DNA of 64,000 nt from Oikopleura dioica. Its lineage: Eukaryota > Animalia > Chordata. Location of the stretch: assembly GCA_907165135.1 (NCBI GenBank), contig OU015567.1, forward strand, positions 14,384,001-14,448,000. The letters are read 5' to 3'. Below, one piece after another: positions 1 to 64,000 of the stretch. The translations under genes and the position numbers were made by a program. Every line of letters begins with the position of its first letter. The first letter of the stretch is position 1. The notes under the pieces are model-generated. The model did not search any database and was not told the DNA's origin. It worked only from the letters and a program-made list of their open reading frames with translations.

Positions 1-550
1 GAACATACCAACGGAATGGATCCAAAAACATAGAAATATATTAAATATTTTAATAAAATTTAGTAAAAATAATAATTTAAAACATCCGCGCGTGAGTTTA
101 ACGATGATGAAGACAAAGACGAGCTGAAGTTCTATGAAGAACTTTAATTTATTATTTTATTTTTTTGTTTACTGTAAGATGCACGAAAAACGTATTTAGT
201 CCTTTGTCTTATACCTCATATATACTCGTGTGATTTTGTGGCTTCAGAATAGTTTGGATTCCAACTTGAGCAATCAAGGAAGCGAGATAACTTCGAAGAT
301 TTCTTGTAAATCGCCAGCTGCGCAATGTGATTATCTGTAAATAAATAATTGGGTTATAAAACCAATAATCACTCACTCACCTTTCAATTAAATATTCAAA
401 AGACGTTATTCGCGTAATAAATAGCGTAATGACCAAAGTTTATTTTTGCATAATTTCCGCAATATTTCAAGAACAAGATTGTTGGTTCTCATTTCCATTT
501 TCATGTTCTGGTACTATGAATTGCTTCCAGATTTCTTATCCGTTCGTGTA

Positions 551-693
551 GCGGGGCTATCGGTCGGGCACCCATAAATTACTGTTCGTTTGAACTCCTT
601 TCTCGGTTAGGGGTTAGGGTTAGAACAGGGAGTACAGGGGTCAGGCTTAGGCTTAGGGCCCCTAAGTAAGGGGCTGCCCGACCGATAACGCCG
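551..693. mobile_element. Decayed MITE-like inverted repeat with internal telomere-like repeats
   Basis: tatcggtcgggca (~558-570) is inverted at tgcccgaccgata (~676-688); flanked by TA; interior has ggttaggggttagggttag and ggcttaggcttaggg. Confidence 0.5.
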
Positions 694-712
694 TACAGTA
701 TGGCCCGTACTA

Positions 713-872
713 CAGTCAGGTCTTGCAATTACGCGGTTTTTATTTTCTGGATTTTCGCTAAAAAAACACGTTATTGCAAGCCCTAAAATGCACTAAATAG
801 TGCAAATTGTGTATCGGATTTTCCCAAAAAAAAACGCGCAATTGCAGGTCGCGCAATTGCAAGACCAGACTG
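713..872. mobile_element. Tc1/mariner-type MITE, 160 bp
   Basis: TA|CAGTCAGGTCTTGCAATT ... AATTGCAAGACCAGACTG|TA; near-perfect TIRs with TA target-site duplication (TSD). Confidence 0.8.
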
Positions 873-1302
873 TACCCATCCATCAAATGGGCTTTGCAGA
901 AATTCAAGGGCCAGTAGCATTTGACCTCCGAATGACCCTGCACATGAAAACTTTGCGCAAATATTTTTATTGGCAGTATTTGTTCTGCAGTTGTACTTCG
1001 ACATAATAGCAAAATTCTAGAACTAAGAACACAATCTTGAGCGGATAACAATTCCTTCTTCCGACAACCAGTTCATCATTTACTCCTTCAACTTATCGTA
1101 AAAAATTTTGAGTGCCAAAGATCGAGAACATTATGTAAGTCCACATATTCGGTTTACTGGTTCGTAAAAATTCAAGTCTCCAAATAAATATTCTTTTGAA
1201 TAAAAGATCCGCTAACATTGTAAACTTTTATGGCGTAGGCAGAAGTAATTCCAGTGCTCGAAGATCAGTATTTTTGAGAATTCAATCAGAGGTAAAGAAG
1301 AT

Positions 1303-1671
1303 CAGAGTTGCAAATTTTGCTATATTCTCGCTGAGCTGAGCTGAGTTGAGCTGCCCTTTTTTAGGTTGTTGAGCTGGAGCTGAGCTGGATGAGCTGAACT
1401 TAGCTGTTTTTTACTTTATTTTCAGTATTAGAATTTTGTTAAAATCATTGAACTGAGCTCAGCTGAGTGATACTTGCCTGAGCTGAGCTGAGCTGAGCAG
1501 AACTGATCATATTCGAAAATATTTGAGCTGAGCTGAGCTGAGTGATAATTGTCTGAGCTGAGCTGAGCAGATCAGATCATTTTCGAAAATGACTGCGATG
1601 AGCTGAGCTGAGCGACTGCTCAGCTCACTTAGCCAGCTCAGCTCACTCAGCTCAACAAATTTGCAACTCTG
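1303..1671. mobile_element. hAT-type MITE with (CTGAG)n subterminal arrays
   Basis: TIR CAGAGTTGCAAATT / AATTTGCAACTCTG; flanks aagaagat / aggaagat (8-bp TSD with 1 mismatch); many gctgag/ctcagc repeats in inverted arrangement. Confidence 0.7.
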
Positions 1672-2058
1672 AGGAAGATTATAGAGGGTTTTTTTCATCT
1701 GATTTTTGAGCTTTTCATTAATGAACTATTATTATGGCCCGTAAATTATGATGAACAATAGAGAAAGTTTTTATTTGGAGAATCATAATGTCGGAACATC
1801 AAAAACTAGACAACACGAAAATGTACCATAAAACTCAAATATTTGACCCCCTAGTATTGCGGCACGGAAATTCTCATTCTCTAGCGAGGTCATTCAAACA
1901 ACACGGAAATTTTACGCAAACGAAAAGAGGGCGTCTTCAGGGCCGAGAACTTTCTTCACAGATCAATTGTTTATCAAACAATAAAGCTGAGTTTAGCACC
2001 AGGCGAAGGTAGCGAGAAACAAAAAAAATATAATAAATCGTCTTTGCGACAAGTAAAC

Positions 2059-5000
2059 ATGGGAGCCGGGGAAGAAGGCTCGCTCCTATTTTTTGTTAAT
2101 GGCAAGAAAGTCGAGGATGCCAAAGTCGACCCAGAGGAAACGCTGCTTTATTACTTGAGAAATTCGTTGAACCTATGCGGAACAAAGGTAAACTAATTTT
2201 TGATATTTTTGTACAGCCCAGAAATTTTTTAAAACATCATAAGCTCGGTTGTGGCGAAGGAGGCTGCGGAGCATGCACTGTTATGGTCTCACACTACAAA
2301 GATGGCAAAGTCATTCATCGTGCTGTAAATGCTTGCTTAGCTCCTGTAATGAGCGTCCACTTGTGCGCTGTCACAACGATTGAAGGTAAGATGATCCTGT
2401 TAATCGACTCTCACTCTCTTTAGGAATCGGTTCGACGAAAACCAAGCTCCACAAAGTCCAAAAGGTGCTGGTCGAAAATCATGGAAGCCAGTGTGGCTTT
2501 TGCACGCCCGGAATTGTTATGTCGATGTACACTTTGCTCAGAAACAACCCTGTTCCAACTGAACACATGATCGAACGAGCACTGCAGGGCAACCTTTGCC
2601 GATGCACTGGCTACAGACCTATTTTACAGGGATTCAAAATGTTCACTGCTGAAGGAAATGTCCACGATGAAATCAACAACGACATAGGTTCAGGTGTTTG
2701 TGCTCTTGGAGACGATTGCTGCAAGAATAAGAAGAATGAAGAAACTTCAACCGTTCCAGACGTCGCTCAAAAATCTGCTTACACTCCTGACGATGCTTCT
2801 CAAGAGCCAATTTTCCCACCAGAGCTAAAATCTGCGAATTTCCGAGCACCGTTAATTCTAAGCGGACCGAGAGCTACATGGTTCCGTCCAAACTCTCTCA
2901 TTGACTTCCTGAAGCTCCGAATGGACCATCCAGAATCAAAAGTGATCACTGGCAACACTGAATGTGGCGTGGAGACCAAGTTCGGAGGCAGATTCTATCC
3001 CAAATTGATCTCACCCGTCGCCGTTCCTGAGCTAAACGAGATAACCATCAATGAATCAAGAATAATTGCTGGCGCAAGTGCAACTCTCAACGAAATAGAT
3101 GCCGAGCTCAGAGCCTTTAGAAATGAAAACCCGAGTGCAAAGAACCAAGTTGCCGATGCAATTATTGAAGTAAAAAATGAATACCAACTTGAACTTTAAA
3201 ATGTTTCTTTTCAGATTCTACGATGGTTCGCAGGTGATCAAATTCGAAATGTTTCCGCAATTGGAGGAAACTTGATGACTGCCAGTCCGATCTCCGACTT
3301 GACTCCTATTCTCATGGCTGCAGGAGCGACGGCGAAATTCGCCAAGTTCAACAATTCGGATGTGCCCGAGACAAACTGCGTTCCAATCGATGCATCATTC
3401 TTCACTGGATACAGAAAAACCGTCATGCCAGAGACATCTGCGCTCTTAGAAGTCTCAATCCCGCACAACTCTGAAAACGGATTCTTCAGGGCTTACAAGC
3501 AATCGAAGAGAAAGGAAGACGATATTGCAATTGTAAATGCAGCATTTTTGGTCGATTTCGAGCCTGAAAGTTTGGTTATCAAAACCTTCCGTGCTTCGTA
3601 TGGTGGTGTAGGTCCAACAACAAGACTCGCAAAAAGCGCCGACAAGTTTATCGGAGCAGAATGGAACGAGAAACTTCTGGCAGAAATGAGCGAAGCACTA
3701 GAAAAGGAATTCGATCTGCCCGCTAACTGCCCTGGTGGCTTCGTAGCCTATCGAAAATGCCTGGTTACATCGTTCTTCTTCAAATTCTTCTTGACGGTGC
3801 AGCAAGAACTTTCGAAAAAAGGTCTTTGTGACCCGAACGAGAATTCCGATGTTTCGGACCTCGATCGAGAACCATTCGAAAGTATCCAATGTGCCGACGT
3901 TCAAACTACTGATGCTGTTGGTCAGTCCAAAAAGATCATCTCTGGGGGCAAGCAATGCACTGGCGAAGCTGTCTATCTCGATGATATGCCAAAACTTGAT
4001 GGAGAGCTTTATTTCGGTCCCGTTTTGTCTCAGCGAGCGCATGCAAAGATCAAGAGCGTAGATTTTTCCGCTGCTGAAGCTGTTGAAGGCGTGGCCGGTC
4101 ATGTTTGGTGGAAAGATGTGAAGGGAGATAACAGAATTAACGACGAGGAATATTTCAGACAAGAGGTTGTTACGTCTTGTGGGCAAATTGTCGCGGGTAT
4201 TCTCGCTGTTGATGAAAAGATCGCAAGGCGAGCTGCCAAGCTTGTCAAAATTGAGTATGAAGACATTTCTCCAGTCATTGTCACTATCGAGGATGCGATC
4301 AAACACGAGAGTTATCTGCCCAACGCTCCTCGTCTTCGACATAACCGTGGTGACCCTGACAAGGCTTTTGAAGAAGCAGAGCACAAGATTGAATCAACCG
4401 TGCGAATGGGCGGCCAGGAGCATTTCTACTTCGAGACGCAAGCCAGCTACTGTATTCCGATCGACAACTCCGACGAGTTCCATATTCACTCTAGCTGTCA
4501 AAATGTCGCTGAAGGTCAGCATTCGGCAGCGCATGCTCTTGGCGTACCAATGAATCATATCAAATTCGCCGTAAAACGTCTCGGCGGTGGTTTCGGAGGA
4601 AAAGAAAGTCGATTCCAGATTCTCTCGAGCGCTGTCGCTGTTGCTGCGCAAAAATTCAATCGTCCTGTTCGATGCATGCTGGATCGTGACGAAGACATGA
4701 TGTACTCTGGTGGTCGTCACGCTTTCCTGAGCAATTATAAAGTCGGCTTCGATAGCAGCGGCAAGATTTCTTCGGTCTCAATTATGGGCTATCAAAATGC
4801 TGGATGCTCGACTGATCTTTCCGTTGGTGTCCTTTCCCGCTATATCGACCACAGCATCAACTGCTACCACTTTCCAAACTTCCGAGTCGTTGGTCACTGC
4901 ATGATGACAAACACGCCATCAAACACCGCTTTCCGAGGTTTTGGTGGACCTCAGGGCATGCTCGTCGCCGAGGATATCATCAGCAAAGTCGCTGACTACT

Positions 5001-6458
5001 TGAAAATGCCAGTCGAAGAGGTTCGTCAAATCAACTTCCTCAAGCCTGGCGACCGACTTCCTTTCGGCGAAGACGATAAACAAATCCTCACAGATGAGCA
5101 TATCATCAAAGATCTTTACGAAAAGACCGATTCATCTTGGAACATGGCGAAACGACGCGCGGCAAATGACGAGTTCAACAAAGCCAACAAGTATAAGAAA
5201 CGAGGCGTTGCGCTTGTCCCCACCCAGTTCGGAATTGCTTTCGGGCTGAAATTCTTGAATCAGGGTGGTGCACTCGTACAGATTTATACAGGTCAGTATT
5301 GCCTTTCATCGCAAATGATCATAATTGAATCAAAGATGGAAGCGTGCTTGTCGCCCATGGAGGAGTCGAAATGGGTCAGGGTCTCTACACGAAGATGATC
5401 CAAATCGCTTCCAAGGAACTTGACATTCCAGTCGAGAAGATTCATACTCTTGAGACTTCATCAACAACGGTTCCAAATACCTCACCCACGGCCGCTTCAT
5501 ACTCGTCGGATATCAACGGGTGGGCAGTGAAGAAAGCTTGTGAAGAACTTCGAGAACGACTTTCGGTATTGAAATTTAGATAGTACAGTAACATGCAGTA
5601 GCTAATATTTAGTCGATTCATGAGACCGATCCTTTCATCACATGGGAGGAAAAAATCAAAAAGGCGTACTTCCAGCGAATCAGTTTGTCTGCTACTGCCT
5701 TCTGGAAGGCACCAGATGTCACTTGGGATCCAGTGGCTCGAATCGGTAAACGCTACAATTACTATTGCTACGGTGCTTGCGGAGCTGACGTGGAAGTTGA
5801 CTTGCTTACTGGACATCATACTGTAAGTTATTTGAAAATATGCCTAGTAAACAATCGTAAATTTATCATAAGATCCGAGACGCGGAGATCATGATGGATG
5901 TTGGCAGGTCACTTAATCCCGCTGTTGATATCGGACAAGTTGAAGGCGCTTTTATGCAGGTAAACAAAGGGTCATTTTCCACGAAAACAATCTTTTACCA
6001 GGGAGTTGGTCTCATGACCATCGAAGAAGAATTGTACAGTCCGACGGGTCGACTTCTGACACGAGGTCCTGGTGCTTACAAAATCCCTGGATTCGGCGAT
6101 ATTCCCGCCAAGTTGAAAGTTTCACTCTACGACAAGTTCAGCAATCGCCATGGTCTCTATCATTCAAAGGTTTCTCCGCAGCGTATGTTCGATATTTGAC
6201 AATGATTAAGGGAGTTGGCGAACCACCATTGTTCATGGGCGCGGGTGTCTTCTATGCTCTCCGAGATGCAATCCGACAAGTCAACACTGACAAACTCTTG
6301 GATTGGCACTCGCCCGCTACTGTCGAAAGAATTCGACTCTCCGTCGGCGATGCTTTGTCCACTTCTGTAAGAAATAATGACGAAATTTTCAGTAATTTTA
6401 TTTTTAGGCGAAATCAACAACTCCTGCTACTGATGCCCCGTGGTGCGTTCGACGATAA
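2059..6458 (+). CDS. XDH: Xanthine dehydrogenase, multi-exon
   Basis: [30 protein letters not shown] (2Fe-2S); FFTGYRK (NAD-site Tyr); [23 protein letters not shown] (Moco catalytic Glu/Arg/Glu); spliced C-terminus DAPWCVRR*. Confidence 0.96.
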
Positions 6459-6860
6459 AGTCAAACTACTATTATTTAATTATTCGATCACTGTAAATTT
6501 TCCTGAAAGCTTTTAAGCTAATCTAGCATCTGAATGATTTCAATATTGTGGTCATTTATTGCTGGCTGAAGGCGAAAATGGCTATTTATAACAATTTAAA
6601 GCCTTATTTCTGTCATTTTTGCGAGCAAGCACGATTTAATCGATCATTATTATTATTTATCCCGAGGCGTCCAGAATATGGCCTGATATTTGTGCAAGCT
6701 TTAAGGAAAGAGAAAAGTCTCAACGGCAATTGCAAGCTACTCTTTTTAATTCAGATTGGCAAAAACCAGCAAATTACTTCGTTTCAGATGGGCATTGTGA
6801 ATTTAGGATAATCCAGCGCTCTTATCTGACCCTTACTGTCCTCAGTGTTCCAAATATGTG

Positions 6861-7029
6861 TTTCCCTGTTTCCCTAAAATGGGAAACAATTTCCCTGTTT
6901 GAACAAACTTCTTCGAGAAAATTGGAGAAGAATGATTGTTGTTGTCGAGGAAATTTTATTTTATTATGCTGAGGGAAAAAGGGAAACAGGGAAAAAGGCC
7001 TTCAGCTGAAAAAAGGGAAACAGGGAAAA
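6861..7029. repeat. Inverted-repeat remnant (tttccctgtttccc / gggaaacagggaaa), probable MITE relic
   Basis: Motif at 6861 and a partial copy at 6890; its complement at 6981 and 7015; no clear TSD. Confidence 0.45.
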
Positions 7030-7304
7030 ATTAGTTTTAAAAGTGAGAGGCAAAGACGGATTTTTCTCAAAAGGAATTTTTGTTTGCAAGGCACGTGCAT
7101 GGACTTTGAGCGGAAATTGTGCTTGGGGTAGATGTTGGTTTGTTAGACGCAAGACAGACAAACTAAATATCCTAATATCGACAAAAATCCCGAAGGCCGG
7201 ATTCGGAGCCACTCTATTGATCAGCAGCGAATAATTTTTTAAAACAGAAGATCGATAAAGAGAGAGTAAACGAGCGAAAAGAGAAAAGAAAATTTGGGGA
7301 AAGT

Positions 7305-8442
7305 ATGGGCGCTGGATTTTCCCTCCCGCGTTTGCAGGAGATTGGACCTCAGTTGGCTGCTGGAGCTGGGATCGCAATCAGTTTTGAATTACAGTAAAAA
7401 CCGCTGGTCTGGGACACCCTTATTCCACCCACGTGTCCCAAACTAGAAGTATTTTCACTTTTGCTCTCGTGCGCCACTTTCGCTTTCCGGGTAAAGCGGT
7501 AAGTTTAAAAACAGCCCCGTGGGCGCGTGCCTTTGATCGTTAATTTGCCCGGGTGTCCCAGACCAGAAGGATTTTTAGGTGTCCCAAACCAGCGGTTTTT
7601 ACTGTATTGAGAAAATATGTCATAGGCAGAAATCGACCAGAATCCTTGAAAAAGGGGAAGGAGGACCAGGTAATTCATTTTATCAAAAAGAAGCGCTGTT
7701 GAAAACAATTTAGTTTGATAACATTATGGTGTCGTTTATTCACTCTTCAATTTCGTCACTTCTATCGCTTTACTTTTTCTGGAAAACTCCAGGTATGTTA
7801 GTGCCTTTTGATGGAATTGGAGGGACTCATATCATTTAAGAGGCCCTGAATAACCTCGGAGAGTCCGGCCGATATCAAGAATTCGCTACGCTCTTTACTT
7901 GGTCATATGTCTGGTACGACCTTTTCGACATGCTCAGATCAAATGGCTTCAACCCCTTCAACATGAAAGAAATGATGGTCCACCATTCCATAATGATTGG
8001 TGGCGGGCTCATCGTGATGCTCGACAAGATCTACGGCAACTTCACCATCTACGCGCTCAACATGGAAATCAACTCCATTTTCCTACATGGGCGAGCTCTG
8101 CTTCAAATGTGTAACCAACGTGATACAGCGGCCTTCAGAATTGCTTCAGGATTAAACATTCTGGTAAGACGCGGGCAAACATAAATTCCATCAGAATTTG
8201 TCTTTCAGACCAATGTAACTCACAGATTAGCCGTCAACTACCATATCGATCGCTGGGGTCGGGCAAATGGTTTTGTTTACGGTAAGAAACAAACATAACT
8301 TATGCAACATTCTATCACGTGATTTTTAAAAGGCTACATGATGAACTCAATTATCGCCTTTCTGAACCTGAAACTACTGTACACTTGCGTCCGACGAGAC
8401 TGGATTGACTCACCAAAAGCGATTGAGAAGAAGTCGGAATGA
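7305..8442 (+). CDS. TLC (TRAM/LAG1/CLN8) domain protein, TLCD1/2-like; exon 1 interrupted by a MITE
   Basis: N-terminal TM followed by RPES..FDNIMVSFIHS; MVHH; NMEINSIFLHGRALL; ends KKSE* (KKxx ER-retrieval motif). Confidence 0.8.
7392..7604. mobile_element. Tc1/mariner-type MITE, 213 bp, inside the TLC gene coding sequence
   Basis: TA|CAGTAAAAACCGCTGGTCTGGGACACC ... GGTGTCCCAAACCAGCGGTTTTTACTG|TA. Confidence 0.9.
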
Positions 8443-8917
8443 AATGATAGTATATGATCAAGAAACACTAGAATACTAGAATAAAGTAATTAGACTTTTA
8501 ATGAACCCCCTTTTGTCTGCTAATAAATTGACATCAACGAAGAGAATTGTTAAATAAAGTTTATTATTCAGAATTAGTTAGCCCTAGTTCAAGCTTGTCG
8601 GCGATCTTTAAACATTTCAGTTGGAAAAAAATAGAATACTAGAATACCACCGAGTCAGTCTCAACAAGGAAGGAAGAAAGAAATGTACAGGAATTGGTTC
8701 AATTCAGGTTCAAACAGGGTCACTTACAGAATTGTTGGTTAATTCGCTCACCCGCTTTTGATAGGTCAAAAATCTTTTTTTAGCATTTTAGCATACTGTA
8801 TTTAAATCTCGATTTTTAAATTTTTAACACTTTGAAGTTTTTGCTTTTGAAAAGAAAATAATTAAAAGTGAACTGTAGGGCTGGGTACTGTCATTGTTCG
8901 AGGGGAGGGGATGGTAT

Positions 8918-11880
8918 CTACATGATTTTTCGGAATTGACTACCGTACATGATACTGTTTGGCTCTGCATCCATGGCGAAGGGCGACGACGAGTTTGACG
9001 AGTTGAGCGAACGAGTTGGCATGCCGCTCATACCGCTGAAAGGCGACGCTTTCGGGGGACTTTGCGGGGCCCGCGACGGAATTGCAGGCGGAGACTTCGG
9101 CGAAGTCACGGGATTGTGGCGGTTTGCGAGTTCGTTAAAGGGATCTGCAGGCTCCCAAGCAGGCCCGTCATGCACTGGCTTTGCGTTGTGCACTTCGATA
9201 TTCAACCGCTAAAAAGTGAATCATTAGAAAATTCAAAAATTAACAAAAAAAGTTAGTCTCAAAAAACAACACTTGCAAAAACACTTGTGAAAACAATTTC
9301 AAGAATAGAAAACCTGTCGCTCTAAGCTTTCTTCCTAGAAAATTAAGACGTGCTAGAATGTATCAGCAAATACCTTGATTGCTTCCAATTGATCCGTCCA
9401 GTTTTTGACTTCCTCTGTTTGTGGCTTGTTTGGCTTGGAATATGCCCTCATTGAAACGGACTTCTTGAAAGGGCCGGCTTGGTTCGCGTTTTTCAAGGGA
9501 ATTCGTAAACTTGCTTGGCGCACTAAATCCGCCGACGGAGCTAGAAATTCATGAGGCAAGCAATCAGTTATAAGTCGTACCTGGTCGGGCTCGTATCAAA
9601 TCATTGGAGCCGCTTTGGAGGCTATCCGGGGAGGCGACTGGGGTGTTTGAAAAGCTCGTGCCATTTGATGAATTAACGGGATCGGGAACAGTGTCGATTT
9701 GAATCAGACTTTCTGTAACTTCAGGCTCTTTTTCTTCTGCTTTCGATGGCTAAAATTCACGATTACGTACTGCTTGAAGGTCATCTCATTACCGGAATGT
9801 TCCATCTCTAGTGAAGCCTCCTTGAGGCAGATCCGTTACTTCTACGTCTACTGGCGCTTTTCCTGCTTCTTTGTGAAGCCTGTTTCTGTTGTCCAAACAC
9901 GCTTTGAAGGCTACTCCAAAGACCTTAACTTCCGTTTTAAAATTTTACTCCAACACACAACTTACCTTTGAGAGAGAAGCGCCAGTGATGTTGTTTTTGG
10001 CGGAAAAACAGTAGCACATCCACGTTTGGCTTGTTCCATCTCTGGCTATGTAACTGTAAAAAGGAATCAACAGAAAAAATTCTTCTGAGCGAAGATGAAA
10101 TATTCAAAGGGAGCATGTTCAACTCATGTTGAGCATTATTATTGACAGGTAGTTTTTGAAGTGGAAGTTAGACTTGGTTACTTGACAGATCTCATTTGAA
10201 TAAAAAATGATCATTGTCAATTTCAACCTTGATTTTGGTTGGCAACTGAAGAAGAATCCTCACCAACAAGGGTCGCCTTTGAAAGAGGTCAAATATGGTT
10301 GTCTTTTCCTTTCCTAAAAGCATCCGGGTGCGTGTTGCTGGGCGCACAGAAAGAGATCTTGTCGACTGCCTGGTCGAAGAGAAGCGTCTGATCCTTGGCC
10401 GAGACGACGCGAATGACTTCGGGAGAGACTTGGATGATCACGCGTGGCTTTTTCTTCGCTCGGATGGCTTTGTAATAAGTCAGCGCTTCGTCGGTGTAGG
10501 TTATTCCGCTTTTGCCGCCAACTTCTTTCTTCCCCAAAAACTACAAAAATCAATACTTGTTACGGTCTGGAAACCTTACCTTGCACTTGTAATTGGCCAT
10601 TCCAGATTTGACGTTGAACTCATTGTTGGCATCGTTGGATTTTATCGTCTGTTTTGGATCGCGAGGAATGTTTTGCTCAACATTTTCATTTTGGTCTGTT
10701 TCGAAGTCTTTCGAAAGCTAAATTATTCAATAACGACAGATTCTCCAGTATTTAGTCGCCAATAATAAAATTACTAAGAGTCGTTTTACGATTTGAAAAA
10801 TCAACTTACGTCTTGCTTTTTCTTCCGTCTGAAGGAATTTCTTATTGTCCTGACGAAATTGTTTTGCGTGGCAGCTGGCATAGCCGATGAGATTGTCCTG
10901 TTCTTGGCTCTCGAAAGACCCTGAATCACGAGGTCAAAAAATGGGAAACGCTCGTCTAAATTACCAATTGGTAATGCATTACCAATTTTGGTAATCCATT
11001 ACCAATTTTGGTAATGCATTACCAAACTTCCCGAAAAGTGCCAATTTTTTAGTCAAAGAGCCCTTGTGCGCTCCGCGCCTGTGTGATAGAATACGTTTGG
11101 GAGTGATTTACTCATTTTTTGGACAAAAATCAGGATTTATGAAAAAATTTGGTAATGGATTACCAATTTTTGGTAATGCATTACCAAAAATCTTTGGTAA
11201 TTTAGACGAGCGTCCCCGCAAAAAATGATAGTGGGGCTGTGGTTGGAGTTGACGGTGTTTCAAGTCAATTATTGACAAAAATTAGGTTTTTGCGAAATTG
11301 GCCATTTTGAGGGGTACCCCCTTAAGAAAAGTCTACTCAAGGCTTTCCCCAAAAAGAAATAAACGCCGAAGAAGATCCTCGAAGAAAACTTAATTATGAC
11401 TTTGAACCGATTAAACTCTGACTGTAAGCTTGGTCGATTGAACTCTGAGGAACGATCCCATTGTTTAATTTTGATTTTGAATTTGAAAACGTTCTCTTTC
11501 TGATTCAGATTCAAAAAAGAAGGAACTGGCGCAATGAGACGCTCACTCGAGGAATTAATCTTTCATATCAATATGCTGCGTATATAAATGCCCAGGGAAA
11601 AGCTCACGGGCGCTAAGTCAAATTCCGGCTTCTTTTTCTAGCACGTGATTTCTCGATCAAATCATGTGAGTTTGATAATATTTCTATTCCGAAAGCTAAC
11701 TCAAACAATCAATTTATATATTGATTATGGTATGGTATTGTCAAATTCATTTTTAATTCTGATAGAAAAAGAAAAACGAAGACTCACATCTTCCTCGCTC
11801 TCCTCGTTGTCTTCAGTAGTATCATTGACATAATCCCTTTTCTCTTTCTTGCGCCTAAAGGACAAGCGAAACTTCTTCAT
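8918..11880 (-). CDS. NUMB: Numb / Numb-like PTB adaptor, multi-exon
   Basis: SFRRKK N-terminus; PTB segments DQAVDKISFCAP, SYIARDGTSQTWMCYCF, GVAFKACL; FTRDGTFR; LVRQASLR..PFKKSVSMR; DPF motif. 3' end approximate. Confidence 0.88.
10948..11213. mobile_element. MITE in a Numb 5' intron with ttaccaa/ttggtaa internal palindromic repeats
   Basis: TIR acgctcgtctaaattacca / tggtaatttagacgagcgt; repeated ggtaatgcattacc. Confidence 0.75.
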
Positions 11881-12195
11881 TTAGCAAAAAAAAAATGGAA
11901 ATAAAAATGAAATTCGGACTATTTTCTTTTTTTGATTCGGCCGCTCGATAAACAGTGAATGAGCTGCGAAAGAACAAAAGCGCGAATTTTAAGAGCGAGT
12001 GGCCAGTTTTACGGCAGACGCCAGAAAGAGAAGAAGAAGAAAGCCCAAACAAATAACAAAAGAACTCGATCAATTTGGACTTGACAATCTTCTCTCCACG
12101 GCCTCGATCACAAGAAACTCATAAACTCAAATGAATGAATCAGAAAGATATTAAACACGAAGAGAATTTTAAATATACGAATCATTTTATAATTA

Positions 12196-12587
12196 CAGTG
12201 AAAACCCAAAAATTAGCCGGTTTTCAGATATGAATTCCCGAAAAAGCGGCCAAATTTTGGGTTTTTGCCGGGTAGCCAAGTTTCTCCTTCAAAAAACAAA
12301 GTTTCGAAATTTTAGAAAATCGGCATGATTTTCATATTTTTGATGAATTTTATTCAAATTTTACCTTGGTTGAAGACATTGTAATTAGAATTCACTCATT
12401 TTGAATGATTAAAACACTTTAAAAAGGCTAAAAATGATCAGAAATAGCATCATTTTGGCCCAATTCTGATATGAATTTTTTTATTTTTGAAAAAGCGGCC
12501 AAATTTTGGGTTTTCCGATTCCAAAAAAGAAAGATTTAGAGAAAAAAGCGGCCAAATTTTGGGTGGGCAATTTTTGGGTTTTCACTG
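12196..12587. mobile_element. Tc1/mariner-type MITE
   Basis: TA|CAGTGAAAACCCAAAAATT ... AATTTTTGGGTTTTCACTG|TA; internal repeat aaaagcggccaaattttggg x3. Confidence 0.85.
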
Positions 12588-13705
12588 TAGTAAACAGGGC
12601 TGGTAAATTAGCGCACTATTTTCTCTCGAAGAAAAAAATTAGCGCACTAATTTTTTAGAGACATTTTCGCGTCTTTCGCGCCTTTAGTGCACTAAAATGA
12701 CACTAATTTTTCCACTTGGGGAAATTAGTGACTTTTCGAGAGCTGATCAGCACTAAAGACGCGAAAAAGAGGCTCTTTTTCATCATCCAATAGGCTCTTC
12801 CCGGATGATAGTTTCATGGAAGACGATTTTGATCAGGGAAGAATTTCTTCAAACTGAAACTGCTTGATATATAAAAATCAATGCATCGTAAATATGACAC
12901 AATTTAATTTGATACATTAAAATCACTTCTTCGGACCAAAATCCTGACCCCAATGTTTTTCGTTCTTATCTTGTAGCGCAGATTCTGGGGAGTCGAATGG
13001 TATAATTTTTATGGGTCGATTATTCTATATTATATCGGGTTCTAGAGCTATAAGTACGTGAAAATAACAAGTACTGAAGCCACAGAACTCTGAAACTTTC
13101 ATTATAAAGTATAGTGATTTTGGGCTCTTTCGAAAGCGCAGCTCAAACTGTGGTTGGGCAGACTATGCTCGACGTAAAATTTTGTGAAAAAAATTTTGAG
13201 TGGAAAGTTTTTTGGCTCAAAAAATTTTGCTGTTGAGAATTATCGGCTGCCCACCAACTGCCCAACCACAGTTTTAGCCGGGCTTTCCAATGATACCCAT
13301 ATGTCCATACTTTCTTTGGAAATTTTCGGAGATACAGGGCTTCACTAGAATTTTTCAATAGGGGCGCCTATGACGTCATTAATGATGACTCAGACCCTCA
13401 AAACTATATGAATCGACTCCTCAGGAGTTGCCCTTTCGAATGAGCATAAGAAAGATGGAGGGTAGAATTTTCTTCCGAAGAAGTGATTTTAATGTATCAT
13501 TTTAAAAAAATTACTTATTTAGTAACAAATAAGTTGAAAAGAATAAAAGTCAACTTTTGTTGGAAATTCTTTTGTCGAGTTAAATGATGAGCTAAGATAA
13601 GCTTTGCTAGGGAGGTCCTCTCCTAATTTTTTATCGCAGGGCCATTCGCAGCTGGATCTTCCTGCTTTTCTTCATTTTTTCCAAGTTCCTTGATTTTTAA
13701 TTTAA

Positions 13706-14089
13706 GGGGTAGAAACAGCTTTCTAGATTTTGCACTGCTGCTACATAAAAGAAAGTATAAGATTTATTTATGTTCACGGAATTTCCTCATAAATGCTCCT
13801 AGAAAAAGGGTTGAGCTTCACAAAAATATGAATGAAATTTGTTTAACTATCAGGGGACTCGAGATATTCGTGTTTGAAAATTGGCGAAAATCGAGAATTT
13901 CGGAGAGATGAGCTACTTCTGAGCCCGCTTACTCAAAAATTTGATGACTAAAACAAATTTTGAGGGAGATGTTCCTAGATCTAAGATGTATCTATCTATA
14001 TATAAAGAGAGAAATTGAAAATGTAAGATTCTCTTGTCTGTAGCGCTGGTCAAAAATGGTCTTTTTCGAAAAAAGCTGTTTCTACCCCC
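13706..14089. mobile_element. TTAA-flanked MITE (Kolobok-like termini)
   Basis: TTAA|GGGGTAGAAACAGCTTT ... AAAGCTGTTTCTACCCCC|TTAA. Purine-start termini with a TTAA TSD fit Kolobok better than piggyBac (inference). Confidence 0.65.
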
Positions 14090-14259
14090 TTAAGGAGCTT
14101 GACGGCCCTTCGTCAATTTTGAAATCCGTCTCCGCGCCCGCGGAAAATGTTGCGGGTTTTCCAACACTGTTGATAACTGCTAATGAAGACTTCCTCCCAA
14201 AGTTATCTTTAGTTTTCTAGGATATAGGCTATCATATAGCATTGTAAGTTTTGAGTAAA

Positions 14260-14896
14260 GATGATTTCAAAAAACTTTTTGTGGGTCCGGAAATCTTAAA
14301 AACTGCAAGTGCAGTTTTCTTCAGCTCCTCGAGACGAGTTGAATGATGGGTCTAACTCTTGATAACTCTAAGGATTTACCGGTTTACCGGCTGGTTACCG
14401 GAAAATACGTTGTCACCGGCCGTTTTGTTCTAGAAGTGGTCAACAGATGCTCGACCCAGGAAACTGTTCCTTATAGTCAGTTCTATTGCAGGCTAAAAGA
14501 TGAAAGTCGTATCATTACTCCGAAGAGAGTTATCACTAAAAACAGTAAATTTTGCATAAATTTCGTTGTCGCTGCACGTTCCTGATTTTTAGCCCCATTT
14601 CCGCCAAAAATAGTATTTTAGTGATAACTATTTTCGGAGTAATGATACGACTTTCATCTTTTAGCCTGCAATAGAACTGACTATAAGGAACAGTTTCCTG
14701 GGTCGAGCATCTGTTGACCACTTCTAGAACAAAAACGGCCGGTGACAACGTATTTTCCGGTAACCAGCCGGTAAACCGGTAAATCCTTAGAGTTATCAAG
14801 AGTTAGACCCATCATTCAACTCGTCTCGAGGAGCTGAAGAAAACTGCACTTGCAGTTTTTACGATTTCCGGCCCCACAAAAGTTTTTGAAATCATC
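14260..14896. repeat. Long near-perfect inverted repeat (foldback): arms ~280 bp, spacer ~74 bp
   Basis: 14260-14541 is the reverse complement of 14616-14896 with few differences; ORFs 14343+ and 14799- share the same peptide. Confidence 0.92.
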
Positions 14897-15580
14897 AAAA
14901 TGTATTGGGAGGAAATCTGCTTTCTGAATTACAAGGTAAGCATGAACTTGGGAGAAGATCTCCCTTCTGAATTATAAAATAAATTTGATTTTGTTAATAA
15001 AGAATTATATCAACAATTCGCACAAGGCTGCTCCAGCTGCAGACTTTTGAGCAGTGTTTGAAAAATGGTGAGCGCGAGCCACGAGCGAGCGCGAGCGAGT
15101 GAGCGAGCGCTCATGCTCACTCATTCACGTATGTATTTTTCCCTATATAATATAGGCTATATTTGTTACTTTATATTTATAAAGAAAATTAACAAATGAA
15201 TTGACAAAGTCTTTTTGACTTTATATAAAACTTACGTATTCTTTAGAATTAAAGAGCCCGCGCTCATTGGCGGGCCAATCAGCAGCCCTTATTTTCGACA
15301 CTTTTCGAGACACACGCGAAAGAGACGCGAAAGTCACTAAAGTCTCGACAAAATAAATTCGCGCACTAATTTTAGTGCACTAAAAATTTTCGACAGATTT
15401 TAGGACGCGAATTTACCAGCCCTGGTAGTAAATATCGAAATCGTCGCGTCACATGATTCGTAATCGCAAGAGCCGGAATTTCGCGAACTGAGCAAACACT
15501 ACTTTTACTTTGTTATCGTTCTTTTTTTATTTGGCCAGGAAGACAAACATTTACAATTGAGCAATTTTCAGCACCCTCGA

Positions 15581-15770
15581 ACTCGGCAATCTGTGTAGAA
15601 AACCTGAGTCAGGGACCCTGACTCAGGTCTCTGAAAAAGCTTTGTTAAAGCCGCAATCCAACTTCTGGATAAGCCGCTTCGCGACTTTGTTCTTAAAAAA
15701 GCCGCGACGCGGCTTTTAACAAAGTCCTGTCTGAACCCTGACTCAGGTTCTATAAACAGGTTACCGAGTT
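15581..15770. mobile_element. MITE family with ctgtgtagaaaacctgagtcagg TIRs (TGACTCA family), copy 1
   Basis: ctcggcaatctgtgtagaaaacctgagtcagg ... cctgactcaggttctataaacaggttaccgag. Confidence 0.75.
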
Positions 15771-16306
15771 GAGCCCTCTTATTCTTCGTCTTTTACGAAG
15801 AGTGAGCGGAAATGAAACTGAAAATTGCTCCCAATGCAGGAGACAATAAAAATCAAACACCTGCAATAATTATTCTGACGATTGTCAATTTACAATTGTC
15901 GTGACGCTGGAAAATTGTCGCTCAAGAATTCTCCTCTTGAAAATGTAAGCTTACTTTCTCAAAGCAAAACGTCTCGAAGCTCATAAATTCTCTCAACGAA
16001 GAAAATAGGCCAATAAATCACTGTTTCTTGACAAACCCTTGATGTCTCAAAAAAATCGAAATTTCCGCAGGAAATCAATATTTTCTCGCCAACCGCTGTT
16101 CGAAAGAACAAAATATTCTCCAAGCTACTTACTCTCATGGAACTCCTCTTGATATTCTTCAAGTCTCTCTTGAAATTATCAAATGTACTTGTGGCTTCCA
16201 TTTGAAATTGGTGGGCTTTGATTTGGGTGTTTTACTTTCAATTAGAAACAGATTTTGATGCAATAAAATATGAGCTTTGATGAAAAAGAAATTCTTCAAG
16301 ACCTGT

Positions 16307-16480
16307 CTCGGTAGCCTGTGTAGAAAACCTGAGTCAGGGTCCGTAAAAGTTAAGTGACTCTTTTAATATATTTTTTAAGTGATGGTGAAGCCGATTTGCG
16401 GCTTTGTTTTAATAAAAGCCGCTACGCGGCTTTTCATAAAGAATTTCAAAGTCCTGACTCAGGATTTCTACAAAGTTCGG
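16307..16480. mobile_element. TGACTCA-family MITE, copy 2
   Basis: ctcggtagcctgtgtagaaaacctgagtcagg ... cctgactcaggatttctacaaag; shared core aaaagccgc. Confidence 0.7.
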
Positions 16481-17344
16481 CAACCAATTTCAAGGGTTAT
16501 ATTCAAAATAAGTCACCCTTCCTATATCCCCTTCCGGAGGCATAATATGTACAAAAATATTAATTCAAATAAATATCAGCGCGCTAGAGTCGCTCATTCC
16601 TCTTTTTCCTCCATGTCTTCATTAGAAAATCTCTGTTCGCAAAAAGAAGAAAAACACTTGAAAAGTTGTAATGGCGCCTTGTAAAAAAAAGTCGCGGGGA
16701 GCAGCGAAGCGCAAGTTTGAGTGAGCCGCGATTTTGAGGAGTGGGCGCTCTGGCTCAGCCAATTTCGAATTGAGAAGAAAAAATAGCTTGAGCCAGGGCT
16801 TGTTTGGACAGGACGAGCACAAAAAGCCAAGGCCAATTCAAAAGCAAGGCCAAGAACAAACGAGAGAGTATATTTTTTCTGCGCTGGAAAGGGGCCAATT
16901 CTAAGAATAGACATTTTTCAATCAGCGAGCGTTTTTTGATACAGCGGCTTAGAGAGCGCGTGGGAGCCAGAAATTGCGACGATCATCGCTTCCCGTCAAG
17001 AGTCAAATTGAATAGAATCAAGACGCCAGAAAATGTATTGCCAGTGGCATCGTTATTTAAATTTATTGATGAGGAGTATTCGTATTGCATCGGAGAGACG
17101 CGAGACGATAAAAAGGGCATTGATCTTGGATGATCCAACTTTGTGACTTGTGGCTGAATTCAGCCTCATTTACAAGGCATATGCTAACTCGATCGATCGT
17201 TTTGTTTGCATGTGATCTAAGTTATGCCATTCTGGAGTGCTTATTGACCGTTTTTCAGATTGAACTCTGATTGCTTTTCTAATTATTTATTATTATTCGA
17301 TGTTCCAACAAAATTTAGTGCCAGGAATCCTGACTCAGGATCTG

Positions 17345-17512
17345 AGCTCGGAAATATTTGTAGAAAACCTGAGTCAGGCTCAGAAGAGTCTAATGGAAAA
17401 GCCGCGCTAGAATCCTGAATCAGGATCTGAAGCCTGAGTCAGATCTTTACGCGGTGTTTCCGTTAGACTCTTGTGAGCCTGACTCAGGTTTTCTACACAG
17501 CTTTCCAAACCC
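17345..17512. mobile_element. TGACTCA-family MITE, copy 3
   Basis: tgtagaaaacctgagtcaggctcagaagagtctaa ... ttagactcttgtgagcctgactcaggttttctaca. Confidence 0.75.
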
Positions 17513-18040
17513 AGCTCAGGATACTGACGATCTGATTAACCATACCGAAAACTATACTCCAAAATTTACTCTTGAGAAATTTCAAATTTGCGTAAAATGA
17601 GGCCATTTGACAGGTCAAAATGTAAACAGCGTCATGAGTAAAAGAATCTTACCTTGGTTCGGTATCTTCCTTGAGTAAACTCTCTTTTATCCTTTTTACA
17701 ATATCTCTTTTATTCCCTTCCCAAACGGAGCTGGTTCGATTTCTGTTTTTAATTTCAATATTTACTCGCTTGGATTGAATGTCGCCAACGTAACACTCAA
17801 TATAGCTCGTAGCTCGGGATTGCTCTTGATTTTCAAAATTGCTCGTTCATGGGTAAAATGAGTGGAAGGGAAAAAGAGTGTCTGGAAATATACCCTCGAA
17901 CCAAACCACACGAGTGGTCGTTTCAAGTGATCCCCTCGATGAATGTTCAATCATCTTCGGTTTCTCTTATGAATCATCTTCAGAAAGACTTCCTTTTTTA
18001 GAAAAGGAAGAAAAAGAACGGTCTTTCTTTGATTTATACA

Positions 18041-18378
18041 TAGGCCTCGGACGTAAAAAATCATCACCACCAGCCGGTCTTCGTACGTTAACAAGACTCT
18101 AGTCTTCATTCCTAGCCTAGCTCATTCGAAAGCTCTTAAAAAGGGCTTTCTATTGGGCTTATAAAAAAACTGGGCCTTGTCCTCTTTTTTTGAGATATTT
18201 GATTTTTAAAGTAAGCTTCGAAAAATATTTTTCGAAATAACTCGTCACAGAAAGGGAGGGCCCAGTTTTTTTTATCGGTCAAATAGAAAGCCCTTATCAA
18301 GAGCTTTCGAATGAGCTCACTCCTGTTCCCGTACGATGACCGGATGGTGAAAATCGTCTTTTTTACGTCCGAGGCCTA
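18041..18378. mobile_element. hAT-type MITE
   Basis: TIR TAGGCCTCGGACGTAAAAAA / TTTTTTACGTCCGAGGCCTA with perfect 8-bp TSD tttataca. Confidence 0.85.
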
Positions 18379-18820
18379 TTTATACAAAAAAATTTCCCAC
18401 TTCCAAAAGCACTAAAAGGTCTAAGTAGGTATGCATACCTTTGAAACGCTGCAACAGCCCCTTTTCTCTACTTTTTCGCCGCCGCCAAAGTAAAAAAGAT
18501 TTTTGGTAATGCCCGATGGTAATTATTAACGAAGCATAAATAGTACACAAAACAACTCACATAACAAACAATTTTGTTCCATATCGCTTCCTACACTACT
18601 GCAATTTGCGCTCATTGTTTTTTTCCCTAGACCGTCATTTTTGCCATGAACCGCATTATTTCAGACCCTGACTCAGGGTTTATACACAGGTTCCAGAGCT
18701 CATCTCTTTGAATTTTACAATTTGTGAATTGGTATAATTGCTACTAGAATAATACAGTGAGAAACTTGCGAACTATTGAGCAGTGACGTTATTAATAAAT
18801 TTAACTTGCTAGAAAAACGG

Positions 18821-20023
18821 TTATTTTTCCAGAATACTATTCGGCACATCGGACGCCCGGACTTCTTTCCCGTTGACGAAGAGCGTCTTGCCGTTCCACT
18901 TGATCGTTTTGTTCTCTTTCTGCGCCTAATTAACTGTTAGAAGACAAGTTAATGAAATATTATCGCCCGGAACGAAGCGATAATTAGACTGCGCAGAAGA
19001 ATCGAGTTAGAATCGAGTCCTTACCAGTTTTGCGTAAGCTTCTAGTTTCGCATTATCGTGGATTTGCTTGAGCGTGAGATCTTCTCTGATCTCGAACTGG
19101 GCAGGAAGCACTTTTCGTTTGTAGAAAATTCTTGTTTTGTCTTTCCAGCGCTGGAATTTGACGAGAATGGGTTTCGGATTCGATTTTCCGTCATCGTGCC
19201 GCTAGAATTTCTTTGAGAATCGAGGTTTCTTATGACTGGACTCGGCAGTCTGAGTCAGGTTCTGAAGAGGCTATTATAAAAGCCGCGTAGCGTTCTTCAG
19301 AGCCTGACTCAGGTTTTCTTCGAGCCTATTTTATGAGAGAAAGCTTCTTTACCTCGCAGTATTCGATGTCTTTGTCTTTCAAGTCGATTTCCATTTTTGA
19401 AACAAGAAGCTGGCGAACTAATTTTTCAGGATCTTCTTCTGGTCCTTCTTCTGCGAGGCCGAAAAACAGCAAGTTGTATTTCTAAAATTGGCGACGATAA
19501 AGAAGGGATGAGTGGAAAAAAAAACAATTAGCAGACGACGCAAGGCCGACTTACCTTTGTGTATTGCTCGAGGACGTCAATCTGATTATCGTGACTTGAG
19601 ATAGAGAGTCCCGTCTTGTTAGTGTCGAGCGAAAGCTGAAGTTGCTCGTCTAAGAGTCGCTGCTGCGATTCCTGCATCGCCTCAACGCTTTTGATAATGG
19701 AGTCTACTTGTCGATCGATCGCGTTTTGCCGTTCTAGGTTACAAGTTCAAAATTCTAACTTTTACTTCAAGGGTTATTTTATCGACAATTTTCAAGCGGT
19801 TCATTTTTTCGAAGGAATAATTGAGTCTGACCGAAGCTCGTTCAGAATAGCTTATGTAGTCAACAAATTGAAAAGAACCAGACTTGAAAGAGAAAAAAGC
19901 CGCGTTCTTAGAATTCACAGGGGGCACTGTATTACCTGAAAGATAAAGGACCATGGCGACAAAGAGAACTGCCAGAAACAAAAGCGGCCTGACGAGGGTG
20001 GCGACTGAGACCTGCCGAAACAT
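18821..20023 (-). CDS. 5-exon, 225-aa protein: signal peptide/anchor + coiled coil + LINE ORF1p-like RRM/CTD module
   Basis: Exons 20023-19936, 19733-19555, 19481-19353, 19201-19025, 18925-18821; all four introns GT-AG and phase-consistent. Motifs LEQYTKKYNLLFFGLAEE, PKPILVKFQRWKDK, FEIREDLT, IKWNGKTLFVNG. Confidence 0.75.
19240..19326. mobile_element. Short TGACTCA-family MITE in intron 3 of the ORF1p-like gene
   Basis: ctcggcagtctgagtcaggttctgaag ... cttcagagcctgactcaggttttcttcgagcc. Confidence 0.65.
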
Positions 20024-20421
20024 CTCTTACGACGTTTTCTTTTCTTGCTTTTCGTGAACTATCTCTGCATCGATAAGGCAAAAGCTAATTACTGACTAAA
20101 ATGCGGCTGAAATGAGGATTTCGGAGATGTGGTCGGCGACCATGTTTGCCAGAAACTCGCGAACTTGCCCGAGGGAGGATCGCACGGGCCAACGATTTAC
20201 GAGTTCTTGAACCTTTCATGCAACGTAGGGGTCAATTCTGCCGTCCATTTATGGGCGGAACGAGTTTTAACAGGGGCCGTGATTTATGAGATTCGAAACA
20301 AAGAAAATGGAGAATCGCTGACGAGAAAAATAGCGTTTTTTCTGGCCATTTAAAAAGTAGATGTGAGAGTTTATTGTCAATTCGTGTGAGGAAAAAATGC
20401 CATCGCTCGAAGAAGGGTAAG

Positions 20422-21601
20422 TTAGGGGCAGCTTTTGTCGACCATGTCGTAAAGGACTCCTTCCAAAGACAGTTGAGAAACATCAATGGGAGCATCACTG
20501 GCGGGCACTTGTCCTCGATCTTGGGCCAAAAGATCATCTTGGGTACTGGAGAAAAGTGGAGGAGAAAGTGGAGGGGTAGCGTCGTCGTCGGTTTCCTGAA
20601 ACTCGACGGTGCTTTCATCACTGGTCTCATTTCCAAGCCTGGAATCCCAGTCATTCCAGTAGTTCCAGCTCACTTGACTGAGAGATTGAGAAGCTGGAGG
20701 AGTCTGCGCTGCTTGCGGTTCTTTTTCTTCTTCATCTTCATCGGATAACAATTCATCGTCGTCGTCCAATTCAGCTGGAATCGCCAACGAAGGAATTTCT
20801 AACTCTCGTAGACGCTTCTTCTCGTTATCAGTTGTCGATTCTGATTCGGAGAGCATTTTTATGTGCTCTTGCCAGATCTCCTGAAAAAGTAAGTTTCAAA
20901 ATCGTAACAAGAATCAAGAGGCGTTACCTTGAATTTGTCATCTTTCGCAAGAAGTTCTTCCTTGCTCTCGTCAAAGTCCCTGATTGGCATCCAGAGAAGA
21001 TCTCTTATGTCTCTTAGATCGTCGTCGTCCCCTTCGTGCTCAGAAAGACATTTCTGATGGAGGAAAAAGAGGTCTTTGTGAGTGTAAGGAAGCTCTTCAA
21101 TCTCCAGATTCCAGGGAATGACGATCCCTTCTTTCAACATCTCCATCGCGCGGTCCATGATGTCTTCTTCGTACTTGATCAATCGCTTTACTATCGCAAA
21201 GAGCTCCACCATTTGACTGCCCCAGATACCTTGGCCCGGGTTCGTAATGACTCCATGCTGAGCCATAGCTCTCTGGAGAATGTCTCTGTGGGCACATGCG
21301 ATGCCTTCCTCAGACTCTTCATATTCATCTCCGCTAAGCCTTGCTTCCTCTTCGTCGTCTTCTTCGTCTTCCTCGATTCCTTCGTCTTCTTCGTCTTCCT
21401 CGACTTCTGAAATGACTATTTCTGCCTCGTTGCTATTGTTAGTTTCAGGGCCGAAAAGCTGAAGAAATGTCAAAAAATAGTTTGGAGAAGTTTTACTCTT
21501 ACATGATCAAGAATAAACTTGTCCACTTCGAAGCGCACTTGTGAGTCTATATCAACGATCGGCAGCGATCGATGCAGCGCAGCAAAGTCGAAAGAAGTCA
21601 T
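20422..21601 (-). CDS. Uncharacterised highly acidic protein, multi-exon
   Basis: Long D/E-rich ORFs 20859-21473 and 20422-20856 plus a short first exon MTSFDFAALHRSLP..; GT-AG junctions; no family recognised. Confidence 0.6.
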
Positions 21602-21956
21602 ATTCTCCCCCTCTCTCTTGTCTAAAGAATTTTGTATAAAACGACTTGTTGAAGTGAATTGGTGTTTATTGAAGTGCAATCGGCAGTTTTTCCGTTTAGA
21701 ATTTTGGATGCTGCGGAATTTTATGTTTGGCAAAACATTCAAGTTGGGTCAGTAAAAAATAAAAGAAAACGCAGAGAAGGGAGATAAGAAAGAGGTCAGT
21801 AAGGAATTATTTTAGGAAGTTTGGAATTTCTGAAAAATGAACGTCGAATGAATCGAGTTACTGTAACAAGGCGGATTGAAACAAGTTTAAATAGTAATAG
21901 TTTTTTCTGAAGCATGCTTTTGGGATAGAAAAAATCAGGAACAGTGAAGATGAAGA

Positions 21957-24900
21957 CTAGTTGTCAGCCATTTTGACAAGGATAGGGACGATCTGCTCGA
22001 AGGTGGGTCGCTTGGAAGGCTCGTCTTTCATGCAGATTCTGATGACTTCCGCCATATTTGGAGTTATGCCGTTTGGAATGCGCACGCGCTAGAAATCGAT
22101 CAGAAATTTGGAAAATCGACCGCCGTCTTACCAAGTTTTCATGGGCAACTTGGATACCAATTTGCATTGATGAAAGATCTGCGAAAGGAATCTCGTGAGT
22201 GACCATTTCCCAAAGAACGATGGAGAAGCTCCACATGTCCGCTTTCTGAAATGACAGTATGAAAGCCGCAACCGCGCTCTGATCCGTACCTTTCTATTGT
22301 AATCATTTCCTTTGGGTGAGATAGGAGCGAGAGCTTCGGGAGCCATCCAAGCGGGATCGTAGATCTATTCAAGATTTTTAACTCTCGGAAGAATGACAAT
22401 TTGTCACCTTATCATTTCCCTGGATTGAAAAGTCGGAGCTTGCCAGATCAAGCCTAGCGTTTTGCTCACCATCGATAACGACATGCTTCGAGTTCAGCCG
22501 AAATCTTGGAGAGGATCCTGGCTAAAAGACGAAAAATTGTTGACCCTGAAAGTGAGAAGGAAAATACCTGCATGTCATGCAAGAACTTCATCCCTCGCGC
22601 AATATCAACGGCAAACTTTTTAATCGCATTGTTGTCCACCACCGGGATTCCCTTTCCTCCGTGCAAGACCGAGTTCAGCGATCCAACAGGCATCCATTGT
22701 GAAACAATCGCAAGCGTTGGAGGGTTCTAAAAGTCTTAATTGAAACCGGAAATCGGCTCTAAGCGAGCTTGAAATCTGGTCAATCTGTCTTCCGGCCTAG
22801 CGCGCGCCGGGGGCCGAGTCTCTGGACAGACTTTGCCTGGCGGGGCGCGCCAGTCTCGATTTTACGCTCGTTGTCGCTCTTGATCAAAATTGCTCCATAT
22901 TTAAAGATCCCGAAGTCTTCCAGAAAATCAGAAAAATAAAAATAATGTTTATCTTCAAACTTTTCAAAGCCTCGCTCGAAAGGCTCTTCAAAGAAGAAGT
23001 CGAAATCGGCCTAGAGCACTTGATCCTCTTCGCTGCCAAGTGCGGCATATGCCTGACGCTTCAAGATGTCATGATAGGATCGGTCAAAATAGAAGACCTA
23101 GTGCACTCGCTGAAGGAAATCAAGGCGCTAGAAGACCCCGTGATCATTCGAGCGCTGACGGAAACCATGTGTTTCATCCCTCCAGCTGGCCTCGCCCCTC
23201 AGCAGCGCAAAAATCTATCGACTTTGCTGAATCAAGAAATTCAACGCGAAATGTCTGATCTCTTGAACACCTCTGACTACTGTTCCGATCTCGAGGAGAC
23301 TTATTAATAATTTTTCCCTGTAAATACAAGAGTACCTGAATTTTGCTGACGATTCCAAGGGCAGGAAGGAGATTTTGATGGGAGAAAATTCGTGTTTTCG
23401 CGTATTCTTCTTGGAATTCGCGAAGATGCCTCGAAGAAAGAGCCAAAGGTTTCTGAGGCAAATAAGGGATGAATCCTCAAATTGAAGAGATAGTCTTACA
23501 TTATCATTGTCAGAGTCGACAGTAAGCGATCTCGGTAAAATGAGGATCTTTACTAAAACGTCGGAATCGTTCCATTTGCCTTTGAGAATGCTGTAGGACT
23601 TTGTGTCTTCCAGGCGAGCTTTGATGTTGAGTGCTTTCATGTCCAGATCGTTGTGTTTGTCCTGTAGTCGAAAAGTATGAGGTCTGAAAGAAGGAATTGA
23701 AGCAGTTAAAAAGGGAGGAGAGCTTACTTTGCCGTTCCAAGCCATGTTTTCGACTGATACGGGATTCTGTCGACACTCTCGTCGAGAGGCTTAGATTGAG
23801 ATGCAAAATGAGATCATCTGATTGGTCAAAAGAAAGTTAGATCGCAGAGAGAAATAATGTTCAAAGGGGGATTGAATTTACGACGATTTACGAATCACTT
23901 CAAAGTTCTTGAGCTGCCGGTAGAATTCAGAATCGATCAAAGCCAGTTGACGAAAAATCTTCATCGATTGCAAAGAGCGGCGCATCCCGACTTAGGAAAG
24001 CCAGCTTATAAATTTCTCGAATGAAGAGTTTTTAGGGGGTTCAGTTGATGAATCGGCGAGAATCAACTCGGCAGCTGGGATAATTCGATCCGCTCATCTC
24101 AGAGGCCTTCATCTTTTGGAATTACGAGGCGTGACGTTTGATGAAAATGCTTCCCAACCACCTAATGATTATGGTTCAATTTTTACGAAAAAACAGTTAG
24201 TTAGTTCGATCTTGGGTCAATTTTATCAAAAAACAAATCTCGTAGTTCATTTCCTGCTGTGAGGTGCCCCTAAGTGGCGCCCTCTTTTGGAAGATGGATC
24301 ACAGATTATAATGGACAATACCAAGTTCACGATAAATGAAAAGTTATAAGTTGTAAAATGAAAGCAAAATTGTTTGCATATATTCGTCGCCTTGTCTATT
24401 AAACCAGATAAAGAATTTCTCTTTAACATGATGGAAATCAACGAGGACCTCGACGACTGCTCTTCAATCGACCAAGTGAATGTTATCAAATCAGAAAATG
24501 AAGCGGCCGTTGAAGACCTCGTAGAAAAAATATCATCTTCTTTCGACAATGAAGACTTTGAACGCGCTCTAGAACTGCTGCAGCACATGAAGTACCGCGA
24601 GCGACTTGCAAAGCGCGTCGAGAAAAAAATCGAAAGTTTCTAATAAATTCGAAAATACAACTCATTCCTGATCCATTTGCTGTGCTCTAGCTTTCAACTC
24701 GGTCGCAAGAGCACGTCTGGCTTTTTCTAGCGGCGTTTGTCCGTATTTATTCTCCAGAAGGAGCTTTGCACCATTTTCAAACAGCAGGATTGCAAGTTCC
24801 CTAGACAAATGTTCGGTTTCATGGATTTTCATTTATAGAATAAACATGGTAACATTTACAGAATTCTACCGATAGTTGCCAAAGCAAGCGTAGTGCAGGG

Positions 24901-25288
24901 GGCTATTTCCGTGCTCATTTCGCTCATTTAGCAGGGACAGCGTCGTTTTGTGCCTCATAAGGGTCTTGGCAATTTCCAGATGACCACATTGGCAGGCATT
25001 GTGAAGAGGAGTATCGTCTCCTCGGTTCTTGGCAGAGACACGGGCTCCCCGGTCAAGCAGCAGTTCTACAACTTGTTTGTGGCCGTATCTAGCCGCCCAG
25101 TGTAGGGGAGTGAACCAGTGATCATCGACCTGTAAGAGAACAGTAACGACTGCATTGAAGATTTGTGATGTTACCTGGTTCACATCGTTTTCAGTATTAT
25201 CTAGCCAGAGTTTTATGCTCATGACACTGTCGCCCTTCTTCGAAAGGTGGAAAATGTCTGCTGGTTGTTGTGCTTCCATCATCGCCAT
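21957..25288 (-). CDS. ILK: Integrin-linked kinase (ankyrin repeats + pseudokinase)
   Basis: [96 protein letters not shown]. Confidence 0.95.
22945..23307 (+). CDS. Orphan ORF nested antisense in an ILK intron (5' end unresolved)
   Basis: 120-aa open frame with protein-like composition inside the ILK intron ~22730-23335; possible upstream exon [13 protein letters not shown].. at ~22775-22930 via a GA-AG intron. Confidence 0.45.
   Translation: MFIFKLFKASLERLFKEEVEIGLEHLILFAAKCGICLTLQDVMIGSVKIEDLVHSLKEIKALEDPVIIRALTETMCFIPPAGLAPQQRKNLSTLLNQEIQREMSDLLNTSDYCSDLEETY
23857..24643 (+). CDS. HSCB: Mitochondrial Fe-S co-chaperone HscB/HSC20, nested antisense in an ILK intron
   Basis: [23 protein letters not shown] (J-domain HPD); [10 protein letters not shown]; [13 protein letters not shown]; [21 protein letters not shown]. 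Confidence 0.88.
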
Positions 25289-25581
25289 TTTGACTATTTC
25301 TACTCTAGGATCAAAAATCAGTTGCATTTTGCTGTTGTTAAACGTTTTCTTATCAGTAAGTGTAATTTCTGGAAGACAGAATGAATCATGCAGCTAAAAC
25401 TGTAAGGCGTAATGGTGAGTAGGTGGTGGTAAGGTCACTTTGAATAGAGAAAAACGAGCACTAGAATTGCAGAAGGCCACGATTGAACTAAATGTTTCTA
25501 AGAGTACGTTCATTCGATGTTCATTTTGAAGATCAAATATTGAAATCTCGTAGACTACTTTAAGGAGAGCACAGAAGGTGT

Positions 25582-28081
25582 CTAATAATAATAATCGATG
25601 AGTTTCTGACGTTCGGATCTCATCAAATCGTATTTATCATTGTTGGTCAGCTTGTAGACGCGAAATGTCTTGTTCTCAAGCACCAGCTGGAAATATTTTG
25701 CATAAGAGGGATTTACTTGAACTTCGTTGCAAAATCTTTCTGGCAGACCCGCCTTTGGAGTCGTTCGGTCAGCCTTAAAAATATTGTCTAGGCTTTCTCA
25801 ATTCAAAGCGATTGAAACCTGAAGATGATCATTTGCTAGGTCAATCAGATCTGGCGTCGCGCAGTTATCCTTTTTCGAACCGCCTTGATAGCAAATCGAG
25901 TTTTCCACCACAATATGCGTCGTTCCATATTTTCCTAGCCGCTCGAGCACTTCTTCCGCCGTTCTATGAGCGTAAATCTGGTATACATCGAAAGTAGTTT
26001 CTCTCAACCGCTTGTCTTCGTAATGAGGATGATTTGTGAGCGCTCTCCAGGTGCTAAATGACAAATTAAACAACTGGTCTACATTCCAGGTTAGGGTTAG
26101 GTTACCTGAGCCGGACGCCAGCATTGAGCTGCATAGATCCCGAAAAGACTGTATCTCTCGGCTGCTGGGCTCCCCATTCCATGAGCTCTACTGTGTCGGG
26201 ATCGTAAAATTCGAGCTCTTTAGTCGTTTGCTTCGTGTAGTCTTCAATGTTGTTGTAATAGGCTCCGAATAAAAGAGCAGCAGTGATGAAAAATCTTCCA
26301 TCTCTCCATTTTAATATTCCCCAAATTTCCGGAAGCGACACTTTTCAAGGTAAAAAGCTTCAAAAACTTTACGCGAATTTCACTTTTCAACCTTGCCTAA
26401 ACAAATCAAAGCGGCCGCATGCGGCGACCACAAGTACTTCATTCTCATCGTCGACAAAGCAAGAAGGAAAAAGATAAAGGAGTGGATGAGATGATAGCCG
26501 ATTTCGGGGCGATCTGAAAATGGTCCTCTTCCAGGCTTGCCATTTTCGTCCATTGACCAGACTTGAAATTGGTGGTATAAAAGAGCTAATAATCCAACGA
26601 CAAGGACTGCGATCCAAGCTGGTAGGAATCCCTGCGTTGCTAGCCGCGGGAAAGTGTCTTTTGGCAGGAAATTGAACGCGCCATTGCATAGATAGAGCTA
26701 TTTCGAGGTCATAATGGACATTTTTAGACAGTGGGGGCTGTTATAAGTTGTCTTCTAACCTTTCCTTTGCGTCGAAATCATCCGTTTCGGCGATTTCAAA
26801 CTTTGCGAGGAGAAATTTGAAAATATGCTCGTCAGGCTCAACAGCTATTGCCGATTTGACTCCCATTTGGAAAACGGTAGCGAGAGCGATTGTGAGAATG
26901 ATTTCGATAATGAGCTTCAGGAAGGAAATAATTGCGCCGTCTTTAGATCTGCGTAGACGACAAGAAAGCATAATCCAAGCTGCAGGAATGAAGGAAGCAA
27001 CAAGTGATCTATAAAAGAATGATAAGCTGGAATAAAATTCTGTGGGTAAACCTTGGAGTCATGGTATTGAAGAACTGGAGAATGTAAGTCATCACCAGCG
27101 AAAATATCAGAGACAGATAGACAACTTTCACTTTCTTCGTTGGCACCAGATCGAGAGCACCAGCGCCATAAAGCGCGCAAGCTTGGAGAAGAAAGACGAA
27201 CTGATTGAATTGCCAGCAAATCGCGAAGCAAAAAGAAGCTGGAAAGTTTTCATTTCTATCTTTCAAATCAAAACGAAAACTTACCGAAACAAAGCCCTAC
27301 TGTATATTTGACATCGTGCTGAGTACCCTGTTTGAAATATTTTGTCAGTATTGCCAGTTGAAGAGCCCAAAAAGGAAGAGCGAAGGACTCTCTCAGCGGA
27401 ACGGTGAACTCGACTCTCGTCATGTCGAATCGAGCCAGAGTGAAGAAGACTGGAGCGGGAAGAGCGCATACCCATGATCCACAAAGCATCCAAGCTGTGA
27501 AGTACAGCGACAAACTGTAGATAAGTTGGAGATTGAACACTAAAATTCCATCAAAATAAAGAAGATGGAGGAAAGAAACCTTGGTATGTGTACCAAATGA
27601 TCGGGATGAGCTTTGGTTTGAGAATTTTGTAGACGACGCCTAAGAAAAACTCCTGGTAGATGTTGAATCGCTCGAGGATATTGACTTCATTAGGGAATTC
27701 GGTTTTGTTATCGCGGGTGTATCGATGCATGGCAGTTGAAAAATCGGGAGCTTCAACGTATTGCTTGAAGTAAGAATAATAGAGTCCAGATTCTGTTCTT
27801 TCATGAAGTTCGAGAAATACTCGCCGCGTAAGTAAGAACCTTCGAAACGAACCTTTCCTGAAAGAAATTTCTCTTTCGACCTGCTTGATGTTCGTGAACC
27901 ACATTTCATTTTCATGCTGAATGTACAGATACCATGTATGATGATAAGCAATGGCCAAACCAATGAGAACTCCAATCACATTCCAAACCAAAGAAAGAAA
28001 ATTAACTTCCGCTCGTTTTCCAGTATCCACTTTCTTTGCTTCTTTCTCTTTCGATTTCCTATCCGATGCCTTTTTGGCCAT
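25582..28081 (-). CDS. DPY19L3: DPY19-family C-mannosyltransferase, DPY19L3-like
   Basis: HENEMWFTNIKQVEREISFRTESGLYYSYFK; TRVEFTVPLRE; DTVELMEW..SMQLNAGVRL; LTNHPHYED; NKTFRVYKL. Confidence 0.9.
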
Positions 28082-28194
28082 TCTAAAACAAGAGTTTTAA
28101 GCAAATGGGTTTATAAAAATAGTTCTGTAATTAAAAAATAAAAACATGGATGATGGAAGTGATAGAAAACAGTGATGGAGACGGTTGGACATTT

Positions 28195-29693
28195 TCAAAT
28201 TTCGTTTTGTTTCTTGATTCTTTGATACAGCGCGCCTCCTGGAGCATCAGAAAAGCTCATAGCCGCCCAAGAGAGAAGAAGAAGTGATGCTCGAATCCAC
28301 TCGACGATGATGAAGCCGTCGGAGTCTGATTAAATAAAAACATGAGCGTTTCTCGCGACCAAGAATAAGTACCTTCGAAATCAGGAACTTGTGTGGCATT
28401 TTGACTGTCTGGAAGAGCCTCAACTGCCTCCAATTTTGCAGTTTCATAAAGGCAATCACCAACAGCCGAGATCATAAGAGCTATGAGAAGGGCGATGTTG
28501 CTCAAACTCGCTGGATCGAATCGAATGAGTCGTGTCAATCCGCCGATTCCAAGTGGATCGACGTTGCAAAGCGTTCCGAATGTCGCGAATGTTATTAACG
28601 CACTCACTGTTACATCTAAAAGCAGCTTTCAAGACAACGAAAGGCCTCGTTTTGTCAACTTACAGAGAGCTTCCCTAGCTTCGCGATGGAAGTGAACACT
28701 GAACTGATTCCCTAGAGCTCCAATCAACGCAATACCAGCAGAAAGTCCAAGAGAAAATCTCGCAAAATTTCTTATAATCGTTAGCAGTCCTTCTCCTTGT
28801 TTATGCGTTGTTTCGGGAGTAGCAAAAGCGGGCTAAATAAGAAATTTTAATATAAAAGGAAAGTGGTAAAAAGTCTCACCATTCTGCCATGATTGTCCAT
28901 TGGCCGGGTGTTATCTCCGGGCGCTTTAGCCTGGAAGCCAGTTTTCGTCTGTTGGGAATTCGTTAGAACAAGATAATGCTTTTGGCTTGATTTACCTGAA
29001 CATAGAGATGGCCTTCAGTTGGATTGACGTTATTTGGTCGGCCGTAGTCTTTCACACTATAAACGATGAATAATTACAGTAAAACACTGTAATAACTTAC
29101 CTATTGGGCTTATGGACTTTTTTCGTTTCCACAGGAGCATGTTTAGCCAACAATGTTTGGTATCTTACATCAACAGGCACGTCTTCAGGGATTTCAGCTG
29201 GCTCGTTTAAAATTTGCGGCGGAGCTCCTGCGGGAATCGGCATTCCTCGGTCGATTCCATCCAAATTTCCCATGTCGATGTTTTGAGCTGGTTCTTCACC
29301 GAGATTTGCACTGTCGGGGTAGATATTCTGTCGGGGTAGATATTCTGTTCTCTCGAGGGTTTCGTCAAATCGGACGGATTTCGAGCTCTGTTTCATCAGC
29401 GGAGGAACGTCTTCTGTCATTTGGAAGGATTCATTGACTTGCTCCTGAGGCAAAGCATCGACTGGGCGAGGTGAAAGAGTCTCCAAGGATCGTGGCGATT
29501 CTTGAACAAGCTGAACCGTATCTGATGTGCTATCCGGAGCAGGTGCTTTTGTTCGTCGCTTCTTTCGCTGACGACGAGCGGTAGATTGAATTGGCGGAAG
29601 TTGGGTAGGAGGAGGCATGCTTGCTGGGCTTTCATTAGGTTGACCGGAATCTGGTGCGGGCAGATCATTCAGCTGATCCAAAATCGAAGACAT
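28195..29693 (-). CDS. TMEM237-like ciliary transition-zone membrane protein
   Basis: Long disordered N-terminus with RRQRKKRR, then about 4 TM segments (GLSAGIALIG; ITFATFGTL; IRFDPASLSNIALLIALMIS; WIRASLLLSWAAMSF) resembling the TMEM237 layout, recalled from memory. Confidence 0.55.
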
Positions 29694-30545
29694 TCTGGGT
29701 ATGTTTTGTTTGAACTAACGAATTGAAAAAAAGATTAGCGCTAGAATTATGAAGAATTACAAAATTGTCTGAGCGAGTAGATATGAAGGCACTGGTCTTA
29801 ACATAAGTATACAGAAAATCATGACATCAGGATGAATTATAAGTGTGAAAGAGTATTGGAACTACCAAAAGCAAAGCGTTGTCAATCAGTTGAAATAATT
29901 TACAGAAGCAAATGAAGGAAATCTCTGTGTATAAGGTATAGAAAAGGACATGAAGAGATAGTAACACTGCGTTGCATCGAAAATAATAATCTCGCGGCAT
30001 CGTCGGAGTTGTCGGTCTTTGAGGAATGATTAGATCCTGCTCGCACTTCATCTGCGCCGGGGTCCATTTCCGTATGGGTATTGCTTTAGTCCGTTTTCAT
30101 AAAACACAATTGTCATCGACATTTGTCGATGTTGAATTTTTCCACAGCAATGTTAACAACAAAATTAGCGAACAGCAGACTTTTTCCTGCTTCTATTCTG
30201 CAGTTCTGATTCAAATCTTTTGCTAGAAATTCGATTCAACATGCAACAACCCTGCGACAGACGTTTTTTATCAGGAAAATTTATTCATTTTATTGTTTTG
30301 TGTTTTATTTGTCAGTGAACTCCGTTTTCTGTTTGTTTCAGGTAGAGGGTTCTGTACAAGAAGCAAGATTTTTTGAAGACATTGATTTGCTTGACTGGTG
30401 GGTGATTTCTTGAAGGAAAAAATGCAAAAAATATATTTTAAACCTGAGAACTTATTATAATAATTATGAATTAATAAATAATAATGCGCCAGTTTTTTAT
30501 CTGTGAGGGTCACTACACATATCCTACTATATATACATTTATGAA

Positions 30546-32416
30546 TTAAAACTCTAGTTTTTTAGGAAAGCAAGTATCGAGAATGGAGAACATATGCTGT
30601 CCGCATTCGTTCTGATTCTTGAAGACAATCGACTCAAACTGAGGGGTAGACGACTGAGATCGAGAGGAGGTGCTGGATGAACTTGAAGAGGTTGCTGAAG
30701 ACTGAGAAGTGGTAGTGGAGGAAATGGGTTTCAAAGCTGGCTCTAGAGCCGCTTTGGTTTCAATAATGTTAGAAGAAGCGATGTGAGGGTGGTGAGCATA
30801 AAAGGGCTCGCGAATATTGGGCCGCAATTCAATAGTGTTGCTGTTTAAGTCCTTGGGCAAGAACTGAGACGAAACTGGAGGACAAGGGCGATTAATAGTG
30901 GCATCAGCTTCTGTCTCCCTTGTAGCAGGGGCCGGTTGGTGAGGGCTTTGGAAGGCAGGGAGATTTCGGCGGGGAAATACTTTGCCAGGTGGAGAGATAA
31001 GTTTGGGGTCGTAGAAGGGGAAAGGCGGGGGAGCAACAGGGAAACGAGGGACGGCAAAGGGAAGACGAAACATGTTGAAGGATGGGTGGGGGACTTGCGG
31101 TTGCTGAAAACGTTCCTGTAAGTGAGCGCGGCCAGTTTGAAGCTGCCCAGAGTGGACGTACTGCTCTGCTTGTCCATTTTGAAGAAGTACGCTGTTAAGT
31201 TGATCTGAAACATCAGATAGATGCGATTTCAATAAGAATTCTATACCCTGAGAAATAACTGGCGTGTTTCCGTATTGCATCACGCTCGTCTGTCGAACAC
31301 TTTCGGTAAGAAGTCCTCGCGGAGATTGCTGAGGAGCACTCCTTTGTCCGTGCGCTTGTTGATACTGCGCTTGATTCATCTGCTGATATAAACGTAGTTC
31401 TTCCTCAGCTTGGTGGGAATGGTCGCTCGATCGGAAGCCCGGCTGATGGTAAGCTGGCTGCCTCCTTTCGTTCATTCTACTCACTTGATGCTGCAGATCT
31501 TGCTGAACAGCTGGATCTGTAAAGTACTGAGTATTCGGGATTCGGTCTACTCGTTGAATTCGCTGAGTTTGCGGTACTTGATGTCTCTGGTACGGATGGT
31601 GCTGGAGCTTTGGAGAGCGACGCTTTCTCTCTGGCTGAATGACCTTCGAATACTCGTTCGGGTGAAGATGTCGAATCGTATTTGAAGAAGCAGGCGGAAA
31701 GTTCACACCGTTCGATGTTACGCCCACGAGTTTCAGCGCTGGCGTACTGGCTCTTGTATCGACGAACGCGTTCTGTATGAAGTTGTTCACTTGTCGCTGA
31801 GTAGAGCGCTTCTCCTTCGTTAAATAGCTCGTTCTTGATCCTGGGCGCTCAGGCGAATCGTCTGAAATTACGCCACCATCTTCTGGAACTCCTCGCTTTC
31901 TTCCACTTTCTTGAGAGTGAAAGGATCTCATAATGACACCTTCTCGGTGAACGTCGGGCGAGCCCGAAAGCTCTGGAGTCACTGTTAGTGGTTTTTCCAT
32001 CGATGGTTTGACGCTTAATGAAAATTTATGCATTGTTCTCTTCGTTGATGTCAAAAAGTCTTGGTTGCTATTCAAATAATCGCGTAATAACAAGGGTTTG
32101 AAAATTACCTCATAACGTCAATATATTCATTCTCTTGCGTCTGTGCCGGCACCACTACCTCTTCTCTTTGCAGTGGCTTGTAATACGCGATTTCGTCTGC
32201 ACGGGTACCCACATCAAGTTCCTCGCCGCTTTCGCTCTGAATGTAACATTGATACGCCTCATACATTATGCTCTCGTTTGTTATATATAGAGTCCAGGCC
32301 GATTTATATCTATCGAATGGTAAGTGCACGCTTCGATGACGATACGTCGAGTATCACGGGTCATTTAGGATTTGGTGTTTTACCGAGTGCTTGTATACAT
32401 TTTTTAAATCATCCAT
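30546..32416 (-). CDS. Orphan protein: short N-terminal folded segment + long Q/P/S-rich disordered region
   Basis: Exons ~32416-32385, ~32331-32109 and a 1.5-kb terminal exon (ORF 30546-32093) join in frame via GT-AG introns. Confidence 0.65.
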
Positions 32417-32977
32417 CGTGCCATTTGAAATAATGTGACTCGTAGTAAGAATATGTTAATCATCAAAAATGACATATAATTTTGTTAACATAAAGCTTTA
32501 GTGCAAAGAAAATTGGAAAATAAATAGATTAGTATGTTCGCTCAACTGTGAAAATTCACGTAGAACTCTCTTGATAGTATATCTTTACGGCGATGGAAAG
32601 TAAAATTACCTCTATTTCAATGGAAGCCGATCGTTGTCTTTTGAAAGGCGCTGCACCGTTCGCTAAATATTCATTTTTAGTGAATGATAAAATTAATTAT
32701 TGACTGGAATCAGATGGCTTTATTAATTAACATGAGTGTGTGGCCCTGCTGAAATTTTAATCGCGACTCTATATAAAACGCGACGTGTTACTGTACCTAA
32801 GCCTTGGTTGATAAAAATGGGGAATTCTCGGACCATGGCTTGGCCGTTTTGCCAGTCTTGCTCGTCTTGATTGATAGTTAGGTGGGTGGAATCAGATTGG
32901 TCTGAATATTGTTGAATTATATTCAGATATTGATTGTTTTCTGATTATTTTTTTTATCATAACATTATTCACTAACA

Positions 32978-35020
32978 TTATTGATAAAAAAAGCTATTTT
33001 TCTCTAAGATCTCGTTCAAACCTGGAACTGTTTCCTCAAAGCCGTTGTCGATCTCTGTCTTGTGCGCTCCTCCTTCAAGCAGTTCTACTGTAAACTCTTC
33101 CTGAGAATATTTTCCCTCCTTTTTCGCCTCTTCTTTCTCAAGTGTGCAATCGGATTCCTTCTTATCAACTAACGCGTCGGAATCTCTCTCATGCGCGGGT
33201 TCTTCTTTACGTTGCACATTCGGCTTATCGAAATTCTCCACCTTGCCGGCTTCAATTTTTCCCATGCTTTTGATGCTTTCTTCGTCGTATGAAAACTCGT
33301 CAACACTGTCGTGTTCAATTTGCTCACGCGATTTGAAGTTGTGTTTGAATTCAGAGTCCGAATCCGACGCCATCGCGACTTTAACCGATTCTTCAGGAGC
33401 TTCCTGGGTCTCTCGCGTCTCTTTTCCTTCATCGCCAATCTTTCCAACAGTTTCTTGAATTATCTTTTCCAGGTCAAAGGGTTCTGATGAAGGAGCACCA
33501 TCGGCGTCCTTCTCGATCGATTCGAAAGCTTCTTCCAGGATACTCTTTTTCCTTGCGAATGCACGAAGCGAACGGACATTTCCTTCCTCGGATTCACTTT
33601 TGTCAGTTGATGATTCTACTGGTTCAGCGACGATCTTCTGGACTTCATTTATTCTGCTACGAATACGCCTTTAAAAGACACTATTTTCATCCGAAGAGTT
33701 CTTACCTGACGCTGTCTTCAGATTTGTCAATATCTTCATTTGAATTTGACATTTTATCATTTTCATCAGGCTTTGTTAATTTTGCTTCACTAGAATTTGG
33801 CAGTGGAGAATTTGAAGGACTTTTTCTACTCATTGAATCTTCATCAATAATCAAGGAGCCATCTTTAGGGGAGGTCGGGTTGTTTTTCTCAGGTTCAGGA
33901 TCAACGAATTCATTCGGCAGCTGGTCAGGATGAAGATCTTCCAAAGAAGGAACAGAAACACTAAATTTATCATAACTTTTTTATCAAAATTCTTGAGATT
34001 ACTTTGAATCATTCGAAATCTTTCTCAGCGGTGGCGGAGGACTGCTCAACTCATTTTTCATACAGAGCTCCTCCTCTTCGTTTAAGAAAAACTCTTTCTT
34101 CGGCGACTCGCTCTCTTGGAGACTCTTTTCATTATTTTCTTCTTGGTTATTTTGATCGGCAAGACTGTTTGTCTTCTGGTTAGTTTGTTCTTGTTGAGTT
34201 TTTTCTGCATCATCATTATCATCATCGAGCGTTAGGTCAACAATTGCGACTTCGGTTTGGACGCGAGGTCGACTAGGGACGGACGTGTTTGGTCTACGAA
34301 TGCCTCGCCGTGTGTTCACTGGAAGAAAGTCACTTCCCGCCCTGGAGGCTGTTGGCGAGTACGCGTAGCCGATCGAACTCGTCATGCTCCCTCGTTTGAC
34401 TTGTGTCTTTGGAGGCGTCTTGCCAAGCTTCTCGTAGAATTCCAAACGGCGTTGGTCTAAAACGTAAAATCACTTTTGAAAAGTCAAAATCAGATTTATT
34501 CTTGACAAGCAAAGTTATATCTTTCATTTATCAACTTGATAGCTATCGACAAGTTGTAAATATTTGAATTGCTTTCGTAAATACAAGGATCAGGTGATAG
34601 TCACTTTCTAGCGATTAGGCTTTCCTGGAGACTCGAAACTATTTGATAACTATCGACAAAGGTCATTTGTATATTAAAAAAGATTCCTCATGGCCTGATA
34701 AATGCTGAGTTTCGTTATTACGTTTATTCCCCCTTGACCTTTGGGGGTAAATTTCATCACTGTTTTATAAGTTCACAAGTCTTACTTTTGCTGCTATCTT
34801 CACCGCGAAATGGGTACCATTTAGGAAGAAAGCGTCGGACCTGCTTGAAGCGGCCTTTCTTCTTATCGTCTGGGACGAGTTTTTCATAGCGCTCGTAGGC
34901 GATTTCCCAGGCATGGTCATTCAGAATTCCGACGGCTTGGAATTTCTTGCAGTGGTCGCAGAGGCCAAACTCTCGCCCACCCATTAGTTCGATCGGGATT
35001 CCATAGCTATCCGACTCCAT
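32978..35020 (-). CDS. Orphan acidic/disordered protein with an N-terminal CxxC region and a SIM-like motif
   Basis: Exon MESDSYG..CDHC.. splices in frame to QRRLEFYEKLG; IVDLTLDDD motif; successive acidic ORFs 33999-34445, 33702-33944, 32978-33373. Confidence 0.55.
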
Positions 35021-35414
35021 TCTAGAGCAAAATCAAATGAAAAATAATGAAGCAGTAGAAATTTGACATTTTGAAGCGATGGGCAGAATGTTCATTTTGG
35101 TGGGATTGGATTACGCGCTTTTGAAGGGTAAGAAAGGAAGGTGAAGAAGAATTCTGGGATAAAAAGCCGGCCGATTGAAGATTCTCTGATGTCGAAAAAC
35201 AGAGGAAATCATTTCTTTTAGTTTTCTTGGCAAACATTTACGAAATTCGTAAATGTACACGGGGCAAACAAATGACTGACCAGATAAAACTTTTGAGAGC
35301 AAATTTAACAGCTAAGTTCGAAATTCACTTTCTGTTACGTAATACAGTAGATGTGCCCATTTAGTTTCTAATTGATGAATACCTGCGCGTTGGTTAACAA
35401 GCTGGGTTAATGTT

Positions 35415-38105
35415 CTATCTTGCGAGTCGAGAAAGTTGAAAAAGTGTCAAGTTAAAAGTGGAATGATGGAAAGAGGCGGCTACGAGGCATCCTTTTGCAA
35501 TAAAAGCTTTATATTCGTTGCTATTTCCCGTGCACACTGAAAATAAACGAGCTGTTAAAATTTGGCTGCTATTTGCGTGACCTACCGAAAAGAGCTCGTT
35601 GTTTTCTCCACCGCCTGGCATGTTGTTGATGCTCTCGATCAGCCGTTCTCTGTTCTAAATTTGACTTTAGCAGAATTCTCATCTCTCGAAAGCTCTATTT
35701 GTTCGCTTTTATCGGGAAATAAATAGGGAGTAAAAACTTCATGATGAATGAGTGGAGAACTCGTTAAAATAAAAGATCAACCAAATTTGGAGATTGAACA
35801 GCCCTCGAATTTATGCGAAATCTCAAAACTTTACGAAAAAAATACGATGAGAATTTTTTTTTGCGAAATTCTGTATCAATCCGTTGTTGTCAAAACTTAC
35901 ATTGGATAGAACAGTGACTGCGTTGGAACCATCGCCTTCGTATAAATCAATCAGGTCGGAAATACAACGCACGATTTCATCCCCGCAGCCGCGAAACAGT
36001 TCGGTTTGGCCATTTTTCACCGCCGTGAGAAGCTTCTTCAGTGAGCTGGAGACTCCTTGGCAGAGAACCTCGACTTTTGAACGGGATCTACTTCGAGAAG
36101 TGGCTTGAACTGGAGGAAGGTCGGAGTTGGAAGCGGGGGAAGGAATCTTCTTGCCTCGATAGCGACTAGAAGTGATGTTTTATCGATCCAGAGATTCTGG
36201 CCTTACTTGAGCTCTTTTGCCTGAGCCGTAATTCGATCCCTGAAAATCGAATTCTGGTCGTTGAGCGAGTTTATCTTTCTCCTCGCAACTTCCAGCTCCT
36301 TCTTGAGCTCGATTACTTCATCGCTCTTCTCTGAGGTGATTTCTTGAATCTCATTGTCGACATCTGACACTTCTTCTTGTGAGCTCGTTGAAGCCACTAT
36401 AAAATTGAAAAAGGGGGAATTCTCGGGAGAGATGAAAGAGAAAGGGGGAAATAAATTAAAGGTCGGCTGAAAGGTTTTTTTGCTGAAAATGAGCTAATTG
36501 AGTCCAAAATTGATCCGTTGCCGGTCCCTGAAGAGACATATGCCTAATGATTCATCATCAAAAACTGGGGCCGTCGTTAAAAATTTATTTTGGCGTTGGA
36601 AATTAAATTGATCAAAATAATACAAAATTACCATCATCATAAATCGGATCCTCGGAATCGTAACCATCGATCATTTTTCCTTCCGACGTTGGCTCGTGAC
36701 TCTCGACGAAATCGTCATAATCAACGCGTTTGCGAAATTCGTCGATGACATCAACAAGGAGTTGGAAAAAATCTTGCTGTTCCATTTTAGCGATCTTTTG
36801 TCTTCCTTGATTTCGGCTCTGGCTATACTCTGGGTGAATCGGCAGAAATGACTGGTGATGTCTCTTATTTCCAGAGTTTGCTTCCCAAACGGTCTCGATC
36901 TCTCTCCTGTCGACCTCGTCGAATAAATCCGCGCATAGTTCGGTAAAAACTTCATCTGGCAAGTTGGATAGGCGCTCCCGTCCATGGGCAACATGCTCGA
37001 CGCACGAAAGATTGACAAAGTGATTGCCGATGCGATGATTCGGTCTCTAAAAACGCCAGTTTTCAACAACAGCTTCAGCTGCTTCACTCACCTTGCGAGC
37101 GACAAAAAACGTTAGTCGATCTGGCAGCTCGTGTCGAATCTCAACCAACCGTTCGTAAATCAAGTCGTTGCCTGTTCTTTGGGCGACCTCGCGGGCCATG
37201 TCTTCGGCTGTTTGGCCTTTATTGTTGGGCATGGCGGGGTTGGCGCCGTAAATGCACAGGAGTTCCACTTGGAGGAGCTGCTCGTTTTGGACCGCTATGT
37301 GCAGCGCCGTGTCCCCGTCTTTCTCTCCGTGTTGCCAGTCAACTCTGGCTCCTAAAAACCTGTTTTAGAAAGAGACTTCTCTCGAGAAATGTAAAAAAAG
37401 GAACCTAGAAATAGATCTGTCAAAATAAAAATTCTTTTTTTTTTCATTTTTCATATTTAATGATTGAGCGACTGCCAGTCATGATGTCTAAATTTAGGAA
37501 AAAACGCATACCATGGGCTAAAAATCGAAGTGTAGGACCAAGTTGATTCGTCCGCACGACAGAGAAGAGCTGTTTCGACAGCTCGAACCTATCCTCGTAA
37601 GGCTCTTCATCCTTGTAAAGAAATGCTGTTTTAGAGATAGTCAGAGAATTGTAGCTTTTCGGCAATAAATAGGAGGTCTCTCGTATCTTTCCTTGATGGA
37701 CATATTTTTCGTTGATGAATTTCTCTCTCCTTTCGGATGAATCTCCAGGGCGCAGTTTAATTTTCGCCTCTTTGTTTGGATCGAGCAAAAGAGTTTCCCA
37801 AACTCGATTTCCTCCTGATTCGTGTAATTTTTGAAGCATTTCAAACTGCGAAGCCGGCCAGTCGGAGTGAACTTTGTGTTTCAGCTGGCTAAAATTACGG
37901 ATGAATAAACGACCTTGATCCTTTTTTCATTTGATGACAATTTATCGAATTTTTATAGGAATAACCTGACATGGCGTCCGAGTTGTTTATGAATATTGGC
38001 ACAATCGTCGCACAAAAACACTGCTCTGTTCAATGAAGCCCATCTTGTTACAGGATTGCTACAGTCGCCACAGGAGAATCCCTCGCTCGGAACCTCCATG
38101 GACAT
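35415..38105 (-). CDS. GIT: GIT1/2-like ARF GTPase-activating protein
   Basis: CGDC..WASLNRAVFLCDDCANIHKQLGRHV (ArfGAP zinc finger); ankyrin DTALHIA..VELLCIYGANP; Spa2-homology VFTELCADLFDEVDRRE..RNQGRQKIA; FAT-like C-terminus. 3' end approximate. Confidence 0.9.
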
Positions 38106-38709
38106 TCTAAAATCAAGCTCGTTGAGATTCTTGAAGCGAAATCATTACTGTAAGCAGGAGTAATTGTTCTATTGATGGTGGTTAAACGGGCCTTTTCGCA
38201 TTTTCCGCGCGTGCGCCCCTTGATTGTCATGAAACGATGGTACGTTTGAGGGCCAAATGTCGTTCTGACATTTTGAAGTTGAAATTTTCTGTTTTCGAGG
38301 ATTCACAAACACTGGCAATAAAAATGTTTCAATGAGAATTCTTGTGAACTTTGAAGATTATTTTTACTTGAAAATTCAAATCCTCGCCTGAGTCCTCTGA
38401 ACAGGAATACCAAGGGGCGTTTCTTCAGCTATCTTTTCTGATCCCATCTGCACGTACAATCGCCACCAGGGATAGCCCTTGGTGGGCAGTGCCTTCGCCA
38501 GGCCTGGTCTCGTTCGACAATTATATCTGTTCATTATCTCTGAAACGCATTGATTAGTTGATGATTCCCAATTGATGCGACGCTTTAAATATTCTCTTAC
38601 GCCTCTTCGTTGATTTTTATCATGTTTTATAAATAAATTTGCTGCTAAAGAATCTTCAAAGTCGTTAAAAGTAAAACCCACCAAGTTCTGTAAAATTAAT
38701 GACACCTTG

Positions 38710-39810
38710 TTAAAAAAGCCCACTAATCAAGTAGGAGTTTACTCGATGGCTAGTGTCTCGAGTGCCACGTATGGCGCGCTGGGGTGCCACGTAACAATCG
38801 GATAAAAGAATCGGATTCCGAAGGTAGATACCTGGACTAAGTGGAGCTCCTTGCCAATCTCTAGGATTCTCTGCCTCATCGACAAGCTGGATTCGCCAAC
38901 GAGCGCGATTTTCGAAATACGAAAATTTGCTTGAATAAAAATTTAATTAACTAGCGACTCATACTAATCTTCTTTTTCATTTTATAGCCTAAATAGCTAC
39001 TACCTGTAGGGTAATAAACCGTCGTTTTGAGCGATCTTGACAGCATCTTTGACGACCTCATACTGACTAATCAAAAGTATTATTAATTTTCAATAGCAGC
39101 AGCCTGGATTTTACAGCTTGAAACACTCATTTGGAGCTTGACGTTTACTCTTTTAAAGCCACGTCTACTTACAATTATTGTATTGCTTGTTTTTACGAGC
39201 AATAAATGTTTGTAGGAAATTCTAAAATTGGCAGAACTTACCGATCACAAAGGCCGGTTTGTTCCTGCGTTAACAAAGTTCCATCTTCTTTTATAAACTG
39301 AGCGAGAATAAGGACATCTTTGGGCGTGACGGAAATATTTCTTGATTCAAGTGGACAAGGCCGATGCGATTTTTCGAATTCAGAAAGAAACTCTTGCTCT
39401 TTTTTCTCTTCTTCGGGCAGAATTCCTTCTATGACGATGTTCTTTGGAGCTTGAGCGAAATCACTAGACTTCAAATGAGCTGGCGATGCCTTTGAATTTT
39501 TACCTGACGGTTTGATCTTTGTTCTTTGCCTTCAAAGCTGTTATCTCTGTCGGCCTCGGCCATCTATGTTTAGTACGGAAGGTAGTTACTCGTCCGGACT
39601 CTCGGTTAGCACCTAGCTGCCAGTCCGCTTTTGGCCCATCTGGAGCCTTTCCGAAGGGCTTGGGCCAGTTCGAAAGCACTTGAGCTCCCTTTTCGTCCGT
39701 GATTCGCACCTGACAAAAACTCAATCAAACGAAGAAGGAAAGACAATTTCTACCTTGACGTTTCTCCTGGCCAATGGCAAAAGTCCGAAGTTATTAGCCC
39801 GATTTAACAT
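38710..39810 (-). CDS. MRPS18A: Mitochondrial ribosomal protein S18A/mL66-like
   Basis: IVIEG..RPCPL..KDVLILAQFIKEDGTLL..TGLCDR, then VKDAVKIAQNDGLLP. 3' end uncertain. Confidence 0.75.
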
Positions 39811-39844
39811 ATTGTCTAAAAAATAACATGCTTTAGGAATCGTC

Positions 39845-41024
39845 TTATTGATAAATATCATATTTAAAATGGTCCATAACAGGCATTGAAGTTCGAACTT
39901 TGTTGATTTTCTCTAAATCGAGCTCGCAGTACCCAACTCCAATATTCTCCTCCATGTCTTCGATTTGGTTTATTTCAATTACAGAATTAATCTCCGCGGT
40001 CATAATTGATTGAGTAATATTTATGAATGAAACCGTGACTAGAATGACTTCTCCCCAAGGATCAACGACGAGCGAATGACCAAAAGATGATCTCTTTTCA
40101 TTGTGCTTCCCACATTGTGCTGCAGCTACCACAAAACACTGGGTTTCTATTGCTCTAGCGCGCAAAAGCGTATGCCAGTGCGCTTTTCCAGTCGGAACAG
40201 TAAAAGCGCTAGAATTCGTTAAATCTCTTTTGAAAATTGCAAAATTTCCAGAAATTACCTCGGAAAGGTAAGAACATTTGCACCACGTCTGCGATATTCG
40301 TGCGACAGGTGAGGAAACCGCAAGTCGTAGCAAATACTTAGAGCCAGATTACCAACAGGCGAAGGGATAATTTCAGATAGCTTTTCACCAGCCAGAGTCC
40401 AGTTCGATTCCTTGAGTCCAACCACGGGTGCGTCGAAAAGATGGATCTTTCGATATTTCTGAATTTCAGCGTTTTCAAAGAATCCTTCAAAATACGAGAG
40501 AGCTTTTCCAGGAGTAAATACCTCTTTTATAACGCCATTATCATCAATAAGAATATGCGCGTTGCCGATTCTCTCGCGTTCTTCAGAATCACTCTTTCTA
40601 TCGATTTTTTCATGCGCTCCACCCAGAGAAAGCCATACTTTATTTTCAGATGCAAGGCCACAAAGTTTCACCATCAGGTCGCCCTTCTCAACGCATTCTG
40701 CCTGAGCAAAAGTCTCCGAAATAGAGGACCCTTGATTTCAATGATCATTTTTTCTAGCAGAAAATAACGGAAAATTACCAATGTAATCATAAGCTTCTGG
40801 TAAAAACACCATGCGCGCTCCATTCTCCGCCGCCTCTTTTATCCACTTTGAATATTTGAGAAAATTAGCGGCTCTCTAGCACGGATGAACTTTTCTTTTC
40901 ACTTTCATTATTTATAAATTCTTCTTTTTTGAAAAATAATTCGCTCGATACGAGGAGTTTTCAAACAAACTTTATCCGATGTCGAGCACATCTGAACGAG
41001 TGCTATTTTTACCATTCGATTCAT
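39845..41024 (-). CDS. NIT1: Nitrilase-family deaminated glutathione amidase
   Basis: IALVQMCST; MVFLPEAYDY; YRKIHLFD; SICYDLRFP; AFTVPTGKAHWHTLLRARAIETQCFVVAAAQ (Glu-Lys-Cys triad present). Confidence 0.93.
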
Positions 41025-41107
41025 AGATTTGTCAATCTAAAGAAATTGAATGTATTCAGTTGTGTTTATAAAGAAAATTTATTTGTCCAGAAGAAAGAGG
41101 AAAGCGC

Positions 41108-41840
41108 TCAAGAAGCCCAAGCTTGTAAGTCGCCTAGCTCTTCGTCTTCTTTTGATTTTACGGCACGTTTTGGCTCATTTTTCGGAGCATCGGGAAGTTT
41201 CATTTGCTGCAGTTCTTTCGCTGGTGCTGCGAGCATCTTTTCGTTTAGCTCTTCTTGCTCGAGCAACTCAAGTTCTTCCATCAGCTCGGCATCATCGGGC
41301 TATAAATTTATTTGATCTAAGAATCTAATTGTTTCCTCACCATATCTTTCCACCCCATCGGTCGAGAGATCGCTTCTGAAATCTCGTTTGCCACGTAATT
41401 AGCTTCCTCAAGTTCATCAAGCATATCATGAACATCATCCGCTGACTTGTTTCCCGATGCCTGTTGCATCGCTTTCGCCGCATATGCCATGTTTGTCAGA
41501 ATAGTCGTATTCGACGTTGCGTTTTCAAGAGCCTCTCTCTGGAATTCGATCGTTGTTAGCGTGTTATCTATTAGAAAATATAAATCTTAGGTCAGAAAAC
41601 TGGTAAGAAGTTACCAATTTGCTCCTGTTGCTTTTCAAGACGCTTTTTCTTCTTAAGCGCTTGCAAGGCTTGTCGCTTGTTCTTCGTTCCATGCTTTTTC
41701 GCAGTCGCTAGTTGTGATTGAATTTGTGATTCAATGAATTCCGACTTTTTAGACAACATGTCTTCAGTTTCGCGCAGTTTTTTCATCGCTTCTTCTGGAG
41801 ATGGCGCGCTCTTCTTCGCTTTGAAGGGATTCAAAGACAT
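41108..41840 (-). CDS. CHMP4: CHMP4/Snf7 ESCRT-III subunit, tandem copy 3
   Basis: PSPEEAMKKLRETEDMLSKKSEF..KHGTKNKRQALQALKKKKRLEKQ; TTIEFQREALENA; acidic tail ending DLQAWAS*. Confidence 0.92.
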
Positions 41841-42177
41841 CGTTGGGGAATCTTTGAAGCTTCTTCTTTGAATTTTCTCTCTTCAGAACTTTCTGCGATC
41901 TTCCTACAGAGAACAGGTACCCAAGCATCCGCAAATAGCAGAGTTCTATTAAACTTTCGACTATTTGCCGGAACATGGTCAGTACACTTCATTGCCACCC
42001 AATTTATTTCTGAATAGAGAATGAATTGAAGGAGAGAAAATATCAGCTTCAATTTCAGTTGAAAATATGGAAGAGATGTAAGTCGAAAGAACCCTTTTAT
42101 TAGCATTATAATAGCTGAATCAGTGTAAGGAGAAATCAATCATTTTGCAAAGAATAGATTGTAAACAGAGAATATTT

Positions 42178-42937
42178 TCATTCAGCAATCGCCTGTTCCT
42201 GCCACTTCTTCAGGGCTGCCAAATCTTTCGCAGTTGTTCTCGGGTCAATAACAGGTGCATCGGGAAGAGTCAAGCCATTATTGGGGATATCAAGCATCTT
42301 TTCATCCAATTCTTCTTGCTCTAAATCCTCCAGCTCTGCAAGCAACTCGTCCTCATCGCACTGAAAATCGATAGTATGCTTTTTCGATACAAACAAAGAA
42401 TTTATCAAAGTATGTGCACTTAGTGCCACTAACCATGTATGCAGCAGATCCTAAAGGTCGGGAAATTGCGTCAGAGATTTCATTCGCTAAATCGTTTGCG
42501 TCTTCGAGTTCGTCAAGGATCTCGTGAACATCATCAGCTGTTTTGTTTCCATGAGCCCTTTTCAAGGCTTCAGCAGCAGTTTTCATATTATTGAGAATTT
42601 GCGCATTCGTGGCAGCATTAGCAAGAGCTTCAATTTGGAACTCAATGGTCGTCAACGTGCCATCTGCAATTTAGTACCATTACATTCAAAGGAAGTAAAG
42701 AGTACATACCGATCTTGTCTTGCTGTGCTTCTAAGAGTCTTTTCTTCTTGAGCGCCTTCAAAGCCAGTTTTTTATTTTTCATTCCATGCTTTTTGGCAAG
42801 TGCCAGTTGGTCTTGTATCTGTGATTCGATAAATTCGGACTTCTTTGTCAACATATCTTCCGTCTCTCGCAGTTTGTTCATTGCCTCTTCGGGCGTTGTT
42901 TCTTTTTCCTTGGAACCGAAGAAGTCGAAAAAGGCAT
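42178..42937 (-). CDS. CHMP4: CHMP4/Snf7 tandem copy 2; start ATG is out of frame in this sequence
   Basis: TTPEEAMNKLRETEDML..; TTIEFQIEALANA; DEDELLAELEDLEQEELD; atgcc-ttttt-cgac has 5 T where 6 would give MPFFDFFGSK. Confidence 0.8.
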
Positions 42938-43539
42938 CGTGTAAGCACGCTCTCAACTTGTTCGATTTCTGACTGAAATGTTGAACGACTCTTTCAAGAC
43001 TTGGTGCTCATCACAAGACCAACAGTTCTGTTTGTACACATCTTTATCAAAAGCAGTCAGATTCTGTCAACATCCATGTTTTGGTTACTGAAACTGCCCA
43101 CATTTGTAGGAATCCACCATCAACTCCGATGCTCCAAATCTTCCTACAGTAAGCTTCTAGCGTTCCCTCACCAAACAGAAATCAACAGCAAATTCTCGCT
43201 GTTTACCAAGAAGATATCAAAGTTCGCCATCGTATTTCTCTTCTCTGAAAAGAAGCAATTCAAAAGAGAGAGACTTCAAAAAACGAACATGCTGGAACAT
43301 AAGTTAGGAATTTAGTAAGTGAACGAAATCTGTGATGAATTAGCTGTAGGCTGATTTTAGTTGTAAACTGGTATTTATATAATAGTAGCGAATCCTGCTG
43401 AATTCAGTGCTGATTTGGAAGGGAGATTTGTTTTGGTAGAACAGGGCGGATGAAGATTTTTATTTTTGGTCGTTTTCCGTGAAAGAATATTGTGTGGAAA
43501 GGCGCGAAATGTAGAAAGATTAAACAGACATGTAGTTTA

Positions 43540-44423
43540 TCAGTTGGCCATCCACTGCTCCAAATCGGCGAGATCGTCGTCGACTTCTTTCGCCGGCGCG
43601 GCAGGGGCTTTCGTCGGAGCTGCGGGAAGATTGAGCGTCGGCTCCTGCGAGGTCGAAGGAATGTTCAGCATTTCAGAGTCCAGTTCTTCTTGTTCGAGCT
43701 CTTCAAGTTCTGCCAAAAGGTCGTCGTCGTCCAATTCCTAAAAATCGCTCGTTTGAAATCGAGAAAATCGATGAAGAATCGTGACTTACGCTGTTGAATC
43801 CCATAGGCCTGGAAATAGCATCAGAAATCTCCTGGGCGACGTCGCTCGCTTCTTGAATCTCGTCCATCATGTCGTCGACCTTGTCCACGCTCATTCCATT
43901 CGCAGCGTTCTTCATTGCTTTCGCCGCGACGTTCATGTTTTCGAGGATGTTGGCGTTGGACTGGGCGTTTTCAAGCGCTTCTCGCTGGAACTCGATTGTT
44001 GTCAATGTGTTGTCTGAACATTTCCAGTTTAATCATTAAGAAACGCAGCTCGATTCGCTACCAATTTGTTCTTGCTGTTTTTCAAGTCGTTTCTTGCGCT
44101 TGAGAGCATTGAGAGCTTGTCGTTTGTTTTTCGTCCCGTGCTTCTTTGCACTGGCGAGTTCGGCTGCGATTTTCGTCTCCAGGAATTCGGATTTCTTGTT
44201 GAGCATTTCTTCCGTTTCTCGCAGCTTTTGGATCGCTTCTTCGGGACTTTTCTTGGCTTCAAAATGGCTTTTTAAAAGCAAAGGCGTAAAAGGAAATTTA
44301 AGATGAATCTTTTTATTTAAGATCTAACAGGGCCTGACCTGTTATTTTTTAGTTTAGTTAGTTTTTCTACGCAGGTTGTTGAACACAATTTTAGTCCCTT
44401 TGTGTGAATAATTTTGAAGCCAT
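43540..44423 (-). CDS. CHMP4: CHMP4/Snf7 tandem copy 1
   Basis: SPEEAIQKLRETEEMLNKKSEFLE; TTIEFQREALENA; DDDDLLAELEELEQEELD; DLADLEQWMAN*. Putative first micro-exon MASKLFTQ at 44423 needs a non-GT donor, so the start is uncertain. Confidence 0.9.
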
Positions 44424-44879
44424 AAGTTGGCGCCTTGCCCTTCTTTCCACCGCCGAAGAACTTCGCGAAGGAACTCATTTTGTCTCTGTTACTGCGTCTG
44501 TGTTACTGGAAATGAACGCAACGAATTCGGAGGAGTCTTTTTTTATTTTGGCCTGGTCTGAATCGCGGGAAGCGCGCACTAGCCCAGGCGCGTTTCGAGG
44601 GAGGCTCTCATTGGCAGAAACGTCAAAATTGACTATTCATTTTGTAAAGAGAAAATTCGCGGATTATCCAGTCATTCTGACTAATTCGATTATGTTGTGT
44701 AAATTTGAGAAAAAGTCCCGTAAATTTTGAAGAGAAAAATAACCATTTTTCGTCCCAAAAAATCGTAATTTATTATTCTAAAAATTGAGCTCGTAAATCG
44801 TTTTCCTTCGATGGAAATCTTTGTTTCCCACTTTTAGAAAATTAATTATCCTTTATCTTTTCAGATTGAGAGAGCGAAA

Positions 44880-45340
44880 ATGGCCACCCCAGAAGGATTC
44901 GTAAAGGTGCAAGAAAAGATGCAAGCTCTTCAAGAAAAGGTCGAGTCCGGATTGAGACCAGCCCTGGCCAAGCAGTTCCGCGCGATGGCCGATTGCATGG
45001 ACCGAGGCGGATCTACCCAGCAGATTGAAAGCTGCGTCCAAGGCGCGCAGCAGCAAGTTGTCGGACTCCAGAAGCAAATGGATGAAGTCGTTCAGTCTTT
45101 TGGAATGGCTATCCAAACAGGTGAGCCATCGAATCTACTCATCCCCTATTTACCTGTCCCTCCTTAGGCATGCAAAACTGCCAGGCGAAGGCACAGCAAG
45201 CAATGGCTTCCGGAACCGCGGAATCTGCCGCCCAGGCTGACTACATGAAATGCGCCAACGAAGTAGCCCTCTCCCAGCTCTCCACCTTCCCAACTATCGA
45301 GGAGAAAGTCAACTACATCCTCCGCGGCGTTCCCCAATAA
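44880..45340 (+). CDS. FAM136A-like twin-Cys helical protein, 2 exons
   Basis: VQEKMQAL..QFRAMADC..QIESCVQ..; exon 2 MQNCQAKAQQ..YMKCANE..; Cys spacing resembles FAM136A/DUF842. Confidence 0.7.
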
Positions 45341-45745
45341 GCCTCGAAACTCGAGAACAGTTATTAAGTTATTGATAAGATTCTACTCCTGATTTCATTG
45401 CCGACCTGCAAATAAAGTGCTTTGGTTGTTTATGCCTAAAATTACACATTGAATAGGAAGCAAGTTCGTCGTTTACTGTGGAAATGGTGAGCGTTTGAAC
45501 AATCGTTTTAAAGTTATCTGTTTCAAGAAAAGCTGAGTTTTGATGGGTGGATAGATTGACGGCATTTTACCACTCTAGTCTCGAATCGATTCGGTTGGTT
45601 CATGATCTGAAAGTGATTTTTTAATGTTTTTTTCTTTCTTTTTTGCGATTATACAGCGTGTATATAGTCTTAACTTTTTTATAGATTACAAACCATCAAG
45701 CGCTTCTGAAGATCTCTGTAGTATTTTCCTTCCATGTGTGCCTTC

Positions 45746-46018
45746 CTAAGTTACAGTTATTGACTTCCGACAAAACGGCGCCATGAACCTTAGCCAAATG
45801 ATAGAAGCCATGCCAGCTAGGGAGCCGATTCCGATGATGATATAACAGTAGTAAAGCCAGTTTTTTATGCCCACTTTCTCCTCAAGATGTAGTGCAAAAT
45901 AACCGATTCCTATCAAGGAAAGGCTCATTAGAAAACAACAAAGGGCAGGTCGGATAAAAGGCTGAAAATGAGATCCACACCAGAACTCAGTTTGATGGTT
46001 AGGATTTGTTGATCTCAT
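45746..46018 (-). CDS. Small 2-TM membrane protein (5' end unresolved)
   Basis: ORF with two hydrophobic stretches, ALCCFLMSLSLIGIGYFAL and YCYIIIGIGSLAGMASIIWL. Confidence 0.4.
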   Translation of the reverse strand: MRSTNPNHQTEFWCGSHFQPFIRPALCCFLMSLSLIGIGYFALHLEEKVGIKNWLYYCYIIIGIGSLAGMASIIWLRFMAPFCRKSITVT

Positions 46019-46937
46019 GTCTCAATCAGATACTCCCCAAGACGGAAGTTAGCAGGACTCGATCTTGTGCTCGATAATTTCAGACTCCATCCGACCTTTC
46101 TTGATTGACACTGATCGTTTCCGAAACAGTAGAGATCAGTCAAGTTCGGAGCGATCTTTCGCTATTGTTGAAAGATTCGTGTGAACAAAGATTAGCAACT
46201 CATAACTCGGAATTACAGAGCATCTCCTGTGCACAGGTCCATTTTCCTCGCTTGATTCTTCGACCAGAAAGCTTTCGACATTTAGTCCGGTATAACTTTT
46301 CTGGTGATCAGTTTTTCCTTAAAAATTATTTTATACGAGGCTGGCTACGACTTCATCTCTCGACGAGAGACTCTCGTAGATTCTAGGACCTTTGATTAAA
46401 ATTTAAATGCGTGAATCTAGTTGAATCCGCCTTTATCATCGAAAATGTATTTTTGATCAATTCCTTCTTCCGCAGTAATTTTTCTCTAAATTACTTGCAC
46501 TCATGAGTTCTCTAAATGCAACGGTGCGAATTCTTAAATCTCAGCCTAAGTGGCCATTTGTAGTAACTGACGAGGTGCTGATCTCCCCGAAGGGTCAGTC
46601 TTTCGTCCCCTTCCCTTTCCATCGTCGCACGTAATTGAAGACACTGTCTGTAGACATTTTGTGTTAAAACATTTTAACACTTCTTGCTCAATATTAATTA
46701 TGGATTGATCGTTGAAAGAACTTTATAAAACGGGGAGACAGATTTATTTCCATTTTCAAAAAATGGACCAAATTGGAACTTTTGAATTTGCTCTTCCGTG
46801 GAAACTGATGTTATTGCCAAGATGACCTACAGATCGGAACAGTGTTACATTTAGATATTCAATGTAAATACCAAATTTTTCCCCATAAAATTCGCTTTGC
46901 ACTCCGTTCTTGCTCATTCATTCCAAAGAGAATTGAG

Positions 46938-48433
46938 ATGAAAACTTTTGCCTTTTTAGTAGTACATTCCTTAGCGCAAGAACAGACATGCAAGGATTGG
47001 GAGCTTGAGGAAAAATGTCTAGACCAGTGTCGTCTAATCTACACTGATTGCACGCAGAACTGTTCTGACAACACTTGCCAGACTCAATGCGTGAATCGCT
47101 ATTCTGCCTGTATGGCTGACTGTCCATGCAATCTCAATTGCCCAAACGGCTGCGATGGATGTGATCATCCACTTTGTAATGTTTGTGATGCCGAGAGCAA
47201 TATGCATTCACAACAGTGTAAGAACGAAGCTGTCCAAAAGGTAAATCAAGACTTGATCAAGTTCAAAGCTAGCATTTAACATTTTATAGGAAAGTCTATG
47301 CAAAAAATCGTGCGAAATGACGGACGATGACTGCTATTCTCAATGCCATCTTGAACTGATGAACGATAAGATGGAATGCCCTTGCATGGACAACTGTCCA
47401 AATGGTTGTCCTTGTGACAGCTTCAAATGTCAACCTTACGTTTCTGTAATTGGCGAATACTATCACTACAAGGAGAGTTACGTCATCAGCACGGACGGAA
47501 GCTTCCGAGAAAATCGCCATTACGACTCTCCCCCAGAAAAAGCGAGCTCTCAATACGGATACTTCGATAGGATCGGCCACGAAATCTTTCAAGGGGACAT
47601 TTTCTTCTTCGGCGGGCGCTCTGATGAGTTGAAAATCGCCAAGCTTGATGGATGCGAGGTGGTTGAGCTTGATGTACGACTGCTCTTCCCCTATGATTGT
47701 TACTACGGCTCTTCTACTGCAAACGAAGAAGAAATATTCATCTGCTTCAGCGAATCTCCTTACAGATACTGTGAAGGATTTGACGGAAACCAGATGCGAG
47801 AAATTTCCTGCACGACTGAATATTCTCATCAGAAGGGATGCATGGCATACTACAATGATGATGTCTACGCTATTGGCGGCACGAGAAGCAACGAGCCAAC
47901 TCATGGAAATGTGGAGATCCTTGGCTACAGTGGGTGGACTTTGGGAGTTCCTATGAACGAGTTTCTCTTTTACCAAAATTTTTACTGATGATTTTTAGGG
48001 AAAGTGGATCGCATGGGCATGAATGTCTGCCTGTCTCCAATGGAATCCTTCTCTTTGGCGGTAATGCCGAATCACCAGACTACGACTGGGAAAGAGCTGT
48101 TCACTTTTTCACCGGAACAAACTGGTCTGTCGTTGGCTTCCTCAATGAGGTAGCGTAGAATTAATTCAATTTGATTGTTATCGAATTTGAGCCACAACGA
48201 TATCCTTCTGGTGCTGTAATTGGAAATTATGTCTTTGTTGTTAGCGGGCGAAAAAAGTAAGTGGAGATTTGATATTTGATTAAAACAGATTAAGACCCTA
48301 CGCCATAGAGCGTCTTGAATGGACTGGGTCCAACATCACATCGTCTGAAATAATTCACAACCATATCGACAACCTGAACCGGCCGATGGTTTGGGAAGGC
48401 AATCCAACACTTTGCGAAGCTGAATGCAACTGA
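46938..48433 (+). CDS. Secreted Cys-rich + Kelch/beta-propeller-like protein, copy A
   Basis: Signal MKTFAFLVVHSLA; CxxxC repeats with CPCxxNCPNGC; IFFFGG, VYAIGG, ILLFGG propeller-like motifs; ends TLCEAECN*. Confidence 0.8.
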
Positions 48434-48543
48434 CTTTAAATCAAAATAAATCAGAGGCAACATCTGTCCAGACATTCTAACACTTTATAAACAATGACAA
48501 GATATATTTTCATTATACAGTTGAGCAGCACAGGGCGGGCTTT

Positions 48544-51500
48544 CTATTTCCCATAACCATATTGGCATGTTCCTTTGGGTTGCAAAATGTCATTCTTACA
48601 GCATTGGAGGACGGACTTGTAGTAGGTCTTCTTTCCACAGCACCCTTTGTTTCCGAAATCAGAGAAAAACGGAAAGCGCTCGGGATACTCTCCGCAGCAC
48701 TCGTCCCATTTTTGGCAGTTCTGGCATTTTGGAACGCACATTTCAGAGAAATTGAAGTCACCGTACTGGCTGTGGTAGTCGTAGCTGAGATAATTGATAA
48801 AGAATTGATTTTTAAACTTAAATACTTCACCTTGATGTGTCTTCCAAGTAGCTCAATCTCTCTGCCAACCGTTTGTCACACTCGCAGAGGGCTCTTTCGC
48901 AGGTGTCTTGCTCGTCCACTGAAATAACATGCTACGATTTCTGTACAATTATATTGTGAGAGAACTTACAGCATTGCAGTTTCCGTTCCCCATCCTGGGA
49001 GTATCCCTTGAATCGATAGCCAACAGTTGATTTGCAATTGGAACCGTAATCGAGTTGAGCACACTAAATAGATTTAAATTAAATGCTACTGTATTTCAAG
49101 AAGTTTAAAAGCATCCTGAGAATTCTACGTCGATAAAAAATAGGTCAGTTATATAACATGAGAAATATTTGCTGTTCCGTTGAAACCGCGGTTATGCTCA
49201 AGGTGACCTATAGATCAGAACGGTGTTACATTTAGATATTCAAAGTAAATACCAAATTTTTCCCATAAAATTCGCCTGTTCAGACTAATTTGTTTCAAAG
49301 ATAATTGCGATGAAAATCTTCGCCTTTTTAGCAGTGCATTCCTTAGCACAGGAACAGACATGCAAGGATTGGGAGCTTGAGGAAAGATGTCTAGACCAGT
49401 GTCGTCTAATTTACACTGATTGCACGCAGAACTGCTCTGACAACACTTGCCAGACTCAATGCGTAAATCGCTATTCTGCCTGTATGGCTGACTGCCCATG
49501 CAATATCAATTGTCCAAACGGTTGTGATGGATGTGATCATCCCCTGTGCGGTAATTGTGATGCTGAGAGCAATATGTATTCACAGCAGTGCAAAAACGAA
49601 GCTGTTCAAAAGGCATGTCAATTTCAGGGCTAGAATCAAACATTTTATACTAAAAATTTATAGGAAAGTTTGTGCAAAAAATCGTGCGAAATGGCCGACG
49701 ACGAGTGCTATTCTCAATGCCATCTTGAACTTATGAACGATAAGATGGACTGCCCTTGCATGGACAACTGTCCAAATGGTTGTCCCTGTGACAGCTTCAA
49801 ATGTCAATCTTACGTTTCCGTGTTCGGCGAAAACTACCACTACAAAGAGAGTTACGTCATCAGCGCGGACGGAAGCTTCCGAGAAAATCGGCATTACGAC
49901 TCTCCCCCAGAAAAGGCCAGCTCTCAATACGGATACTTCGACAGAATCGGCCATGAAATCTTCCAAGGTGACATTTACTTTTTCGGGGGGCGCTCTGATG
50001 AGTTGAAAATCGCCAAACTTGATGCTTGCGAGGTGGTGGAGCTTGATGTACGACTGCTATTTCCTTATGATTCCTACTATGGAGCTTCTACTGCAGATGA
50101 AGAAGAAATATACATTTGCTTCAGCGAGTCTCCCTACAGATACTGCGAAGGATTCGACGGAAACCAGATGCGAGAAATTTCCTACACAACTGAATATTCT
50201 CATCAGAAAGGCTGCATGGCATACTACGACGACGATGTGTACGCCATTGGCGGCACAAGAAGTAGCGAACCGACACATGGAGAAGTTGAGATCCTTGGCT
50301 ACAGTGGATGGACTTTGGGAGTTACCATGAATGAGTAAGCCTCTTTTCAAAATAATTTCAGAATTTGATTATAGGAGAAGAGGATCATATGGACACGAAT
50401 GTTTATCAGTCTCCAATGGAATCCTTCTCTTCGGCGGTGTCGCCGAAGAACCAGACTATAACTGGGAAAAGAAGAAAGCGGTTCACTTTTTTACGGGAAC
50501 AAACTGGTCTGTCGTAGGCTACCTAAAAGAGGTAAGGAAGTATTTTCCCATTTCGATGGTAATTTGTTCAAGCGACAAACATATCCTTCTGGAGCTGTTA
50601 TCGGAAACTCTGTCTTTGTTGTTAGCGGACGAAAAAAGTAAGCGATGATTCGATATATGATTAAAACAAATTAAGACCCTATGCCATTGAGCGCTTTGAG
50701 TGGAATGGGTCAAATGTTACTTCGTCTGAAATAATTCACAACCATATCGACAATCTGACCCGTCCGATGGTTTGGGAAGGTAATCCAACACTTTGCGAAG
50801 CTGAATGCAACTGACTTTATATCAAACTGTTTATCAGAAGCAGCATCTGTCCATATCTCTCCCGAGAGAGTAATCCCATCGAATTTTACATCGAATAAAA
50901 ATATATTGATTGCCCACACCTATACAGCTTTTGTTAGATATATTACCTTGTAACAAAGCTGTTTCGCACGGCAGGTCGCGTCAATTTCATCAACTGGCTC
51001 GCCAGCAGTTTTTCCCATTGCTTCGGCCCCGTAAGGCAAACACCAACATCCGTAGAAGCAATATTTCGAAAAGACGGGTTCGTTCTTTTTGTTGGAATTA
51101 TCAATTTGCTCTATCGACAAGTTGTCAATTGATCGACCTTTTGCCGTTCCATTCCTGCAAGTACATGATCATCTCCATCAGCTGAGTCAGCTTGTTCAAC
51201 TGATTCCAGCTATCGTCGACGACCAATGCTCGTGCCAAGTCAATACCGGATGATCCAGCAAGGGTACGCTCTCTCATCTTCAATGAGGCCATTTTTCTCT
51301 GGGTCTCCAAGTAAATTGGATCTTCCTTGGAATAGTCCTTCGGGTCGAAATCTTGAAATTCTGATTCAAACTCTCCTGATTTTTTCGGAAGGCTGGAAGT
51401 CCACGACTTGGCAGGGGGAATCTTAGGAAGAGCCTGAGTTGATGTCGTGGCTTGCGGAGGTTCAATTTGAATTCTGGATAAAAATAAGATAGCTAGATCG

Positions 51501-51792
51501 ACAATGAACCCTGTCTGGAATGGTTGTTTTAACAGGAGGCTGAGTTACTCTAGCATTAGGGTTTAAAAGATTAATGAGGCCACAGAAACTCCTTTAAAGT
51601 GATGAGCTCTCCTAAACCCTGTCTGTACGGATCGCCTCGATTCTTGAACGCATTGTAAAACTTATTAAACTTCTTGCCACCAAACTGTGCACGCCTCTCG
51701 CGGCTCATCGCCTGCTCATCTCTTTCGAAGCCGACGAAATCGAGACCTTTGCAAGATCCAAAAAATAGCACTAAACTGTAAAAACTCTTCAT
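48544..51792 (-). CDS. Secreted PLA2-like (otoconin-like) protein; a 1.88-kb intron hosts gene copy B
   Basis: Signal MKSFYSLVLFFG; YCFYGCWC..GEPVDEIDATCRAKQLCYK spliced (50947 to 49063) to CAQLDYGSNC; DTCERALCECDKRLAERL; C-terminal CCGEYPERFPF..GCCGKKTY..QCC. Confidence 0.8.
49310..50814 (+). CDS. Secreted Cys-rich + Kelch-like protein, copy B (paralog of 46938-48433)
   Basis: Nearly identical exon/intron structure and peptide to copy A; homology extends ~150 bp upstream of the ATG. Confidence 0.8.
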
Positions 51793-52310
51793 TCGCTCTC
51801 TTGGACAATCGGATTTTAAAAATAAAAGCTGCGAGTTGAACCGAATGGCAAATGAACCGCCCGGTTATGCAGATTGGTGCCACTCAGCGCCGCATGAATC
51901 GCCGCAAAGTCTTTAGTGAACTGACAGGTCGCGGCTGACGGCTAGATCGGAGATGAAGTTGGAGATAGTGTAACAAGAAAATCTGGTTCTAAAACGATTT
52001 ACTTTTTGTTTGAATATTTGTGTTGAGAAATAGTGATTGGAGTTTATATTGGTTTATTTTAGTAACCTGGCTTGGCTGTACTGTCGGCACTGCAGGTCAC
52101 GCCGCTTCCCGCCCCAGGGGAGTAAGGCAGCAGAGCAGTGGTGCTCAAAAGAAAACGTAGCTGAATTTCGCCTGAGCTGCTCCTTAGCTTGTCCCTAGTA
52201 GCGCTCCGCCCTAGTTGCTTCCCTTTCGTTTTTACCGCTGTTTTACCCTAATACGCCGATTTAAGGCGCGTTATTAATAATCTTTTAATCCAAAGAGATA
52301 AGCCGCAAAG

Positions 52311-53806
52311 ATGAATTTTGTAATGAAACAAGCGCTCGGAGGTAAGTTGCTTATTGCAATTTAAAAGTAGAAAATCAAGAAGTCTGTAGAAGGCGTTTTA
52401 GAAGTTTTTAAGACTTTTATTTTGCGATGAATCTTTTTACTCAAGAAAGAGTTTCGAAGATTTTTAAGAATTCCAAATGCTAAATAGATTTATTTCCACT
52501 CTTAAATTAAGACTCATAAAAAGAGAACGAGTACTGCAGCATCTGGTTTACAATTTTTTGAAATTGAAGCAATTAGTGCCATTAACAATTTATTAAGGCG
52601 CTCAGAAGGACCTGATGGCAAACATGCCGGGAAAAACTGAAGTCGATCCAGAAGAAGCTAAACGCCAAGAGGAACAATTACAGGTACAGCTTCAGATTCT
52701 GATGTTGAATCTTACAGGGACTTTGAGGCGATGGAAGATGCTGAGAAAGACAGACAAAAGAAGTGGCAAAAGCAGGAAAATGCTAGAGAAGGAATGCGCC
52801 AGGGAATAAGAGACAAGGTAATTAGTAATTACATAATCATAGATTGAGAAAGGTGGAGAAGGGTCTGTGAAATGTCGATTTTGCAGCGTCTTTTTGCGGA
52901 TTTTAGTGAGATCATCAGATGAACGATGAATTCAAAAGTGCGGCTGAAACTGTCTCTCGCGGTGCATAAATTTGTCATTCCATTCATCCACCCTTTTTCG
53001 CAAGAACCCACCTACTTGATAAACATTTCATTTATCAAGAGCATTGCCGGCTCTTCTTAGTCAGAAAAACCCTAAAAACTTGCTTAGCAACTACTAAATT
53101 ATTCAGTACTCGATCAAAAGCCCCGAAGAAAAAGCAGCGGCCGAAGAAGCCGCTCAAAACATTTCGGTACCGCCTGGACTTCAAGGAATGGCGGACGAAG
53201 AAGCCGTTGACGAGAGTAAGTGATATTTATGCTGCATGTAGGGAAGACCGGCCTTTATTTTAAATATTTATGCGATTCTCAGCATTGCTCTGCTGCCATT
53301 CTTTGCCATAACGAAAATCGATAAAATGCACAGCCACTTACTGTATCACGGCAGAAAGGAAGGATAATTCAATTTAGGAAAATATTGATCAGGGCCCAGG
53401 GGAAGGATAGCATACAACAAATGTCAATTAAAGATGACCACCACGAAATTACTGCATTCTCCTTTTATTGATTCCATAAGATGATCGAAAAGGGGAAAGA
53501 ATTTGTGACATGTAAATATCTGGCCTCGGCAACTTGGGTTTGGGTTAGGGTTAGAGTCAGGGTTAGGGTTCACCGGGTCAACTTGACCCTGACTCAGGTT
53601 TTCTATTCAGTTTGACGAGCCCGGGTATTTACATTGTTTCAAGGAATAACCGATAAGAAACGATACCAAAAAACTGTCTTATTCTAACGATATCATATTT
53701 AGGCATCATGGGACAAGCCGAAAAAATGATGGAAGAAACCAAAGCAAAGGCGGCTGAGCTTCAAGAAATGGCGATGGAGAAAGTCAACAACTGCAAAGTC
53801 TCCTGA
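52311..53806 (+). CDS. CPLX: Complexin with C-terminal CAAX box
   Basis: MNFVMKQALG; EAMEDAEKDRQKKWQKQENAREGMRQGIRDKY; ends NCKVS*. Confidence 0.92.
53531..53622. repeat. Telomere-like TTAGGG repeats adjoining a partial TGACTCA-family MITE in the last complexin intron
   Basis: ttgggtttgggttagggttagagtcagggttagggttc followed by ccctgactcaggttttcta. Confidence 0.6.
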
Positions 53807-54083
53807 TTGAGTCTTTTTTTCCGCTTCTGCTCCTCATTTTTTCAAAAGCCATAGATCATGTTGCTCTGTTTATTTCATTGTCTAATAGTACACGGTCATA
53901 TATTCAGTCAAAATGTGCTATAATTCGAACAGTGTGTGTTTCTGTCTTTATTCTGAATAAAATCACTCATTCTTGATTAACGCATCAATTTGGCGCCCGA
54001 TCAAAAATTACTTTTCACGTGGCTTAAATTACGTCGTAAACTTGTCATACCCGGCGTCAAAGATCAAGAGGAAGCAGCGAGTT

Positions 54084-57000
54084 ATGAGATTTCTTTCTTT
54101 CATTCTGAATATAAATTTGATTTTTTGCAACGAACATGTCTCGGTTTTCGTTCTTTCCCCAGCGATTCCAGAGAAGATCGCGGAGAAAATACATGGAGAT
54201 TATTTGAAAGAAAATGAGTACTATCGACATCTGGTAAATAGAGAAGGAACAGGGAGAATTAATCTTTGATCAACTCTGGTAGAGCTTGTTTTAGCAGAAT
54301 CGACCTTTGACTAAGTATTGATATCAAAAACAGACGATAAATCAATCAACTACTGGCGCTGGAGTATCAATGGTAAGGTTGGGCTCGGCAATCTGTGTAG
54401 AAAATCTGAGTCAGGTTTTAAAGAGCTAAAATGAAAAGCCGCGTAGCGGTTTTTTTGAAAACGTAGCCGCAAAGCAGCGGCGCAAAGCAGCTTAGTTTTC
54501 AAATTTTCTTTAAGAACCTGACTCATGTTTTCTACACAGGTTTCCGAGCCCAGTGCAAAGGACACTCTCGAGCTGCGTTCTACTACGCCCCTTCTCTCCT
54601 TGCACGCCCTGAATACAGAAGGTAATTGCATAATCAGCCTTCATTTTCCACTCATGCATAATTTCAGTGGTCATCTTCCAAGATGACGAGCAGCTTATTT
54701 TGGAATCGGCTCTTCTTGTCGCCGGGAGTGGCAATGCCATTGACGGGATATTTGTCATTGACGGAGATTTACGCGCGTCTTTGAGTGGTCTCTACATTCG
54801 GCCCGATGAGAGAGCAATTTATATTCGCCGCCCTTATGATGGTTTTCTGTCAGCTTCGTTTCGAAGTGAAGAAAACGAGCCTCGAAGCTGGCGACTGAAT
54901 TTAAATTACACGAGGATTTCGATTGAACTCGTTGGAATGAACACTGCCTATTTGAAAATGACCAAGTGCTACAAATACTTTCCGGGGGCATGGATTCGCT
55001 GCAGCTCGAAATTCAAGGTGCAAAAGCAGCCGATCAAAGTGAGAACAGAAGTGCTTGATGGCGCGCTTCATGACCTTCCCGACAAACTGGACTTTTCTCT
55101 GGTTCCCGTTCGAGATTTTCGACAAGTCCACTACAAAGCAATTAATGAAAAATCGGGGAGGAAACTCTGGTTGAGTCGGAAGAACTTTCCTGGCGGACGG
55201 ATTTTGAACTTTACTTGGACGATCTCGGAACGACTGGCTTTTGTCTCTTCCGGAGATTGTCAGGATTTCGCCAGACTGGAGAGCAAGATTTGGAGCGTGC
55301 AGGATTTAGGCACGCAGAGATGGAATATGAATGAAAGGTTTCAGAAAATATGATGATAGATCACTTTTCTTATTAGAAATTGACGAATTTTGATGTTGAG
55401 ATCTTGAAAAAGCTGTGGACAATCCGTGGCAAAGGGGACCCCTAATCGCCTTCAAAGTTTCAAAGAAATACACGATTTTAGATGACGTTCTTCCTAAACG
55501 CACTCTGAGCCAACTTTGTCGCAGCTTAGGACGCAAACTTGTCCAATCCCGCCTTCGCCACGTGACTGAACTATCTGATAATGGCAAAAACTGGTATAAG
55601 CTCAACTCTGTGCCGAGAAAGAACTTCAGTAGACTTAAAATCGGAATGGAGCAGAAGGGGACTGAGTTGAATGTTTTGAGAGGGTTTGATAATTTGTGGA
55701 TGATGGTAAATGACTCGCCAGGAGATGTTTCAACCTGGCAGTGTGTTGAAAATCCGACTTCTTTATTTGTTGATGTCTCGACTTGTGCCGGCGAATACGT
55801 CGATACTCTGATGGAAGTTGAATTCGGAAAGATGCCAGTCCGCCTCTACGACTCATATTTCGTAAAACAACGCCAGATACTGCGATTCCGATTCACCTTC
55901 GAAAATACGGAAGGTTACGACAATGTCCGAATCTCCCTTGATGATCTTGCAAGCATAAGAATAAGGAATATTGGCGAAAGTAATCTTTGCCTGGCGAAAT
56001 TTCTTCTTCAAGTGGATCATTTGGCCATTGACTTGGTTGAAGAAGAGAGTGAAAAAAGTGGCATCTTGCTGATTCCAGCTGGAGTTTCTTTCACTGTCCC
56101 TTTCAAGCAAATCCAACAGTTGCTAAATGTCAATCCTGCTTCTTGCTGCAAAAATGCAACGGATGATTCTGACAATAGCAGCAGCTATCGTGAGATAAGG
56201 CAGCAGCATCTTCAGCCGGTCAGATCTCTGGTTAGCCTTCGAAAATTGCCGAACTACTTTTTTGGAACTGTCGGTGCTACTGTAGAGACCTGCCAAACTT
56301 GTTATGGAAGTAGTATTTGCGATCCTGTGAAAAATACATGCGTTTGTGGAGGAGACAGAGATTTCAAAGGCAACTGCTCGCCAAAGAAAATTTGTAAATG
56401 CCCGGTTGGAAGTTACTGTGGCTCTTCAGAAAGGGAATCAGAGAAATGCCATTTAATTTGCAAAGAAGGCTTCGAACGAGTGGGAAATTTTCGATGTGAA
56501 AACATAGACGAGTGCTCTCTTCTCCCTGCGGTCTGCGCTAAAAACTTTCTTTGCGTGGACCTTATCGGGACTTTCGAATGCTTACCGCCAGTGCTTTCGC
56601 ACAATTCATCGAATATAGATGCCCACAGGATGGAAGACCTCAAGCTTAGCGAGCTTTTATCCGTCCGACAATGCAAGCTTGGATATCGAACCGTAGCGAA
56701 TTTCGAAGAGGGGCATTTTTCTTGTGAAGACATAGACGAGTGTCAGGATTCAACAATGACCGTGTTGTTTAATTTTTCCATAAACGCGGCTTCTTGAATC
56801 CCGATAAGTGTTCGATTCCGAACGCAAAGCTGTGTCATACAAGAGCGGATTGTTTAAACTTGGTCGGGGGATATGAATGTCGATGTCAGCAGGGATTCAT
56901 TGGCGATGGATTTTTATGCAAAAATGACCAGGATTTTCAAAAGTCAATTCTAGAGCCGGGAGGAGGACATGTCGATTCGCAGGGATTTACTTACTTCGCT

Positions 57001-58410
57001 CAGTACAGAAATCTAAAAGTTGGTGACGCTGGAGTTATTTCTTCAGATCATGCTCAAGTGGACAGGCTAAAATTTGAACGGCTTTCAATAAGAAAGCAAA
57101 GAACAGAATGGGAGTTTTTCTTGTCTCAAAGATTCACGTAAGTCTTTTGAAAATCGAATAATTTGAAATTTTTCTTCAGCAAACTGGTCTTCGAAGTTCA
57201 AAACATCTCTCTACCGTACTCCAGATGCGATACGGAAGAACCTGTATTTCTCAACAATTTCTTGCGTCTTTCAAAAGGGATCGGAAGCTCGCAATCCCAC
57301 GAATACATTTGTGAGGAGGTGCTTAGGAAGCAATCGAATCGTATAGTTTTTGGTCAGCCACTGCAAGAACCAATAACGGTAACCTTCATGTCTGACAGTC
57401 GGTCCAACTCAAGAAAGGGTTTCTAATTGCTTTTTAGCATTATATTTAATGAAAATGATTTTATTTATTTTAAAACCTTCGAAAGTATTTTTATTCGCTG
57501 GAAAGTAATCGATACGAGCCTTCAGGTTTCTCAAAGTTTCTGCGGAAAAGATGGTGACCACGAAGATCCTTCTCATCATCGACCAAACATTAGACTAGAT
57601 TACCTTCCATTTTGGTCATTTTCTATTGAAAACTTCGACATCAGTTTACCCTCACCGTTATGCAAGCTTGATGAATGCTTGATAGACCTTCCTGACTCAG
57701 CGGAAAGGCTGAATTCTGTAGAGATTTCCTGGCTCAGCCATGACACTGCTTGTTTTGAAGTAATATCTTTTTACTCTTCGTTGGAACAAAAATCATTTTT
57801 AGGGAATCGAACTCGAATGGAAGCCATACAAAATGGAACCACAAAGAATAATTATGAATGATGAGAAAGTTCTTCTTTCTTCAGCAAAGAATCAAGAACA
57901 GAATCAGAAATTCTACACTGGGATCGATTGGTACTCGTCTATGTCTCCAAATCAGAATACTAAGTCGTCGTTTTACCGCCGACGGCTTTTCACTGAGAAT
58001 GCAATTGGACAGTGTCAGGTTCCTGTCGGCTGGACGGCTGGTGGAAAACTTACGCTTGGTGGAGGTAGAGAGTGTGCAACCATCATAAAAAGTCTTGGGA
58101 GAAAGAATAGAATTCTAAATTTGAATGGGCGAATGCTGAAAGAGTGGTGCCAACTTAGAGCCTTCAGCATTTTTGTTTGTAAGGATGAATGCCAGTCGTT
58201 AGAAATATGCGATTCTGGATCTGAGTGAGTATCACCGTCTTCTTAGTACTAGGACACCTAATGGATTTTAGGATGGTTCCAGAAGTGACGAAAAAACTCG
58301 ACAAGTTTTCGGGGAGTCTCGTGATTCTCCAGGAGGCAAAAACTGACATACTGCTTGATCTCCACTTCACAGATGAGCGTGAAGCGGAAATTGTTCTGAG
58401 AAACTGTTAA
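54084..58410 (+). CDS. Large secreted protein with Ca-binding EGF repeats and a CUB-like domain
   Basis: Signal MRFLSFILNINLIFC; CENIDECSLL..CVDLIGTFEC; CEDIDECQD; CLNLVGGYECRCQQGFIGDGFLC; TVTFMSDSRSN (CUB-like). Several junctions uncertain. Confidence 0.75.
54381..54551. mobile_element. TGACTCA-family MITE filling almost all of intron 2 of the EGF gene
   Basis: GGGCTCGGcaatctgtgtagaaaatctgagtcagg ... cctgactcatgttttctacacaggtttCCGAGCCC. Confidence 0.8.
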
Positions 58411-58437
58411 TTAAATTGGCAAGGCAGAGTTGAGTGT

Positions 58438-61400
58438 TTATTTTTTGTCATGTATCTCAATATAACTATCAATATTACAAGTTCCTTCTGTCGAAAAGCT
58501 CGCTGAAGATGGAGAAAGCAGCTGTGGTGATGATTTAATATCTTCTAGTACGGTGAATACTCGCTGAATATCTACAAGCAAAATTCCGAAATTGTTTACT
58601 TCGAAATCGCTGTACCTTTGTGTAAAACAGTTAACCGATCGCTCAAAACTGCTACATTTTCTGTCAAAGTTTTTACATGATCATCGCGATTGCTTGTTTG
58701 ACTTTCAGTTGTTTTATCGTCGTCTTTTGTCGGCCAGATGACTGGAGCACTATAAATTTTAATGTAAAATAAAGAATTAACGAATGAGATACCTTGACCT
58801 CCTCGAACAATCATCTGACCAAGTGACTCTTTTTGACGACTTTCTCCCCAACGTCAACGGATCGCTAAACCACCTGAGTCGCTCAGATGCTAAATTACTA
58901 TCTCCCGCGAATACTGAAGAGGAGTCGTCATCTGATTTGTCTCCTTCAATTTCCGGGCTCCAGCCAGATAACCCGTCAAGCAAGGGCATGTTTTCTTGAT
59001 CGCTTACTTTAGGAAAAATCAATCTAGTTTCTTTCATATGAATCTTACCATCTGAAGACGCTTTAAGATTTTCATCATCGTAGCAATTCGAAGACTGGCT
59101 TTTGTGATTCTTTTCTACAGCTTCTGAAACTATAATTTCTTACTCCAAGAACCAAAACCTAAATCACCTGTAACAGAAGGAATTTGAGCACGCTTGGAAC
59201 TCTGGCTCATCGATTCTTTCACCGGCTCATGCAATTCCCACAAGTTACAAGAGTAGTCCGACGAGAGCTCATTTATAAAGCGCTTCGTAAACTCGGGAAA
59301 AAGCTTGCAGAGCTGGTGGAAAGTGGAGGCGGATATGTACTGCAAATCGCAGTAGCTAAGCGCAGTTTGAAAAAGAAAAGTAACTGAAGGATCACCTCAG
59401 TGCTCGAACATTGGCAGACGAGCGACAAGCTGAAGTTCGAGTGCGTTGCGCTAGCTGGAAGAAGGTTATAAAAGATATTGAACGATAAATAGGTGGAATC
59501 GATCTTTAACCTGTTCCTTTGGGTCGTATCCGAATAAATCTCCTTTTCCAAAGATTGCTGTTATTTGTCCATCTCGCGAGACTTCCATCGACCCGGAAAT
59601 GACCAGATATATATGAGAAAGACTTAAATATGGTAATTTCACTGAATTTAAGGGGTTCGCTTACCTATCTCCTTCATAAACAAGAAATTCATCCGGCGTA
59701 AAAAACATTCGCTGAACTCTGAGCGCGATGAAATTTCTACAACTCGGCGAAGTATACTGAAAAACAGGCAGATTCAGAAACTGAGAGTGCAAGTGTTGGA
59801 AAATTTCTCCTCGCAGATTCGCTGGAAATGTTTGGAGAGTCGAGTCCACTTGTTGCATGCCTTTTCGCTTGCTCCATGTTGCGTTGAAATAGTCGATGAG
59901 TCGTCGCTGGAGGTTTTTGTCGATCTGGGCGAAGGTGAAGAACTCCTTCATGTCGCGCATTCGTGTGTCGTATTGAGATCTTCTTGCGTACATTCGCTGA
60001 AATTCATGTTATTATCACGGTATAATGAAATCAAGGAAGGGTACCTGAATAATCGCCGTGACATTTCCGAAGACCACTGCGTGCATTAATGCTCCAATAA
60101 GCATCACCAAGACGGAGAACACCTTCTCATTGTTGGTATTCGCTGACACATTGCCAAACCCGACTGACGTCAACGAAGAAAGCGTGAAATACAACGAGGT
60201 TGTGTAACGCTCGACCATAGTAGGCCCATGCTTGTTCCAGACCCGCTCGTGTTGCTCGCCAGTGATTTGGTTGCTGAAGATTTGGATAAATTCAAAATTG
60301 AGTTAATGGCGATAATAATGACGTTACCTGAAATTGGTGACTTCGACGACGTATTCGCGTTGCAGCGAATTAGAAAGTTCATATAGCCAGCCTACTTTGC
60401 GCGTGTCGTTGCTGACTCGATCTGAAAATTTAATTTAACACATTGCTAATTTGTCAATTATTCTTTGTCATTATTGGGTTTGTCTTGATTTTGAATTCTG
60501 CTTTCTTCAAAAGTTCAAAAGATCAAATCATGACAAATCAGATCCGATTTCGGGTTTATTTGCCAAACATGGGCGTCTTTTTCCGCAATTTTTTTTCGCT
60601 ATTTGATAATGAGAAAGATAGCGAAGGTACTTGCGGTTCCGATTTTAATTGGATACTTGACCCAAAAATATGTGGATCCTCCGAAAGCGCCTGAGATCAA
60701 GGATTTACCTGAAAATATTCAAAAGTGGTATTCTATGGGAGAAATGATCGAGGTATCTGGGTACGAGATGTTTGTGAGGAAATTTCCCTTCAATGGAGAA
60801 AATGACCCGGGACCAACAATTGTCTTGATTCATGGCTTTCCGTCAAGGTAAACTCACAATAACGAGATCAACGAATGTAAGTTATTGAAGCTCTTACGAT
60901 TATCACAAAGTTGGCATCGATAAACTACAGAACTATGGCCCCGTCATTGTTTATGACCACGTTGGCTTTGGTTTTTCTGACAAACCGAAGGAAAACTTCA
61001 CGTTTTCTATTTTCGAACTCGCCGAGTACTCCATCATGCTGTTCAAAAAACTCGGTCTATCGGATGTCATCTGCATTGGACATGACATGGGCGACACAGT
61101 TCTAGCTGAACTGGTCAAACGGCGACATAGAGGAACACTACCGGACTTTCTCAATATCAAAGGAGTTGCGTTTACAAATGGTGGCATCAATTTTAAATAC
61201 GCCAAATTAAGACTTGCTCAACACTTACTTAGGTACAGTAAGTTTTCAACTGTTCTTACGCGAACTCTTCCAGAAACCCCTATTTTGGACCAGGGCTGAA
61301 TCGACTTCTGGTTATCCTTCAGCCTCATTTCCCCAAGCTTGCCGACAAAAGCTACAACGAAATTTGGGGAAGCACTCAAGATCTCGAAGAGAGACAACAA

Positions 61401-63926
61401 GAAATGATCTAAAATATTTCATTTTCATACCAGATGGTATTTTATGCCATCAGTATTTTCGACCATAAAAAAGACATTCAATGCCTTCACGCACTGAATA
61501 ACTTTAAAGATGGCAGCCAACTACTCCACAAGTCCATCTGGTATCTCAATGATCGCGATGCATTTGAATACTCGTGGCACGAGGCTTTTTCGAAAATTGA
61601 TATCCCCAGTGCGATCATATGGGGCGATGAAGATGCAGTTGCTCCTGCAATTATTGGAGAAACAATTCAGGTTCGTTTTTCCTTTAGGATAAAGTGAGCT
61701 TAATTTCCTTGAAGGCGATTCTCCCGGGATCGATTTATCGCCATAAAGACGGAGTGGGTCATTTCCTTATGCTGGAAGATCCAGATTTCTGGACAAAATC
61801 TGTTCTCGAGTTAATAAACTCTGTTAACACTTACTGAGATTGTTGAGTTCGTTCCATCCTATCAGGTACCACACGCAGGCAAGCCAGTGAGCCATCATTC
61901 CAAAGATCAAGACCGATACAGTCAGTGCTATTGCCCCGTACTGAGTCAGAAGCTCCAGTTTATACGCAACTCTTGCTAGTCGAAGTAGACGTAGAATTTT
62001 CAGCATTTGTACATTGTTCAACGATACTTAGGTTAAGTTATTTATTGATAAAATAATATATTATTTAGATATTTATTTGAAATACGTTTCAAATTTACCT
62101 TGAATATCATTAGCAGAGTTCGATGCGGAAGTGCTGGTGTCAGGTGGGAAATTAATAAAGAGGGTAAATAAGTCGATCGGGATCGCGGCAAAAAGATCGA
62201 TCAGAAACCAGGAGCGGATGTAGTTGCGGGAAATTAGTGAAGGGTTGAAGACCACATTGCCAGATTTGCTCACAAAAGTCGTGCGAAAGTTTAGGATCAC
62301 GTCGAAAATAAATACCGCCTGTCGAGTTGGGTGTCATCTTTTATGAAATCATGGAGGAGAATCTTTCGGTTTATACTTCGAAATGGAATTGGACCCATAA
62401 ATAGGCTCTAGTGTCATGTTTTTAGATCAATGTTATAACACCCCGGTGCCTCTACAAAAACGTCGAATGAACGATTTATCATGGACAAATCATTTTTAGC
62501 AGCTGCACTAAAAGGCATGGCCTCAAGAGAGAAAATAAGAAAGGACTCACGTTTGCAGATCGTAGTCTGAGTCTTTGAAGACTGATTGGTAAGGAACTAA
62601 GGCAGCCACGTAAATTGTACAAATGAAGATGAGCAAATCCCAGGTTGATCTGAACGAAGTTTTCTTTGTAATTCTTCATTTTTCATTACCTAAATGTGCC
62701 GCAATGCAAGACCACGCCGTAGGGCATCCTTGAGGCCATTTTATATTCCGGAATATCATTTTTCTGCTGCTCCCTGAACTGCCGCAGCCTGAATTAATTA
62801 TTGAAATAGCTCAGAAGTAGAAATAAAGTTTGATGTCGAGAGTTGATATAAATGCTCCTTTTATTAATGCCAGATGAATATGTAGTGTTAAAAGAAATGA
62901 AAGTGGGCTGATCTCAGCGTTGTATTAATTTTAATTCAACCAAGCCAAACCACATGTTTCGGGGTGGTTTAGAAAACATGCAGCTACTGTTCTTTCAAAG
63001 GGTAAGTAAATGATGTGAAAATATGATGATATGACGTACGTGGCGAGCTGAATTACCGACCGACCGAGAGCTTCAGAAATTGCGCTTTTCTTGGCTGAAT
63101 TTCGCGATTCCACGTCGTCTCGTCCGTGCGATGATTTCATGAATCCCCTAAATTTGGAGGAAATTTTTCACGACTTTCGAAACTTACGCGCTGGAGATAT
63201 TTCCAATATTGCCGGAGATATTGTAGAGGATCGCTCTCGAACGACGTCGCCATTCTTTGAGATCGCGCTAGAATCAACCTTTCAACGCGTTTCATTTTTG
63301 AACTGTTTTACCCCCTCGCGCTCGCGGGCGAAATTGATCTTCGAATTTGACTTGGAAATGTCCTTGACGGATATGAGAAAGAAAACGACAGTGCCAGTCT
63401 CATTTTTAATTGGCACTATAAAATCAGTTAGCTAATGTAGTCGTTTCTTGGCACCTACCAATATCAAGCTGGCAGCTTTGGCTTGTTTGATCACGGCTTT
63501 CGCGATCGCTGTAAAAGTGAAACTTTACTTCGACGCGGTATTCTTCCTTGTTTCGCAGTGCGCGTTCGATCCTCTCCTTGATGTCCTGCCGAGTGTCCTC
63601 GCCGTAGACGAACCTTATCGCGCAAGATCGACGCATAACTGTTCGTGGGTCAATTCGCTAGTTGTGGAGTACCCTAAAGCTTGCTCCAGGAGCTAATTAA
63701 CCGAGCCTTTGCAGCGCGGAAGGCCGCTGAGCTCGCAGAAGCCATCTGAGCAATAGACGATCGGGTACTGATCTGGAATCTGCGCATTTCCAAGAACGAA
63801 GTTTGAGTCTAAGAGACGATCATCCCTCTTTTCTAATTTTCGAAAAAAAAACTTACGCGATCCGTCAAATCTCTCTGCGATCGTGTCAAGAAACGTGTTT
63901 TGCGGTGCGAGCAGGCCTTTTCTCAT
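58438..63926 (-). CDS. KCNH: ELK-subfamily (Kv12; KCNH3/4/8-like) voltage-gated potassium channel
   Basis: [40 protein letters not shown] (ELK PAS cap); [12 protein letters not shown] (S4); [15 protein letters not shown] (pore); C-linker/CNBHD; C-terminal coiled coil. Confidence 0.95.
60609..61837 (+). CDS. MEST: MEST-like alpha/beta hydrolase (epoxide-hydrolase fold), nested antisense in an ELK intron
   Basis: [14 protein letters not shown]; [12 protein letters not shown]; GHDMGD (Asp nucleophile); IIWGDED; [11 protein letters not shown]. Confidence 0.85.
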
Positions 63927-64000
63927 TTCTCTGCCTAAGAAAAATTTTTAACCCAGTTTCAAATTGTGCCAATTTTTTGGCCAAACTCTCAATAAGGCCT

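Follow-up and report, generated by a model that had tools for sequence, protein, structure and literature searches.

A short DNA transposon that carries a stop codon interrupts a coding exon on chromosome 2 (chr2) of the appendicularian Oikopleura dioica, assembly OKI2018_I69. The question raised by this locus is whether the transcript is rescued by removal of the element as a new intron, or whether the gene has been disabled. Most introns of O. dioica, the genome of which is known for massive lineage-specific intron gain, occupy lineage-specific positions, and their origin is still argued. The window, which is the whole stretch of 64,000 nt that was analyzed (contig OU015567.1, positions 14,384,001 to 14,448,000), had been read previously without database searches, and this sequence-only reading proposed either a new, introner-like intron made from a Tc1/mariner MITE or a null allele. 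Positions given below are those of the window unless a contig is named. Gene features and candidate introns lie on the plus strand, and the MITE and its target-site duplications are given without strand.

Host gene, element and family

The host gene encodes a TLC domain protein (Pfam PF03798, TRAM/LAG1/CLN8). Exon 3, which holds the core of the domain (7841-8163), is by itself above the gathering score (30.4 bits against a cut-off of 24.6) and is 84% identical to P0001. Host-gene models were searched exon by exon. The first part of exon 1 (7305-7391) comprises codons 1-29 (MGAGFS...SFEL) and aligns with residues 1-29 of 244-aa orthologues, and the second part (7607-7669) comprises codons 30-50 (LRKYVIGRNRPESLKKGKEDQ) and ends at the conserved phase-0 intron 1 (7670-7713, 44 nt, GT-AG), the position of which is the same as in the orthologue. 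Exon 2 with the start of the TLC domain (7714-7792, PF03798 at 15 bits) and exon 4 (8209-8281) match the annotated protein P0074, and exon 5, an open reading frame with the stop codon (8333-8442), matches its C-terminus. The four ordinary introns are all GT-AG and the remaining exons are intact.

The element is a 213-bp MITE (7392-7604) inside exon 1. It is flanked by TA target-site duplications at 7390-7391, the last two bases of codon 29 (TTA), and at 7605-7606, so that the TA of codon 29 was the target and the element separates this codon from codon 30. Its inverted-repeat arms (7390-7418 and 7578-7606) are 29 nt long and 97% complementary, and its coding capacity is limited to short ORFs. 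The frame from the ATG at 7305 reads ..SFELQ and then, through CAG TAA, stops at 7395-7397 within the left terminal inverted repeat (TIR). Removal of the element together with one TA joins SFEL to LRKYVIGRNRPES, which aligns without gaps with orthologues reading GFELLRRFVIARNRPAS. The TIR arms, the TA flanks, the PF03798 match and this alignment bear out what the sequence-only reading had described at the site, namely a MITE with TA duplications in a TLC-gene coding exon, an immediate stop, and a TLC N-terminus restored by its removal.

The MITE family has approximately 14 copies in the 64.3-Mb genome and falls into two subfamilies. Copies of subfamily A, to which the element belongs (ends CAGTAAAAACC...), are 92-96% identical to it, and copies of subfamily B (ends CAGTAAATACC) approximately 81-84%. 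The 26-nt end pattern of the family gave 42 genome matches, against 0 for the reversed control. TA was found on both flanks in 10 of the 12 copies having both ends, and the flanks are unrelated in all of them. The TA flanks, the TIRs and the dispersed copies with unrelated flanks therefore identify a genuine TA-targeting MITE, and the element is a non-autonomous TA-targeting DNA transposon, a Tc1/mariner- or Stowaway-like MITE. In a profile search of the genome for a transposase partner, PF13358 gave no match above the cut-off and PF01359 no match; an autonomous partner with the same ends was not found either, the related-end matches inspected being 196-bp MITEs, so the label "Tc1/mariner" is drawn solely from the TA duplication and the CAGT ends. 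The related 196-bp family (L044:137-332, L045:135-330, L046:100-292, L047:3817-4012, L048:3853-4048) has the ends TACAGAAAATA... and repeats the 25-nt terminal sequence once more in its interior, which gives nested ends. On the 5' side of the TLC gene, direct repeats (6976-6996 and 7010-7030) and an inverted copy (6859-6875) of the motif AGGGAAACAGGGAAA are present; these repeats at 6859-7030 could be a regulatory repeat or a remnant of another foldback element.

Private differences of the 7392-7604 copy from the subfamily majority amount to 9 of 211 compared columns (4.3%), a value similar to that of sibling copies. An insertion date based on this divergence was dropped as decisive, because a cut-and-paste element carries its older, pre-insertion mutations along.

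Among the copies of the family examined is a second exonic one. This copy of subfamily B (chr2:8,327,999-8,328,213; L010:1501-1715) interrupts a sulfotransferase-like coding exon between flanking frames of 177 and 73 open codons. Relatives of the interrupted frame carry Sulfotransfer_1 and Sulfotransfer_3 domains and read continuously TVEK[VI][IF]DDCEKT across the site. Protein look-up found no annotated product for this gene, so the annotation does not always bridge such insertions. Of the 12 copies examined, these two can be shown to lie in coding exons; exonic insertions of the family thus persist, far from the scale of introners.

Orthologues and the public gene model

Orthologues were sought first with exon 3 against 1.84 billion representatives and then with the annotated protein in a word search. 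The appendicularian orthologues (62-78% identity, BLASTP) carry precomputed PF03798. All eight full-length orthologues are exactly 244 aa long and uninterrupted at the insertion site, where they read ..ISI[G/A/V]FE[L/I][L/F]RRF[V/I]I[A/S][R/K]NRP..; the two halves of exon 1 in the window, ..IAISFEL and LRKYVIGRNRP.., abut exactly on this sequence. Exon 1 is one 150-nt block with the same phase-0 intron end in P0009, P0075, P0077 and P0078, which are prokaryote-style ORF calls on genomic contigs, and in the genomic contig L052. Because orthologues and genomic contigs of other lineages are unbroken at the site, the insertion is lineage-specific and is, by these alignments, restricted to the Okinawan O. 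dioica lineage. Both insertion flanks and the host gene are single copy in the assembly, and a search with both flanks accordingly found no empty-site allele or paralogue there. A single individual was sequenced for OKI2018_I69 (PMC8008620), and the allele with the insertion may therefore be rare.

The host gene has a pN of 0.11-0.15 against saturated pS, which points to long-term constraint. Among the positions invariant in the eight orthologues, 5 of 31 are changed here in exon 1 and 5 of 107 in the rest of the gene (7714-8439; Fisher p = 0.045); the five exon-1 changes are all conservative (R to K, F to Y, S to A), and the excess is a faint hint of a possible relaxation of the N-terminus. 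M1, G2 and S6 are invariant in P0001, P0069, P0072, P0073 and P0081-P0084 and are present here (7305-7322, MGAGFS); this fits the classic N-terminal pattern MGxxxS of a possible N-myristoylation site. One further relative, P0085 (190 aa, 62% identity, from a JGI contig of 2212 nt), begins with MG followed by SLLHS (orthologue residue 57) and is without almost all of exon 1; the alternatives are an isoform with a short N-terminus and an artefact of assembly or gene calling.

The MITE is already treated as intronic in the public model g8040.t1 (Oidioi.mRNA.OKI2018_I69.chr2.g8040.t1), the protein of which (CAG5113951.1 = P0074, 234 aa) matches the exons of the host gene. P0074 reads ..GAGIAI-S-RNRPES, and the genomic translations give ..GAGIAI for 7305-7379 and RNRPES.. 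for 7628-7669; the Ser codon must therefore be A7380 plus GC at 7626-7627, and the annotated intron is 7381-7625 (245 nt, GT-AG). Its borders, tca/GTTTTGA ... TGTCATAG/gc (a slash marks a splice border), are cryptic exonic sites beside the TIR stem, 11 nt upstream and 21 nt downstream of the MITE. The exonic MITE recognized by the sequence-only reading is thus lineage-specific and annotated as intronic, but the borders proposed in that reading, 7394-7611, differ from the annotated ones.

Ten codons, FELLRKYVIG, are missing from the model, and six of the ten positions are invariant in orthologues (F27, E28, R31, R32, F33, I35). In a hydropathy profile the N-terminal helix peaks at 1.35 with these codons and at no more than 0.7 without them. 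The profile was used in place of an AlphaFold2 structure for judging the deletion; the orthologue model has a pLDDT of 42 and is usable only as a hint of a helix at residues 14-37. The loss of ten codons, six of them invariant, would make an intron at 7381-7625 imprecise and probably harmful rather than a clean gain.

The OKI2018_I69 annotation was produced with AUGUSTUS, guided by hints for introns and exons from RNA-seq (PMC8008620). The program may have crossed the stop ab initio; against this, it took the donor GTTTTG and passed over the far stronger GTAAAA close by, which suggests that a hint rather than an ab initio choice set this border. Searches for proteins turned up no transcript-derived protein of the host gene from the Okinawa lineage. 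The acceptor TAG/G of the annotated intron is formed by the codons ATA GGC (Ile-Gly, 7620-7627). As all four orthologue DNAs compared have ATC GCx (Ile-Ala) there, this acceptor is a derived feature of the Okinawan lineage.

Splice borders and competing explanations

GT-AG pairs that span the MITE, stay in frame and are free of stops number 16, so an in-frame pair is expected by chance and is no evidence in itself. The previously proposed intron 7394-7611 (218 nt, TIR donor CA/GTAAAA, acceptor TTGAG/A) is one of them: it is GT-AG and in frame, but its acceptor has G at -3, where 6 of 6 real introns seen in the host gene and the orthologue have T, C or A. Downstream of the donor at 7394, from which 7566, 7569, 7578, 7611 and 7629 are in-frame acceptors, the frame is open from 7553. 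The acceptor at 7578 (TTTTTAG/G), which lies in the element and defines an alternative candidate intron with the same donor (7394-7578, 185 nt, 10 residues added), looks stronger than that at 7611. Site strength was judged only against the six real introns and general U1/YAG rules. Splice-site weight matrices built de novo from 264 kb by ORF-geometry heuristics were rejected because of false positives, flat lengths and a drifting EM.

The element's own ends read CA/GT... and ...CCAG/CGGTTTTTACTG. Splicing from the TIR donor at 7394 to the TIR acceptor at 7592 would leave 2+12+2 = 16 nt, a frameshift at any insertion site, so rescue must depend on fortuitous flanking sites; pairs that keep the frame call for splice sites in the host or in the interior of the element. 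With this +16-nt remainder and only approximately 14 copies, the family is not built like an introner, and that part of the earlier proposal is not upheld. The RNA 7375-7630 has a predicted fold of -86.8 kcal/mol (z = -5.3 against shuffles), in which the TIR stem takes up 7394-7399, the GTAAAA donor, while G7381 and A7624 stay unpaired at the stem foot. The buried TIR donor and the unpaired border positions offer a possible mechanistic reason for the choice of the flanking sites.

On this evidence the MITE may be part of a GT-AG intron that is nascent and imprecise, with borders close to the annotated 7381-7625; this is the reading we favor, and we do so tentatively. The element has inserted at the TA of codon 29 in the Okinawan lineage and has added a stop two codons into its own sequence, and the pre-mRNA would survive through removal of the MITE as part of the new intron. 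The likeliest borders, donor 7381 and acceptor 7625, would be the cryptic exonic sites at the foot of the 29-bp TIR hairpin, which would bury the element's own GTAAAA donor and draw the two flanks together; the cost would be the loss of FELLRKYVIG from a moderately hydrophobic N-terminal helix. A specific course for the birth of the intron, which we consider unlikely as a complete account, is that the hairpin looped out the fresh MITE, that the cryptic GT and AG at the stem foot came into use with 32 nt of exon swallowed, and that the change from ATC GCx to ATA GGC may have improved the acceptor later.

The main competitor of the favored intron is a null allele, recent and possibly heterozygous or at low frequency, the transcripts of which would keep the MITE, stop at 7395-7397 and be degraded, the annotated intron then being a gene-finder artefact. 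The immediate stop, the single individual behind the assembly (PMC8008620), and the alteration of conserved N-terminal residues in every candidate spliced product are as such an allele would have them; so are the failure to find an Okinawa transcript product of the gene and the sulfotransferase-like host, which shows that the annotation can leave such an insertion unbridged. The otherwise intact host gene is uninformative if the insertion is young. The annotation pipeline, however, used RNA-seq hints and settled on a donor so weak that an ab initio choice would hardly favor it, and in Caenorhabditis elegans 90-100% of the mRNAs of genes with a DNA transposon in an exon have it excised (PMC12779559). 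If the 4.3% divergence post-dates the insertion, a neutral 735-nt ORF would also rarely stay intact, which is weak evidence. A null allele is on balance somewhat doubtful.

Spliceosomal removal from the TIR donor CA/GTAAAA at 7394 to 7578, 7611 or 7629 (GGCAG/A) would need no flanking donor. All three pairs are in frame and stop-free, GTAA agrees with the real donors of the host gene (GTAATT, GTAAGA, GTAAGA), the 7578 acceptor is a T-run followed by TAG/G, and the 7611 product changes least, with two residues, LR, replaced by one, Q. The donor is nevertheless buried in the predicted 29-bp stem and unused by the public model; the G at -3 counts against 7611, and the 7578 product would put its 10 added residues, two prolines among them, into the N-terminal helix. 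Removal by this route is distinctly unlikely.

Still less probable is hairpin-triggered, non-spliceosomal excision. In SOS splicing, AKAP17A-CAAP1-RTCB frees C. elegans and human mRNAs of DNA transposons that lie in exons and have pairing repeats, with mixed, mostly non-GU-AG junctions (PMC12779559). Here it would cut at several places within the TIRs or close to them, and of the assorted small indels left behind only a part would keep the frame. An exonic element with pairing inverted terminal repeats (ITRs) is the trigger described in PMC12779559, and the O. dioica genome encodes RtcB (PF01139, 361 bits) as well as a CAAP1 domain (PF15335), which at 41 bits lies above the cut-off. Demonstrations of the process are confined to C. 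elegans and human cells, however, the ITRs are 29 nt long here against 54 nt for Tc1, and the borders of the public model are canonical GT-AG.

Translation from the in-frame ATG at 7726 in exon 2 (MVSFIHS), which would give a protein without the N-terminal 54 residues and leave exon 1 as 5' UTR, is very improbable: the short P0085 suggests that N-terminally short forms may exist elsewhere and the excess of exon-1 changes is in the right direction, but those changes are conservative, M1, G2, S6 and most of exon 1 are conserved in orthologues and here, and an upstream ORF with a stop would hinder reinitiation.

Relation to known systems

Splicing of Tc1 from C. elegans mRNA was already the subject of earlier reports. 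The removal of Tc1, Tc3 and Tc4 from mRNA when they lie in C. elegans exons is SOS splicing (Zhao et al. 2025, PMC12779559). Those elements resemble the MITE in being TA-targeting DNA transposons with pairing terminal repeats and stop codons that lie in exons. Their removal leaves small indels at or near the repeats and rescues the product only where these are in frame and in a tolerant region. The MITE differs in being a natural 213-bp tunicate element with 29-nt repeats, and in that its one available gene model places canonical GT-AG borders in the exon on either side.

Introners of Micromonas, dinoflagellates and others reach copy numbers in the hundreds to thousands (Huff 2016; Gozashti 2022; both cited in the review PMC11282704). 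According to that review, one splice site is part of the introner and the target-site duplication provides for the second, so that removal is exact. Like them, the MITE is a short non-autonomous transposon with TIRs and a target-site duplication in coding sequence, and a candidate new intron absent from orthologues. Unlike them, it belongs to a family of approximately 14 copies whose own sites leave the 16-nt excess, and its candidate intron borrows exon sites and loses 10 codons.

Non-canonical (AG-AC, AG-AT) MITE-derived introns are described for the larvacean Fritillaria borealis (Henriet 2019, cited in PMC11282704). There, according to that review, an adapted spliceosome removes the element and the target-site duplication exactly, at non-GT-AG borders (PMC11282704). 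The two cases share the animal class, and in F. borealis lineage-specific introns with TIRs and target-site duplications are taken as MITE-derived. Exact removal of the present element would need TA..TG, AC..GT or CA..TA borders, whereas the public model uses GT-AG and loses exon.

By itself the locus is a single unverified case of an established phenomenon, already intronic in the public annotation. Its value is that of a clean test case: orthologues supply the empty site, the element family is defined, and the candidate junctions compete. It can separate the questions whether MITEs become introns here, whether element ends or the exon sites beside a hairpin are used, and whether excision is spliceosomal or of the SOS type.

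What the first reader, a model, noticed from the sequence alone, without database searches (positions are those of the whole stretch)
18821..20023. Intron-containing LINE ORF1p-like gene fused to an N-terminal signal/membrane anchor: candidate retrotransposon domestication
Seen: five exons splice by four canonical, phase-consistent GT-AG introns into an intact 225-aa ORF that the ORF track misses. Architecture: MFRQVSVATLVRPLLFLAVLFVAMVLYLS (hydrophobic), a heptad-like stretch, then LEQYTK-KYNLLFFGLAEE, DIEYCERH..PKPILVKFQRWKDK, FEIREDLT and KWNGKTLFVNG. Established: these match the recurring motifs of L1/L2/CR1-type ORF1p (coiled coil, RRNNL..G.PE, RP.IVKF, I.EDL; Transposase_22-like RRM+CTD). 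Active LINEs are intronless and carry ORF2 downstream; no RT or endonuclease is seen here. Inference: a host gene built from an RNA-chaperone ORF1p and routed to the secretory pathway or a membrane, unlike the cytosolic domesticate L1TD1.
Basis: partly seen in the sequence, partly recalled or inferred. Interest (0 to 1): 0.8.

Follow-up and report, generated by a model that had tools for sequence, protein, structure and literature searches.

The report
Membrane-anchored LINE ORF1p-like tunicate gene
This is a real, expressed, strongly conserved five-exon gene of the tunicate Oikopleura dioica. Its 225-residue protein joins a membrane anchor to the complete fold of a LINE retrotransposon's ORF1 protein, and sea squirts have it too, so it looks like an old and apparently unreported capture of a transposon protein by the host.

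Summary
Five minus-strand exons (20023-18821) join through four GT-AG introns into an intact 225-codon frame.

The exon peptides tile without gaps on the public but uncharacterised O. dioica protein P0015 (8 differences in 225). An intron-less environmental contig, L015, joins all five exons at the predicted borders. RNA-seq loose ends show introns 3 and 4 spliced.

Against the Norwegian ortholog, 100 of 112 nucleotide differences are at third codon positions (dN/dS about 0.01). The intron positions and the upstream kinase neighbour are the same.

The ORF1p reading is supported:
- An AlphaFold model (pLDDT 83) has human LINE-1 ORF1p as its top ten PDB matches (E 8e-7; VIA Z 10.9, against 7.6 for the best generic RRM).
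- The family profile finds ORF1p first among PDB sequences (E 2.6e-4).
- No Pfam model is reached, however.

The gene has one diverged paralog and no adjacent reverse transcriptase. It is colinear, anchor included, with uncharacterised proteins of Ciona and Styela.

The protein is predicted to form a coiled-coil trimer and, by the charge rule, to be a type II membrane protein. Topology and ligand remain untested.

The scan had already found ORF1p-like stalks in O. dioica olfactomedin genes elsewhere in this genome. This gene is the stand-alone member, and it keeps the C-terminal domain.

The parts
20024..20070 (-). 5' untranslated region (minimum extent)
   Evidence: The spliced-form contig L015 aligns upstream of the ATG to window 20070. 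RNA reads lie at 20040-20213.
19936..20023 (-). Exon 1 (coding): ATG and N-terminal hydrophobic anchor (residues 1-29 plus the first base of codon 30)
   Evidence: Peptide MFRQVSVATLVRPLLFLAVLFVAMVLYLS. The anchor is conserved in P0015, Ciona P0013, Styela P0012 and L005.
19940..19996 (-). Predicted transmembrane / signal-anchor helix (residues 10-28)
   Evidence: The Kyte-Doolittle 19-residue maximum is 2.2-2.6 in O. dioica, Ciona and Styela. The N flank is positive and the C flank neutral or negative. The segment is helical in the AF2 model.
19734..19935 (-). Intron 1 (202 nt, GT..AG, phase 1)
   Evidence: It is absent from L015 and at the same position in the Norwegian ortholog L013. In another Oikopleura lineage the intron lies 26 nt further on.
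19555..19733 (-). Exon 2: coiled-coil stalk (residues 30-89)
   Evidence: In the predicted trimer the heptad contacts run from residue 31 to 88. RNA reads of run X3 lie here.
19482..19554 (-). Intron 2 (73 nt, GT..AG, phase 0)
   Evidence: It is absent from L015. The same position is used in L013 and L017.
19353..19481 (-). Exon 3: first half of the ORF1p-type RRM (strand 1, helix 1; KYNLLFFGLAEE...DIEYCE)
   Evidence: It aligns to 'KRPNLRLIGVPES' of human ORF1p in the profile hit.
19202..19352 (-). Intron 3 (151 nt, GT..AG, phase 0)
   Evidence: The RNA-seq loose end at 19353 continues into the end of exon 4. The Norwegian ortholog's intron is only 40 nt.
19250..19312 (.). Short palindromic dispersed repeat inside intron 3 (19-nt arms, 25-nt spacer)
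   Evidence: inverted repeat I1. About 20 further dispersed places in the genome match at 76-91%.
19025..19201 (-). Exon 4: second half of the RRM (PKPILVKF, RWKDK..., FEIREDLT) and first helix of the C-terminal domain
   Evidence: It is unique in the genome. phmmer with this exon alone finds Ciona (E 3e-6) and Styela (E 5.5e-4) among 1.84 billion proteins.
18926..19024 (-). Intron 4 (99 nt, GT..AG, phase 0)
   Evidence: The RNA-seq loose end at 18926 continues into exon 4 at 19025. It is absent from L015.
18821..18925 (-). Exon 5 (coding): strands of the C-terminal domain (KWNGKTLFVNGKEV) and TAA stop
   Evidence: RNA reads lie here.
18713..18820 (-). 3' untranslated region (minimum extent)
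   Evidence: The L015 alignment runs on to window 18713.

Best explanation
The locus is a host gene of tunicates. In this genome it has only one diverged paralog. It descends from the ORF1 of an ancient LINE retrotransposon and has gained an N-terminal membrane anchor.

The 225-residue protein has four parts:
- a short, positively charged N-terminus;
- one hydrophobic helix (residues 10-28);
- a stalk of about 60 residues (31-88) that forms a parallel three-stranded coiled coil;
- a head made of the non-canonical RRM (90-173) and C-terminal domain (176-215) of LINE-1 ORF1p.

Shown here: the exon structure, splicing, expression in a sister lineage, strong purifying selection, conservation of the whole build in Ciona and Styela, and absence of an adjoining reverse transcriptase.

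Shown at the level of models and profiles: the fold is that of ORF1p, and it self-associates as a trimer.

Inferred:
- The capture happened before appendicularians and ascidians split.
- The hydrophobic helix is an uncleaved signal anchor that puts the N-terminus in the cytosol and the trimeric stalk and heads in the lumen or outside the cell (type II). Distantly related ORF1p-like modules form the stalk of olfactomedin proteins in the same genome, which fits this.
- The mostly basic, cysteine-free heads bind a polyanion such as single-stranded nucleic acid, as ORF1p does.
For: Gene model and splicing; RNA-seq junctions for introns 3 and 4.

Selection and synteny: against the Norwegian ortholog there are 112 nucleotide differences, 100 of them at codon position 3, and 8 conservative residue changes. 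dN is 0.023 and dS 1.85 (saturated). The four intron positions and the upstream kinase are the same.

ORF1p fold: the AF2 model of P0015 has pLDDT 83 and the order strand-helix-strand-strand-helix-strand, then a helix and three strands.
- By Foldseek, the ten best PDB matches are all human LINE-1 ORF1p (2ykp_A E 8.3e-7, TM 0.58/0.63, 179 columns), with generic RRMs only from E 6e-3.
- By VIA-align over 48,161 chains: 2yko_A Z 10.9 (175 residues, model 45-225), 2w7a_B Z 9.7, 2ldy Z 9.3, next best 7.6.

Sequence: the family profile against PDB sequences puts LINE-1 ORF1p first (E 2.6e-4, 23.7 bits) and aligns the signature motifs.

ESM Atlas: neighbours by features and by structure include clusters carrying PF02994, PF17489 and PF17490.

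Trimer: ipSAE 0.78 against a best control of 0.01, runs agreeing in at least 97% of contacts, partner pLDDT at least 86, heptad contacts 31-88 (the mark was reached by 21 of 30 proteins solved as pairs and 0 of 23 solved as single chains).

Host gene, not repeat.

Tunicate-wide: Ciona P0013 is 39% identical over 212 residues with 2 gaps, anchor included. Styela P0012 belongs too. The Ciona gene has introns, and one sits at the same place and phase as in an Oikopleura lineage.

Anchor.

Olfactomedin relatives.
Against: No member reaches any Pfam ORF1p model (PF02994, PF17489, PF17490) or PF25298, even at E 10. Sequence identity to human ORF1p is only 13-16%. Homology therefore rests on one profile hit of modest E-value plus predicted structure.

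The trimer pass may be 'from memory' of the solved ORF1p trimer, and the calibration used two copies, not three.

No source LINE with a closer ORF1 was found, so the direction of descent is an inference.

Topology is unsupported by any experiment or dedicated predictor. The head has 0-1 cysteines and is basic in O. dioica, Ciona and Styela, which would also suit a cytosolic RNA-binding head. In some other appendicularian sequences the head is neutral or acidic (pI 5.8-6.8), which weakens a general polyanion-binding claim.

The one sequon conserved in all full-length members (N68-x-T) lies in the coiled coil beside its core positions and may be structural rather than a glycosylation site.
Confidence: 0.78

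Rival explanations
1. The gene and fold are the same, but the head faces the cytosol. The N-terminal helix tethers a trimeric ORF1p-like RNA-binding protein to the cytosolic face of the ER or another organelle. There it holds or chaperones RNA, or interferes with retrotransposon particles.
For: The head is basic (pI 9-10 in O. dioica, Ciona and Styela) and has 0-1 cysteines, as expected for a cytosolic nucleic-acid binder. ORF1p and its known domesticate L1TD1 act in the cytoplasm (PMC11925450, PMC11014241).
Against: In every full-length member the positive charges lie before the hydrophobic helix, and the following 15 residues are mostly neutral or negative (net +1 at most in L005). This predicts N-terminus inside and C-terminus outside. 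Distantly related ORF1p-like modules sit in the stalk of olfactomedin proteins, whose olfactomedin domain is extracellular in known families.
Confidence: 0.2
2. The hydrophobic N-terminus is a cleaved signal peptide, so the product is a secreted soluble trimer, not a membrane protein.
For: The hydrophobic segment begins within 10 residues of the N-terminus and follows one or two basic residues, as in signal peptides.
Against: The uninterrupted hydrophobic run is 16-19 residues, longer than a usual signal-peptide core. No small-x-small cleavage motif follows it (…VLYLS ERQ). The AF2 model runs one helix from residue 7 to 89. No signal-peptide predictor was available, so this is weakly tested.
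Confidence: 0.15
3. The likeness to ORF1p is convergent or reflects a very old shared fold. On this view the gene is an ordinary coiled-coil and RRM protein family that was never part of a retrotransposon, or ORF1p came from such a host gene.
For: No Pfam ORF1p model is reached. No source LINE was found. The ESM Atlas shows the same build in many clusters without any family name and fused to other domains.
Against: Three modules occur in the same order as in ORF1p (trimeric coiled coil, non-canonical RRM, CTD). ORF1p is the best match both for the whole model and for the RRM alone among 48,161 chains. The profile hit aligns the signature motifs in register. The host family was found only in tunicates and marine plankton sequences, whereas by established knowledge ORF1p of this type is spread through LINEs of many animal phyla.
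Confidence: 0.07
4. The reading frame is the ORF1 of an unrecognised mobile element, not a host gene.
For: None was found beyond the fold itself.
Against: The exon peptides are unique in the genome. Four spliceosomal introns are shared with the Norwegian ortholog at a syntenic place. dN/dS is about 0.01 at saturated dS. No reverse transcriptase is among the 150 best hits in the window. The neighbours are ankyrin, kinase and Dpy19 genes.
Confidence: 0.01

Closest known systems
LINE-1 ORF1p (human; PDB 2ykp, 2yko, 2ykq, 2w7a, 2ldy; Pfam Tnp_22_trimer PF17489, Transposase_22 PF02994, Tnp_22_dsRBD PF17490)
   Same: The order of modules is the same: parallel trimeric coiled coil, non-canonical RRM, C-terminal domain. 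It is the best structural match for the whole model and for the RRM alone. The profile hit has the motifs in register. A trimer is predicted.
   Different: Identity is 13-16% and no Pfam model is reached. The gene has four introns and only one diverged paralog, with no ORF2. An N-terminal hydrophobic anchor replaces ORF1p's disordered N-terminal region. The stalk is shorter, about 60 residues. RNA binding is untested.
L1TD1 (eutherian domesticated L1 ORF1p; PMC4161310, PMC11925450, PMC11014241)
   Same: It is a host gene whose coding sequence derives from LINE ORF1, and it is kept by selection at a syntenic locus.
   Different: [quoted passage not shown] The tunicate gene has a membrane anchor, is conserved between appendicularians and ascidians, is under very strong purifying selection, and is unrelated by descent to L1TD1.
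ORF1p-derived alternative exons in vertebrate genes (Lyosin/MYL4, L1-RFX5, NUP42-L1, USP4-L1; PMC12129022)
   Same: Coiled coil and RRM (and in one case CTD) of ORF1p are reused in a host protein. For Lyosin and L1-RFX5 no repeat is detectable at the site any more.
   Different: Those are fusion isoforms of pre-existing genes, restricted to vertebrate clades. Here the whole protein apart from the anchor is ORF1p-like, and the lineage is Tunicata.
Tunicate olfactomedin genes with an ORF1p-like stalk
   Same: They are in the same genome and have the same beginning: membrane anchor, coiled coil, ORF1p-type RRM with the GIPE and VKF-type motifs. hhalign of the family profile against them gives E 1.3e-5 and 2.9e-6.
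   Different: They continue into an olfactomedin domain and lack the ORF1p C-terminal domain. Identity is only 23-35% over 40-75 columns, so they are distant relatives or a separate capture. The window gene has no olfactomedin domain.
Baculovirus FP25K (few-polyhedra protein; Pfam PF03258 / PF25298)
   Same: Predicted FP25K structures match the model (E 3.6e-4 to 3e-3). ESM Atlas neighbours often carry PF25298. This suggests the same coiled-coil and RRM build reused outside LINEs.
   Different: No Pfam hit to PF25298 or PF03258. The structural scores are weaker than for ORF1p. FP25K has no N-terminal anchor in these matches. No paper in the library links the two.

Membership tests
LINE ORF1p, L1 type (Pfam PF17489 + PF02994 + PF17490) | Match to the Pfam models above their gathering scores | tested here: not met
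   No hit even at E 10 for the exon peptides, seven relatives or all 14 members of A3. PF02994 and PF17490 scans of the whole genome do not touch the locus.
LINE ORF1p, L1 type | Significant sequence similarity to a bona fide ORF1p by a profile method | tested here: met
   The profile of A3 against 177,635 PDB sequences puts LINE-1 ORF1p first (2ykp/2yko, E 2.6e-4, 23.7 bits, profile 44-157 to chain 6-128). 2w7a scores E 0.26. The match is modest, and part of the score is coiled coil.
LINE ORF1p, L1 type | Non-canonical RRM followed by the ORF1p C-terminal domain | tested here: met
   On a predicted model (pLDDT 83): Foldseek top ten are all ORF1p. VIA gives 2yko_A Z 10.9 over model 45-225, 2w7a_B Z 9.7 and 2ldy Z 9.3, against 7.6 for the best other RRM.
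LINE ORF1p, L1 type | Homotrimer through an N-terminal parallel coiled coil | tested here: met
   Prediction only: three copies of P0015 30-225 give ipSAE 0.78 against a best control of 0.01, with heptad contacts 31-88. The pass may come from memory of 2ykp.
LINE ORF1p, L1 type | Encoded without introns upstream of an endonuclease/reverse-transcriptase ORF2, in many copies | tested here: not met
   The gene has four introns, its exon peptides are unique in the genome, and no reverse transcriptase among the 150 best matches lies in the window. This failure is what makes it a host gene rather than an element.
LINE ORF1p, L1 type | Binds single-stranded nucleic acid and acts as a chaperone | not testable with these tools
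   Only indirect evidence: head pI is 9-10 in three lineages but 5.8-6.8 in others.
Domesticated transposon gene (host gene of transposon origin) | Orthologs at a syntenic place in diverged lineages, under purifying selection, expressed | tested here: met
   In the Norwegian ortholog L013 the upstream kinase and the four intron positions are the same, and dN/dS is 0.012. Reads from oligo-dT and single-cell RNA-seq runs, plus a spliced environmental contig, show expression. Colinear homologs exist in Ciona and Styela.
Domesticated transposon gene | Nests within transposon-borne relatives in a tree (direction of descent) | not tested
   No set of LINE ORF1 sequences could be obtained. The searches returned only host-type relatives.
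Type II (signal-anchor) membrane protein | One N-terminal hydrophobic helix of transmembrane length, more positive flank on the N side, no cleavage | tested here: inconclusive
   The Kyte-Doolittle maximum is 1.5-2.6. N-flank charge is 0 to +3 and C-flank -2 to 0 in the ten members scored. No SignalP or TMHMM-type tool was available, and there is no experiment.
Tunicate olfactomedin with ORF1p-like stalk | Olfactomedin domain after the RRM | tested here: not met
   The protein ends after the CTD, 34 residues into exon 5. No olfactomedin hit appears in Pfam scans of 14 members.
Baculovirus FP25K family (PF03258 / PF25298) | Match to the Pfam models | tested here: not met
   No hit. Only fold similarity at E 3.6e-4 and weaker.

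The most novel reading that the evidence does not exclude
A complete LINE ORF1p (trimeric coiled coil, RRM, CTD) was captured at the base of the tunicates, given a signal anchor, and has since been kept as an outward-facing or lumenal trimer. This would be the first ORF1p domesticate outside vertebrates and the first outside the cytosol. It may also be the progenitor of the ORF1p-like stalk of tunicate olfactomedins. Its heads might bind extracellular or lumenal nucleic acid or another polyanion.
Probability: 0.35. Interest if true: 0.8.

Novelty: new variant of a known kind. Interest (0 to 1): 0.62.

Why it matters
Very few host genes are known to derive from LINE ORF1. L1TD1 was long called the only one (PMC4161310, PMC11014241), and a 2025 study added four vertebrate fusion isoforms (PMC12129022). 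All of these are vertebrate.

A tunicate-wide, intron-bearing, strongly constrained gene that keeps all three ORF1p modules behind a membrane anchor would do three things:
- It would push ORF1p domestication back to the tunicate stem.
- It would place this fold on a membrane, probably outside the cytosol.
- It would give, in Ciona and Oikopleura, experimentally tractable systems to ask what an ORF1p head does when it is not packaging LINE RNA.

It also shows that standard domain annotation misses such genes: no Pfam domain is recorded for any of the 30 family proteins listed, apart from an unrelated domain in the extended tail of one (P0017). Together with the olfactomedin cases found elsewhere in this genome, it suggests repeated or diversified reuse of one transposon module in tunicate membrane and secreted proteins.

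Tried and rejected
- Pfam on the five exon peptides, on seven relatives and on all 14 members of A3 gave no ORF1p, FP25K or other credible family.
- phmmer of exons 3 and 4 against PDB sequences gave only chance hits, namely designer PPR repeats and an aminopeptidase.
- PF02994 and PF17490 scans of the whole genome found nothing at this locus or credibly elsewhere.
- The word search with Ciona P0011 returned only the two Ciona isoforms. The profile word search (A1) returned only family members, and the short 83-aa hits are exon-1 fragments of Oikopleura lineages.
- The look-up of encoding contigs had no record for Styela P0012.
- I first dismissed the weak genome hit L012 (E 0.059) as coiled-coil chance. 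After the earlier scan notes I re-read it and found an ORF1p-type RRM exon before an olfactomedin domain, so that dismissal was wrong.
- Mobile-element reading: rejected.
- N68-x-T as proof of a lumenal stalk: not accepted, because the flanking T67, T70 and G71 are coiled-coil core contacts in the predicted trimer.
- Paper searches for the accession numbers, for ORF1p together with tunicate names, and for FP25K together with ORF1p found nothing relevant.
Exons were searched one by one by reference, and the public protein P0015 (8 differences in 225) stood in for the joined product. The joined coding sequence was built only inside scripts, to check the frame and count substitutions.
Full report
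**1. The observation**

The gene lies on the minus strand. Reading the reverse complement gives these parts:
- Exon 1, 20023-19936: ATG ... TCAG, then GTAATA.
- Intron 1, 202 nt, ending CCTAG.
- Exon 2, 19733-19555.
- Intron 2, 73 nt.
- Exon 3, 19481-19353.
- Intron 3, 151 nt.
- Exon 4, 19201-19025.
- Intron 4, 99 nt.
- Exon 5, 18925-18821, ending in TAA.

A script confirmed 678 coding bases, 225 codons and one terminal stop. All four introns run GT..AG, in phases 1, 0, 0, 0. The exons were searched one by one by reference, and the joined coding sequence was built only inside scripts, to check the frame and count substitutions.

**2. Is the model real?**

Four independent lines say yes.

First, homology. 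phmmer with the 59-residue exon 4 peptide against 1.84 billion representatives found 12 proteins, all of one family. A profile word search then found the full-length members. The five exon peptides tile end to end, with no gap or overlap at any junction, on continuous proteins. These include NCBI's 'unnamed protein product [Oikopleura dioica]' (P0015, 225 aa), a continuous 217-codon frame on the environmental contig L005, Ciona intestinalis LOC100181609 (P0013) and Styela clava LOC120332920 (P0012). The gene is therefore already annotated, though only as uncharacterised.

Second, a spliced nucleic-acid form. The 903-nt environmental contig L015 carries an uninterrupted 678-nt frame. It aligns to the window in five blocks that abut in the contig: 38-169, 168-348, 347-477, 476-655, 650-839. 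These fall on window 20070-19936, 19735-19555, 19483-19353, 19203-19024 and 18931-18713, at 75-84% identity. This is the mRNA form of an ortholog from a sister lineage. It joins all four junctions, including exon 1 to the 19733 exon, and it sets minimum UTR extents.

Third, RNA-seq. Raw reads of four runs labelled with the same species (three oligo-dT bulk runs, one single-cell run) matched at only 90-95%, so they come from a diverged lineage. Within the gene they lay only on exons; a few further reads lay just outside it, on stretches consistent with its UTRs. Loose ends at 18926 and 19353 continue into the two ends of exon 4, with 25/28 and 23/29 matches. The contiguous intron gives only 4-5 matches. 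Introns 1 and 2 had too few reads for a direct call.

Fourth, selection. All 11 differences listed by read laying are at codon position 3.

The Norwegian reference genome was also compared (L013, FN653840.1). Its ortholog has the same four intron positions, all GT..AG. There are 112 nucleotide differences, 100 of them at position 3, and only 8 conservative residue changes. dN is 0.023 and dS 1.85 (saturated), giving dN/dS 0.012. Introns align at only 62-95% of the shorter member and differ in length. A protein kinase lies upstream in both genomes.

**3. Is it ORF1p-like?**

Pfam says nothing. No exon peptide, relative or member of the cleaned alignment A3 reaches PF02994, PF17489, PF17490 or PF25298, even at E 10.

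(a) Profile against PDB sequences. The A3 profile searched against all PDB sequences puts human LINE-1 ORF1p first (2ykp/2yko, E 2.6e-4). The family's 'YtkkyNLkfyGleEe' aligns with 'YVKRPNLRLIGVPES', and 'nPrpirVkF' with 'TPRHIIVRF'.

(b) Predicted structure. AlphaFold2 on A3 (first row P0015) gave pLDDT 83. The model has one helix from residue 7 to 89, then strand-helix-strand-strand-helix-strand (92-172), then a helix (176-194) and three strands.
- By Foldseek, the ten best PDB matches are all chains of the human ORF1p trimer or its RRM-CTD fragment. The best is E 8.3e-7, TM 0.58/0.63, 179 columns. Generic RRMs start at E 6e-3.
- An independent all-against-representatives alignment gave 2yko_A Z 10.9 (175 residues, model 45-225), the isolated ORF1p RRM 2w7a_B Z 9.7 and 2ldy Z 9.3. 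The best unrelated RRM scored 7.6.

(c) ESM Atlas. Neighbours by language-model features (exon 4 alone, and P0015) and by structure include clusters carrying PF02994, PF17489 and PF17490. Many others carry PF25298. Predicted baculovirus FP25K structures also match, more weakly.

I conclude that the coiled-coil, RRM and CTD build of ORF1p is present. This is homology at the level of a distant relative, not Pfam membership.

**4. Host gene or element?**

Exon 3 and exon 4 peptides are unique in the 64.3-Mb, 19-contig genome. The family profile finds the five exons themselves and one diverged paralog on contig 2 (L008, E 3.9e-18). That paralog has the same anchor, coiled coil and 'RNVHVTGIPE...DIVVKF' RRM. 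The profile also gave one weak hit on contig 1.

None of the 150 best reverse-transcriptase matches lies in the window. The neighbours are an acidic protein without a family, an ankyrin-plus-kinase gene and Dpy19.

In Ciona the gene has three exons and sits between a homeodomain gene and another small gene. P0015 and Ciona P0013 are 39% identical over 212 residues with two gaps, from the anchor to the last strand.

Ciona's first intron is phase 0, after ...LTEQ. It sits at the same aligned position and phase as the first intron of another Oikopleura lineage, shown by comparing genomic L017 with the spliced form L016. That argues for an intron-bearing gene in the common ancestor.

**5. The N-terminus and the likely mechanism**

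Every full-length member starts with one or more basic residues. A hydrophobic run of 16-19 residues follows (Kyte-Doolittle maxima 1.5-2.6), and then a flank that is mostly neutral or acidic. By the positive-inside rule this is a signal anchor with the N-terminus in the cytosol. No cleavage-type motif follows. No dedicated predictor was available, so this remains an inference.

Three copies of residues 30-225 of P0015 were predicted to form a parallel trimer. The score was 0.78 against a best control of 0.01. Runs agreed in at least 97% of contacts, and partner pLDDT was at least 86. The mark was reached by 21 of 30 proteins solved as pairs and 0 of 23 solved as single chains, and the calibration used two copies. 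Contacts fall every 3-4 residues from 31 to 88. The pass may reflect memory of the solved ORF1p trimer.

The head has 0-1 cysteines. Its pI is 9-10 in O. dioica, Ciona and Styela, but 5.8-6.8 in some other plankton sequences. An N-x-T at stalk residue 68 is kept in all full-length members, but its neighbours T67, T70 and G71 are core contacts, so it may be structural.

My best reading is a membrane-anchored trimer presenting three ORF1p heads, probably on the lumenal or outer side, that bind a polyanion. The cytosol-facing and secreted versions are the live rivals.

**6. What the earlier scan notes added**

A word search of the scan's notes showed that other windows of this genome hold olfactomedin genes. 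Their stalk, between the membrane anchor and the olfactomedin domain, is an ORF1p-like coiled coil plus RRM. I checked two.
- On L018, a minus-strand exon reads 'RKNVRIRGLPE ... RPAVVTFAQYAMKNKVLEKA ... VLFEDL' and runs on into olfactomedin sequence. hhalign against A3 gives probability 81% and E 1.3e-5.
- The weak contig 1 hit L012, which I had dismissed as chance, has 'KVFGIPEAVNETD...KDVEAVDRVGG' before an olfactomedin exon. hhalign gives E 2.9e-6.

These are distant relatives that lack the CTD. The window gene is the stand-alone member that keeps the whole ORF1p build. Because olfactomedin domains are extracellular in known families (established knowledge), this raises the odds that the anchor puts ORF1p-like modules outside the cytosol. 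Whether there was one capture or several is open.

**7. Comparison with what is known, and novelty**

Known ORF1p domesticates are L1TD1 of eutherians (PMC4161310, PMC11925450, PMC11014241) and four vertebrate fusion isoforms: Lyosin/MYL4, L1-RFX5, NUP42-L1 and USP4-L1 (PMC12129022). None is outside vertebrates.

No paper in the library holds the accession numbers of the tunicate proteins. None of the papers listed combines ORF1p with Oikopleura, Ciona or tunicates. The library does not hold all journals, so this absence is not proof.

I class the finding as a new variant of a known kind. The gene model itself is public and the fold is known. The recognition of ORF1p descent, the membrane anchor, the age and the lineage appear to be new.

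**8. Limits**

- The structure is a prediction from a 14-row alignment.
- The direction of descent and the restriction to tunicates rest on searches that see only close or word-sharing relatives, plus one 59-residue phmmer query.
- Topology, oligomer state and ligand are untested.
- Direct RNA evidence in the Okinawan lineage itself was not obtained. All RNA support comes from sister lineages.

Noticed in passing
window 19250-19312 (inside intron 3); half-copy at 18660-18681: A short palindrome (19-nt arms, 25-nt spacer) accounts for most of the extra length of intron 3, which is 151 nt here against 40 nt in the Norwegian ortholog. It is a dispersed repeat with about 20 further places on several contigs at 76-91% identity, i.e. 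a MITE-like insertion specific to this lineage.
   Followed up: partly
window 19734-19935 (intron 1), compared with L017:929-1026 and L014:6097-6487: The first intron is not at the same place in all lineages. The Okinawan and Norwegian O. dioica have it in phase 1 after codon 29. Another Oikopleura lineage has none there but has one in phase 0 after codon 38, 26 nt further on. That is exactly where Ciona has its first intron. This looks like loss of an old intron and gain of a new one nearby, rather than simple sliding.
   Followed up: partly
L008 (G000:C2:1164313-1167804), minus strand, about 1309-2019: A diverged paralog with the same anchor, coiled coil and RRM start (RNVHVTGIPERRDENPE ... 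DIVVKF). Its third exon reads ...SPYMVKDAL and then stops. The next frame continues with a stretch resembling the family's last helix and strands. It may therefore be truncated or frameshifted, or have a further small intron.
   Followed up: partly
L012 (G000:C1:2729490-2732708) and L018 (G000:C5:9624000-9633999): Olfactomedin genes whose stalk holds an ORF1p-type RRM after a membrane anchor and coiled coil, as earlier notes of this scan reported. They are distant relatives of the window gene and lack its C-terminal domain.
   Followed up: partly
window 20422-21473, minus strand: Directly upstream on the same strand lie two long open frames (144 and 204 aa), very rich in Asp and Glu, with no Pfam family. 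The frames end about 400 nt before the ATG of the ORF1p-like gene, and RNA reads lie at 20040-20213. An operon or a shared transcript was not tested.
   Followed up: no
window 21964-25327 and 25798-26124, minus strand: Ankyrin repeats plus a kinase fragment (an integrin-linked-kinase-like build), then a Dpy19 fragment. These are ordinary host genes, and the kinase neighbour is conserved in the Norwegian assembly.
   Followed up: no
model m8a7a4a570187 against BFVD and the ESM Atlas: Baculovirus FP25K and many invertebrate proteins carrying PF25298 share the coiled-coil plus RRM build of ORF1p. Atlas clusters also show it fused to NADAR, Impact_N and PHD domains. No paper in the library links FP25K to ORF1p.
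   Followed up: no
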